Source of the DNA: Escherichia coli | GTDB taxonomy: Bacteria > Pseudomonadota > Gammaproteobacteria > Enterobacterales > Enterobacteriaceae | NCBI RefSeq assembly: GCF_024298765.1 | Contig: NZ_CP101221.1 | Direction: 5' to 3' (one strand) | Length of the DNA stretch: 1,551 nucleotides | Part shown: positions 1 to 1,551 of the stretch, piece after piece | How positions within the stretch are numbered: position 1 is the stretch's first letter | Layout: each line of letters opens with the position of its first letter | The notes under the pieces: model-generated | The model's input: the letters and a program-made list of their open reading frames with translations, nothing else | What the model was told of the DNA's origin: nothing | Database searches by the model: none | Program-made: the position numbers and the translations under genes

Positions 1-477
1 ATGTTTATTGATTCAGAAAAACGACTGAAACAACTTTCAGATGAGGCAAAGAAAAACACCGAGGATCTCGAAGAAGCAAAGAAGAATTCAAGGTTTACAC
101 AGGTATCCCCAAAAGGTTGGGAACGCGTTCGAGAGCTGCTGAAGGATAGTCAAGGCATATCAGCACTGAAGCTGTACTCATTTTTAGCGGAGCATATCGA
201 TCCTACGTGTGGCGCTGTCGTTGCGGATCAGCAATTCCTAGCTGAAAAACTTGGAGTTAGCAGAAGCACAATTATTCGGTGGCTCAATTACTTAGAATCA
301 AAAAATGCATTAGTTAGAATCCCCGTTGCTGGTAAGGTTTGTGCGTATGCCCTCGATCCACATGAAGTCTGGAAGGGATACAACACTACGAAAAACCATG
401 CAGCGTTTGTCACTAAAACACTGGTCAACAAAGACGGTGATATTCAGCGCCGAATCATGGCCATGTTTTCAAATTGA
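1..477 (+). CDS. repA: Plasmid replication initiator protein, small winged-helix Rep (pKL1 RepA-like / RepL-like), 158 aa
   Basis: Uninterrupted ORF ATG(1-3) to TGA(475-477), the only long ORF with protein-like composition. It has a charged, Lys/Glu-rich N-terminus and a clear helix-turn-helix segment (DQQFLAEKLGVSRSTIIRWLNYLESKNALVR). Size (~18 kDa) and organisation match single-gene small enterobacterial plasmids. No HUH or catalytic-Tyr motifs typical of rolling-circle Reps are evident. If the molecule is circular, an in-frame stop lies at 1510-1512 and a GAGGG Shine-Dalgarno at 1539-1543, about 8 nt before the ATG. Family assignment is from memory, not from a search. Confidence 0.85.
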   Translation: MFIDSEKRLKQLSDEAKKNTEDLEEAKKNSRFTQVSPKGWERVRELLKDSQGISALKLYSFLAEHIDPTCGAVVADQQFLAEKLGVSRSTIIRWLNYLESKNALVRIPVAGKVCAYALDPHEVWKGYNTTKNHAAFVTKTLVNKDGDIQRRIMAMFSN

Positions 478-510
478 GCCAGCGGCAGGCGGACAATCAG
501 GGGCTACGTG

Positions 511-539
511 TTAACGTTTTGACCATGATTGTCTATCCT
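511..539 (+). promoter_or_regulatory. Candidate promoter TTAACG-17 bp-TATCCT directed into the GC-rich block (alternative -35 TTGACC at 519-524)
   Basis: Sigma70-like hexamers about 35 bp downstream of the repA stop. Orientation matches what a ColE1-like primer or other plus-strand ncRNA running toward the pas-like site would need. Both hexamers are imperfect and no transcript is demonstrated. Confidence 0.2.
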
Positions 540-647
540 GCATTGCTCTTTTGCCGCCTCAAAATCCCTTGCTTGTTTTTGCTCCCCGATCCCCAGAACG
601 ACCGCGCCGCCACGGTTCCGGCAGCGCCTTGAGCGCAACCGGAAACC

Positions 648-667
648 GTCTGGGGAGAACCCCAGAC
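648..667. other. GC-rich hairpin GTCTGGGG-agaa-CCCCAGAC (8-bp stem, 4-nt loop) within the GC-rich noncoding block
   Basis: Perfect complementarity of 648-655 with 660-667, directly seen. Further hairpin-forming segments nearby: ACGGTTCCGG (611-620) with CCGGAAACCGT (639-649), and ATGCCC-tgac-GGGCAT (845-860). Confidence 0.7.
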
Positions 668-971
668 CCCCATCGCTGTAACACCGACGGTCTACGACCA
701 CCAACCAGCCGAATAGCTGCCTGTGCCGTGCAAATAGGCTTTGCAGGGGGCTGACGCGGTTCCTAGCGACCTGAAAGCCCCTGGTTAGGGGTATCGGCGC
801 GCCTGACCTCCTGAGAGCCTCTGTAAGCGTTTTTCGCGCCTTCCATGCCCTGACGGGCATTTAAAACCCGTTTCGTGTGTCTGAGAGCTTCTGAGCGCGT
901 TTGAGGGGCTATCTGGCGACTCATCCCCGAAAGAACAACAACGGAATCACCGACAACATGCGAGAGGTGAC

Positions 972-1032
972 ACCGCTCGCCGCAGCCCCAGCGACCGAAC
1001 GTAGTGAGCGAGTGGGCGAGGAAGCGGAAGAG
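972..1032 (-). other. ColE1-type primosome assembly / single-strand initiation (n' site)-like segment
   Basis: The minus strand reads CTCTTCCGCTTCCTCGC...TCGGTCG...GCTGCGGCGAGCGGT. This matches the pBR322/pUC segment CTCTTCCGCTTCCTCGCTCACTGACTCGCTGCGCTCGGTCGTTCGGCTGCGGCGAGCGGT in blocks of 17/17 and 15/15, in the same orientation and order relative to the bom homolog as in pBR322. It contains the AAGCGG hexamer associated with factor Y (PriA) sites. Function here is inferred from homology. Confidence 0.45.
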
Positions 1033-1068
1033 AACCGGAAACCACATTGAGCACGTACGCACTGATGC

Positions 1069-1093
1069 GGGGTGTCGGGGCGAAGCCCTGACC
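1069..1093. repeat. Left copy of perfect 25-bp inverted repeat (GGGGTGTCGGGGCGAAGCCCTGACC)
   Basis: Exact reverse complement of 1298-1322. The two copies are separated by 204 bp (1094-1297), which includes the oriT nic-like segment. Confidence 0.95.
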
Positions 1094-1260
1094 AGACGGC
1101 AAACGGAATATCGTCGCGGGTGACGGTATTACATTTGCACATCCTGTCCCGATTTCTGAGGCGTTTTAGCGGTGAACGGACGGCAAAACCATGATGGAGC
1201 TGTTGAGCGTTGAGAGCGTGAAATCTGGCAAAAATCACGGCTGGCGAGGCTTGTAGCGGA

Positions 1261-1297
1261 ATAAGCCAGTATACACTCCGCTATCGCTACGTGACTG
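1261..1297 (-). other. ColE1/pMB1-type oriT (bom) nic region, orphan (no relaxase in window)
   Basis: The minus strand reads CAGTCACGTAGCGATAGCGGAGTGTATACTGGCTTA, which as I recall it is identical over about 36 nt to the pBR322 bom/nic region. The adjacent repeat copy 1298-1322 matches the pBR322 sequence just upstream (GGGTGTCGGGGCGCAGCCATGACC) with 2 mismatches. The ColE1 MbeA nick is reported within CTGG|CTTA, i.e. between plus-strand 1265 and 1266 here. Sequence and nick position are from memory. Confidence 0.6.
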
Positions 1298-1322
1298 GGT
1301 CAGGGCTTCGCCCCGACACCCC
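1298..1322. repeat. Right copy of perfect 25-bp inverted repeat (GGTCAGGGCTTCGCCCCGACACCCC)
   Basis: Exact reverse complement of 1069-1093, 25/25. Identity stops at both ends (1297 and 1323 do not pair with 1094 and 1068). Confidence 0.95.
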
Positions 1323-1324
1323 AA

Positions 1325-1353
1325 AAGGGCGTTGCGTTGCGCGCAACACCCTT
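1325..1353. repeat. GC-rich palindromic hairpin (core GTTGCGCGCAAC 1336-1347, outer arms AAGGG/CCCTT)
   Basis: Perfect 12-bp palindrome with flanking complementary pentamers, directly seen. It sits between the oriT-like segment and the AT-rich tract. The GTTGC/GCAAC motif recurs at 1331-1335, 1469-1473 and 1479-1483. Confidence 0.8.
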
Positions 1354-1360
1354 GCCTAGA

Positions 1361-1416
1361 ATAGATCTTTTACGCCGATTTGTAAGTTGTTGTTTTTTTA
1401 GTGTGTTTTTTGTTTA
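1361..1416. other. AT/T-rich tract (T7 and T6 runs); candidate DNA-unwinding element of the replication origin
   Basis: gatcttttacgccgatttgtaagttgttgtttttttagtgtgttttttgtttacc is markedly AT-rich compared with the GC-rich flanks and lies next to the repeated and palindromic elements upstream of repA. Confidence 0.3.
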
Positions 1417-1443
1417 CCTGTCGCATCCAGGGTGACACAACGT

Positions 1444-1464
1444 TGTCGCATCCTGGATGCGACA
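1444..1464. promoter_or_regulatory. 21-bp palindrome TGTCGCATCC-t-GGATGCGACA, with a third copy of the arm at 1419-1428; candidate RepA operator or origin binding site
   Basis: Perfect 10-bp arms around a single central base. The same 10-mer TGTCGCATCC recurs as a direct repeat 25 bp upstream (1419-1428). A further small inverted repeat GCAACA-agg-TGTTGC lies at 1469-1483, overlapping the candidate -35. Upstream location fits autoregulation by an HTH Rep, but binding is inferred. Confidence 0.45.
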
Positions 1465-1479
1465 ACACGCAACAAGGTG

Positions 1480-1508
1480 TTGCACAGATGTGTCATGATG
1501 GCTTAGAT
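1480..1508 (+). promoter_or_regulatory. Candidate repA promoter (-35 TTGCAC 1480-1485, 17-bp spacer, -10 TTAGAT 1503-1508)
   Basis: Sigma70-like hexamers with 17-bp spacing, about 40 bp upstream of the presumed repA start and overlapping palindromic elements. Both hexamers are imperfect (3/6 and 4/6), so this is a weak call. Confidence 0.3.
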
Positions 1509-1536
1509 TTGAACCAACGTTAGTGCATGGGATTTT

Positions 1537-1551
1537 CAGAGGGAAAAAATC
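1537..1551 (+). promoter_or_regulatory. Ribosome-binding site for repA across the presumed circular junction (cAGAGGGaaaaaatc then ATG at 1)
   Basis: Purine-rich GAGGG at 1539-1543 followed by an 8-nt A-rich spacer to the window end; the ATG at position 1 would follow immediately on a circle. Confidence 0.5.

Follow-up and report, generated by a model that had tools for sequence, protein, structure and literature searches.

A one-gene pKL1-family plasmid of Escherichia coli with a non-coding cassette of transfer-origin mimics that probably allows it to ride larger plasmids

The window, i.e. the whole 1551-bp stretch of Escherichia coli DNA that was analysed, begins at the ATG (1–3) of repA (1–477, + strand). 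This gene encodes a 158-aa winged-helix replication initiator, as indicated by its ORF, a Pfam match and identity to pKL1. Its translation is the same as that of pKL1 RepA (WP_000469298.1), the genes differing at 3 synonymous sites in 477 nt, and the window has the single gene for a 158-aa (approximately 18 kDa) RepA by which the pKL1 family is recognized. Pfam analysis of RepA revealed HTH_36 (E=1.5e–8) and, weakly, RepL (E=0.0027); the other ORFs of the window gave no Pfam match. An AlphaFold model showed a winged helix at approximately residues 40–120, the nearest PDB folds being the CodY C-terminal domain and ArsR, and neither the model nor the fold comparison contained a nuclease fold. 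RepA homologues formed 690 clusters, nearly all from contigs of 1–4 kb. As the preliminary description had read from the sequence, a Shine–Dalgarno-like GAGGG (1539–1543, + strand) is separated by 8 nt (AAAAAATC) from the end of the window and thus, on a circle, from the repA ATG; on that circle, a TGA (1510–1512) is in frame 42 nt (14 codons) upstream of the ATG. No in-frame ATG, GTG or TTG lies between the two.

The replication module comprises 1326–1551 together with 1–477. The former segment, upstream of repA and in the same orientation, is a Rep-specific control/origin module that is swapped along with the rep gene; it differs from the corresponding origin/operator region of pKL1 by only about 5 substitutions. 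A GC-rich palindrome or hairpin, GGGCGTTGCG-TTGCG-CGCAACACCC (1327–1351, read from the sequence), marks its boundary with the non-coding DNA. There follows an AT-rich stretch (1370–1418), a candidate unwinding region, which holds an IHF-consensus-like site (1383–1395, − strand, 1 mismatch) found by motif scan. Repeat search and motif scan also revealed two tandem palindromic RepA-type sites (1419–1464), with TGTCGCATCC at 1419 and 1444 on the + strand and at 1455–1464 on the − strand. Of the two palindromes, only the second (1442–1466) is perfect, the first being degenerate; in a relative with a 92 % identical Rep (L018), both are perfect. Tandem palindromes peculiar to the respective Rep type lie 60–110 bp upstream of the start codon in every case, those of other Rep types being unrelated to the ones seen here. 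A simple scan detected no sigma-70 consensus promoter for repA.

The TGTCGCATCC palindromes are presumed to be RepA operator/origin binding sites. One account (PMC3832669) locates an IHF box and Rep-binding sites in the pKL1 oriV, which lies upstream of rep; in the window, an IHF-like site, TGTCGCATCC sites and a perfect inverted repeat lie upstream of repA. DNA binding, autoregulation and hexamerization of RepA are described in the pKL1 literature (Burian 1999, 2003, as cited in later work), and the same properties would be expected of the identical protein encoded here. The minimal replicon would then consist of repA and approximately 225 bp upstream. RepA, a small winged-helix protein lacking an enzymatic domain, would bind the tandem palindromes beside an AT-rich stretch bent by IHF, and would thereby repress its own promoter and open the origin to the replication machinery of the host.

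Many deposited circular plasmids of 1551 bp match the window at 100 % over its full length, some records starting elsewhere or on the opposite strand. A 35-nt probe across the 1551|1 junction was contiguous in 24 independent loci, among them pKL1, the record of which is numbered differently, and metagenome contigs that carry tandem units with a spacing of 1552 bp (L060). Overall, pKL1 itself (NC_002145.1, 1549 bp) and the window are 94.2 % identical, and pKL1 has been isolated and studied as a physical plasmid (PMC12839544, PMC3526173). These results bear out the proposal of the preliminary description that the window is a single-gene mini-plasmid and not a fragment of a larger locus, and its likening of the window to pKL1 was correct. 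It had held that an embedded window with no junction-spanning sequences, or a RepA unlike any plasmid Rep, would speak against that proposal; such junction-spanning sequences exist, in the 24 loci, and RepA is a known plasmid Rep, that of pKL1. The plasmid has already been sequenced, and has been described since 1997. At least 80 % of the window is present in 330 PLSDB records and in 292 of 5426 complete E. coli genomes, almost always as plasmids of approximately 1.5 kb. The PLSDB replicon type is Col(MG828), as for pKL1. No RNAI or RNAII of the kind that defines ColE1-type replicons was found in the window with Rfam; 'Col' is here a typing name only.

The preliminary description had placed the interest of the plasmid in its non-coding two-thirds, and this part indeed proved to be an exchangeable cassette with transfer-origin mimics and a conserved core. 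The cassette (476–1325, 850 bp) is exchanged whole between mini-plasmids with different Rep genes. In pIsolateI_F (1433 bp), it is 99.8 % identical to that of the window, next to a Rep only approximately 28 % identical over 54 aa; in plasmids of 1506, 1459 and 1822 bp, it is 88–94 % identical. Homology is bounded by the rep stop codon and by 1323–1325, where the similarity of plasmids with other Rep types to the window ends. The G+C content of the cassette is 58–64 %, vs 42–46 % for repA, and its divergence from pKL1 is approximately 8–10 %. Close relatives differ in it by 1-nt indels, and its ORFs have no Pfam match. ORF and Pfam analyses revealed no relaxase, coupling-protein or mating-pair genes, repA being the sole gene. 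Three oriT look-alikes are present, each homologous to an oriT of conjugative or mobilizable plasmids, and the counterpart of each in its source family occupies the canonical position beside a relaxase operon. PLSDB/MOB-suite labels the window plasmid 'mobilizable'.

The first of these is an IncX4/R6K-type mimic (491–545, + strand), with arms at 492–502 and 523–533 and a nick-region core, TATCCTG, at 534–540. From IncP-type nick regions, we take the nick to be at 540|541 on the + strand. Its match in the IncX4 plasmid pCFSAN126948_03 (87 %, 5612–5666) lies directly upstream of ddp1/taxC, and a second, inverted copy there (12840–12900) is likewise an 87 % match; oriT_R6K is typically duplicated (bioRxiv 10.1101/2024.01.30.577996). 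Both elements of an IncX (R6K-type) oriT, a long hairpin followed by TATCCTG|CATTG, are intact in the window; in IncX plasmids, this oriT is further defined by a location upstream of taxA(ddp1)-taxC and an inverted duplicate. Among alleles of this type, the distal stem and apical palindrome covary and the nick region is invariant.

The second mimic is of the IncI-complex (R64) type (1068–1155, + strand). It has a head hairpin (1069–1093), arms (1099–1110 and 1127–1138) that are complementary at 10 of 12 positions, and a nick region, ACATCCTG|TCCCG, at 1139–1151. The arrangement is that of an R64-type oriT, in which the nick region CACATCCTG|TCCCG comes after a NikA-binding repeat, the inverted counterpart of that repeat and a GC hairpin distal to them. 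Roles have been described for elements of the R64-type oriT (PMC4743918). The site is 91 % identical to a sequence directly upstream of nikA-nikB in the IncI1 plasmid pKHSB1; within 1069–1151, the repeat adjoining the nick differs from the IncI1 oriT by 1 nt. Eight arm alleles occupy this slot, each with a partner complementary at 9–12 of 12 positions, next to an invariant nick region; the inverted repeat of the window is the least perfect. The other alleles include counterparts of sequences in IncK1 pCT (92.5 % identity) and in IncK2/Z plasmids (up to 100 %), which occupy the same position beside the relaxase operon. It is apparent that both the IncX-type and the IncI-type slots hold alternative alleles in related plasmids, in which the arms have changed in a compensatory manner and the nick regions have not changed.

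The third is a ColE1-type oriT (bom/nic) on the − strand (1262–1325), identified by matches over 60–64 nt to ColE1 (98 %, 1462–1521) and pEcoUTI1c (100 %); the site is there approximately 90 bp from rop, upstream of the mob genes. It includes the sequence GGGTGTCGGGGCG.AGCCCTGACCCAGTCACGTAGCGATAGCGGAGTGTATACTGGCTTA, found next to rop/mob in ColE1-type plasmids. Its head hairpin (1298–1322) is a perfect 25-nt inverted copy of 1069–1093.

Recurrent homology boundaries delimit a conserved core of 455 bp within the cassette (606–1062, + strand). These boundaries (606/611 and 1060–1062) are sharp and recur across diverse contigs. The core occurs in every relative that was analysed: it is matched, in part or mostly, in 77 of 77 metagenome loci, is 81–100 % identical among 31 representative sequences and accompanies at least six Rep types; parts of it are common to IncX4, IncX1 and a 29.8-kb T4SS plasmid. 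Recent spread, and not selection, could partly explain this high conservation. Folding as single-stranded DNA predicts hairpins A (616–621/639–644, inner stem 624–627/633–636) and B (648–655/660–667) on the + strand, and the region of both (616–667) folds at −21.7 kcal/mol (z=−4.6). Their stems are preserved despite a compensatory CG to TA change, inversion of the inner stem (L018, L093) and a flipped loop (L025). A unit of approximately 190 bp (672–862, + strand) has hairpin C (778–782/787–791, + strand) inside it and hairpin D (845–850/855–860, + strand) at its end; C is formed by another complementary pair in two relatives (L019, L025), and D by other stem sequences in a third (L013). The T4SS plasmid has three copies of this unit in direct orientation. 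In the IncX4 and IncX1 copies, hairpin D contains G.T wobbles and pairs only on the + strand. Unusual single-strand folding was not detected across 668–812, most of the core (z about 0).

Homology to ColE1 also revealed a ColE1-like primosome assembly site (an ssiA/n′-pas homologue) at 958–1040 on the + strand, the exact boundaries of which are our assumption. Positions 972–1032 are 84 % identical to ColE1 1308–1367, approximately 100–160 nt downstream of the ColE1 ori motif. The segment is 89 % identical to another ColE1-like plasmid, and is found in the IncX4 and T4SS plasmids as well. It folds as single-stranded DNA only weakly better than shuffled sequences (z=−1.4 on the + strand, 0.65 on the − strand). 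In ColE1, ssiA/n′-pas is exposed just downstream of the origin and recruits PriA (PMC3167613). We infer that the core is a single-strand initiation or priming region. It may even be an undescribed cis-acting element, dependent on the host or helper and not on Rep, such as a single-strand origin or priming platform or a structured RNA, a suggestion that we regard as tentative. If it were correct, the cargo that is actually under selection in this plasmid family would be the core with the exchangeable oriT slots on either side of it.

Considered together, the homologies suggest that the protein-free cassette offers three sites that could be nicked in trans by relaxases of co-resident plasmids: TaxC of IncX, NikB with NikA of the IncI complex, and MbeA from a ColE1-type Mob+ plasmid. 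The nicked plasmid would be exported via the conjugation channel of the helper, the + strand being sent from the IncX- and IncI-type sites and the − strand from the ColE1-type site. Use of the ColE1-type site requires two helpers. The core, with its ColE1-like PriA primosome assembly site and four conserved hairpins, would most probably serve to prime synthesis of the complementary or lagging strand when + DNA is single-stranded, both during vegetative replication and after entry into the recipient. Compensatory evolution of the hairpins and alleles matched to helpers indirectly suggest such transfer in trans. There are precedents: a 93-bp R64-type oriT, 84 % identical to that of R64, is enough alone for mobilization of pEC156 by R64drd11 (PMC4743918), and oriTs have also been acquired by pBuzz and pCERC7, neither of which encodes a relaxase (PMC11389934, PMC9282650). 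The literature searched contained no report of mobilization or nicking of the window plasmid, and none linking pKL1 to oriTs in the sense of hitch-hiking. The cassette of borrowed transfer origins probably lets the plasmid ride larger ones, and there is a strong probability that the window is one complete, circular pKL1-family mini-plasmid made up of a minimal replicon and a hitch-hiking cassette.

It is scarcely credible that the window is not autonomous, i.e. that it belongs to a larger replicon, as a repeat unit or a fragment, or arose as an artefact of assembly or contamination. A 32-kb E. coli record with nine matching places, the 2–4 tandem units on some metagenome contigs, and the deposit of family members as 'phages' and from hosts that are hardly plausible (Staphylococcus aureus, Corynebacterium) would fit such an origin, but circles of 1546–1553 bp come from hundreds of independent complete assemblies, pKL1 is known as a physical 1549-bp plasmid (PMC12839544, PMC3526173), and tandem units of a small circle are expected from assemblers and plasmid multimers. 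The cassette might alternatively be inert debris, the functionless relics of recombination with ColE1-like, IncI and IncX plasmids. The plasmid is a mosaic of segments common to many plasmids, and in an IncX1 plasmid a colinear copy has decayed to 74 % identity and its nick core (ACATTCTG) is damaged, from which it follows that such segments can decay; moreover, PLSDB/MOB-suite labels some carriers of near-identical cassettes 'non-mobilizable'. Against this, nick regions are invariant although the flanking arms have repeatedly changed in compensation, alleles are up to 100 % identical to those of living helper lineages, the cassette is 88–99.8 % identical across replicons with Rep genes that are approximately 28 % identical, and 850 bp of useless DNA should vanish fast from a 1.5-kb high-copy plasmid. 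We consider inert debris very improbable.

Rolling-circle or strand-displacement replication, as proposed for the Firmicute RepL/pSN2 plasmids, would make the core an sso and not primarily an aid to conjugation. The weak similarity of RepA to RepL, the scores of other core-associated Reps above the RepL gathering score, and one contig that pairs the core with a Rep_1 rolling-circle Rep point in that direction, as does the sso-like character of the core, which is non-coding and strand-specific, abounds in hairpins, does not depend on the Rep type and is swapped between replicons. However, rolling-circle plasmids have a Rep with an HUH/Tyr nuclease domain and a double-strand origin with a nick site; RepA is a winged helix only, no origin of that kind was found in the window, and the pKL1 literature, as cited elsewhere, describes oriV as of the iteron/IHF type with hexameric RepA (PMC3832669). 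Such replication is therefore unlikely. Nor is the core, or part of it, at all likely to be a gene, whether for a structured + strand RNA (approximately 672–862, ending at hairpin D) or for a − strand protein. The ends of the 190-bp unit are well defined, its three copies in the T4SS plasmid lie upstream of genes, and the unit closes with a GC hairpin and TTT after it, but this T-run is of only 3 nt, no promoter-like site was found, and Rfam gave no family at E≤1 except a chance miRNA match; the G.T wobbles fit the + strand only, but are equally compatible with single-stranded DNA and RNA. PGAP annotates a − strand 'rep protein' of 194 aa in NZ_CP043413.1 and a 73-aa ORF in p4-H9, but the ORF is broken into three frames in the window, close relatives differ by 1-nt indels, and there is no Pfam match.

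The plasmid is known, and so is the kind of hitch-hiker that it probably represents. pKL1 (E. coli KL4; Burian et al. 1997/1999/2003) has the same size, gene content and order, but its IncI-complex oriT allele has IncK1/pCT-like arms (GTAATCGTAT/ATACGATTAC), whereas that of the window is IncI1-like. The 1982-bp pBuzz, which is mobilized by a B/O plasmid (Moran & Hall 2019), likewise comes from E. coli, is tiny and cryptic, lacks a relaxase and carries more than one oriT copied from I-complex conjugative plasmids, two of them oppositely oriented. By description, it is a rolling-circle plasmid and its two inverted oriTs are mutually related, in contrast to the winged-helix RepA replicon, three oriTs of three families and conserved core of the window. 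The ColE1-type pEC156, with F-type and R64-type oriTs and no mob genes, shares the orphan R64-type oriT (84 % identical to R64, vs approximately 91 % to IncI1 for the window copy), but has RNAI/RNAII replication, a cer site and a restriction–modification system, none of which is found in the window. In the ori-proximal region of ColE1/pMB1, pas (972–1032 in the window, 84 %) and bom (1262–1321, 98 %) have the same order and orientation, although the window lacks the RNAII/RNAI origin, rop and mob genes; their spacing is 230 bp in the window vs 95 bp in ColE1 because the IncI-type oriT lies between them. The NikA plasmids of the pCERC7/NTP16 group (Moran & Hall 2017) are also, by description, small plasmids with an acquired R64-like oriT. 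They encode NikA, as some metagenome relatives of the core encode NikA-like proteins, whereas the window has no NikA gene and would rely on that of the helper.

The plasmid is an ordinary one, present in approximately 5 % of complete E. coli genomes. The non-coding two-thirds of this 'selfish' one-gene plasmid appears to be a portable transfer-origin kit with priming signals, suited to common helpers (IncI/K/Z, IncX and ColE1 Mob), and such a kit would explain why it is found in E. coli, Shigella and Klebsiella alike. For relaxosome specificity, the series of oriT hairpin alleles amounts to an experiment already performed by nature. Of relevance to plasmid epidemiology, the Col(MG828) label probably tracks the cassette and not the replicon, since it is found on plasmids with at least three different Reps that share little DNA beyond the cassette.

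Megablast against PLSDB matched the window over its full length, at 100%, to many complete circular records of exactly 1551 bp. These 1551-bp records come from E. coli, Shigella and Klebsiella, and some differ from the window in numbering origin or strand. With a 35-nt probe spanning it, the 1551|1 junction was found contiguous in 24 fetched sequences, and contig L060 contains units 1552 bp apart. It is apparent from the circular matches and the contiguous junction that the window holds an entire plasmid, linearised at the start codon of repA. The same evidence rules out that the window is a piece of something larger, and the proposal of a single-gene miniature plasmid in the preliminary description is upheld. 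The initiation region was also found as it had been described. The repA ORF occupies 1–477, with an ATG start and a product of 158 aa; an SD-like GAGGG at 1539–1543 is followed by 8 nt to the window end; and, on the circle, a TGA at 1510–1512 is in frame with the ATG, with zero in-frame start codons between them.

Membership of the pKL1 family, as put forward in the preliminary description, was borne out by the RepA accession WP_000469298.1, common to NC_002145.1 and an identical 1551-bp record. pKL1 is a natural plasmid of 1549 bp (PMC12839544) and has been termed a selfish one-gene plasmid (PMC3526173). After rotation, its sequence (NC_002145.1, 1549 bp) is 94.2% identical to the window; three changes, all synonymous, lie in repA, about five in 1326–1551, and the remaining roughly 80 in 480–1325. 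At least 80% of the window is covered by 330 PLSDB records (megablast) and is present in 292 of 5426 complete E. coli genomes. PLSDB types the 1551-bp records as replicon Col(MG828) and as 'mobilizable'. The plasmid is already known: identical sequences have been deposited, and the family has been on record since 1997. The addition made here is a modest one: a map of the non-coding two-thirds of a pKL1-family plasmid, a demonstration that this part is an exchangeable cassette whose transfer-origin (oriT) slots are allelic, and the delimitation of a conserved 455-bp core.

Contig L021 has unit spacings of 1433 and 1548 bp, and NZ_AP045792.1 (32,327 bp) matches the window in nine places. Such tandem or mixed units, which come from different family members, probably reflect multimers or sequences joined during assembly by way of the cassette they share. 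Some members were deposited as plasmids of Staphylococcus aureus RN6390 (NZ_CP090002.1) and Corynebacterium renale (NC_004833.1), and three 'Escherichia phages' of 1.4–1.9 kb (OX638291.1, OR844749.1 and OR844798.1) belong to the same plasmid family. These records suggest contamination or carry-over of mini-plasmids into other preparations, or packaging in phage particles. In a phage collection searched with the core, matches were limited to mislabelled mini-plasmids and vector-like pas sequences.

The non-coding segment 476–1325 was found at 99.8% identity in the 1433-bp plasmid NZ_CP135464.1, the 143-aa Rep of which aligns with RepA over only 54 residues, at 28% identity. The same segment occurs at 88–94% identity next to other Reps, in plasmids measuring 1506, 1459 and 1822 bp; all of these plasmids, NZ_CP135464.1 included, are typed Col(MG828). 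Homology extends from directly behind the rep stop codon to 1323–1325, and the G+C content of the segment is 58–64%, versus 42–46% for repA. These comparisons show that the non-coding part of the window is a cassette exchanged between replicons. The Col(MG828) type in PLSDB spans at least three Reps (the 158-aa RepA, a 143/146-aa Rep and a 177-aa RepL-like protein), and plasmids of this type with different Reps have little DNA in common outside the cassette. Because the label is common to plasmids with different Reps, the typing probe is probably situated in the cassette and not in the replicon.

As judged from its reading frames, the cassette is taken to encode no protein. Minus-strand ORFs of 118, 99 and 105 aa were considered as genes and rejected on the basis of a lack of Pfam matches, split frames and 1-nt indels in relatives. 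Two PGAP annotations fall in this region: a 194-aa 'rep protein' (WP_173002421.1, in NZ_CP043413.1), corresponding to 559–1143 on the minus strand and split over three frames in the window, and a 73-aa hypothetical protein (WP_158414302.1, in p4-H9), corresponding to 921–1142 on the same strand. Both are probably spurious calls. A decayed (about 74%) colinear copy of 541–1149 was observed at 2190–2798 of a 46-kb IncX1 plasmid (CP082748.1), in which the nick core of the IncI-type oriT is damaged, ACATTCTG. This copy appears to be either a pKL1-type cassette that integrated long ago or the ancestor from which part of the cassette derives.

The replication module comprises 1326–1551 and repA. RepA matches Pfam HTH_36 (E=1.5e-8) and, weakly, RepL (0.0027); no other ORF in the window has a domain match. 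Its AlphaFold model has a mean pLDDT of 64, the confident part being limited to a winged helix at residues of about 40–120. The nearest solved folds in Foldseek were generic winged-helix repressors only (CodY C-terminal and ArsR-type repressors, E about 2e-3), with no nuclease fold among the matches, and a PDB sequence search gave no significant relative. The protein family contains 690 clusters, nearly all on contigs of 1–4 kb. Upstream of repA are situated an AT-rich stretch (1370–1418), an IHF-consensus-like site (1383–1395) and two tandem palindromes of TGTCGCATCC, one degenerate (1419–1437) and one perfect (1444–1464). A relative with 92% Rep identity has both palindromes in perfect form, and unrelated tandem palindromes occupy this position with other Rep types. 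As the palindromes differ by Rep type, the Rep-specific sites move together with the rep gene, which fits putative operator and origin sites. The pKL1 oriV is placed upstream of rep and includes an IHF box and sites bound by Rep (PMC3832669, citing Burian 2003). One stretch of the operator palindrome, TTGTCGCATCCTGGATGCGACAA (1440–1455), includes ATCCTG and resembles the oriT nick regions TTTGCACATCCTG (1131–1146) and TTGTCTATCCTG (529–542); the resemblance may be fortuitous, or the Rep site and the nick regions may be linked by evolution.

Other modes of replication were considered. An Rfam scan of the window (E≤1) gave a sole match, a chance miRNA on the operator palindrome, with RNAI and RNAII absent; a ColE1 replicon is ruled out on this basis, and the 'Col' name implies none. 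A rolling-circle plasmid is ruled out by the predicted Rep fold, a winged helix with no nuclease. In the window, no sigma-70 promoter was found by scanning, DnaA boxes were represented by 1-mismatch matches only, and the two terminator-like sites both lie within repA, on the wrong strand and at chance level. A cer/XerCD multimer-resolution site was dropped, as no convincing XerC/XerD core was seen when the sequence was read by eye.

When metagenomes were scanned with a 20-mer from the cassette, 77 contigs were recovered, and part or most of the core (606–1062) was matched in every one. Its boundaries recur at 606/611 and 1060–1062 in sequences without the oriTs, and its identity is 81–100% across 31 representative sequences. 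It is found with at least six small winged-helix/RepL-like Rep types, sometimes with NikA-like genes and once with a Rep_1 rolling-circle Rep. RNAI was not found on 18 core-bearing contigs (Rfam, gathering scores), so these are not ColE1 replicons. Within the core, 972–1032 is 84% homologous to a ColE1 segment about 100–160 nt downstream of the ori motif, the location of the PriA-dependent ssiA/n'-pas in ColE1 (PMC3167613). This element is also present in IncX4 and in a 29.8-kb plasmid with type IV secretion genes and no recognised relaxase (NZ_LR890201.1). The latter also contains three direct-orientation copies of unit 672–862 (at 7516–7711, 21512–21717 and 22368–22573, 97–99% alike), two of which flank ccdAB.

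Hairpins A and B (616–667) fold far better than shuffles (z=–4.6), and their variants (a compensatory pair, a stem inversion and a loop flip) all preserve structure. For hairpins C (778–782/787–791) and D (845–850/855–860), different complementary sequences substitute elsewhere, and G·T wobbles pair on the plus strand only. The core may, on a tentative reading given slightly less than an even chance, be a single-strand initiation region acting on the plus strand. By analogy with ColE1, that strand would serve as the lagging-strand template, and two of the oriTs would send it. Alternatively, the core may be a single-strand origin used in a non-theta mode of replication, or it may specify an ncRNA. 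An Frpo-like single-strand promoter at 672–812, in the middle of the core, was dropped, as ssDNA folding there did not exceed that of shuffles on either strand.

Three oriT mimics are situated in the cassette. The IncX4-type site (491–545) is 87% identical to an IncX4 sequence directly upstream of ddp1/taxC and to its inverted second copy, such oriT duplication being typical of R6K-type oriTs (bioRxiv 10.1101/2024.01.30.577996); it consists of a long hairpin, then TATCCTG|CATTG. The IncI-complex-type site (1068–1155) is 91% identical to IncI1 pKHSB1, 13 nt from nikA-nikB, and has a head hairpin (1069–1093), inverted-repeat arms (1099–1110 and 1127–1138) and the nick region ACATCCTGTCCCG. The ColE1-type site (1262–1325, minus strand) shares 98% identity with ColE1 bom/nic and 100% with a further ColE1-like plasmid; both plasmids have this site upstream of the mob genes and about 90 bp away from rop. 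The head hairpin of the window's ColE1-type site reproduces the IncI-type head over 25 nt without mismatch, in inverted orientation, so the two sites converge. In IncP-type nick regions, the nicked strand carries the inverted repeat 5′ of the nick. By this analogy, the strand transferred would be the plus strand from the IncX- and IncI-type sites and the minus strand from the ColE1-type site. Nicks are predicted at 540|541 and 1146|1147 on the plus strand, and within 1262–1276 on the minus strand.

The IncI-type slot exhibits eight different nick-proximal arms, each with a complementary partner (9–12 of 12), and a nick region constant across all eight. The pKL1 allele is 92.5% identical to IncK1/I-gamma pCT, and another allele is up to 100% identical to IncK2/Z plasmids, both matches lying 16 nt from a relaxase-accessory gene. 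In the IncX-type slot, the distal stem covaries with an apical palindrome (GTTAAC, GCATGC or GGTACC), and the proximal stem and nick region are fixed. Such covarying arms and constant nick regions are evidence of selection on the mimics, and are the pattern expected of working oriTs retuned to different helpers, and not of decaying relics.

In two relatives (L043, about 169–260; L088, minus strand, about 1393), the octamer bordering the predicted IncX-type nick on its 3′ side, CATTGCTC, occurs in 2–4 tandem repeats directly after ATCCTG. Such repeats could have arisen by simple slippage, or could be a scar left where a relaxase nicked and rejoined the strand. In a 1506-bp relative (CP134917.1), a 49-bp insertion after position 573 contains the IncX-type nick core in reverse complement, TGCAGGATAG. 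This relative consequently has two nick cores in inverted orientation, an arrangement that recalls pBuzz and the duplicated R6K oriTs.

A relaxase-less, hitch-hiking lifestyle is probable for the plasmid, and is of an established kind. The pOriT concept is established in general (PMC10123127), pBuzz and pCERC7 lack a relaxase and have acquired I-complex oriTs (PMC11389934; PMC9282650), and, as shown by experiment, a 93-bp R64-type oriT, only 84% identical to that of R64, suffices for mobilisation of pEC156 (PMC4743918). In the literature searched, no paper was found tying pKL1 to oriT or mobilisation. A 2810-bp relative (CP122658.1), which shares the cassette from position 594 on and has a RepA of 92% identity, also carries genes for a colicin-M-like lipid II-degrading bacteriocin and a YebF-family protein, which indicates that the minimal replicon is able to acquire cargo.

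Follow-up and report, generated by a model that had tools for sequence, protein, structure and literature searches.

How a protein of 158 amino acids and 18 kDa, with no nuclease, helicase or ATPase motif, could start the replication of the plasmid that encodes it is the question raised by this locus. The window, namely, the whole stretch of 1,551 nucleotides analysed here, is a complete circular 1.55-kb plasmid of Escherichia coli, of the type known as pKL1 or Col(MG828). Many plasmid records from E. coli, Shigella and Klebsiella that are typed as Col(MG828) are 100% identical to it across all 1551 bases, and records of the whole plasmid of this type number in the hundreds. Few natural replicons are smaller than the pKL1-type plasmids, which are very common.

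The only protein of the plasmid is RepA of pKL1

The open reading frame at positions 1-477 of the forward strand (ATG to TGA, 158 codons and a stop) encodes a product that is identical in 158 of 158 residues to RepA of pKL1 (NC_002145, 1549 bp), and the RefSeq protein WP_000469298.1 is common to both plasmids. In plasmid size, in gene order, in its Col(MG828) type and in the palindrome upstream of the gene, pKL1 likewise agrees with the window. The product is RepA of pKL1 itself, which is already known; no new entity is added here, because descriptions of this protein date from 1997-2003 (Burian et al., 1997, 1999, 2003). The repA gene is reported to be the sole gene carried by the plasmid (PMC3526173). 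The best reading of the locus is that RepA is the only protein of the plasmid, acting both as replication initiator and as autorepressor. The initiator role, which an earlier sequence-only reading had assigned to this protein, is supported by the identity with pKL1 RepA, and by rep and the region upstream of it being the only elements common to the plasmids of the family.

At the DNA level the window and pKL1 differ at 90 positions. Three of these fall in rep, all of them synonymous, two in the right arm of the first repeat unit upstream of rep, and about 80 within a non-coding module at 480-1340. Divergence therefore amounts to 3/477 nt (0.6%) in rep versus about 80/860 nt (about 9%) in the backbone module, and such unevenness, as far as sequence comparison goes, points to either module exchange or very uneven constraint.

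On the circular plasmid, the ATG at position 1 has in-frame stops 14-16 codons upstream and, as read from the sequence, a Shine-Dalgarno element, GAGGG, which ends 8 nt before it (1539-1543, forward strand). We take this start codon to be correct because the RepA homologues begin with the same M-[FYL]-I motif. A repA promoter, TTGCAC, 18 nt, TAGATT, was read by eye at 1480-1509 on the forward strand, and is proposed only tentatively because a scan of the window with the sigma-70 consensus gave no site at threshold. Overlapping its putative -35 element lies a degenerate extra half-site, TGTTGCA (1478-1484, forward strand), which is a possible site of autorepression.

RepA is predicted to be a single winged helix with conserved flanks

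RepA has a mass of 17,960 Da and a pI of 9.2. The AlphaFold2 model obtained from an alignment of 76 sequences (pLDDT 87, pTM 0.72) consists of a long charged N-terminal helix at residues 5-27; a single winged helix at 37-118, made of helices 37-47 and 50-64, a strand at 72-76, helix 2 at 77-84, the recognition helix at 88-100 and the wing at 104-118; and, past the wing, short helices up to residue 138 followed by a C-terminal helix of low confidence. The helix-turn-helix (HTH) proper comprises residues 77-100. The sequence-only reading had located a winged HTH at about 75-107, which is where the model places it, although that interval is merely the core of the larger domain. The same reading had described a charged, possibly coiled-coil N-terminus. 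The charged helix is there, with about half of its residues charged and no tyrosine among them, but the coiled coil finds no support, as a crude heptad test of this helix gave 0.56, against 0.52 ± 0.15 for shuffled sequences.

Conservation in the RepA family is high over residues 28-140 and weak in the N-terminal helix, where the mean top-residue fraction is 0.24. Two conserved segments lie outside the winged helix, namely, KNxxFxQVxxxGW at 28-40, which includes the KNxxFxQV motif of residues 28-36, and PxEVWxxxxxxKxxAAFxTKTL at 120-141. What had been dismissed as a short C-terminal tail is in fact a conserved extension (residues 119-140), with P120, W124, K131 and F136 kept in at least 87% of the 76 homologues, and it is not a spacer, since residues 120-141 are conserved.

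Regarding catalysis, the claim that RepA has no HUH motif stands: H-x-H is absent from the entire sequence, whose only histidines are at positions 65, 121 and 133, and the protein has no Walker A motif either. The related claim that it has no conserved catalytic tyrosine context fares less well, as Y116, in the wing, is 95% conserved within the RepA family; it is not conserved in RepL, the family with which RepA is compared below. The sole Pfam match above threshold is HTH_36 (PF13730; 34.8 bits, cutoff 25, residues 54-101), a profile that matches 69 of the 76 homologues. MarR (20.4 versus 24.6 bits), GntR (18.4 versus 27), DeoR and Crp HTH models gave weak matches, all below their gathering scores and all confined to the HTH region, and the AlphaFold2 model holds no effector domain of the MarR or GntR type. 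Searches of RepA against Pfam gave no match to Rep_1, Rep_2, Rep_trans or Rep_3, the Rep_1 profile scoring 292 bits with a pBuzz-like Rep used as positive control, and a search against NCBIfam gave nothing meaningful. Fold searches with the RepA model returned only generic winged-helix proteins, with no nuclease fold among them, and sequence searches of the PDB, using both the protein and the family profile, gave matches at the level of the HTH only.

The RepA family is a Gram-negative branch of the RepL superfamily

Relatives of RepA form 692 clusters at 90% identity, with 351 representatives at 50%, and nearly all of them are carried by contigs of 1-4 kb. In PLSDB, 575 records encode a relative, many of them of 1.1-3 kb with rep as the only annotated gene. 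Relatives with 42-45% identity are named 'replication/maintenance protein RepL' by NCBI. In Pfam, RepA of pKL1 itself scores 17.7 bits against RepL (PF05732), under the gathering cutoff of 20.3; the profile matches 50 of the 76 homologues at E <= 0.01 (best 3.7e-10), and one homologue, 44.6% identical to RepA, passes the threshold with 21.4 bits.

For direct comparison, the reference RepL was taken from the staphylococcal plasmid pNE131 (242 bits with Pfam RepL), a member of a family of about 158 amino acids. BLASTP aligned RepA and RepL over 78 collinear residues (24% identity, E 3e-6), and profile-profile comparison with hhalign paired RepA 27-134 with RepL 33-131 (96.5% probability, E 8.4e-10, 99 columns), including the motifs that flank the winged helix on both sides. 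On the strength of this profile comparison, the RepA family is a Gram-negative branch of the RepL superfamily, even though it is no formal member of Pfam RepL. The expectation that profile searches would lead to RepL or to a winged-helix initiator family was thus borne out, by HTH_36 above its threshold and by hhalign for RepL, the Pfam RepL score being sub-threshold. Moreover, RepA is not unusually small, as had been thought: its size is typical of the class because staphylococcal RepL is also 158 amino acids long, and the smallest clade of the single-winged-helix initiators has a median length of 185 amino acids (2026 preprint).

RepL of the pSN2-family plasmids, such as pNE131, resembles RepA in its length of about 158 residues and in a collinear single winged helix without HUH. 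A motif that precedes the domain (KNxxFxQV in RepA, GNFVKAY in RepL) and the post-wing motif L-D/N-P-x-E are common to the two proteins. The plasmids of both groups are very small, and in both the region before rep holds two half-sites in direct and one in inverted orientation, but RepL has its hosts among Firmicutes and pKL1-type RepA among Enterobacterales; a rolling-circle class, with single-stranded intermediates and a functional ssoA, is a feature listed for the RepL/pSN2 plasmids (PMC5703833). No tyrosine is conserved across the two families in the hhalign alignment, where Y116 of RepA stands opposite a hydrophobic residue, Y42 of RepL opposite S36, and Y63 of RepL opposite F61. The N-terminal segment of RepL (residues 1-32, with the invariant Y9 and Y30) falls outside this alignment, and is predicted with low confidence as a beta hairpin, in contrast with the charged helix of RepA.

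A conserved arrangement of elements upstream of rep

When the window was compared pair by pair with eight family plasmids, rep and the layout upstream of it were all that the whole set had in common, and replication is therefore encoded by no other part. In 14 non-redundant family members, rep is preceded by the same succession of elements. It starts with a GC-rich hairpin, followed by an AT-rich tract that carries an IHF consensus; next come two units of about 25 bp in tandem, then more half-sites across the promoter region, and finally the Shine-Dalgarno element and the ATG. Each of the 25-bp units is partly palindromic, and their half-sites are plasmid-specific.

In the window, the two tandem 25-bp units form a 46-bp near-palindrome at 1419-1464, centred on AACGTT (repeats D1, I2 and I12). 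It has three exact TGTCGCA half-sites, at 1419, at 1444 and, inverted, at 1458-1464, and a hairpin potential of -18.1 kcal/mol (z = -5.9). The other 13 family plasmids have the same tandem-unit layout with different half-sites. We regard this near-palindrome as the candidate RepA binding site, serving as operator and origin. Half-sites equal in number and arrangement were also noticed before repL of pNE131 (L050), where an AT-rich region at 1846-1958 holds TGTTCTAA half-sites, two direct, with 22-bp spacing, and one inverted.

Next to the near-palindrome, an AT-rich, and specifically T-rich, tract at 1378-1416 is a candidate DNA-unwinding region. It contains an IHF-like site, TAAGTTGTTGTTT (1383-1395), with one mismatch to the consensus. 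The IHF consensus is enriched at the equivalent position in the family, being perfect in 4 of 14 members versus 0.25 expected, and 12 of the 14 have it with no more than one mismatch, versus 4.1 expected. No good DnaA box was found in 1340-1551 (none with fewer than one or two mismatches), and an Rfam scan of the window gave no RNAI, RNAII or other family, only a chance miRNA match (E 0.79). According to PMC3832669, the oriV of pKL1 is located upstream of rep and comprises a perfect inverted repeat together with an IHF box and several sites for Rep binding, and the sequence elements at 1378-1464 agree with this layout.

Origin repeats vary with the N-terminus rather than with the recognition helix

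A natural experiment on specificity is provided by the pABU-type RepA P0040, which is identical to the pKL1-type protein at 97 of 101 positions from residue 58 to the end. Helix 3 and the wing are the same in both, as is helix 2 except for E82D; identity falls to 17/26 in residues 32-57 and to 12/31 in residues 1-31. Yet the tandem palindromes of the two types, TGTCGCATCC in pKL1 and TAGCTCACGCATG in pABU, are unrelated. The window has the units TGTCGCATCC-NNN-GTGACACA and TGTCGCATCC-NNN-ATGCGACA, and the pABU type has two copies of TTAGCTCAC-GCATG-TGTGAGCTA; in P0006, a third close relative, the arms are TGTTGCACCC. DNA homology between the window and the pABU-type plasmid is 88% across 94-1401 and then breaks, the block at 1495-1535 being the sole piece of the divergent control region that still aligns. 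Conversely, L038 encodes a RepA of 56% identity in which helix 3 is different, and nevertheless has pKL1-like TGTCGCATC half-sites.

From the pKL1/pABU pair and L038 it follows that the repeats co-vary with residues 1-57 and not with the recognition helix. Origin specificity may therefore be set by the variable N-terminal 57 residues instead of by the canonical recognition helix, a suggestion that comes from sequence covariation. The arms could be read by the N-terminal part; alternatively, the winged helix could recognise a conserved element, for which the AACGTT centre, common to several members, is a candidate. The idea that specificity is encoded by a single residue of the recognition helix, at position 92, was considered and rejected, since P0040, an I92 variant, has the repeats of the K92 pABU protein; the pKL1-like half-sites that L038 combines with a different helix 3 also speak against it. 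The natural chimeras observed here offer a cheap route to mapping the determinant of origin specificity.

Linked to this is the reading that pKL1 RepA might belong, with RepL of staphylococci and probably with the pHW126-like Reps, to one superfamily of single-winged-helix initiators of about 18 kDa with a shared non-HUH chemistry of initiation. Taken jointly, N-terminal origin specificity and a single superfamily with such chemistry make a pair of claims that we hold as doubtful. If there is one superfamily, then a single small protein supports both modes, unless the 'rolling-circle' label of the pSN2 family or the 'theta-like' picture of pKL1 is mistaken.

How RepA may initiate replication

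Our preferred scheme, to which we give a little better than an even chance, is that RepA is both initiator and autorepressor, and that its oligomer, bound to the palindromes, melts the AT-rich tract for replication in the theta mode. RepA would form an oligomer, a hexamer according to Burian et al. (2003, Biochemistry 42:10282) as cited in PMC3832669, a report to which the sequence-only reading had pointed. The oligomer would occupy the four half-sites of the palindrome at 1419-1464, together with the weaker half-sites at its own promoter. Binding of RepA, along with bending by IHF at 1383-1395, would then open the adjoining AT-rich tract, and the helicase, primase and DNA polymerase III of the host would copy the 1.55-kb circle in the theta mode. 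Copy number would be set by promoter occupancy and by non-productive binding of excess RepA, in line with the 'Rep-only' control by autoregulation and non-productive binding that is summarised in PMC12361487, citing Burian (1999). In this scheme the requirement for RepA, its autoregulation, the hexamer, the IHF box and the binding sites come from the literature on pKL1; the open reading frame, its identity with pKL1 RepA, the fold, the missing catalytic motifs, the homology with RepL and the conserved origin layout were established by our analysis; and origin melting, helicase loading and the theta mode are all three what we infer.

The initiator reading is favoured by family plasmids of 1.3-3 kb that share only rep and the upstream layout, and by the conserved order of IHF site, AT-rich tract, tandem palindromes and promoter. 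The theta mode is disfavoured by the lack of a good DnaA box, by the rolling-circle class of RepL, the closest known family, and by the nicking in vitro and mixed intermediates of the RepL-related pHW126-like Reps. Counting against the mechanism as proposed, too, is the lack of covariation between the repeats and the recognition helix.

The Rep_3 initiators (pPS10 RepA, F RepE and R6K pi) are likewise plasmid-encoded and autoregulated, and bind repeats beside an AT-rich tract and an IHF site; however, they have two winged helices in 250-350 amino acids, direct-repeat iterons and a monomer/dimer switch, whereas RepA has one winged helix, two palindromic 25-bp units and a weak fold match to 1hkq. 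The RepA_N initiators (pSK41 and pTZ2162; PDB 4pta and 5kbj) have a single winged helix in about twice the length of RepA and a C-terminal domain that engages host primosome proteins, and they do not match RepA at the sequence level. The pHW126-like Reps (pHW126 Rep, pIGMS31 RepM and pIGRK RepR), from small gammaproteobacterial plasmids, are described by their authors as autoregulatory proteins distantly related to RepL, with a variable N-terminus and a conserved winged HTH without HUH. Their origins consist of a conserved region, four 20-bp direct iterons and an ssi site, unlike the two palindromic units of pKL1, and they are reported as dimers with relaxase activity, where the reports cited for pKL1 RepA speak of a hexamer. 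Evidence for theta and for rolling-circle replication is in conflict for the RepL and pHW126-type relatives of RepA.

The main rival of the preferred scheme is a nick-dependent mode, rolling-circle-like or mixed, in which RepA would bind the large palindrome, perhaps as a cruciform, and make or recruit a strand-specific nick without HUH chemistry, the displaced strand being converted at a hairpin elsewhere on the plasmid. Such a mode stays in play because the RepL relatives are classed that way, and the earlier statement that RepA is unlikely to be a rolling-circle protein is accordingly not secure. The hhalign match to a protein of the same length and collinear build, and the functional ssoA of the RepL/pSN2 plasmids, lend it weight, as do the strong hairpin potential of the 46-bp palindrome, the missing DnaA box and the near-invariance of Y116 in the RepA family. 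Furthermore, relaxation of supercoiled DNA in vitro is described for both pHW126 Rep and RepM of pIGMS31, and pIGMS31 gives both theta and rolling-circle intermediates (bioRxiv 10.1101/2022.12.05.519187). However, the nicking by RepM is non-specific on pUC18 according to its own authors (same preprint), and the pHW126-like Reps are presumed relatives of pKL1 RepA. RepA itself is without HUH or Rep_trans motif and without a nuclease-like fold, it shares zero conserved tyrosines with RepL, and its IHF site, AT-rich tract and autoregulatory repeats are features that theta origins typically have. We therefore judge nick-dependent replication unlikely, albeit a serious contender.

Far less probable is that RepA is mainly a transcription factor and that a transcript made by RNA polymerase at the origin serves as primer, with DNA polymerase I needed for early synthesis, in the manner of ColE1 or pAMbeta1. 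The RepA fold does resemble a transcription regulator, and Rep-activated promoters within the origin are reported for pIGMS31 and pIGRK, but the window has no RNAI, RNAII or other Rfam family, no promoter-like site passes the consensus scan, and the sole plausible promoter is directed away from the AT-rich tract. Hardly credible at all is a RepA that is a mere repressor of the MarR or GntR kind, with replication specified by another element of the plasmid. The weak Pfam matches to the MarR, GntR, DeoR and Crp models that might suggest it are all below gathering scores and cover the HTH only; plasmids down to 1.3 kb conserve nothing beyond rep and its upstream region; the ORFs in 504-1238 belong to an exchangeable cassette missing from the family plasmids L008 and L009; and the literature names RepA as the replication protein (PMC3832669, PMC3526173). 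The outcome that the sequence-only reading had named as fatal to its own proposal, that is, assignment to such a regulator family together with a replication function mapped elsewhere, did not materialise on either count.

Distribution, backbone module and oriT-like segments

Scans of other collections added little to the RepA family. Scanning genome contigs returned mostly identical copies and few new variants, and a viral collection yielded one RepA locus only, L015 (IMGVR_UViG_3300030498_000002; 69% identity), which sits in a 33.7-kb contig classed as viral. Proteins 99-100% identical to RepA of the window were seen at L016-L027, L030 and L033, in assemblies labelled as Flagellimonas, Streptococcus, Clostridium, Micromonospora, Corynebacterium, Bradyrhizobium and others, several of the contigs being near 1x coverage; these odd-genus contigs are most likely E. 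coli plasmid contamination and not a true host range.

The stretch at 473-1327 is a GC-rich non-coding module that is absent from L008 and L009, and that is carried with 89-94% identity by L010 and L011, two plasmids with Reps of only 42-45% identity. Judged from these sequence comparisons, it behaves as an exchangeable cassette, and since it is exchangeable and missing from L008 and L009, no replication function is hidden in it. All reading frames on both of its strands look 'conserved', which indicates conservation at the DNA level, and the hypothetical coding sequence annotated by RefSeq at 921-1142 on the reverse strand is unlikely to be a gene. Of 5,426 complete E. coli genomes, 438 have at least 80% of the module, taken as 480-1345, and 1,862 have shorter pieces of it, mostly as oriT segments on other plasmids.

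Two oriT-like segments lie in the module in inverse orientation, and the plasmid has no relaxase gene. The one at 1068-1162 (forward strand) is about 89% identical to the intergenic DNA directly upstream of nikA in IncI1 plasmids, and the one at 1262-1326 (reverse strand) is about 95% identical to the bom/oriT by rop in ColE1-like plasmids, for example Yersinia pestis pPst; a perfect 25-nt stretch, at 1069-1093 and 1298-1322, is common to both. A similar two-oriT layout has been reported in an unrelated plasmid, pBuzz, for which a B/O plasmid provides mobilisation in trans. Kinship with the pBuzz-like 'rolling-circle' plasmids was considered and discarded, as their Rep is an unrelated Rep_1 protein and only the two-oriT layout is analogous. 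Finally, a 33-nt stretch in a chromosomal CRISPR array of E. coli VL40 (NZ_CM177011.1, 1054654-1054686) is 100% identical to positions 1056-1088 of the window, which overlap the hairpin of the IncI1-type oriT.

Follow-up and report, generated by a model that had tools for sequence, protein, structure and literature searches.

The window, by which we mean the whole 1551-bp stretch of Escherichia coli DNA that was analysed, is a complete cryptic plasmid of the pKL1 family (Col(MG828)), and is 94–95% identical to records of 1549 bp. The plasmid pKL1, a 1549-bp element of E. coli KL4 studied by Burian et al. between 1997 and 2003, reportedly requires RepA for replication according to that group. 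The RepA protein of the window belongs to the family named for pKL1 in PMC3832669, where the pKL1 oriV and Rep sites are placed upstream of rep and RepA is described as the replication protein. The inverted repeats upstream of rep in pKL1 are present in the window too. RepA gives a weak match to RepL (E = 0.0043) and a match to HTH_36. All four matches (at up to three mismatches) to a palindromic repeat found upstream of repA, GTTGTCGCATCCWGG, which is presumed to bind RepA, lie at 1417–1466, and the same scan found none inside the block at 478–960 that follows the repA stop codon. The block thus holds no array of iterons or operators made up of this presumed RepA-binding repeat.

An initial annotation, made from the sequence alone, had described 478–960 as GC-rich and dense in hairpins, with a sharp change in composition after the repA stop codon. 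The change is real, but its onset is at about 550, some 70–100 nt past the stop codon, and the GC-rich zone runs beyond 960. Intervals over repA have a GC content of 36–49%, and those over 478–550 are still at 48–49%; values of 61–67% are reached only from about 551 to 850, followed by a drop to 52–56% at 801–950, and about 60–63% is kept out to about 1150. The plus strand is C-rich over 501–700 (GC skew −0.19 to −0.27). All the hairpins listed at that stage were found, with stems at 613–647 (core 616–644), 648–667 and 845–860, together with a fourth, longer hairpin at 485–541 that was absent from the list. When folding was compared with that of shuffled sequences, segments 484–560 and 601–671 gave the z-scores shown in Table 1, and the whole block gave z = −2.35 on the plus strand and −3.43 on the minus strand. 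Segments 672–760, 740–866, 861–960 and 961–1065 were not more stably folded than shuffles, their z-scores lying between −1.06 and +1.58. The excess folding is local, confined to 484–541 and 601–671. The imperfect 22-bp direct repeat that had also been reported was confirmed, and is beyond chance: its level of identity was reached in none of 300 simulations of the block under a first-order Markov model.

Table 1. Features of the block and of the adjoining priming site, in window coordinates
Feature	Position	Strand	Remarks
Module A, long imperfect palindrome (hairpin)	485–541		Starts 8 nt past the repA stop codon; fold z = −4.05 (segment 484–560)
Variable spacer, recombination boundary of modules A/B	556–600		Swapped in L005; homology of many relatives starts later
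Module E1, two adjacent GC-rich hairpins	606–671		Hairpins 616–644 (with internal loop) and 648–667; fold z = −4.35 (+), −4.85 (−) (segment 601–671)
Module E2, discrete conserved element of ~190 nt	672–860	+	Sharp 5′ edge ATCGCTGTAACA, 3′ terminal hairpin; matches 769 PLSDB records
22-nt direct repeat, copy 1	811–832	+	18/22 match to copy 2
E2 terminal hairpin, ATGCCC-tgac-GGGCAT	845–860	+	Stem paired in all ~100 copies examined
Module E3, conserved, poorly structured spacer between E2 and pas	861–960	+	Folds no better than shuffles
22-nt direct repeat, copy 2	881–902	+	Inside module E3; 18/22 match to copy 1
Homologue of ColE1 ssiA-type (PriA, phiX174-type) primosome assembly site (pas)	961–1062	+	Outside 478–960; adjoins the block directly and moves with it

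That the block holds no credible open reading frame, as first proposed, was confirmed. Variable sites in the block showed no codon periodicity in any frame (p = 0.27–0.96); in repA of the same contigs they were distributed 40/25/106 over the three codon positions (p = 7e-15). All 17 distinct indel events in the block had lengths of 1, 2, 4, 5, 10 or 19 nt, none of them a multiple of three. An NCBIfam scan of five open reading frames, including the long ones on the minus strand and among them that of a 219-residue product annotated in the related locus L005, gave no convincing family (best E = 0.17), and a Pfam scan found no family for the 219-residue product, the sole one scanned there. On periodicity, indel lengths and family searches we reject a protein-coding reading, the L005 coding sequence included, and annotators should regard coding sequences predicted over this stretch as spurious.

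Divergence of the block is only 5–9% in comparisons of contigs that differ at 36–54% of their repA third codon positions. The block is therefore constrained relative to those positions, and conserved enough to imply the function that had been proposed earlier from its size. The block consists of strongly conserved, non-protein-coding DNA modules adjoining a known priming site, and is a mosaic in which modules A, E1, E2 and E3 are separable. Module A lies directly behind rep: alignment of the block begins 4–7 nt past the stop codon in three diverged rep types, and positions 528–557 are 100% conserved in about 42 homologues. The module is present twice in the IncX4 plasmid L012 (23459–23519 and 31360–31414), and may be a terminator-like or protein-binding hairpin. 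The spacer that follows is replaced in L005 by unrelated sequence that is 49 nt longer, and in many relatives homology is found only from about 601–611 on. Across homologues, the two E1 stems have Watson–Crick pairs in 628 of 630 and 503 of 510 cells, and compensatory changes are few (625–635, CG to TA; 650–665, CG to GC; 651–664, TA to CG). Because 615–773 is missing from a natural variant of 1393 bp (L016), whose record is labelled complete and circular, the plasmid may be able to do without E1 and half of E2.

E2 is a unit that moves between plasmids. Three direct copies in the 29.8-kb plasmid L013, two flanking ccdAB and one downstream of repA, and a single copy in L003 sit in unrelated flanks, and in both of these and in IncX4 the element occurs without module A or E1. 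It is spread over seven or more kinds of replicon (five RepA/RepL clades, IncB/I-type repA and IncX4 pir), and runs of invariant primary sequence extend across unrelated plasmids in a 48-sequence alignment. Its ends carry neither terminal inverted repeats nor an obvious duplication of the target. In the terminal hairpin, eight different loop sequences occur among about 100 copies with the stem kept; one variant adds a base pair on both arms (ATGCCGC...GCGGCAT), and the IncX4 copy has a G·T pair on the plus strand. The sequence 3′ of the hairpin varies (TTTAAA, TCTAAA, TCTGTT or ATATTC). Conservation does not extend to the loop trinucleotide CTG, a possible requirement of a DnaG site; loops taaa, taac, taag and tcac lack it. 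Over the whole of E2, RNAalifold gave almost no covariation (term −0.25), a weak result due in part to identities above 80% and to two stem sequences having been fixed by the search pattern; the metagenome part of the alignment is biased in that the pattern fixed GGGTATCGGCGCG...TTCGCGCC. By the comparison that had been suggested as a check on the hairpins, the terminal hairpin of E2 is maintained by compensatory change. An all-against-all covariation scan was too noisy for use. Cues as to the strand are mixed: T·G wobbles favour the plus strand at hairpins 779–792 and 845–860, and a candidate stem at 706–719 has 96 A·C cells on the plus strand, equivalent to G·T on the minus strand.

Module E3 and pas together (813–1029) are shared by IncX4 plasmids, in which the pir-like rep lies some 650 bp further downstream and in the same orientation. 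The pas homologue is 89% identical to L010, with 62 bp identical, and 80% identical to L011, both of which are ColE1-like plasmids with Rop/RNAI. It is homologous to ssiA (n′-pas) of ColE1/pMB1, the role of which in ColE1 is described in PMC3167613, and has the same orientation to bom and to the direction of RNAII; the orientation relative to RNAII in L011 is that found in the window. Given this ColE1-like orientation, synthesis coming in from the side of the block would lay pas bare, and the block lies on the side from which the leading strand would approach. In L003, pas follows E2 at a distance of 100–135 nt, the intervening spacer being unrelated.

The initial annotation had noted that the block occupies the position of RNAII and the origin in ColE1. 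This is correct: RNAI (1595–1695, minus strand), the pas homologue (2268–2348, plus strand) and the bom homologue (2435–2498, plus strand) of L011 have the same order and orientation, and are colinear with 959–1040 and 1262–1325 of the window. If the block were a diverged or alternative ColE1-like origin, a transcript over it would enter an R-loop, RNase H would cleave it, and Pol I would extend the cut RNA, so that pas, some 100 nt further downstream, would become exposed. The location relative to pas and bom would suit such an origin, as would the retention in L003 of E2 and then pas despite the unrelated spacer, but homology to RNAI or RNAII is lacking. An Rfam scan of the window with the RNAI and RNAII models, including RF00106, gave no match even at E ≤ 10, and the check proposed earlier, which extended to antisense RNA models, gave none in 478–960 at that threshold; RF00106 does find RNAI in L011. 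No block copy in 26 related loci matched Rfam 15 at the gathering score. Local alignment of 478–958 with the RNAII/origin region of L011 (1561–2267) scored 19, against a null mean of 19.9 (s.d. 2.2). With blastn at word size 7, nothing to the left of 959 matched ColE1-like loci, and homology to a ColE1-like pas was restricted to 959–1062, with none in 601–960. Plasmids that bear the block mostly lack RNAI; among 20 block contigs scanned, it occurred only on apparently chimeric multi-plasmid contigs. The space to the left of pas, about 360–480 nt, is shorter than the 555-nt RNAII and has no credible promoter, and RepA is reported as the replication protein, with oriV upstream of rep (PMC3832669). 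The window thus differs from ColE1/pMB1 in having no RNAII, RNAI or origin homology in the block and in being Rep-dependent, with its origin upstream of rep. The earlier suggestion of a diverged ColE1 origin remnant is not supported, and we regard a ColE1-like RNA-primed origin in the block as highly improbable.

A transcript of another kind, namely one or more structured non-coding RNAs of the plus strand with a regulatory or priming function, appears improbable as well. One such RNA might start at a weak promoter at 511–539 and end at the hairpin at 845–860. The promoter-like sequence (TTAACG-17-TATCCT, 8/12, plus strand) lies in a stretch that is 100% conserved, but it is no better than several other matches in the window, and no promoter-like site of 8/12 or more was found inside 601–1065 on either strand. 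The E2 copies of L003, L013 and IncX4 are not preceded by this promoter, and the terminal hairpin has no U-tract after it. Conservation of a noncoding block, conserved hairpins with compensatory changes, and plus-strand G·T and T·G wobbles are all consistent with an RNA; against this, most of the block is no more structured than shuffles, and no Rfam family was found even at E ≤ 10.

Seventy block copies have a RepA/RepL-family gene on the same contig; in all 70 the block and pas were co-oriented with rep, and none had the opposite orientation. In five diverged RepA/RepL clades, some of which have no detectable similarity to each other by blastp, the end of pas preceded the start of rep by 175–500 bp. 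Co-orientation was also observed with the IncX4 pir-like gene and with IncB/I-type repA. In L017, positions 476–1131 are 100% identical to the window and 1132–1323 are 99% identical, but Rep is only 28% identical and the region upstream of it differs. The shared cassette therefore cannot carry Rep-specific origin determinants.

An invariable location on the upstream side of the origin and rep, in their orientation, would also be expected of a unidirectional transcriptional terminator or insulator, in which the hairpins, possibly with Rho acting on the C-rich 550–720, would stop plus-strand read-through from repA and other genes into the oriTs, the origin and the rep promoter. The start of module A just past the rep stop codon in three rep types is in keeping with this, as are the C-richness of the plus strand over 501–700, the conserved GC hairpin at the end of E2, and the location of the L013 E2 copies 30–400 nt downstream of plus-strand genes (ccdB, an ATPase gene and repA); but nearly all L013 genes are on the plus strand, and co-orientation there is little informative. 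A T-run comes after none of the hairpins in the block, and a terminator scan found nothing in 478–1065, its only sites in the window being on the minus strand at 423–401 and 71–59. Terminators and rut sites normally need no long invariant primary sequence, unlike E2 with its invariant runs in unrelated plasmids, and a terminator would leave the constant linkage to a priming site unexplained. We therefore consider this reading quite unlikely.

The cassette extends, as a travelling unit, over 478–1323 and includes two oriTs; the RepL-type plasmids L007 and L008 carry the block without the oriTs. The block could hold binding sites for proteins of the host or of a helper plasmid that have no part in priming (relaxosome accessory functions, multimer resolution or stability, fork pausing), or could be a selfish repeat of low function spread by recombination. 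Travel with two oriTs would suit the former, as would the placing of the hairpin A copies next to the taxC/ddp1 oriT region of IncX4 and the invariant runs of primary sequence, which suggest recognition by protein, but the block of L007 and L008 persists without oriTs, and the window contains no XerCD-type core, DnaA box or strict IHF consensus. The search for a cer/psi-type XerC-spacer-XerD core (about 28–30 bp) covered the whole plasmid, and its best candidates had 8 mismatches in 22, none of them in the block. Mobility is suggested by the sharp limits of E2 and by its presence in more than one copy, and the natural variant without 615–773 could point to a dispensable repeat; the absence of terminal inverted repeats and of an obvious target duplication does not fit a mobile element, and junk would not be expected to diverge so little compared with synonymous sites, although recombinational homogenisation is a process that could mimic such constraint. 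Taken together, these readings seem unlikely to us. By sequence inspection only, the following sites were also rejected: a Tus/Ter site, as its core GTTGTAAC is mismatched and variable; an attC site, the core sites of which do not fit; a PATE of the IS200/IS605 type, for which there is no matching 5′ hairpin; and a Chi site, which is not conserved in the majority variant.

Of the functions raised in the initial annotation, a cis-acting replication region is the one favoured by the evidence, as an accessory, Rep-independent module and not as an origin. The block would most likely aid the start of second-strand DNA synthesis. Our best explanation, which we put forward tentatively as a real possibility, is that 478–960 makes up most of an accessory cassette of the sso/ssi kind (about 478–1062), which is strand-specific, does not depend on the type of Rep, and is carried by small RepA/RepL-type plasmids immediately upstream of the Rep-specific origin. 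Such a cassette would be a string of cis-acting modules, from palindrome A through the twin hairpins E1, E2 and E3 to the ColE1 ssiA-type site at its end. Rep would open or nick the origin upstream of rep, and the fork would presumably move in the direction of rep transcription, so that the plus strand of the cassette would be exposed as single-stranded DNA, probably last of all on the 1.5-kb circle. The folded hairpins and pas would recruit the host priming machinery (PriA primosome, DnaB and DnaG), and the displaced strand would be converted to duplex, with the cassette serving as a lagging-strand or single-strand origin (an sso/ssi cluster). After mobilisation via the adjacent oriTs, synthesis of the complementary strand could be primed by these signals as well. 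In this scheme we infer a priming role for E1–E3, which would be exerted as single-stranded DNA.

The proposed cassette has counterparts in known systems. Like rolling-circle sso elements and the G4- and phiX-type ssi signals of F, R6K, R100 and ColE2, it is noncoding, specific in strand and orientation, furnished with hairpins, upstream of the origin and rep, generic as to initiator and at times present more than once on a plasmid. Its placing, noncoding and co-oriented with rep in 70 of 70 cases at 175–500 bp upstream, is that of an sso, as judged by the orientation of the sequence, not of its activity. Nomura et al. in 1991 reportedly defined ssi signals by experiment in several copies in F, R6K and R100; E2 likewise occurs more than once per plasmid in larger replicons. 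The cassette differs from these elements in having no G4 oric similarity and no RNAP-type −35/−10 hairpin, and in being for the most part not unusually structured. No sequence similarity was found between E1–E3 and the characterised ssi searched (G4 oric, pIGMS31 and a phage collection). The complementary-strand origin of phage G4 aligned to the block with a best local score of 26, equal to the shuffle mean of 26.2, and blastn of the phage collection at E ≤ 10 returned no G4 or microvirus match, only misfiled copies of the plasmid and vector-derived pas. The score at null level and the lack of a phage match gave no sign of a G4-type (primase-only) ssi recognisable by similarity.

In architecture the window matches the pHW126-like plasmids pHW126, pIGRK and pIGMS31. 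These small plasmids of enterobacteria encode a winged-helix Rep related to RepL, and have an upstream ssi that is dispensable, prevents multimerisation and affects copy number. Their order of ssi-like palindrome, origin of about 250 bp and rep corresponds in the window to a proposed accessory ssi, an origin of about 200 bp and a winged-helix rep. The accessory region of the window differs in being composite and about 460–580 nt long, whereas theirs is a single palindrome, and the window has no nucleotide similarity to pIGMS31 (best Rep E = 0.35, not significant). It is also conceivable, if on the doubtful side, that E2 together with E1 and E3 represents a previously undescribed family of strand-specific plasmid elements, either a new enterobacterial single-strand origin or priming signal, or a structured RNA. 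If the modules are priming signals, they would make up a compact natural toolbox for conversion of single-stranded to double-stranded DNA, and would help to explain how relaxase-less plasmids with only an oriT become established after transfer. The result would overturn no current view, and fills in a known kind of accessory function.

The 1.5-kb plasmids of this kind are among the commonest replicons of E. coli, and two thirds of their sequence is unannotated. The block was found in 543 of 5426 complete E. coli genomes (about 10%), almost always on plasmids. A Rep-independent cassette common to different Rep types explains why the label 'Col(MG828)' is attached to plasmids with widely differing Rep proteins, which matters for typing: the Reps so labelled comprise a 158-residue HTH RepA, a 146-residue Rep and proteins annotated as RepL.

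The 1551-base window is an entire circular plasmid. It matches several 1551-bp records from E. coli, Shigella and Klebsiella at 99.9-100% identity, and MOB-suite types these as Col(MG828), mobilizable; identity to a set of 1549-bp records is 94-95%. The latter length is that of pKL1, a small cryptic plasmid of E. coli on which Burian and colleagues worked. The sole credible gene is repA (1-477), whose product has an HTH_36 domain and a weak match to RepL (E = 0.0043). All matches (4/4) to the repeat GTTGTCGCATCCWGG, the presumed RepA-binding sequence, lie within 1417-1466, in agreement with the published pKL1 oriV upstream of rep (PMC3832669).

The initial annotation described a GC-rich, hairpin-dense block at 478-960. 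GC content was 36-49% in windows of repA, 48-49% over the first 70-100 nt past its stop codon, 61-67% over approximately 551-850, and near 60% out to approximately 1150. The shift in composition is therefore real, although 478 and 960 do not mark its limits. All three of the originally named hairpins were present, together with a longer fourth at 485-541. When folding was compared with shuffled controls, z was -4.05 for 484-560, and -4.35 (plus strand) and -4.85 (minus strand) for 601-671, while 672-760, 740-866, 861-960 and the neighbouring 961-1065 folded no better than shuffles. Above-shuffle folding is thus limited to 484-560 and 601-671. An imperfect direct repeat (811-832 and 881-902) matched at 18/22 positions as reported, a score reached in 0 of 300 Markov simulations.

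In a 1506-bp relative (L005), a minus-strand CDS of 219 aa is annotated over the block, and in the window this frame is broken by single-base indels. Coding potential was examined by aligning 87 distinct homologous fragments to the window. No test found variable sites in the block to favour any of the three phases (p = 0.27-0.96), whereas the control, repA in the same contigs, had 40, 25 and 106 variable sites at codon positions 1, 2 and 3 (p = 7e-15). The block has 17 distinct indel events, with lengths of 1, 2, 4, 5, 10 and 19, and not one length is a multiple of three. Products of the block ORFs had no convincing match in NCBIfam, and the 219-aa product had none in Pfam. These results together indicate that the block is noncoding, as the earlier rejection of its ORFs had claimed. 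RefSeq also annotates a 73-aa hypothetical protein (WP_158414302.1) at 921-1142 (-), over the primosome assembly site (pas) and the IncI1-type oriT. Having no family match and lying over known cis sites, this ORF was probably called as a gene in error.

Comparison with other plasmids shows that the window is a string of modules, whose coordinates are collected in the table.

Modules of the 1551-bp plasmid as defined by comparison with other plasmids
Module	Coordinates	Description
A	485-541	Palindrome, begins 8 nt past the repA stop codon
Variable spacer	556-600	Swapped for unrelated sequence in L005
E1	606-671	Twin GC hairpins
E2	672-860	Discrete element, ~190 nt
E3	861-960	Spacer, less structured
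ColE1 primosome assembly site homolog (pas)	961-1062	80-89% identity to two Rop-encoding ColE1-like plasmids
IncI1 oriT homolog	1068-1162	91% to sequence directly upstream of nikA (L004, comparison locus)
ColE1 bom homolog	1262-1325	100% to L011 (ColE1-like plasmid)

The edges of E2 are sharp. A 29.8-kb plasmid (L013) contains three direct copies with unrelated flanks, at 21516-21693, 22372-22549 and 7518-7692. Two of these bracket the ccdAB toxin-antitoxin genes, a possible trace of recombination at E2 that exchanged modules; the third lies ~400 nt downstream of a repA with a PK-repBA pseudoknot in its leader. A further copy is present in locus L003. In both plasmids the repA beside E2 carries this regulatory pseudoknot, at 1752-1877 (L003) and 6269-6396 (L013), and E2 follows that repA by ~400 nt; the replicon is of the IncB/I-complex type. 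IncX4 plasmids share 813-1029 of the window, comprising the 3′ end of E2, E3 and pas, and here the homolog lies ~650 bp upstream of a pir-like rep gene on the same strand. One IncX4 plasmid (L012) also has two copies of the window palindrome 491-551, at 23459-23519 and 31360-31414, one of them ~50 nt upstream of ddp1/taxC, the presumed oriT region. On a 4.4-kb metagenomic contig (L112), a STAXI RNA motif (RF01728, 78.9 bits) was found at 417-590 (+), with a block copy ~180 nt away.

Of 72,556 PLSDB plasmids, 840 carry the block, as do 543 of the 5426 complete E. coli genomes, where 683 of 686 places were on plasmids. Conservation is 71-100% per 10-nt window throughout 478-1065. The block differs by only 5-9% where third codon positions of repA differ by 36-54% from the window, and one contig has a repA 98% identical and a block 94% identical to those of the window. 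The block is therefore under strong constraint, exchanged by recombination, or both. Recombinational exchange of the cassette formed by the block and pas certainly occurs. Over 476-1131 the 1433-bp plasmid L017 matches the window at 100% identity, and over 1132-1323 at 99%, with a Rep of only 28% identity to RepA and a different upstream region.

Every one of the ~100 copies examined keeps the stem of the terminal E2 hairpin paired, around a loop with eight sequences; the IncX4 copy has a G.T pair on the plus strand. Alignment of homologs, proposed earlier as a check, did reveal compensatory changes: one variant of this hairpin gains a base pair by changes on both arms (ATGCCGC...GCGGCAT), and there are three compensatory positions in the E1 hairpins, which are Watson-Crick in 628/630 and 503/510 cells. 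RNAalifold detected almost no covariation over the whole of E2, partly because the sequences are close and the metagenome search pattern fixed two stem sequences. Strand evidence is mixed, with plus-strand wobbles at 779-792 and 845-860, and 96 A.C cells at 706-719 that are wobbles if read on the minus strand. A 1393-bp record labelled complete and circular (L016, NZ_CP054164.1) is colinear with the window and lacks 615-773. The missing stretch covers E1 and half of E2 (the 5′ part), and reflects either a deletion that is viable in nature or a fault of assembly.

RepA/RepL-family genes were located in all fetched loci. The block was on the rep strand in 70/70 copies sharing a contig with such a gene, a count that is not a probability because the copies are not phylogenetically independent. 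Its pas end was 175-500 bp upstream of the rep start in these copies. Five Rep clades are spanned: the window, L005/L017 (28-30% identity to the window type), L009 (42%), and L007 and L008 types, the last two without blastp similarity to it. Other replicon types obey the rule as well, among them those with the IncX4 pir gene and IncB/I-type repA. Without its two oriTs the window would have ~226 bp from cassette to repA, close to the 175-232 bp of RepL plasmids. Co-orientation and upstream distance across clades define a conserved architecture, in which A-E1-E2-E3-pas is followed by a ~200-bp Rep-specific origin and promoter, and then by rep. The cassette is Rep-generic, strand-specific, noncoding and constrained; it is physically linked to a priming site and immediately precedes the origin.

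The Rfam hit for RNAI in L011 is at 1595-1695 (-), so RNAII runs on the plus strand toward the pas (2268-2348, +) and bom (2435-2498, +) homologs. Order and orientation are the same in the window, which upholds the argument that the block takes the place of RNAII and ori. However, the block has no similarity to the RNAII/ori region upstream of pas in ColE1: its local alignment score with that of L011 was 19 (null mean 19.9), and an Rfam scan of the window gave no RNAI. The idea of a diverged ColE1-origin remnant is thus not supported, and a ColE1-like RNA-primed origin, every sequence hallmark of which is missing, is very improbable.

We tentatively propose, at rather less than even confidence, that 478-960 and 961-1062 form a cassette for lagging-strand or single-strand initiation. 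Single-strand origins in rolling-circle plasmids have this arrangement, and so does the accessory single-strand initiation signal (ssi) in pHW126-like plasmids, whose Reps are RepL-related. The latter ssi lies upstream of a ~250-bp origin and is dispensable for replication; its loss raises copy number and leads to multimers. In ColE1, ssiA is exposed on the displaced strand by Pol I primer extension, and PriA assembles the primosome there (PMC3167613). As pas has the same orientation here, it would be exposed by synthesis passing through the block along the plus direction, in which rep is transcribed too. The cassette might also serve complementary-strand synthesis after mobilisation via either oriT. 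Against initiation at this cassette, no characterised ssi resembles E1-E3, the folding of E2 and E3 is unremarkable, the strand evidence is mixed and the 1393-bp record lacks 615-773. Other protein-binding, stability or selfish-repeat roles are rather unlikely even when taken jointly, and searches for Xer, DnaA and IHF consensus sites found none. A transcription insulator or terminator would fit the position of the block and its C-rich plus strand, but T-runs are absent and the primary sequence is invariant, making this role unlikely. A plus-strand ncRNA is slightly more doubtful still, as its one sign, a weak promoter-like site at 511-539, is missing where E2 stands alone.

The feature is real and looks functional. 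On the simplest reading it represents an undescribed sequence family within a known class of accessory element, and the plasmid family that carries it is already well known. The finding is of use in annotating and typing plasmids, and would not surprise a plasmid biologist.

The plasmid has two origins of transfer, an IncI1/R64-type oriT and a ColE1-type bom, and no relaxase gene. A perfect inverted repeat of 25 nt is common to both, with one arm at 1069-1093 and the other at 1298-1322. If they act as in their R64 and ColE1 parents, the two helpers would presumably nick opposite strands. The Col(MG828) label covers widely differing Reps (in loci L001, L005, L007 and L009), including the 158-aa RepA, another Rep of 146 aa and proteins annotated as RepL; L017 is labelled likewise, and its Rep (143 aa) is close to the one in L005. 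Plausibly the typing probe targets no replication gene but the noncoding cassette that these plasmids share. Members of this enterobacterial family have been deposited as plasmids of Staphylococcus aureus RN6390 and Corynebacterium renale (pCR1) (PLSDB NZ_CP090002.1 and NC_004833.1), and as 'Escherichia phage' genomes of 1.4-1.9 kb (OX638291.1, OR844749.1 and OR844798.1), probably through contamination or mislabelling.

Follow-up and report, generated by a model that had tools for sequence, protein, structure and literature searches.

A relaxase-less 1,551-bp pKL1-family plasmid of Escherichia coli with orphan oriT-like blocks of the IncI-complex, ColE1 and IncX types, probably mobilised in trans

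The window (the whole stretch of DNA that was analysed, 1,551 nucleotides) was found to be a complete 1,551-bp plasmid, and 100% identical 1551-bp plasmids were found. By plasmid typing it was assigned to the Col(MG828) replicon, a type enriched in ST131, and to the class 'mobilizable'. Its sole conserved ORF, repA (1-477, plus strand, 158 aa), encodes the initiator of the pKL1/Col(MG828) replicon; the protein is identical to that of pKL1 (NC_002145.1) under the common accession WP_000469298.1, and the two plasmids share 94.3% DNA identity over their full length. The Pfam scan of RepA gave HTH_36 at 1.5e-8 together with a weak RepL match, no specific family was obtained from NCBIfam, and one source labels the protein 'RepA plasmid replication protein'. 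RNAI was absent from the window even at E <= 1 with the same model that detects RNAI in ColE1, and the window, being without RNAI/RNAII, is therefore not a ColE1 replicon. The preliminary description of a protein-dependent Rep replicon with ColE1-like cis-acting blocks was thus borne out.

Upstream of repA lies the rep/ori module (1326-1551), which contains a palindrome (1325-1353) holding CAACACCC (1344-1351), i.e. GGGTGTTG, an A+T-rich tract (~1385-1415) and, by repeat search, RepA-operator-like inverted repeats (1419-1466). The oriV of pKL1 is also located upstream of rep and comprises an IHF box, Rep sites and a 16-bp inverted repeat (PMC3832669). With a pKL1-type RepA and inverted repeats upstream of repA, the window is a pKL1-family plasmid composed of repA, the upstream origin and a non-coding array of ~850 bp (~476-1325). 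The promoter scan of the window yielded no promoter-like site, the terminator scan yielded terminator-like sites inside repA only and at chance level, and the Rfam scan yielded one sub-threshold miRNA match, which is meaningless.

The non-coding array was present in 438 of 5,426 complete E. coli genomes (~8%) and is linked to at least three different rep genes across the family. In the members with other rep genes the homology stops at ~1325, and the module 1326-1551 is not common to them; such joining of one array to different rep genes clearly supports the modular exchange that had been proposed. The array includes a conserved GC-rich non-coding block (609-971); in other plasmids, homologs of its sub-segments 671-860 and 813-971 lie a few hundred bp away from rep genes. 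Within 960-1350, it contains a primosome assembly site-like element (pas), an I-type oriT and a ColE1-type oriT facing the I-type one.

The core of the n'-pas/ssiA-like site (CCGCTCGCC...GAGGAAGCGGAA) was located at 972-1032 by homology to ColE1 and occurs in a single copy; a second pas was searched for on the minus strand of the window and was not found. The block is 83.6% identical to ColE1 1308-1367 (E 1e-12), and the pas region is 81% identical to a pMB1-like plasmid over 85 nt. In ColE1, RNAI lies at 645-749 (minus strand); ori is accordingly upstream of the pas block, which falls just downstream of ori on the displaced plus strand. The lagging-strand primosome of ColE1/pMB1 assembles at ssiA (PMC3167613). 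The window's site has the same orientation as ColE1 ssiA relative to the ColE1 oriT block, and it lies ~400-1000 bp from a Rep-dependent origin whereas ssiA lies ~100 nt downstream of the RNAII origin. The core (~57 nt, with sharp edges) was found in at least six backbones and flanks the rep genes of IncX4-type and several other Rep-dependent plasmids, so that its pairing with a Rep protein is not the oddity for which it had been taken. Nor is the site specifically ColE1-derived, as the preliminary description had supposed, since a 218-nt homology to an IncX4 plasmid (813-1029) overlaps the ColE1 homology (972-1321) there. The closing stem and a GAAGCGG motif are conserved, and the interior of the window allele differs from that of the pKL1 allele. 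In a structure derived from the same alignment, 98% of cells are paired with three compensatory pairs, and the covariation score was reached by 0 of 500 shuffles, the structure again being drawn from that alignment; the single-sequence fold (z = -1.4) is not exceptional alone. It is plausible that pas serves as an ssi for this replicon, with the plus strand as the putative active strand.

The ColE1-family oriT (bom) occupies 1262-1322 on the minus strand. Positions 1262-1321 are identical to ColE1 1462-1521 at 59 of 60 nucleotides (98.3%, pairwise E 5e-25) and to a pMB1-like plasmid at 96.7%. It contains the nick motif CTGG|CTTA (CTGGCTTA) at 1269->1262, the proximal hairpin CCAGTCAC...GTG(TAT)ACTGG and the distal 8-bp repeat block GTCGGGGC/GCCCTGAC (1298-1322). 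The nick is predicted between 1266 and 1265 on the minus strand, following the position reportedly given by Varsaki et al. 2003. Exact runs of 46, 14, 14, 13 and 11 nt are shared with ColE1 and of 41, 17, 16 and 13 nt with the pMB1-like plasmid, collinear and in a single orientation in both cases, so that the preserved order and orientation of the pas-like and nic-like blocks can be upheld. Among the 72,556 plasmids searched, the ColE1-homologous blocks matched thousands of ColE1-type plasmids at E ~1e-19 to 1e-23, and the similarity is therefore not due to chance. The ColE1/pMB1 homology reported earlier is real (84% in the pas region), and the shared blocks, given as 36, 17 and 15 nt, were correctly judged as non-chance and were slight undercounts, with a ColE1 run of up to 46 nt.

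Neither mbeA-D nor mobA-D was found on the plasmid, repA being the only conserved ORF; bom is therefore an orphan oriT, not a complete MOB module. It resembles in this respect the bom of pBR322, likewise a site without mob genes for which Mob proteins are needed in trans, and it may be mobilisable in trans by ColE1-type Mob proteins. The bom of ColE1/pMB1 differs in its setting, since that of the window sits on a Rep-protein replicon without RNAI/RNAII or rop. The identity to ColE1 ends 4 nt past the nick motif, beyond which lie a family-specific spacer (1156-1261) and the facing I-type oriT. Collinearity with ColE1 is broken over 1069-1261 (193 nt), and the left edge of the interruption is an 11-nt run, CGCACTGATGC (1058-1068, plus strand), collinear with ColE1 1443-1453.

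The IncI-complex (R64-family) oriT was located at 1068-1155 on the plus strand by homology to nikA-adjoining oriTs, by its repeats and by its nick region. It is 96.6% identical over 88 nt to the oriT of the IncI-gamma/K1 plasmid L002, located 14 nt from nikA, and 90.9% identical to the oriT of R64. The I-complex oriT lies directly upstream of nikA and has 8-bp and 17-bp inverted repeats and a conserved nick region (PMC3817090). In the window, the 8-bp inverted-repeat block (1069-1093, GTCGGGGC/GCCCTGAC) is paired at 7 of 8 positions and the 17-bp repeat (1101-1117/1120-1136) is complementary at 13 of 17, the latter being identical in the native IncI-gamma/K1 helper. The nick region GCACATCCTG|TCCCG spans 1137-1151 on the plus strand; GCACATCCTGTCCCG is the same as that of R64, and so is the distance of 10 nt separating the repeat arm and the G of ATCCTG. 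On the plus strand, cleavage is predicted at 1146/1147, following the position reportedly given by Furuya & Komano 1991. The site of the window is without the adjoining nikA/nikB of R64 (IncI1) and is an orphan site, and the helper homology breaks off ~9-14 nt after the nick motif.

The family contains three alleles of the NikA-site region which are only 55-59% alike, each of them matching one helper lineage at 90-100%. The allele of the window fits IncI-gamma/K1 and R64 and that of pKL1 fits an IncK2/Z plasmid; these two alleles share 57% identity. Of the I-type alleles, that of pKL1 alone is listed as validated: 'oriT_pKL1' is one of 91 oriTs catalogued with experimental validation, where it is assigned to the R64 family, and in this region it differs by ~43% from the window allele. 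Divergent alleles that each match one helper are the pattern expected from selection for recognition by helper proteins.

The two oriTs together form a perfect 25-nt inverted repeat (1069-1322), whose arms (1069-1093 and 1298-1322) are 204 nt apart. Its existence had been reported correctly, and the 193-nt gap in the ColE1 homology fits the earlier '167 bp plus the repeat'. Each arm matches both the ColE1 and the R64 oriTs, and the arms, placed head to head, are the distal block of the I-type oriT and its homolog in the ColE1-type oriT; the inverted repeat is thus a block native to both oriT families and not the by-product of an insertion. A recent duplication or gene conversion was considered for the perfect repeat and was rejected, since pKL1 and the sister plasmids L013, L016 and L018 have a single change in the left arm (24/25), which follows the IncK-type sequence; the arms are thus independent homologs.

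These findings bear on the reading in which a Rep plasmid captured a single ColE1/pMB1 cassette (pas, nic and GGGTGTTG) that was later interrupted by 167 bp of anonymous inserted DNA, giving rise to the 25-nt inverted duplication. The collinear ColE1 blocks in one orientation speak for it, and the 11-nt ColE1 run abutting the interruption makes an ancestral ColE1-type pas-bom segment plausible. However, the 'insertion' is not anonymous DNA, being 91-97% identical to I-complex oriTs, both arms are native to the R64 and ColE1 oriTs and differ by 1 nt in the sisters, and pas is common to IncX4 over 218 nt. The inclusion of GGGTGTTG in the cassette could not be sustained either: neither ColE1 nor a natural pMB1-like plasmid has it in the matching flank, it is located past the end of the shared array, where homology stops at ~1325, and it belongs to the local palindrome of the rep/ori module. 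The probability of one 8-mer being shared by such flanks by chance was ~0.009 (with a pBR322 flank), which is not negligible given the many comparisons open to free reading. The single disrupted cassette is already contradicted as a complete account, and we regard it as unlikely.

A further block (491-551, plus strand) is similar to the oriT of IncX4-type (R6K-family-like) plasmids. It consists of an inverted repeat (492-502/523-533) paired at 10 of 11 positions, with one mismatch in the left arm, followed by TATCCTG|CATTG (TATCCTGCATTG) with an ATCCTG nick-type motif at 535-540. It is 85-87% identical over 55-61 nt to two copies in the IncX4 plasmid L011, one at 15219-15273, 50 nt upstream of ddp1(taxA)-taxC, and the other, inverted, at 23114-23174. 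The block is carried by 97 conjugative plasmids, mostly as two copies per record, and oriTs of the R6K type are typically duplicated. Because of the identity of only 85-87% to IncX4 and the left-arm mismatch, function as an oriT with TaxA/TaxC is the least certain among the oriT-like blocks, and it may be considered a candidate on sequence grounds. One sister plasmid has an extra IncX3-type block, which in its helper lies 34 nt from ddp1. The earlier reading had covered one of the three oriT-like blocks.

At each oriT the helper homology continues for 4-14 nt after the nick motif and then stops, so that only the part 5' of the nick has been retained. Within the family, bom is the least variable block (pi 2.0%, against 11.9% in the adjoining spacer 1156-1261), and the spacers (pi 11.9-20%) are far more variable than the oriT cores (2.0% and 4.6%). 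The spacer 1156-1261, located between the two facing nick sites, matches pKL1-family small plasmids only.

This pattern stands against the blocks being decaying, functionless relics of recombination with ColE1-, IncI- and IncX-type plasmids, which would not account for conserved cores next to variable spacers, for the retention of only the functional side of each oriT, or for NikA-site alleles that track helper lineages at 90-100%. Nor would it account for an oriT of pKL1 catalogued as experimentally validated or for the persistence of the array across different rep genes in 8% of complete E. coli genomes. Losses of parts do occur, the X-type arm being replaced in the sister plasmid L017 and 615-773 being deleted in the 1393-bp sister plasmid L015, and some members of the family are classed as non-mobilizable by MOB-suite. 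Decay of this kind is, in our judgement, improbable as the explanation, slightly more so than the single disrupted cassette.

Two other readings have very little probability. The 25-nt repeats as the termini of a MITE-like element inserted in bom would fit the perfect arms 204 nt apart, but the outer flanks show no direct duplication (...GATGCG|GGGG versus CCCC|AAAAGG), the two arms belong to, and run on into, different oriT homologies, the DNA between them matches an oriT and not a transposon end, and the array shared between replicons also ends at the right arm. A small protein encoded at 921-1142 on the minus strand, annotated by RefSeq as hypothetical in a region where ORFs of 51-105 aa occur, is opposed by a reading frame that shifts in sister plasmids, with an internal stop in L016 and an annotated ORF of 41 aa in L012, and by the non-coding homologies that account for this DNA; its coding potential was dropped on account of the frame changes and the stop in L016.

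The reading that we prefer, and consider probable, is that of a relaxase-less plasmid with borrowed cis-acting sites (pas and oriTs of the I, ColE1 and X types) which is mobilised in trans. The plasmid of the window encodes no relaxase, accessory protein, coupling protein or pilus, and with no relaxosome or transfer genes of its own its oriTs would be cut in trans by a co-resident relaxosome. In the route proposed here, in which the nicking positions, the function of each site and the role of pas are those that we infer, the I-type oriT would be cut by NikA/NikB of a co-resident IncI/K/B/O/Z plasmid, the X-type block by TaxA/TaxC of an IncX plasmid, and the ColE1-type oriT by MbeA-C/MobA-type proteins of a ColE1-like plasmid, in the last case with a conjugative helper in addition. 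The nicked strand would then be exported via the type IV secretion system of the helper, the spacer 1156-1261 leaving first whichever of the two facing nicks, I-type or ColE1-type, had been made. The plus strand would be that exported from the I-type and X-type nicks, and on the single-stranded plus strand pas may load the PriA primosome, priming either the lagging strand in vegetative replication or the complementary strand in the recipient.

A bolder form of this reading is offered tentatively, as possible though not the likelier outcome: a multi-helper hitchhiker with three orphan oriTs (IncI, IncX and ColE1) in ~850 bp, in which the NikA cassette has been swapped and pas primes the recipient strand. 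If it were true, the number of orphan oriTs in the sister plasmid with the extra IncX3-type block would be four, and the NikA-specificity cassette would have been swapped repeatedly by recombination at conserved flanks, tracking the circulating IncI-complex lineage. The general pattern described for relaxase-less oriT plasmids is an origin of the conjugative type or of the mobilisable type, 'one or the other, but not both', and origins of the conjugative type (IncI, IncX) together with one of the mobilisable type (ColE1) would run against it. The layout itself is that of pKL1 (1549 bp; Burian et al. 1997), with the same oriV, X-type block, pas, I-type and ColE1-type oriTs, the two plasmids differing in their alleles of the NikA-site region and of the pas interior.

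Mobilisation in trans of a relaxase-less plasmid is an already known strategy, so that no new kind of system is described here; pOriT plasmids are other relaxase-less oriT plasmids moved in this way. The pBuzz-type precedent is likewise very small and relaxase-less, and it exploits I-complex helpers through oriTs in inverse orientation; it has a rolling-circle Rep, whereas the window has a pKL1-type RepA, facing oriTs of different families (R64 and ColE1), an IncX-type block and pas. Small non-conjugative Staphylococcus aureus plasmids with oriT mimics (pWBG749 family) reportedly carry oriT subtypes, each of which copies the specificity of a helper lineage; the bacteria, oriT families and relaxases are other than those considered here. 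To our knowledge, the combined multi-helper picture has not been laid out before for the pKL1 family.

The pKL1-type plasmids of 1.5 kb are among the commonest replicons of E. coli, yet annotation usually lists them as 'cryptic' and gives them spurious ORFs. Non-coding DNA made up of orphan transfer origins and of a site for priming would explain how a one-gene plasmid spreads between strains and genera, and such a plasmid may be regarded as a compact natural reporter of the helper plasmids that co-circulate with it. The NikA-site cassettes on one backbone would represent a natural example of oriT specificity switching, and the pattern of their alleles could guide the prediction of which plasmids mobilise which.

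The window is a complete circular plasmid, 100% identical to many 1,551-bp records of E. coli, Shigella and Klebsiella; at least 80% of it is covered in 330 PLSDB records, and MOB-suite assigns one of the identical records, p4-H9, to replicon Col(MG828) and calls it 'mobilizable'. The sole conserved ORF (1-477) encodes a 158-aa protein with an HTH_36 helix-turn-helix domain and a weak RepL match. Its accession (WP_000469298.1) is the same as that annotated on the prototype pKL1 (NC_002145.1), to which the window is 94.3% identical over its full length. No RNAI/RNAII was detected in the window by an Rfam scan, and the same model detected RNAI in ColE1. Because of this accession and this absence, the premise of the preliminary description, a plasmid with a Rep protein rather than a ColE1 replicon, holds. 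The pKL1 oriV lies upstream of rep and comprises an IHF box, Rep-binding sites and a 16-bp inverted repeat (PMC3832669), a layout with which the window repeats at 1419-1466 are consistent.

Pairwise BLAST was performed between the window and ColE1 (NC_001371) or the natural pMB1-like plasmid pSBardo-Kan, and the ColE1/pMB1 homology proposed for 960-1350 was confirmed. Positions 1262-1321 corresponded to ColE1 1462-1521 (59/60 identical, E 5e-25) and 972-1032 to ColE1 1308-1367 (83.6%, E 1e-12); the identities of the same two blocks to pSBardo-Kan were 96.7% and 81%, respectively. Exact runs in common were 46, 14, 14, 13 and 11 nt with ColE1 and 41, 17, 16 and 13 nt with pSBardo-Kan, collinear and in a single orientation. 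The ColE1-type oriT (1262-1322, minus strand) carries the CTGG/CTTA nick motif. A third element had been included, GGGTGTTG (CAACACCC, 1344-1351), but is not supported: it is absent from the equivalent flanks of ColE1 and pSBardo-Kan and lies within a local palindrome, beyond about 1325, where homology to members with other rep genes ends. The palindrome AAGGGCGTTGCGTTGCGCGCAACACCCTT (1325-1353) stands exactly at the border of the shared oriT array and the rep/ori module, and is conserved only in members with pKL1-type RepA. As for the supposed insertion of 167 bp plus a repeat, ColE1 collinearity is indeed broken from 1068 to 1262, but the segment reads as an R64-family oriT and the repeat is no insertion duplicate. 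The original observation was real and its description incomplete.

When 960-1350 was searched at high sensitivity against 72,556 plasmids, the hits comprised, beside ColE1-type plasmids, many conjugative plasmids of 80-120 kb matching 1068-1155 only. The match to an IncI-gamma/K1 plasmid (96.6% over 88 nt) stops 14 nt short of the start codon of nikA, and that to R64 (90.9%) has the same position relative to nikA. The IncI1 oriT occupies the same nikA-proximal place and is defined by an 8-bp inverted repeat, conserved throughout the complex, and a 17-bp one, varying with the cognate NikA (PMC3817090). In the window the 8-bp repeat is GTCGGGGC/GCCCTGAC (7/8) and the 17-bp repeat is AAACGGAATATCGTCGC/GTGACGGTATTACATTT (13/17, with identical letters in the native helper), followed by GCACATCCTGTCCCG at a 10-nt spacing, as in R64. 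On the basis of the nikA-proximal homology, both repeats and GCACATCCTGTCCCG at the R64 spacing, 1068-1155 was assigned as a putative R64-family (I-type) oriT, which has a plus-strand nick motif and faces the minus-strand ColE1-type oriT. The segment between the facing nick motifs (1156-1261) was found only in the pKL1-type family. pSBardo-Kan, a true ColE1-type replicon, carries an I-type oriT-like block (1501-1584; 79.5% to that of the window) upstream of rop and its own bom downstream (1889-1948), and therefore the pairing of the two families is not unique to pKL1-type plasmids. The RefSeq hypothetical protein on the minus strand at 921-1142, spanning pas and the I-type oriT, is probably a spurious annotation, the frame being shifted in sister plasmids and interrupted by an internal stop in one of them (L016).

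The two oriTs share a perfect 25-nt inverted repeat, with the left arm (1069-1093) in the I-type and the right arm (1298-1322) in the ColE1-type oriT. The 25-nt block, GGGGTGTCGGGGCGAAGCCCTGACC, holds the 8-bp repeat and is native to R64 and ColE1 oriTs alike. The left arm of pKL1 and three further relatives has a 1-base difference, in agreement with the IncK-type sequence. The repeat thus consists of two homologous blocks in head-to-head arrangement. A duplication made by insertion is ruled out by the native place of the block in both oriT families and the divergence of the left arm, and a transposon end by the lack of a target duplication and the continuation of each arm into different oriT homology. 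Both arms hold GGGTG-TCGGGG, one base short of the CloDF13 nick sequence, reported as GGGTG/GTCGGG (PMC5935869), and might be candidates for recognition by MOBC-type relaxases. On the E. coli VL40 chromosome (L025, 701-733), the spacer nearest the leader of a type I-E CRISPR array matches the minus strand of 1056-1088 at 100% over 33 nt, counting the last G of the repeat. Since the match straddles the family-specific junction of ColE1-like flank and I-type repeat block, the spacer was acquired from a pKL1-family plasmid; the target flank is CAG, versus the canonical AAG PAM.

A third, IncX4-type oriT-like block was located at 491-551, where TATCCTGCATTG comes after an inverted repeat (10/11). 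An IncX4 plasmid holds two inverted copies with 85-87% identity to it, of which one lies 50 nt upstream of ddp1(taxA)-taxC; blocks of this type were found in 97 conjugative plasmids, mostly as two copies each, and R6K-type oriTs are duplicated in their own plasmids. The sister plasmid L013 (NZ_CP069700.1) has at about 539-590 a 51-nt insert matching IncX3 plasmids, 34 nt from ddp1, giving four oriT-like blocks within 1,506 bp, despite which it is labelled 'non-mobilizable' by MOB-suite. A conserved GC-rich non-coding segment (609-971) contains a 22-nt direct repeat (811-832/881-902) and hairpins such as TCTGGGGAGAACCCCAGA (648-665). Plasmids of the IncX4 and IncF types and two others carry homologs of 671-860 and 813-971 at a distance of a few hundred bp from rep genes, and a 1393-bp sister plasmid lacks 615-773 through a deletion.

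The Rfam model places the RNAI of ColE1 at 645-749 on the minus strand, and RNAII and leading-strand synthesis therefore run rightward; the pas homolog (ColE1 1308-1367) sits shortly after the origin, on the plus strand, which is the displaced one. Its position and strand match those of ssiA, a PriA-dependent primosome assembly site for lagging-strand synthesis (PMC3167613). The window block is oriented as in ColE1, with GAAGCGG on the plus strand, so the plus strand would be the active one. The consensus stem-loop has 98% of cells paired and compensatory changes at three pairs, a covariation reached by 0/500 shuffles and by no slid register; its support is modest, because the alignment scored is the one from which the structure was derived, and folding of the single sequence gave nothing unusual (z = -1.4). 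The pas element is not ColE1-specific: 813-1029 is 83% identical over 218 nt to non-coding sequence upstream of the replication initiator gene of an IncX4 plasmid, and the core of about 57 nt (CCGCTCGCC...GAGGAAGCGGAA) recurs with sharp edges in at least six backbones, in two of which core pairs flank a rep gene. Given this homology and recurrence, pas beside a Rep-dependent origin is commonplace. In the window, an IncX4-like and a ColE1-like stretch overlap at the pas, suggesting that such mosaics recombine at the homology provided by conserved cis elements.

The array (476-1325) was found in 438 of 5,426 complete E. coli genomes and is common to plasmids with at least three different rep genes. 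It is joined to a rep for a 146-aa protein in L013 and the sister plasmid L017, and to a diverged rep gene in an E. albertii plasmid. A 4.2-kb RepL-type plasmid (NZ_LR890339.1, 4237 bp) carries window-like 509-1060, X-type block through pas, and a second X-type copy; its genes include one for an EexN-family lipoprotein and a solitary one for a type IV secretion protein. In a 131-kb IncR plasmid (NZ_CP038858.1, 2164-3919), scrambled array pieces adjoin IS26 (pas 97%, I-type block 83%, 609-712 at 94%), suggesting capture of a small plasmid into a large one.

Mean pairwise diversity, calculated by block from an eight-plasmid alignment, varied strongly: 2.0% in the ColE1-type oriT, 4.6% in the I-type nick region, 3-5% in the two 8-bp-repeat blocks, 11.9% in the spacer between the nicks, 20.4% in the spacer after the X-type block and 20.2% in the I-type 17-bp-repeat region. 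The last has three alleles (window, pKL1 and L016) of 55-59% mutual identity. The window allele is 98% identical to IncI-gamma/K1 and 83% to R64, the pKL1 allele 90% to one IncK2/Z plasmid and the L016 allele 100% to another, the matching sequence adjoining the helper's nikA-like gene for all three. Because each allele matches one helper lineage, this region is not drifting. Donor-family homology of each oriT stops 4-14 nt beyond the nick motif; therefore, only the relaxosome-recognised side was retained.

The plasmid family, its Rep protein and the R64-family oriT are already in the literature and oriT databases, 'oriT_pKL1' being among 91 experimentally validated oriTs in a published collection (R64 family). 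Orphan oriTs, inversely oriented pairs among them, are well established for tiny plasmids, and the overall finding is a rediscovery. At the population level, relaxase-less oriT plasmids have been stated to exploit either conjugative- or mobilisable-type oriTs, 'but not both'. The two types side by side, and a NikA-site cassette swapped within one backbone, seem less explicitly documented and are not claimed as new.

Genes for a relaxase, accessory protein, coupling protein or pilus are absent from the plasmid, and mobilisation with a relaxase in trans is the best-supported model. Beside the observed homology, anatomy, conservation, allele-helper matching and distribution, we infer the activity of each site, the pas role and the exact nick positions, which we take to follow Furuya & Komano 1991 (I-type) and Varsaki et al. 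2003 (ColE1-type). The I-type site (1068-1155) would be served by NikA/NikB of an I-complex plasmid, the X-type block (491-551) by TaxA/TaxC of an IncX plasmid, and the ColE1-type site (1262-1322) by the Mob proteins of a co-resident ColE1-like plasmid, the channel being supplied by a conjugative plasmid; IncF and IncI1 plasmids mobilise ColE1-type plasmids efficiently. The same in-trans logic applies to the pBR322 bom site, to pBuzz and to relaxase-less oriT plasmids generally. A vegetative lagging-strand role of pas, whose placement depends on the replication direction, is equally possible. Under mobilisation in trans, nicking at the I- or X-type site would export the plus strand with pas in the active orientation, and pas could for that reason prime complementary-strand synthesis in the recipient.

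Follow-up and report, generated by a model that had tools for sequence, protein, structure and literature searches.

A conserved 40-nt core, rather than a 22-nt direct repeat, is the constrained unit in a non-coding cassette of pKL1-like and other plasmids

In the model for plasmid R1, synthesis of the leading or lagging strand requires a primer at a distance of a few hundred bp from the initiator-dependent origin. In ColE1 the position downstream of the RNA/DNA switch is that of ssiA, or n'-pas, a primosome assembly site on the displaced strand (PMC3167613). The small plasmid pKL1, with a reported size of 1549 bp (PMC12839544), has an origin upstream of rep that contains RepA-binding sites and an IHF box (PMC3832669). 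In pIGRK an ssi-like palindrome is dispensable for replication, and its loss raises the copy number and causes multimerisation (PMC6854812). Finally, pBuzz is reported to contain two oriTs in the absence of a relaxase (PMC9282650).

The stretch of DNA analysed here (the window, 1551 bases in its entirety) is a complete small cryptic plasmid of the pKL1/Col(MG828) group of Escherichia coli. Records of E. coli plasmids match the window with 100% identity, 330 PLSDB entries span no less than 80% of its length, and it shows 94% identity to the 1549-bp plasmid L001 (loci of the comparison set are given by L numbers). The region 478-1350 is non-coding and GC-rich (58%). The general layout of the plasmid is as follows:

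1-477, + strand: repA, the sole gene, with an HTH_36 domain and a weak RepL match
491-551: inverted-repeat element directly 3' of repA
813-1066, + strand: non-coding cassette common to IncX4, IncX1, IncF and Arsenophonus plasmids
972-1070, + strand: homologue of ColE1 ssiA/n'-pas (PAS-BH), matching ColE1 1308-1405 (74%, E 1e-12)
1419-1466: direct and inverted repeats TGTCGCATCC..GGATGCGACA, just upstream of repA

The repeats at 1419-1466 agree with the description of the pKL1 origin (PMC3832669) and probably correspond to the operator or origin sites of RepA reported for that plasmid. An element 87% identical to that at 491-551 is also found after the bis-like gene of IncX4 plasmids (L003, 5371-5431; L013), and the element occurs after repL in L012 as well; it thus constitutes a second small cassette common to unrelated replicons. 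The plasmid has no relaxase gene and carries two inversely oriented oriT mimics, at 1068-1162 (+ strand) and at 1262-1325. One of these mimics is 89.5% identical to the IncI1 (ColIb-P9) oriT adjoining nikA, and the other is 98% identical to ColE1 bom (window 1262-1321 corresponding to ColE1 1462-1521); the two share a perfect 25-nt inverted repeat (1069-1093/1298-1322). Going by the title of Moran and Hall 2019, pBuzz reportedly also has two inversely oriented oriTs. The plasmid family and the homologies to ColE1-type ssiA and bom are features of already known kinds.

Within the GC-rich region the initial annotation had described an imperfect 22-bp direct repeat around a short palindrome, and had proposed that it could represent either a pair of protein-binding sites or an RNA structural module. 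The elements of this segment are:

811-832, + strand: repeat copy 1, reading CTGAGAGCCTCTGTAAGCGTTT
881-902, + strand: repeat copy 2, reading CTGAGAGCTTCTGAGCGCGTTT
820-860, + strand: conserved 40-nt core, TCTGTAAGCG-TTTTT-CGCGCCTTCC-ATGCCC-TGAC-GGGCAT
827-838, + strand: possible mini-hairpin GCG-TTTTT-CGC, of 3 bp (83% of cells paired)
845-860, + strand: hairpin with a 6-bp stem and a 4-nt loop (96.6% of cells paired)

Both the repeat, with 18 of 22 positions identical at a spacing of 70 nt, and the palindrome ATGCCC-TGAC-GGGCAT at 845-860 are present as first described. The significance of the repeat was evaluated with 200 dinucleotide-preserving shuffles of the window, scored for ungapped direct matches of at least 18/22. 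Such a match occurs anywhere in 4.5% of the shuffles and within 200 nt in 0.5%, and the latter value is also obtained if the GC-rich region 478-1350 is shuffled alone. Since only 0.5% of the shuffles contain a match within 200 nt, pure chance is an unlikely origin, and the repeat somewhat exceeds what chance would give. The similarity stops at 22 nt. Each copy can be divided into two 10-nt units that fit the pattern YCTGNRAGCN, at 810, 820, 880 and 890 (the last being a variant), and a further unit is located at 770; all of these units are on the + strand and none is found on the - strand.

The fate of the two copies was followed in an alignment of relatives, which include pKL1-like plasmids, a 1459-bp plasmid with a different winged-helix protein, RepL plasmids of 1.9-4.2 kb, a 5.2-kb Shigella Rep_3 plasmid, IncX4, IncX1 and IncF plasmids, an Arsenophonus plasmid and a Pantoea-like symbiont contig. 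Across 16 lineages the 5' half of copy 1 (811-820) is variable, with an identity of 0.76, and the 3' half (821-832, CTGTAAGCGTTT) has an identity of 0.92 and lies inside the best-conserved block. Copy 2 has an identity of 0.73 as compared with approximately 0.70 for the flanks, which is the background level. It consists of two 10-nt units, TCTGAGAGCT and TCTGAGCGCG, at least one of which is missing in several relatives. One 10-nt unit, AGAGCTTCTG, is deleted in a slippage-type manner in L012, L036 and L013 (the NC101 IncX4 plasmid), larger deletions are observed in L029 and in L004 (IncX1), and copy 2 is unrecognisable in L034 and L046. The RepA of L029 is 99% identical to that of the window. 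Because the 5' half of copy 1 varies, starting with CTGAAACC in most lineages, the match between the copies drops to 15-16/22, and the 18/22 match is confined to the pKL1 sublineage.

Evidently, the 22-nt repeat is not a conserved pair of sites. A functional pair flanking the hairpin, either iteron-like or bound by an accessory protein, would fit the statistically unusual repeat itself (0.5% of shuffles within 200 nt) and the residual 15-18/22 match in most of the lineages that keep copy 2. Against it, no fewer than five lineages have deleted copy 2 or lack it, and the same DNA segment occurs with four initiator families, which argues against sites specific for a Rep protein. Moreover, the RepA operator-like repeats lie elsewhere, at 1419-1466, and are unrelated in sequence. 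In contrast to iterons, the copies are neither conserved in number and sequence nor tied to one initiator. We therefore regard a functional pair as very improbable; the natural variants already point to its refutation, and the first of the two proposals in the initial annotation is not supported. The caution expressed there, that the similarity might be fortuitous, was reasonable; although statistically unusual, the repeat does not persist as a pair. The conservation in related plasmids that had been suggested as a check is found for the 3' half of copy 1 and for the hairpin, but not for copy 2. Other explanations of the arrangement were considered and rejected. A target-site duplication around a MITE is incompatible with the inner 48 nt, which have no terminal inverted repeats and are present in relatives without copy 2, and a long-range stem around the region (776-782/904-910) lacks a conserved 5' partner in L034, L046 and IncX4.

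The constrained unit is the core at 820-860, and not the 22-nt pair. In its short form this core comprises CTGTAAGCG-T5-CGCGCCTTCC and the hairpin. With identities of 0.91-0.95 per 10-nt block in the 16 lineages, it represents the peak of the conservation profile and the best-conserved stretch of the cassette, equalling the GGAAGCGGAA motif of the ssiA-like part (0.94). The flanks in these alignments are down to 0.57-0.79, and the conservation of the core holds even in copies that are only 70-75% identical overall, namely those of IncX1, IncF, Arsenophonus and the Pantoea symbiont. A covariance model (R1) detects the core in the divergent copies of the Arsenophonus plasmid and of a 30-kb plasmid, with E values from 1e-7 to 2e-9. 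No description of the core, or of its spread across replicon families, was found in the literature surveyed, in which older work was only partly covered.

The hairpin at 845-860 is kept in nearly all relatives. All three one-sided changes in its stem give a G.T wobble on the + strand and an A.C mismatch on the other strand. The loop is free to vary (TGGC, TCAC, TAAG, TTAT), and in L014 a variant with a changed inner stem is observed (ATGCCGC-TAAA-GCGGCAT). In L015, an IncF copy, the hairpin is lost together with its 3' arm. The main hairpin shows no double compensatory change or covariation. In the mini-hairpin at 827-838 two pairs are changed on both sides, as in the IncX1 form ATG-T5-CGT; with only 3 bp, this hairpin is weak and marginal. 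The RNAalifold consensus contains the main hairpin only (-0.46 kcal/mol), and the full 92 nt fold no better than their shuffles (z -0.46). The 49-nt core region 818-866, with two small hairpins, does fold better than shuffled sequences (-8.5 kcal/mol, z -2.7, reached by 2 of 200 shuffles). Thus, of the structural module proposed initially, the small hairpin stands, but a larger conserved structure does not. The conservation of sequence in the core exceeds that of structure; the left arm and the CGCCTTCC flank are nearly invariant.

Two relatives contain rearranged forms of the segment. The 30-kb plasmid L014 carries two direct copies of approximately 180 nt (2043-2220 and 2901-3078) that flank a ccdA-ccdB toxin-antitoxin pair, each copy being equivalent to window 672-849, the left portion of the cassette, and including a variant of the core hairpin. 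In L052 (CP058003.1, 1306 bp) the 24-nt unit CGCCTTCCATGCCCTGACGGGCAT is found at 837-860 of that plasmid, 100% identical and inverted, inside the 3' end of the ORF for a RepA homologue; a divergent forward copy of 823-910 follows approximately 130 nt after it.

The cassette extends over approximately 600-1062 in small plasmids and over 813-1029 in IncX4 plasmids; the segment 811-902 belongs to its 5' part and the ssiA-like element forms its 3' part. It is found on plasmids with four initiator families, i.e., HTH_36/RepL-like RepA, RepL (PF05732), Rep_3 and RPA (PF10134). Wherever a rep gene is annotated nearby, the cassette lies upstream of it and points the same way. Three unrelated iteron replicons have the end of the cassette 100-200 bp ahead of their AT-rich, iteron and DnaA-box arrays:

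L003, IncX4: cassette 3001-3215, iterons 3421-3555
L010, Shigella Rep_3: cassette 2521-2911, iterons 3091-3195
L046, Arsenophonus RPA: cassette 1501-1853, iterons 2014-2235

The segment occurs in 607 of 5426 complete E. coli genomes (∼11%), with 748 of its 752 places on plasmids. Plasmids with RepA homologues but without the cassette also exist (L051, 1240 bp; L053, 1488 bp), so the cassette is not essential for this replicon. Together with the mosaic boundaries of the cassette, the 90-100% identity of most of its copies and the slippage-type indels in copy 2, these plasmids would fit a non-functional passenger, left over from the DNA of a ColE1-like or small plasmid and carried along by the functional ssiA-like site and the oriT; the apparent conservation would then reflect recent horizontal spread and the repeat would be a slippage artefact. 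Such a relic should not, however, keep a core of 0.91-0.95 identity between flanks of 0.57-0.79 even in copies 70-75% identical overall, nor should the core persist without the ssiA-like part, as it does in L014 and L047. We consider a passenger origin unlikely.

A scan of genome contigs with the core pattern yields, apart from chance matches, almost only pKL1-like contigs in implausible taxa. These near-identical contigs of 0.4-1.7 kb (L019-L044) occur in assemblies labelled Streptomyces, Streptococcus, Flagellimonas and Corynebacterium, as well as in assemblies labelled Micromonospora, Rhizobium, Mycobacterium and others; E. coli or reagents are the most likely source of these contigs, as contaminants. 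A search of a phage collection gave only mis-filed plasmids or vector-derived ssiA matches.

The distribution of the cassette also touches on plasmid typing. In a comparison of L001, L006, L007, L008, L011, L018 and L048 with L051-L053, the replicon label Col(MG828) of MOB-suite/PlasmidFinder appears to track the non-coding cassette (∼600-1062) instead of rep. All plasmids that carry the cassette receive this label, whether they encode RepA, RepL or other small proteins, and the plasmids with RepA homologues but without the cassette are untyped. The label thus appears to group plasmids with different initiators, a point of practical relevance for typing.

The 3' neighbour of the core relates the cassette to ColE1. 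The ssiA-like region contains a long hairpin at 973-1036 with the motif GAGGAAGCGGAAG, and five of its base pairs show compensatory changes among 12 distinct sequences, ColE1 included. Window 971-1032 is 100% identical to rop-carrying ColE1-like plasmids (L016), which can be aligned from position 931. That 972-1070 is a structured single-strand DNA element is well supported. The core lies approximately 110 nt upstream of this element on the same strand. The segment 811-902 itself has no match to ColE1 or L016 at E<10, with the exception of a 12-nt match in the hairpin. A motif CTGTRAGCG-N10-30-GCCC-N4-GGGC, derived post hoc after both sequences had been seen, has a single occurrence in each of ColE1 (1540-1578, - strand) and L016. 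The ColE1 segment 1540-1578 lies in the region beyond bom, where the second primosome site, ssiB or PAS-BL, is located. Local alignment of the core with this region gives a score that is reached by 29 of 1000 shuffles for ColE1 and by 228 of 1000 for L016; nhmmer gives E=12, and a covariance model gives E=1.1 for the hairpin only. Homology of the core to ColE1 ssiB was therefore set aside and kept as a lead only, the motif being post hoc and the alignment, profile and covariance model not significant. Homology of 760-959 to the 3' end of ColE1 RNA II, which seemed alignable by eye, was rejected because 140 of 500 shuffles reach an equal score. The best candidate in the whole plasmid for a Xer/cer site, taken as 11-bp XerC and XerD arms 6-8 bp apart, has 8 mismatches in 22 positions, and 62% of shuffles reach 7 or fewer; similarities of 14-18 nt to the ColE1 cer flank (window 1161-1174 and 891-908) are at chance level.

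Several observations bear on the question of whether the region is expressed. The - strand ORFs at 763-1062 and 504-860 have no protein family match and are broken by 1-nt frame-shifting indels in relatives, which indicates that the region is not coding. Public records annotate ORFs across the cassette as 'hypothetical protein', 'rep protein' or 'replication protein'; these annotations are probably spurious. The hairpin could instead be a structural or processing signal in a + sense transcript, such as repA read-through, a primer or a processing RNA. The G.U-compatible changes would fit RNA equally well, the cassette lies downstream of repA in the window, and 931-1060 aligns with the origin-proximal A-run and the ssiA of a ColE1-like plasmid. 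Nevertheless, scans of the region reveal neither a promoter consensus nor a match to an Rfam family, the Rfam RNAI family has no match in the window, and no intrinsic terminator is detected in 780-930. The tail 3' of the hairpin (TTTAAAA) varies among relatives, without a conserved U-tract, and the resemblance to the RNA II 3' end is not significant, as noted above. In addition, the RepL plasmids have a convergent mobA between repL and the cassette, so that there is no common upstream transcript. An RNA element is accordingly judged distinctly improbable.

A further question is whether the core acts in single-stranded or in double-stranded form. The + strand of 760-930 contains nine CTG and no CAG trinucleotides, a difference reached by 3 of 2000 shuffles; homologues from small plasmids retain this bias. 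Together with the wobble changes and the YCTGNRAGC units, both restricted to the + strand, this asymmetry is taken as an indication of strand specificity. On the other hand, conservation of sequence beyond that of structure would also fit a double-strand site for a protein of the host or of a helper plasmid, for instance a nucleoid protein, an accessory factor of the relaxosome or of partition, or a recombination accessory site, without any role in priming. The nearly invariant left arm and flank, the 24-nt unit inverted in L052 and the spacing of the YCTGNRAGC units by 10 nt within each copy are consistent with a duplex site of this kind. It is contradicted by the strand-specific features just mentioned, by the free variation of the hairpin loop (including the variant with a changed inner stem) and by an orientation that, relative to rep and oriV, stays fixed across some six replicon contexts of independent origin, and an XerCD core is not present. 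A double-strand protein site is thus improbable.

The association with unrelated initiators, the fixed polarity beside oriV and the presence of a true ColE1 ssiA homologue suggest a strand-specific, host-dependent accessory role in replication. We infer that the core may have ssi activity, and give about even chances to its serving as an accessory component of a module for strand-specific initiation on single-stranded DNA. In such a module, 811-902 would form the 5' portion of a non-coding cassette that assists replication and relies on host factors. The + strand could become single-stranded when the origin opens or a fork passes beside oriV or, alternatively, upon conjugative entry via one of the two oriT mimics. 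The exposed core could then fold into its small hairpin or hairpins and, together with the neighbouring ssiA-like hairpin, help the PriA primosome and/or the DnaG primase to start synthesis of the complementary strand; that these are the host proteins reading the core is likewise a proposal. The core would be an accessory or second recognition element of this composite module, and the 22-nt repeat would be a by-product of gains and losses of YCTGNRAGC units through slippage, with copy 2 dispensable. The pIGRK palindrome, by analogy, and the post hoc motif at ColE1 1540-1578 are also counted in favour of this proposal. Against it stand the lack of significant similarity to known ssi sequences outside the ssiA-like part, the tiny consensus structure, the occurrence of the core without the ssiA-like part (L014, L047) and the inverted core in L052.

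More speculatively, the core could be an autonomous recognition element for a host factor, possibly a new class of single-strand initiation or helicase-loading signal, that moves as a cassette between unrelated enterobacterial replicons (RepA/RepL, Rep_3, RPA) and is selected independently of the adjoining ssiA; we hold this to be rather unlikely. The repeat itself is ordinary, and it is the core, as a testable cis element, that is modestly interesting. If it were a priming signal, it would mark the start of host DNA synthesis beside the origins of very different initiators, and could serve as a portable part for plasmid engineering or as a target for plasmid curing. The carriers of the segment include IncX4 plasmids, which according to published abstracts are important vectors of mcr-1.

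The segment can be compared with four kinds of known systems. Like iterons and operator repeats, it contains direct repeats of approximately 20 nt in a non-coding plasmid region. Unlike iterons, these repeats are present in two copies only, 70 nt apart and one of them unconserved, and their sequence does not co-vary with the initiator; the true iterons of the related replicons are situated 100-200 bp further on, and the RepA operator-like repeats have an unrelated sequence.

The core resembles the primase-dependent G sites of the phage G4 oric and of R1/R100, the latter downstream of oriR, in that its small, GC-rich hairpin lies on a strand rich in CTG and within a few hundred bp of an origin that needs an initiator. 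The start CTG of G4 is found 4 nt after the hairpin. In the window the first CTG 3' of the hairpin, at 881, comes only after 21 nt, and it has disappeared in L009, L030, L004, L005, L015, L034 and L046; the CTG in the hairpin loop is lost in L009, L003, L004 and L014. A hairpin followed within a few nt by a conserved CTG, as in a G4-type G site, is thus not found, and the poor conservation of the next CTG weakens the reading as a G4-type primase site.

Judged by description, the cassette resembles the palindrome of pHW126/pIGRK-type plasmids, being a non-coding accessory element beside the replication module of a tiny plasmid. Its absence from some plasmids of the RepA family parallels the dispensability of the pIGRK palindrome; the initiator family is different.

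Compared with ColE1, whose ssiA and ssiB are PriA-dependent ssi sites of the phiX174 type, 811-902 shows no significant similarity to ssiA or ssiB by alignment, profile or covariance model, and no RNA II-type origin precedes the elements. Both elements are here on one strand, upstream of oriT, whereas in ColE1 the two sites lie on opposite strands and flank bom. In common with ColE1, however, the plasmid has an ssiA-like element followed by a bom-type oriT, and the short post hoc motif, CTGTRAGCG and then a GCCC-N4-GGGC hairpin, is common to the core and to the AAGCG-carrying strand of the region beyond bom.

Follow-up and report, generated by a model that had tools for sequence, protein, structure and literature searches.

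A perfect 25-bp inverted repeat at the outer ends of two probable convergent origins of transfer in a 1.5-kb pKL1-family plasmid

A 1,551-bp stretch of DNA from Escherichia coli, hereafter the window, contains a perfect 25-bp inverted repeat that brackets a nick region of the type found in the ColE1 origin of transfer (oriT). The question raised by this locus is why the 25-mer is present twice, and in opposite orientations. A sequence-only reading had recognised the ColE1-type nic region and a primosome-assembly (pas)-like site, and had proposed that one arm is a duplicated or converted copy of the other and that the repeat might act as an inversion switch. Our analyses bear out the nic region and the pas-like site, but neither the duplication or conversion nor the switch. 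They suggest that the 254-bp unit comprises two different convergent oriTs, one of the IncI-complex type on the plus strand and one of the ColE1 type on the minus strand, which share their distal 25-mer and are likely mobilised in trans, a reading to which we give a probability of roughly 0.8. The inverted repeat would thus exist because two oriTs with the same 25-nt module at their outer ends face each other, and it reads as a by-product of this convergent arrangement with a common conserved end module, not as a duplication.

The plasmid and its inverted repeat

Megablast searches identified the window as a complete circular cryptic plasmid of the pKL1 family, Col(MG828). Identical 1,551-bp records exist in E. 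coli, copies in Klebsiella pneumoniae and Shigella flexneri are 99.9% identical to the window, and relatives in E. fergusonii are ~97% identical. The matching plasmids are typed Col(MG828) and mostly "mobilizable", with some relatives typed non-mobilizable. The only substantial ORF encodes a 158-aa helix-turn-helix protein, identical to a protein in the annotation of pKL1 (NC_002145), WP_000469298.1; its comparison with NCBIfam gave a weak winged-HTH similarity, which is uninformative, and the plasmid records name a helix-turn-helix protein as the only encoded product. The ORF list of the whole 1,551-bp plasmid includes neither a relaxase-sized ORF nor an accessory gene, and the cognate mbeABCD genes, as well as nikA and nikB, are absent in cis. 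An Rfam scan of the whole window found no RNAI and no other RNA family; a miRNA match over the palindrome upstream of repA was dismissed as a chance hit, and the feature studied here holds no known RNA. The elements discussed below are as follows.

1-477, plus strand: RepA of pKL1-type plasmids, the 158-aa helix-turn-helix protein (sole substantial ORF).
960-1040, minus strand: pas-like (primosome-assembly-like) segment downstream of the ColE1-type nick, with motif CTTCCGCTTCCTCGC; context, outside the repeat.
1068-1151, plus strand: probable IncI-complex oriT of K1-like subtype, consisting of the 25-mer, a NikA-type inverted repeat and the nick core (83/84 to L003, an IncI-gamma/K1 plasmid).
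1069-1093, plus strand: left arm, which is the distal 25-nt end of the IncI-type oriT (same sequence as the 25-mer located just upstream of nikA in L003 and in L004, a plasmid with the R64-like repeat subtype).
1099-1138, plus strand: imperfect inverted repeat, counterpart of the R64 17-bp NikA-binding repeat (predicted fold; identical to L003).
1135-1151, plus strand: IncI-type nick core TTGCACATCCTG/TCCCG, the slash marking the presumed nick (identical in L003 and L004).
1152-1261, no strand: 110-bp family-specific spacer separating the two nick sites (search matches and conservation profile).
1262-1322, minus strand: probable ColE1-type oriT, the 25-mer followed by CAGTCACGTAGCGATAGCGGAGTGTATACTGG/CTTA (60/60 to L005, a ColE1-like plasmid; 59/60 to ColE1, L007).
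1298-1322, minus strand: right arm, which is the distal 25-nt end of the ColE1-type oriT (repeat search, arm comparison and fold).

The repeat itself is as the sequence-only reading had described it. Positions 1069-1093 read GGGGTGTCGGGGCGAAGCCCTGACC, and a repeat search confirmed that positions 1298-1322 are the reverse complement of this sequence, the arms being 25/25 complementary and 204 nt apart. The window contains no other long perfect inverted repeat, and at its base composition chance would give only ~1e-9 perfect inverted pairs of 25 nt in 1,551 nt. On the smaller scale, the left arm is predicted to form an internal 8-bp hairpin between GTCGGGGC (1074-1081) and GCCCTGAC (1085-1092) with a GAA loop, and the same internal 8-bp hairpin is predicted for the right arm; each arm folded alone gives this local structure.

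Two oriT types facing each other

The sequence that begins with the left arm is, as judged by homology, an IncI-complex (R64-family) oriT (1068-1151, plus strand). The homology to the IncI-gamma/K1 plasmid L003, in which the matching block sits between nikA and the next gene, sets in at the 25-mer and weakens shortly after the nick core; beyond 1151, weaker IncI-type homology runs to about 1170. Homologous blocks that open with the 25-mer lie immediately upstream of nikA-nikB in L003, L004 and L027, the last of which is typed IncK2/Z, and the exact 25-mer is native to the oriTs of the first two, L027 having one mismatch. The 62 nt of 1094-1155 alone match ~1,300 conjugative MOBP/MPF_I plasmids, and when the module of a relative is used as the query, ~1,870 conjugative plasmids align over a stretch that opens at base 2 of the 25-mer and extends to the nick core. 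Of the stretch 1094-1260 that had been described as unlike pBR322, the portion 1094-1151 is therefore well-known IncI-complex oriT sequence. The claim that the second copy is an inverted duplicate of the ColE1 arm does not hold either, as this copy corresponds to the native distal end of an IncI-complex oriT.

The R64 oriT, as described by Furuya and Komano, is composed of a nick region, a 17-bp NikA repeat and a distal 8-bp inverted repeat. The window has the same order of elements and the same nick core, including the conserved R64-family sequence ending in CACATCCTG/TCCCG, and its 25-mer is identical to that of the R64-like L004. The distal 8-bp inverted repeat of the full R64-type oriT is also present, falls inside the 25-mer, and occupies the same position as in L003, L004 and L027. 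By homology with the ATCCTG nick of R64/RP4, we take the plus-strand nick to lie between 1146 and 1147. The core hairpin of the NikA-type repeat is predicted to pair 1107-1116 with 1121-1130. Unlike R64, the window carries neither nikA nor nikB in cis, and its NikA repeat is K1-like rather than R64-like (94/113 vs 100/113 over the aligned region).

This repeat is the variable portion of the oriT. The relatives of the plasmid carry at least five classes of NikA repeat, the two halves of which change together within a class, and these varied classes are flanked by a 25-mer and a nick core that do not vary. The class of the window is ~97% identical to IncI-gamma/K1 plasmids, that of another relative (L016) is 96% identical to IncK2/Z plasmids, and pKL1 represents a third class. 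From these sequence comparisons, the small plasmids appear to swap helper-specific NikA-repeat cassettes inside a constant frame.

On the opposite strand, the right arm is adjoined by a ColE1-type nic region, as the sequence-only reading had noted: the 36 nt from the 25-mer to CTGGCTTA, ending at CTTA, are identical to ColE1. The characteristic nick-region sequence CAGTCACGTAGCGATAGCGGAGTGTATACTGGCTTA is present within this 36/36 match, which is found with both L007 and L005, and the 60/60 identity of 1321 to 1262 is to L005, a ColE1-like plasmid typed with a MOBP relaxase. The homology on this side begins at the 25-mer and stops at CTTA, just past the nick, which, going by the ColE1 literature, we presume to lie between 1266 and 1265; the two putative nicks would be ~119 bp apart on opposite strands. 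A distal module with a predicted hairpin is present 5' of the nick region. The ColE1-type region matches 4,777 plasmids, 4,390 of which are typed mobilizable. In the absence of mbe genes, this ColE1-type oriT appears to be an orphan, and its relaxase would come in trans.

The layout of the ColE1/pMB1 oriT (bom/nic, MOBP5/HEN, MbeA) is thus retained in its distal hairpin module and in the pas-like site downstream of the nick, the latter confirmed by the motif at 1016-1030 on the minus strand; the pas-like segment would resemble that of pBR322. The difference from ColE1 is that an IncI-type oriT and the 110-bp spacer intervene between the nick and the pas-like site. Moreover, the loop of the arms is GAA, as in IncI and some ColE1-like plasmids, and not GCA. 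The spacer contains conserved blocks at 1168-1187 and 1228-1237. Among the matches listed for the inner segment, those beyond the ~1.4-1.8-kb kin cover only the IncI-type end, up to about position 1161 of the window (query position 68 at most), with the exceptions of a cointegrate (L008) and a 2.8-kb plasmid (L015).

When the two oriT modules of the window are aligned together, the 25-mer is common and everything beyond it is unrelated. In the single-oriT references, both IncI-complex and ColE1-type, the 25-mer is present once, and the sequence-only reading was correct in taking it to be single in ColE1-type plasmids (L005 and L007). Among ColE1-like plasmids, 24 of its 25 positions are native to L005 and L006, and the right arm of the window matches ColE1 at 23/25. 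Both oriT families therefore natively carry an almost identical hairpin-bearing 25-nt module at their nick-distal end, which would account for the repeat. In L023, L009 and L025, a 25-mer-like module is found ahead of further nick modules. The likeness of the distal module spans very different relaxases and concerns the 24-25-nt sequence itself, beyond its hairpin potential.

In the arrangement that we propose, the plus-strand oriT would be of the NikA/NikB (MOBP12) type and the minus-strand oriT of the MbeA type. Since the plasmid encodes no relaxase, it would depend on relaxases in trans, most likely by hitch-hiking on either of the two helper systems. By one route, the NikA/NikB proteins of an IncI-complex conjugative plasmid would mobilise it directly at the plus-strand oriT. 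By the other, a ColE1-like plasmid in the same cell would supply MbeA, MbeB and MbeC to act at the minus-strand oriT, in combination with a conjugative helper, and the two routes would transfer opposite strands. The 25-mer of each oriT would be transferred last and may act locally in termination, as its own 8-bp hairpin and not through a duplex with the opposite arm; in R64, the inverted repeat at the distal end of the oriT reportedly acts in the termination of transfer, according to the work of Furuya and Komano in 2000. Either oriT is probably functional, given its near-identity to functional references. In two natural cointegrates, L008 and L024, the crossovers lie inside the ColE1-type nick region, which fits an active oriT. 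L024 joins an L025-like plasmid to a Col(MG828) plasmid, and at both of its junctions the ColE1-type oriT is present as a 61-bp direct repeat.

Variation of the arms and alternative explanations

The readings that treat the two arms as a pair can be weighed by how the arms vary among relatives. We compared them in 64 units, 42 of which are unique, from Col(MG828) relatives and 48 metagenome loci. All the Col(MG828) relatives examined and the 48 metagenome loci have the same convergent layout, and the IncI-type nick core shows 0-2 mismatches across all family members, a conservation that is partly built into the sample, as the metagenome loci were gathered by exact nick cores. The arms are identical in 26 units and differ, at 1-7 positions, in 38; among the unique units the corresponding numbers are 15 and 27, again with 1-7 differences. 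Variants of the left arm (C13T, G14A and others) follow the IncI side, and those of the right arm follow the ColE1 side, with GCGCAGCCC as in ColE1 and GCGCAGCCATG as in the pMB1-like arm of L008. The same variant is found in both arms of only one unit. The arms vary independently, and neither their identity nor their pairing is maintained. Such independent variation fits two separately conserved modules, and not gene conversion or selection for pairing; concerted evolution of the arms was rejected on the table of arm variants.

The perfect identity of the arms had been taken as a sign of recent inverted duplication or gene conversion, in which one arm of a ColE1 oriT was copied from the other. 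The arms are indeed 25/25 identical here, whereas a pMB1-type arm (copy 1 of L008) differs at three positions, and the one unique unit in 42 with the T13 variant in both arms could reflect an occasional conversion event. However, the left arm is continuous with 58 further nt of IncI-type oriT and identical to the arm of conjugative IncI-complex plasmids, the right arm is native to the single-oriT plasmids L005 and L006 (24/25, plus 36 contiguous identical nt), and the arms of the relatives each track their own oriT type. With a module native to both oriT types, a copying event is not needed, and we regard it as very improbable. The selection for arm identity that had been offered as another cause is contradicted by the same drift, with non-identical arms in 27/42 unique units. 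A related question is posed by L021, a single-oriT plasmid that lacks 1076-1159 only and not the whole unit. We considered whether the IncI block was newly inserted into an L021-like ancestor, and rejected this possibility, as L021 keeps the end remnants GCGGGG and GCGTTTTAGC; judged from these remnants, L021 is more likely a secondary deletion.

The arms were also predicted to pair as single-stranded DNA, in agreement with the sequence-only reading, and they do so in the minimum-energy folds computed for both strands (-65.7 and -61.1 kcal/mol, z = -5.5 and -6.2). This pairing, together with the convergent layout kept across the family, would be compatible with a selected structure, in which a 25-bp stem of the T-strand joins its 5' and 3' ends and thereby aids recircularisation or end protection. 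Nevertheless, the strength of the folds is a trivial consequence of the perfect complementarity of the arms, which show no covariation in the comparison above. Single-oriT plasmids, such as ColE1, the IncI plasmids and L021, manage without a second copy, and a long-range stem would have to form at the expense of the local 8-bp hairpin of each oriT. The 204-nt spacer makes cruciform extrusion from double-stranded DNA implausible. The missing covariation counts against selection for pairing and not against pairing itself, because one to three mismatches would still allow the single strands to pair. A selected stem is thus improbable.

The two remaining explanations treat the unit as a recombining entity. 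In the first, the arms would invert the enclosed 204 bp as a DNA switch, with isomers that keep both oriTs and swap the strand transferred by each helper. The identical arms would regenerate both oriTs, an inverted repeat of 25 perfect base pairs is close to the shortest that homologous recombination can use, and in L025 the ColE1-type nick adjoins the pas-side flank, which is the opposite arrangement. Yet L025 has another inner segment and another partner oriT. The junction expected from repeat-mediated inversion was sought in plasmids and E. coli genomes: no isomer was found among 72,556 plasmids (PLSDB), where the sole full-length match was the cointegrate L024, and among 5,426 complete E. 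coli genomes none gave a match covering at least 80% of the junction. The orientation with respect to the flanks is the same in all 64 units, and the plasmid contains no recombinase gene, so that a switch is extremely improbable. The geometry of the unit, with 25-bp terminal inverted repeats around a body of ~250 bp, might even recall a MITE-like mobile element, but the chance of this is close to negligible. There is no target-site duplication at the flanks (left, ...TGATGC; right, AAAAGG...), and the unit is always within the conserved block 476-1325 and never seen whole in unrelated DNA, where the matches in other replicons end at single oriT modules. The deletion in L021, moreover, does not correspond to the unit.

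The convergent oriTs remain the preferred reading, and it can be asked whether their common end has a meaning of its own. The distal module common to the ColE1-type and IncI-complex oriTs and to those of L023, L009 and L025 may be an element read by a shared helper or host factor, or a recombination hinge for cassette swaps, and the inverted pair may in addition pair in the T-strand and influence termination or recircularisation. We consider this unlikely; if true, the inverted repeat would be more than a by-product.

Relation to known plasmids and significance

The closest counterparts of the window are pKL1 and the other ~1.5-kb cryptic Col(MG828) plasmids of E. coli, with which it shares RepA and the block 476-1325. 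In pKL1, the IncI-type and ColE1-type nick cores converge as they do in the window, and the differences are a NikA repeat of the class GTAATCGTAT...ATACGATTAC and the C13T variant in the left arm; the right arm as deposited contains 1-nt indels, perhaps errors of an old sequence. The oriTDB catalogue has an entry for this plasmid, oriT_pKL1, which has been placed in the oriT_R64 family (10.1101/2024.01.30.577996; PMC10123127). In our literature search, we found neither the ColE1-type partner oriT nor the common 25-mer explicitly described for the pKL1 family.

An arrangement of two inverse oriTs has a precedent in pBuzz, a rolling-circle plasmid without a relaxase that reportedly carries two inverse oriTs and was mobilised by a B/O plasmid (Moran & Hall 2019, Plasmid 101:10, as cited in PMC9282650 and PMC11389934). 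The window resembles pBuzz in being very small and cryptic, in lacking a relaxase, and in having inverse oriTs of which at least one is of the IncI-complex type, while its replicon is the pKL1-type helix-turn-helix RepA instead of a rolling-circle Rep. The window thus has what marks a 'pOriT' plasmid of the pBuzz kind, i.e. no relaxase and oriTs on opposite strands. Two rolling-circle plasmids typed ColpVC (L023 and L009) have a 25-mer-like module at the outer end of each oriT; their partner oriT on the other strand, unlike that of the window, is not ColE1-type. We take these two to be of the pBuzz kind by their size and replicon type alone. The view that the arrangement had not been described is accordingly to be revised, as dual inverse oriTs and oriT_pKL1 were both on record. 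The plasmid family, both oriT types and the dual-inverse-oriT layout are already known kinds, and the locus represents ordinary biology.

The present analysis is mostly of value for annotation. This 1.5-kb plasmid, which is abundant, is most plausibly a relaxase-less hitch-hiker that has two ways into the conjugation network. ColE1-like plasmids are efficiently mobilised by IncF and IncI1 helpers (10.1101/726927). Entry through IncI-complex plasmids directly and through ColE1-type Mob systems would help to explain the range of the family over E. coli, Klebsiella, Shigella and E. fergusonii. The family is, in addition, an example of oriT modularity, in which helper-specific NikA-repeat cassettes appear to be exchanged as the 25-mer and the nick core stay constant.

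Cointegrate junctions at the ColE1-type oriT

Our comparisons identified two natural cointegrates, in which a Col(MG828) plasmid is joined either to a ColE1-like Mob+ plasmid (L008) or to a plasmid resembling the 1,395-bp Salmonella plasmid L025 (L024). Direct repeats of the ColE1-type oriT occupy both junctions of each molecule.

ColE1-type oriT direct repeats at the cointegrate junctions
L008, 1264-1324: first repeat
L008, 6328-6388: second repeat
L024, 1386-1446: first repeat
L024, 2788-2848: second repeat

In both cointegrates, the flank switch falls in the interval from the variable positions in the 25-mer, the distal module shared by the two oriTs, to CTGGCTTA, thus placing the crossover inside the 36-nt nick region. 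This position fits relaxase-mediated oriT-specific recombination. Another possibility would be that the junctions arose instead by a homologous crossover.

Composition of the plasmid and its non-coding elements

The plasmid is composed of two blocks, one spanning 476-1325 and the other 1326-1551 plus 1-475. The former, which contains the non-coding region, the pas-like site and both oriTs, is kept at 88-96% in five loci (L013, L014, L039, L044 and L067) that carry unrelated DNA in place of the repA cassette, and its right breakpoint lies 3 bp beyond the right arm of the inverted repeat. Within the spacer between the nick sites, the segments 1168-1187 and 1228-1237 are 94-100% conserved across the 42 unique two-oriT units, while their surroundings are variable; the stretch 1084-1103 recurs as an 80% direct repeat at 1168-1187 (AGCGGTGAACGGACGGCAAA). 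The RefSeq annotation places a hypothetical protein, WP_158414302.1, at 921-1142 (-). This gene call, which overlaps the left arm as well as the pas-like site and the IncI-type oriT, is probably spurious.

Upstream of repA, the non-coding stretch 1419-1466 holds adjacent palindromes and direct repeats (TGTCGCATCCAGGGTGACACAAC / GTTGTCGCATCCTGGATGCGACAAC). On the circle these lie about 85 bp ahead of the repA start (position 1), and plausibly serve as an operator for RepA or as an origin element. An Rfam miRNA match in the same region was dismissed as a chance match.

In the metagenome contigs L028, L042, L033, L049 and L064, the two-oriT unit occurs two or three times, at intervals of about 1.4-1.55 kb. 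These contigs most likely represent either assemblies of the circular plasmid as concatemers or true multimers.

Related modules in other plasmids

Modules resembling the 25-mer form the outer end of other, opposite-strand nick-like modules in three plasmids.

Positions of the 25-mer-like modules
L023, 1581-1605 (-): ~2-kb ColpVC rolling-circle plasmid
L009, 1412-1436 (-): ~2-kb ColpVC rolling-circle plasmid
L025, 699-723 (-): 1,395-bp Salmonella plasmid

Judged by size and replicon type only, the two ColpVC plasmids are taken to be of the pBuzz kind. The partner nick-like core in L025 is ATCTTGTCCCG. Relative to the window, the layout of L025 is reversed, with the ColE1-type nick adjoining the flank on the pas side.

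L006, a ColE1-like plasmid with an IS91-family transposase, carries an IncI-type nick core with one mismatch at 2321-2337 (-). Its ColE1-type oriT is on the other strand, and the sequence beside the IncI-type core contains no 25-mer within five mismatches.

Apparent loss and exchange of the IncI-type oriT

The 1,822-bp relative L021, annotated with a RepL-type protein, lacks the IncI-type oriT (window ~1076-1159) at its positions 1540-1560, equivalent to window 1068-1170. Since GCGGGG and GCGTTTTAGC are both retained on either side, the gap looks like a secondary deletion that left a single ColE1-type oriT.

Where the IncI-type oriT is present, its NikA-type inverted repeat (window 1099-1138, and the homologous positions in L016, L026, the IncK2/Z plasmid L027 and metagenome loci) falls into at least five classes with compensatory changes, flanked by the invariant 25-mer on one side and an invariant nick core on the other. 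Distinct classes match separate IncI-complex conjugative lineages (K1-like, K2/Z and R64-like), and this correspondence suggests that helper-specific oriT cassettes have been exchanged.

Follow-up and report, generated by a model that had tools for sequence, protein, structure and literature searches.

Two facing orphan transfer origins, of R64 and ColE1 type, in a 1551-bp pKL1-family plasmid of Escherichia coli point to two possible routes of mobilisation in trans

The stretch of DNA analysed here, called the window, is a complete circular plasmid of 1551 bp from Escherichia coli, a cryptic member of the pKL1/Col(MG828) family. It carries two orphan origins of transfer on opposite strands and facing each other: an oriT of the R64/IncI1 type (NikA/NikB, MOBP) at 1068-1155 on the plus strand, and one of the ColE1 type (MOB-HEN/MOBP5) at 1262-1325 on the minus strand. 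We consider it probable, at roughly 0.75, that the plasmid is a relaxase-less hitcher of the pOriT kind to which these two sites would open two routes of mobilisation; the binding and nicking steps, the transfer itself, and the precise places of the nicks are read from homology. With at least one oriT of a known family and no relaxase, the plasmid falls within the pOriT definition given in PMC10123127.

The only credible coding sequence of the window is rep (1-477, plus strand), which encodes a protein of 158 aa with an HTH_36 domain (Pfam E = 1.5e-8). The protein is identical to the Rep of pKL1, and its accession (WP_000469298.1) is common to a 100%-identical record, pKL1, and pG-EA11. Upstream of rep on the circular molecule, an A+T-rich region at 1419-1466 contains direct and inverted 23-nt repeats (TGTCGCATCC...; repeats D1, I2, and I7), which presumably form the Rep-binding site and replication origin, an assignment that we base on position and on what Burian et al. 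1999 reportedly found; the region co-varies with the type of rep across the family. Both a RepA of pKL1 type and, upstream of it, a repeat-containing presumed origin, the features by which the pKL1 family is recognised, were found in the window. An Rfam scan of the whole window detected neither RNAI nor RNAII, so the replicon is not of the ColE1 type. A miRNA-like Rfam hit in the origin repeats, returned by the scan at E <= 1, was set aside as a chance match to a palindrome.

We also looked at the distribution of the plasmid. PLSDB holds many records that come from E. coli, Shigella, or Klebsiella, have the same length of 1551 bp, and are 99.9-100% identical to the window, for example p4-H9 (NZ_CP029183.1), and the typing of the window plasmid in PLSDB/MOB-suite gives the replicon Col(MG828) and the class 'mobilizable', with an empty relaxase field. 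At least 80% of the window is present in 292 of 5426 complete RefSeq E. coli genomes, and a family member of 1549 bp (L006) aligns with it over the full length at 94% identity. The plasmid family is found in E. coli, Klebsiella, Shigella, and Salmonella, a broad host range and a distribution that fits horizontal spread. Tiny plasmids of this kind are common, and the literature regards them as cryptic, stating that they 'only encode repA' (PMC3486847).

No transfer genes were detected. A reading of the letters alone (the sequence-only reading) had proposed that the window encodes neither a relaxase nor accessory Mob proteins, and this was borne out: tblastn searches of the circularised window with MbeA/B/C/D of ColE1 and with R64-type NikA/NikB returned no E value lower than 0.09, there is no relaxase-sized ORF in the window, and Pfam recognised only the HTH_36 Rep, finding no significant family in 13 non-rep ORFs. 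The sole other Pfam listing was Ogr_Delta at E = 0.08-0.09, far under the gathering score. The minus-strand ORFs in the G+C-rich part of the plasmid (504-860, 763-1062, and 921-1238) match no Pfam family; in most relatives, frameshifts or early stops interrupt two of these three, the longest non-rep ORFs, and 921-1238 is open in most and disrupted in two. With no cognate mbeA/mbeC (mobA/mobC) next to the ColE1-type oriT and no nikA-nikB adjacent to the R64-type oriT, both sites are orphans. RefSeq/PGAP annotates a 'hypothetical protein' of 73 aa at 921-1142 on the minus strand, which is probably spurious, having no Pfam family and an enclosing ORF that is disrupted in two relatives. This call overlaps the ssiA-like site described below and the R64-type oriT.

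The ColE1-type block is real and far beyond chance. In a pairwise search, positions 1262-1321 aligned without gaps to ColE1 (NC_001371.1) 1462-1521 with 59 of 60 positions identical (E = 5e-25), and 1262-1325 is identical at all 64 positions to pMB11100_3, a ColE1-like plasmid of 5.6 kb in which MobC/MbeB/MbeD genes are present and the relaxase is typed MOBP. A near-exact pMB1 bom/nic sequence had been claimed at 1261-1322; the site is there, its coordinates were right to within one base, and the reference to which the identities apply is ColE1, not pMB1/pBR322. pBR322 would differ from the window block at 2-3 of 60 positions, and 'ColE1-type' is for this reason the more accurate label. A search with 1240-1340 matched 4776 plasmid records, of which 4389 are typed mobilizable. 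Among the matches listed, the match in nearly all Mob-type plasmids spans query positions 23 to 82-86, which correspond to 1262-1321/1325, and Mob genes were confirmed in two of the matched plasmids, ColE1 and pMB11100_3.

Within this block, the nic core (1262-1285; TAAGCCAGTATACACTCCGCTA on the non-nicked strand) lies in a stretch of identity to ColE1 that extends across 1262-1307. The recognition hairpin, located within 1298-1322, stands 5' of nic on the nicked strand at its native distance; it aligns without gaps to ColE1 1498-1521 with one mismatch in the loop, and an 8-bp stem is predicted for it in single-stranded DNA. From homology and from the published ColE1 nic, we take the putative MbeA nick to lie on the minus strand between 1266 and 1265 (5'-GTATACTGG^CTTA-3'). 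The homology to ColE1 ends right at this presumed nick, and whatever the leading side of bom may have to provide in cis is absent here, which counts against the two-oriT model.

The second oriT matches R64 (NC_005014.1) at 80 of 88 positions (91%, E = 8e-32). Its repeat B hairpin (1069-1093) is identical to that of R64, and so is the nick region TTGCACATCCTGTCCCG (1136-1151), which contains the R64 nick sequence ...TTGCACATCCTG^TCCCG. The right arm of repeat A (1122-1136), reportedly the NikA-binding side (Furuya and Komano), reads GACGGTATTACATTT in the window and GACGGTATTACAATT in R64, with 14 of 15 positions identical and the same spacing, and the left arm (1101-1115) is degenerate, agreeing with R64 at 11 of 15 positions. 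By homology and from the nic site reported by Furuya and Komano 1991, NikB presumably nicks the plus strand between 1146 and 1147 (CATCCTG^TCCCG). The NikA-binding side of repeat A is also referred to in PMC4743918. In R64, the matched stretch lies upstream of nikA-nikB and ends 14 nt before the start codon of nikA, and in an IncI-gamma/K1 plasmid the same stretch is also 14 nt from nikA. Plasmid records matching 1068-1155 number 3642, including 1893 conjugative plasmids, and those among the matches listed are mostly of 85-130 kb. The presence of this oriT also explains why a search with the whole window matched 1443 conjugative plasmids.

Both hairpins of the R64-type oriT are predicted to fold (z = -2.5), and a 10-bp repeat A hairpin is still predicted despite the mismatches in the left arm. 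In oriTs of this type, the complete 17-bp repeat A and the 8-bp repeat B hairpin serve termination. A degenerate left arm of repeat A reportedly could impair this step (Furuya and Komano 2000); termination could suffer in the window plasmid, and the degeneracy counts against the two-oriT model.

The second oriT bears on the proposal of the sequence-only reading that the plasmid can be mobilised only through an MbeA-type relaxase together with a conjugative system. Mobilisation in trans is a sensible expectation for an orphan oriT, but the word 'only' is unsupported in view of 1068-1155, and it is too narrow since the R64-type oriT would allow a single conjugative helper to act without an MbeA-type relaxase. 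The idea of trans-mobilisation is moreover not new, as the plasmid had already been typed 'mobilizable' by MOB-suite and relaxase-less plasmids with ColE1-like oriTs are a described class (PMC10123127).

Together, the two oriTs form a cassette of roughly 254 bp (1069-1322), with a spacer of 119 nt between them. A 25-nt element, GGGGTGTCGGGGCGAAGCCCTGACC, at 1069-1093 on the plus strand has an exact inverted copy at 1298-1322, recovered in the repeat search as inverted repeat I1 (25 of 25 positions complementary, copies 204 nt apart). This element is identical in R64 and present with 23 of 24 positions in ColE1, being the outer hairpin common to both oriT types, and the perfect inverted repeat is thus explained by the sharing of this hairpin. 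The spacer sequence between the facing nick sites (1156-1261) has no homology to ColE1 or R64 and varies more than any other part of the module (37 of 110 columns); it would be the first DNA to enter the recipient from either oriT.

Upstream of the cassette, the plus strand carries at 972-1032 a sequence resembling ssiA (n'-pas, PriA primosome assembly), with 84% identity to ColE1 1308-1367 and 76% identity to CloDF13 137-195; by BLAST, this is the only stretch that CloDF13 shares with the window. With RNAI at 645-749 as a landmark, the ColE1 segment can be placed some 110-170 nt downstream of ori, and ssiA is the PriA primosome assembly signal at that position of ColE1 (PMC3167613), which suggests an ssiA-like role for 972-1032. 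As both this sequence and the ColE1-type block match ColE1, the window is collinear with ColE1 from the ssiA-like site to the oriT. The ssiA-like site is contained in a conserved G+C-rich non-coding module (491-1060) that occurs on other replicons without the oriT cassette: a RepL plasmid (L013) is 82% identical to 491-1060 and an Actinobacillus pleuropneumoniae plasmid (pAP17_1, L015) 89% identical to 606-1060, and both alignments end at 1060. A longer module, 476-1325, is common to plasmids that have a different Rep of 146 aa (L007, L008, L010, and L011). No Rfam family and no conserved ORF were found in 491-960, and no Xer/cer-like core site with up to five mismatches was found in the window.

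To describe conservation, the non-coding module was aligned among nine family members, the window and L004-L011; these are related, non-independent sequences, and the statistics drawn from them are indicative only. The ColE1-type block has 3 variable columns out of 60 and its nic core none out of 24 (n = 9), compared with 23-32% of columns varying in the module overall, which corresponds to a hypergeometric P of about 1e-4 to 2e-7 for the block. In the oriT of I-complex type, neither the hairpin nor the nick core CACATCCTGTCCCG varies, and repeat A is replaced as a unit, both of its arms co-varying. All full-length family copies that were extracted have this same nick core, as do the three conjugative references, and L015 departs from it directly behind TCC.

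At least four alleles of the I-complex-type oriT occur in the family, and they differ only in repeat A. The window (1094-1136) has the R64/IncI1/I-gamma-K1 type, with 90.7% identity to R64 over 86 nt. The type present in pKL1 (L020, 433-516) and pG-EA11 (L026, 832-915) is that of IncK2/Z, with 91.7% identity to an IncK2/Z conjugative plasmid and 80% to R64. A third type, with its own perfect inverted repeat, is found in pNE1092-2 (L004, 1047-1130), and a fourth, adjoining a small 'mobA' gene, in the A. pleuropneumoniae plasmid (L015, 756-841); neither of these two was matched to a helper. In plasmid p4 of Shigella dysenteriae (L011, NZ_CP119455.1; 1822 bp), a clean deletion has removed window positions 1071-1159, that is, the R64-type oriT, leaving a junction at 1317-1321 of L011 and the ColE1-type oriT in place, and the two oriTs are thus separable.

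The invariant ColE1-type block and the replacement of repeat A by whole units argue that the sites are not decaying relics, and both features are expected if the two sites are in use and the part that sets NikA specificity follows different helper plasmids. Going further, and tentatively, the pKL1 family might represent a minimal 'universal hitcher', in which repeat A, as an exchangeable module for NikA specificity, sits between a constant hairpin and a constant nick core and is swapped between lineages to match the circulating I-complex helper, with the invariant ColE1-type oriT as a second, helper-independent route; we regard this extension as possible and rather doubtful.

In the two-route model, the plasmid would be replicated by its own HTH Rep and would contribute no transfer protein. 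The first route would involve two elements, since NikA, NikB, and the pore would all come from a single helper, a conjugative plasmid of the I complex (IncI1/I-gamma/K1 type). With NikA bound to the right repeat A arm (1122-1136), NikB would cut at CATCCTG^TCCCG (1146/1147) on the plus strand, this strand would be pumped through the type IV secretion system of the helper, and the upstream hairpins (1069-1136) would serve termination and recircularisation. The second route would involve three elements: a co-resident ColE1-like Mob plasmid would supply MbeA and MbeC, the cut made by MbeA would fall at GTATACTGG^CTTA (1266/1265) on the minus strand, and the pore would come from any conjugative plasmid that mobilises ColE1. 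Each route has experimental precedents among other plasmids (pEC156, pBuzz, and pST1030-3).

Our literature search found no transfer experiment on this plasmid, which counts against the two-route model. H9Ecoli, the host of a 100%-identical copy, contains an IncHI1B plasmid, an IncI2 plasmid, and a 31-kb plasmid, and no I-complex or ColE1-Mob helper is present among its assembled replicons, so the plasmid persists there without helpers. Similarly, pG-EA11 has been found in O104:H4 strains both with and without the IncI1 plasmid pESBL (PMC3486847). These findings also count against the model, and they are compatible with stable replication and only occasional mobilisation.

The alternative that survives best follows the sequence-only reading: only the ColE1-type oriT would work, so that a ColE1-like plasmid would have to provide an MbeA-type relaxase and a conjugative plasmid would be needed as well. 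The R64-like stretch would then be a decayed relic. The near-invariance of the ColE1-type block in the family and its identity to that of a Mob-encoding plasmid agree with this explanation, as do the degenerate left arm of repeat A and the loss of the R64-type oriT, with retention of the ColE1 type, in L011. However, the nick region is identical to R64 and the NikA-side arm has a single mismatch, and the relatives, unlike relics, have intact alternative alleles of repeat A that match other I-complex plasmids. Furthermore, an R64-type orphan oriT of only 84% identity is functional in pEC156, which is mobilised by R64drd11 and by F and loses transfer when the oriT is deleted (PMC4743918). We consider this alternative unlikely.

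The converse, that only the I-complex-type oriT is used and the ColE1-type block has been kept on other grounds, such as a place in a ColE1-derived priming/ssi segment or the pairing of its hairpin with the other copy, appears very unlikely to us. It would account for the collinearity with ColE1 from the ssiA-like site to the oriT and for the inverted duplication of the 25-nt hairpin, but the conservation takes in the nic core (24 of 24 columns invariant) and not the hairpin alone, and the conserved block has the same boundaries as in thousands of plasmids that are mostly typed mobilizable.

If neither site worked in transfer, and both were hitchhiking remnants of recombination with ColE1-like and IncI plasmids on a plasmid spread vertically or by transformation or transduction, they would decay at the rate of their flanks. 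This does not agree with the strong site-specific conservation beside a variable spacer, with the helper-matched replacement of alleles, or with the broad host range; we hold the explanation to be highly improbable, even though these plasmids are treated in the literature as cryptic (PMC3486847) and one host without cognate helpers exists. Finally, the 254-bp segment might be a small mobile cassette, MITE-like or produced by relaxase-mediated oriT recombination, with the 25-bp inverted repeats as its ends and not as oriT parts, for which one can cite the upstream module shared by L013 and L015 only up to 1060 and without the cassette, the module shared up to exactly 1325 by plasmids with different rep genes, and the ability of NikB to recombine oriT copies mentioned in PMC4902927 with reference to Furuya and Komano 2003, but this is extremely improbable, as the native hairpin of the respective oriT fully accounts for each repeat, no target-site duplication or clean empty site was seen, and the 7 nt between 1061 and 1068 belong to neither block.

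Within its own family, the window shares the same Rep, the architecture, and the ColE1-type oriT with pKL1 (NC_002145.1; 1549 bp) and with pG-EA11 (NC_018660.1) of the O104:H4 outbreak strain; these two differ in having a repeat A of the IncK2/Z type, whereas that of the window is of the R64 type, and the overall identity is about 94%. The bom site of pBR322/pMB1 is mobilised by ColE1-type Mob proteins acting in trans together with a conjugative plasmid. It resembles the window in having the same nic core and hairpin with no mob genes in cis, but pBR322, an engineered replicon of the ColE1 type, has just one oriT, while the window is a natural, Rep-dependent replicon of the pKL1 type with a second oriT of another family and with ColE1 homology that ends at the nick.

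Closer in its organisation is the group of pEC156, pKPN2, and pSe-Kan, which are also natural, small enterobacterial plasmids that lack a relaxase and have two orphan oriTs of different types, the R64 type being one. These are ColE1-type replicons of 4 kb or more whose second oriT is F-type, that of a conjugative plasmid, whereas in the window the second oriT is that of a mobilizable plasmid (ColE1) and the two oriTs are inverted and share a hairpin. According to the accounts of pBuzz (1982 bp, rolling-circle; Moran and Hall 2019) in PMC9282650 and PMC11389934, a co-resident plasmid of the I complex (B/O) mobilises it very efficiently. As described there, and compared by description, pBuzz is like the window a tiny cryptic plasmid of E. 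coli that has rep as its only gene and two inversely oriented orphan oriTs, and it differs in its rolling-circle replicon, in its size, and in that both oriTs are reported as B/O-related.

The account of pST1030-3 (Oliva et al. 2020) in PMC9282650 describes an orphan Mob-associated oriT and co-transfer with a ColE-like Mob plasmid and an IncI1 plasmid, and for such dependence of an orphan oriT on two other plasmids, one ColE-like with Mob functions and one conjugative, PMC9282650 and PMC10123127 use the term 'hyper-parasite'. Like the window, these plasmids have an orphan Mob-associated oriT, which is ColE1-like in the pOriT plasmids of Ares-Arroyo et al. 2022. The pOriTs of PMC10123127 are mostly ColE1-family replicons thought to have been derived by loss of the relaxase gene, whereas the pKL1 backbone is unrelated to that family, so its oriT was probably acquired by recombination.

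A hitcher that relies on orphan oriTs is a known and published kind of plasmid (pBR322 bom, pEC156, pBuzz, pST1030-3, Ares-Arroyo 2022), and only two points appear mildly new: oriTs that face each other and have a hairpin in common, and, within the pKL1 family, repeat A alleles matched to helpers. Two orphan oriTs would explain how such a plasmid may spread without any transfer gene, one hitcher being able to exploit conjugative plasmids by a direct route and mobilizable ones by an indirect route, and they would correct mobility predictions that rest on relaxase genes. The practical value lies in the annotation of plasmid mobility and in the study of helper-hitcher networks, and the current picture of conjugation is unchanged. 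If the matching of alleles to helpers is true and undescribed, it would provide a natural system for oriT specificity determinants and for helper-hitcher co-evolution.

Three further observations were made. In pAP17_1 (L015, 303-841), a 'mobA' gene for 141 aa directly adjoins the I-complex-like oriT; its product is probably a NikA-like accessory protein, and the typing of this plasmid as Col(MG828) and 'non-mobilizable' looks like an underestimate of its mobility. The 5' arm of the shared hairpin (GGGTGTCGGGG; window 1069-1082 and 1309-1322) resembles the nic motif of CloDF13 (L012, 9752-9762), published as GGGTG/GTCGGG (PMC5935869), and one hairpin motif is thus seen in oriTs of the ColE1, R64, and CloDF13 types, which use three different relaxase families. 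Reading the window element as a CloDF13-type oriT was considered and dropped, as the match contains indels, BLAST links CloDF13 to the window through the ssiA-like stretch alone, and R64 fully explains the second copy. Directly outside the ColE1-type oriT, an isolated strong hairpin at 1325-1353 (AAGGGCGTTGCG...CGCAACACCCTT; -11 kcal/mol, z = -3.3) is confined to family members with the 158-aa Rep, and it could be a terminator-like or Rep-related site.

Follow-up and report, generated by a model that had tools for sequence, protein, structure and literature searches.

Iteron-controlled theta replicons with Rep_3 initiators, such as pPS10, F, R6K and RK2, are built around three to seven direct repeats, spaced by about 22 bp and bound by initiator monomers. 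The small Escherichia coli plasmid pKL1 is closer to the replicon analysed here. Its replication control was reportedly dissected experimentally between about 1999 and 2003, and Burian's work of 1999 and 2003 is said to describe hexamerisation of RepA and RepA binding domains both in the origin and at the repA promoter. One passage of the published description places the pKL1 oriV upstream of rep, with an IHF box and Rep-binding sites, and a passage of PMC12361487, citing Burian 1999, describes copy control by Rep only: Rep regulates its own expression and, when in excess, binds elements of the origin in a non-productive way.

The window, i.e., the whole stretch of DNA analysed, is a complete circular E. 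coli plasmid of 1551 bp that starts at the repA ATG. The segment under study, 1419-1508, had been presented by a first-pass annotation as palindromic and repeated elements overlapping a candidate repA promoter, likely an autoregulatory operator or an iteron-like origin core. Given the molecule is circular, this segment counts as upstream of the repA start, 44-133 bp before the ATG across the circular junction. The repeats are most probably the RepA-binding origin/operator region of a pKL1-type plasmid; this element is already known, and its identification is correct but ordinary.

Plasmid identity and relation to pKL1

Many complete circular plasmids of 1551 bp, from E. coli, Klebsiella and Shigella, are 100% identical to the window along its full length, and one of them (NZ_CP029183) is typed Col(MG828), a PlasmidFinder group. 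Its identity with pKL1 (E. coli KL4, NC_002145, 1549 bp) is 94%. After rotation to a common start, the two plasmids differ at 90 of about 1550 positions, mainly in the part outside the replicon (478-1322). By segment, the divergence is 9.6% in 478-1322, 4.3% in 1323-1416, 0.6% in repA and 0% in 1442-1551. Within 1419-1508 there are two substitutions, at 1432 and 1436, both inside the decayed half of the first of the two dyads described below. The three nucleotide differences in repA are all silent, and NZ_CP029183 and pKL1 have the RepA accession WP_000469298.1 in common. Positions 1419-1466 of the window correspond to about 780-827 of pKL1 (an offset of 639). The low divergence at the second dyad, the promoter and repA points to constraint. 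Judged by its sequence, the window is a pKL1-type minimal replicon, with the same element as the pKL1 RepA/oriV in the form of a sequence variant.

For the window itself this is of little significance, given the replication control of the same plasmid has already been studied experimentally. In the records of these very common tiny plasmids, RepA is named merely "helix-turn-helix domain-containing protein", and no origin feature is annotated.

Two records come from unexpected hosts: NC_004833.1, a 1488-bp 'Corynebacterium renale' entry that is 99.6% identical to the repA-upstream region, and CP046599.1, a 1593-bp 'Acinetobacter indicus' entry encoding a RepA that is 96% identical. Contamination, mis-assignment and real transfer are all possible for them.

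The diverged part of the plasmid holds DNA of another kind. The segment 1068-1162, which includes CATCCTGT at 1140-1147, has about 89% identity with the sequence that directly precedes nikA in the IncI1 plasmid ColIb-P9. The segment 1262-1326, on the minus strand, has its match in ColE1-type plasmids at the bom position, between rop and mobC. The arms of a 25-bp perfect inverted repeat lie at 1069-1093 and 1298-1322. From these matches, 1068-1162 and 1262-1326 appear to be two oriT-like sites in inverse orientation, which accounts for a relaxase-less 1.5-kb plasmid being typed 'mobilizable' and for parts of the window matching as many as 3677 plasmid records. The RefSeq hypothetical protein WP_158414302.1 (73 aa, 921-1142, minus strand) is probably not a real gene, since it overlaps the oriT-like DNA in a part of the plasmid that has diverged by about 10% from pKL1.

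Two tandem dyads upstream of repA

The 10-mer TGTCGCATCC occurs in exact form at 1419-1428 (+), 1444-1453 (+) and 1455-1464 (-) and nowhere else in the window, the two + strand copies being spaced by 25 bp. These three positions agree with those first annotated, and every other repeat listed there also lies where it had been placed. The 21-bp palindrome described there is real but larger: the second dyad unit is a perfect palindrome of 25 bp at 1442-1466, GTTGTCGCATCC-T-GGATGCGACAAC (12+1+12). Likewise, the upstream direct copy 25 bp away is present, yet it is the left half of a decayed second palindrome (1419-1439) and not an isolated iteron. In this first dyad unit (1417-1441), the left half TGTCGCATCC (1419-1428) is intact and the right half is degenerate, with GGGTGACACA (1430-1439) matching GGATGCGACA at 7 of 10 positions. 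The region therefore consists of a tandem pair of 25-bp dyad units, of which the second is perfect and the first decayed.

A repeat search of the window aligns the two units as 23-nt repeats with 83-87% identity. When the whole window was shuffled with dinucleotides preserved, a perfect inverted repeat with arms of at least 12 and a loop of at most 6 was obtained in only 2 of 2000 shuffles, so that the 25-bp palindrome is rare by chance. Both units are perfect in the relative L013 (86% DNA identity), where they read TGTCGCATCCAGGATGCGACA-ACGT-TGTCGCATCCTGGATGCGACA. The second unit is presumed to be a high-affinity site for a RepA dimer.

Palindromes such as these could also act as DNA or RNA hairpins or as a cruciform (e.g., a terminator, a single-strand initiation signal or an antisense RNA stem-loop) instead of as protein sites. 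The strand does fold far better than its shuffles (-18.1 kcal/mol, z = -4.95), pairing is kept while the arms vary between lineages, and the minus strand of the second dyad scores as terminator-like in pKL1. This last match, however, depends on a tail absent from the window, where the dyads have neither a T-run nor a terminator match. A pure structure would need neither the identical half-site in both units nor the unpaired copies nearby, and the pairing of the first dyad has been lost in the window and in pKL1 while the plasmid has not. Since the best promoter candidates lie downstream of the dyads, the dyads would be outside the repA mRNA. No Rfam family matches them either: scanning the whole window produced only a chance-level miRNA match over the palindromes, and no RNAI/RNAII or other plasmid RNA. 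With these observations, a role as structure alone is very improbable. An intrinsic terminator at the dyads was discarded as a separate candidate, given a G+C-rich stem plus T-run conserved among the relatives was not found.

The RepA protein

The product of repA (1-477, + strand) is a winged-helix protein of 158 aa with the same sequence as pKL1 RepA (WP_000469298.1), and it is taken here as the plasmid's only protein. RepA matches the Pfam family HTH_36 with 34.8 bits (cut-off 25) and RepL (PF05732) with 17.7 bits, which is under the Pfam cut-off of 20.3. Rep_3 has no match at E ≤ 1 among the 25 best of the 26 Pfam families listed for RepA. The NCBIfam scan of RepA and of a RepL-annotated homologue assigned neither to a replication-protein family and returned a generic HTH below cut-off. 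The PDB sequence search with RepA also returned generic HTH entries only, below any cut-off, and no sequence relative with a solved structure.

The AlphaFold model of RepA (pLDDT of 70, above 90 in the core) contains a long N-terminal helix, a single winged helix, in which the recognition helix (H88-100) precedes a beta wing, and a C-terminal region of low confidence. The nearest solved folds are TubR, ArsR/SmtB, MarR and the CodY C-terminal domain, all generic dimeric winged-helix DNA binders, although their similarity to RepA is weak (E no better than 6e-3, query TM-score of about 0.3-0.4). In its model, RepA has a winged helix like those of dimeric repressors. The earlier impression that the repeats look like binding sites for a dimeric HTH protein is supported by the perfect 12+1+12 palindrome together with this fold. 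A Rep_3 initiator with two winged-helix domains was rejected as a candidate, given Pfam assigns RepA to HTH_36, with no Rep_3 match at E ≤ 1 among those 25 families, and its model has a single winged helix.

Conservation of the layout among related replicons

The window was compared with 15 further plasmids, making a set of 16 with RepA homologues 100-42% identical. The lineages were taken from a plasmid collection, and their hosts include Pseudomonas, Aeromonas, Citrobacter, Klebsiella and Paracoccus (pAES1), i.e., both gamma- and alphaproteobacteria. All 16 replicons have a tandem pair of dyads with a spacing of 25±1 bp, situated roughly between -190 and -50 relative to rep. In each of the 16, the pair follows a conserved IHF box and an AT-rich tract and precedes the best promoter candidate. 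The most distant members, L011 and L012 (42-44% RepA identity), have a spacing of 24 bp and half-sites that are arranged differently.

Within each plasmid the same half-site is present in both units, and half-sites differ between lineages, the variants being GTCGCAT, AGCTCAC, GGACAC, TGACAC, AGACAC, CGACAC, GGAAAC, TTTGCAT and TGTTTCA. The relatives carry equivalents of the second dyad with lineage-specific half-sites. For most members, the majority of the plasmid-wide matches to the 7-mer core are located within 200 bp upstream of rep (7 of 8 in L005 and in L006, and 5 of 6 in L004).

The IHF box, in contrast with the dyads, is near-constant in sequence across the lineages. This is what would be expected if the plasmid's own protein reads the dyads and the host reads the IHF box. 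It also bears on the proposal that the dyads are sites for a host protein, such as DnaA, XerCD or another host regulator. A DnaA-box-like 9-mer, TGTTGCACA, does occur at 1478-1486 with one mismatch, yet DnaA-like matches are at chance level, with the same count in 97 of 200 shuffles, and they are not conserved in the relatives. Moreover, the dyad sequence differs between plasmids of the same host species while their IHF box stays constant. We regard a host reader of the dyads as extremely unlikely.

The recognition helix and the half-site go together in three independent comparisons. L010 and L015, compared with L017, are 58-59% identical overall, and all three have the helix TTRT[IV]RNW and the half-site GGAAAC. 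L004, compared with L005 and L014, has the helix STRTIRRW and the half-site GGACAC in common with them. The window, pKL1 and L013 form a third group sharing both helix and half-site. There is, however, one clear exception, and one further case is striking. The exception, L009, which looks mosaic, combines the window's half-site with another helix. The striking case is L003, whose RepA is 80% identical to that of the window with a single helix change (I92K) and which nevertheless has a different half-site, its dyads being TAGCTCAC. A strict one-to-one recognition-helix code was rejected on account of these two members. The covariation of helix and half-site is suggestive, not decisive. Lineage-specific half-sites that mostly track the recognition helix speak indirectly for RepA as the protein binding these repeats.

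A further proposal, which we hold tentatively and with somewhat less than even confidence, is that the pKL1-like family naturally comprises ten or more RepA/dyad specificities, all orthogonal to one another, on one fixed scaffold. This scaffold may consist of the IHF box, the AT-rich tract, the two dyads with their spacing of 25±1 bp, and the promoter. The specificity may be set by a few positions of the recognition helix (residues 88, 89, 92 and 93 of the window), and I92K does accompany the switch from GTCGCAT to AGCTCAC between proteins that are 80% identical. If true, the proposal would explain the coexistence of several such 1.2-1.6-kb plasmids in one cell, and it would offer a ready kit of minimal compatible replicons. 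The conserved layout would also permit family-wide annotation of oriV, and it suggests how specificity and incompatibility diverge.

RepA homologues also occur in another setting. L018 (CP125034.1, 39397-39777) and similar loci on 70-118-kb IncF plasmids encode an N-terminally truncated homologue, about 74-77% identical, between IS26 copies. Such a locus looks like what is left of a small plasmid after its capture by IS26. Dyads are absent upstream of it, and it contributes nothing to the dyad comparison.

Candidate promoter and leader of repA

The best repA promoter candidate lies at 1480-1509 (+ strand), with the -35 element TTGCAC at 1480-1485 and the -10 element TTAGAT or TAGATT at 1503-1509. 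No promoter passes a strict σ70 consensus scan of the window and of pKL1. With a lenient scan, TTGCAC-18-TAGATT ranks second among the + strand candidates. It aligns with the top-ranked promoters of L003 (TTTACG-17-TATATT) and L013 (TTGCAT-18-TACATT), and the best candidate promoter is directly downstream of the dyads in every relative examined. The promoter first proposed, TTGCAC-17-TTAGAT, is the best local candidate and aligns with stronger promoters of relatives. An extended -10, TGtCATGAT at 1491-1499, is a possible alternative repA promoter. The top-ranked + strand promoter of the lenient scan was set aside as implausible, since transcription would start inside the Shine-Dalgarno sequence, which is GAGGG at 1539-1543 (+ strand), 8 nt before the repA ATG (position 1, across the junction).

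The second dyad ends at 1466, and 13 bp separate it from the predicted -35 at 1480, which places both large dyads upstream of the core promoter. The overlap of repeats and promoter that had been claimed therefore holds in part: the large dyads are clear of the predicted core, and what overlaps the -35 is a 5-bp inverted repeat. Because the large dyads do not overlap this predicted core promoter, simple steric repression of repA from them is not obvious.

Only two promoter-proximal repeats touch promoter elements. The first, at 1469-1483, is a small inverted repeat (GCAAC-AAGGT-GTTGC) that runs into TTGCAC (1480-1485) with its right arm. It is present as had been noted, though statistically weak, since several repeats with a 5-bp arm and a 5-nt loop are expected by chance in 1.5 kb by simple arithmetic. 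At the position of 1469-1483, L013 has the inverted repeat CAACA-AGA-TGTTG, and L009 has an inverted repeat with 10-bp arms and the half-site core, abutting a -35 TTGACA. The repeat at 1469-1483 may be a weak operator, on evidence that is itself weak. The second, beyond the end of 1419-1508 and between the -10 and the Shine-Dalgarno sequence, is a degenerate third copy of the inter-dyad plus half-site sequence at 1510-1528 (+ strand; TGAACCAACGTTAGTGCAT against TGACACAACGTTGTCGCAT, with 14 of 19 positions matching). It is a candidate low-affinity site that RepA would bind. Additional half-site copies are usually also present in the promoter and 5'UTR region of relatives.

A natural deletion variant exists in this part of the family. 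L014 (NZ_AP026432.1, Klebsiella quasipneumoniae) is near-identical to L005 (NZ_CP109928.1) in RepA and dyads, and its rep-upstream region is without about 25 promoter-proximal bp of L005, the TATGAT -10 included. This deletion could show which of the downstream sites are dispensable.

AT-rich tract, IHF box and origin context

An AT/T-rich tract occupies 1361-1416, with 62-70% A+T in 40-nt windows, and an A+T peak lies upstream of the dyads in the relatives examined. The tract is a candidate DNA-unwinding region of the origin. Within it, an IHF-consensus box is found at 1383-1395 (minus strand), AAACAACAACTTA, with one mismatch against WATCAANNNNTTR. It is the one match in the window at up to one mismatch, which alone is not significant. 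In all 16 family members, however, an IHF match with zero or one mismatch is present at -134 to -197 from rep, mostly as AATCAATAACTTA. The proposal that the dyads and the adjacent T-rich tract form the vegetative origin and repA operator is supported, in that the repeats lie, beside an IHF box, in what the literature describes as the oriV/Rep-binding region of pKL1. We infer that the footprinted Rep sites of pKL1 correspond to 1417-1466.

In the 5' to 3' direction, the elements are ordered as hairpin 1325-1353, AT/T-rich tract with the IHF box, dyads, small inverted repeat, -10, third copy, Shine-Dalgarno sequence and ATG. The motif GTTGC/GCAAC, which had been noted as shared between the promoter-proximal repeat and the hairpin, does recur in the latter, at 1331, 1336 and 1343. 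This 5-mer occurs eight times in the window against about three expected, a recurrence that by itself is not statistically notable. It is no marker of RepA sites, because the hairpin core GCGCAACAC persists in L003, whose dyad sequence differs. The hairpin is itself conserved, as AAGGGCGTTGCG...CGCAACACCCTT, followed on the minus strand by TTTTGGGG, which is terminator-like, and the changes seen in L003 and L013 leave the stem paired. A possible role of the hairpin is that of an insulator between the oriT and ori regions.

This hairpin matters for an alternative in which the dyads are operators only, i.e., RepA binds them solely to repress repA and the origin fires through other sequences, such as the hairpin or sites in the AT-rich tract. 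Repressors typically have dyad-symmetric sites and a winged-helix fold of the ArsR/MarR kind, the dyads here are next to the promoter, and pKL1 RepA is described as autoregulating in the passage of PMC12361487 cited above. Still, the dyads stop 13 bp short of the -35, and it is the extra half-sites of relatives that lie inside the core promoter. Every family member keeps its dyads beside the IHF box and AT-rich tract, and the hairpin is unchanged when the specificity of RepA changes. The literature, in the description cited above, puts Rep-binding sites in oriV. Accordingly, we consider an operator-only role unlikely, and a combined role in origin and operator is preferred.

Proposed mechanism

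The best explanation as a whole, which we consider highly probable, is that the plasmid is a pKL1-type replicon in which 1417-1466 comprises two tandem dyad sites for RepA dimers, serving both the origin and autoregulation. The pKL1 identity, the anatomy of the region, the conservation of its layout and the lineage-specific half-sites come from this analysis, while the autoregulation by RepA, the Rep-binding sites and IHF box in oriV, and hexamerisation come from the literature.

Under this explanation, dimers of RepA, as both initiator and repressor, would occupy both dyads, and IHF would bend the neighbouring box. Dyad-bound RepA and IHF would then open or mark the adjacent AT-rich DNA for loading of the host replisome, which would constitute the origin function. 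As RepA rises, higher oligomers would spread from the dyads to weaker promoter-proximal sites, for which the candidates are the inverted repeat overlapping the -35 and the degenerate third copy (1510-1528). RepA spread in this way would shut off repA transcription and/or make the origin complex non-productive. Copy number would thereby be set without an antisense RNA or a classical iteron array. The division between sites for initiation and sites for repression is one that we infer.

Comparison with known systems

As an iteron-like origin, the region fits loosely. It resembles iteron replicons in having a plasmid-specific initiator and repeated sites by an AT-rich region and an IHF site, an initiator that also represses its own promoter, and repeats that determine specificity. 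It differs in that there are two palindromic units, presumably dimer-bound and spaced by 25-26 bp, and a RepA of 158 aa without Rep_3. A classical iteron origin was rejected as a candidate, given two internally palindromic units 25 bp apart stand against an array of at least three direct repeats of about 17-22 bp. Hence, the iteron-like part of the first reading survives only in the loose sense: there are two units and no array, each unit is dyad-symmetric, and the protein has a single winged helix (HTH_36) and not Rep_3.

ArsR/SmtB, MarR, the CodY C-terminal domain and TubR are the best structural matches of RepA, and dyad-symmetric DNA sites are a further likeness. In comparison with ArsR/SmtB-type repressors, RepA has in addition a long helix at its N-terminus and a conserved region at its C-terminus, and, in the passages of the literature cited above, it is also a replication initiator. 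The likeness to RepL comes from L011 and L012 (42-44%), which are named RepL by NCBI and have related repeat clusters upstream of rep, although the RepL match of RepA (17.7 bits) is below the Pfam cut-off of 20.3.

The closest system is pKL1, with an identical RepA, the same IHF-like box and dyads, and homologous DNA upstream of repA. The two differ in the decayed right half of the first dyad, which is GGATGAAACA in pKL1 and GGGTGACACA in the window.
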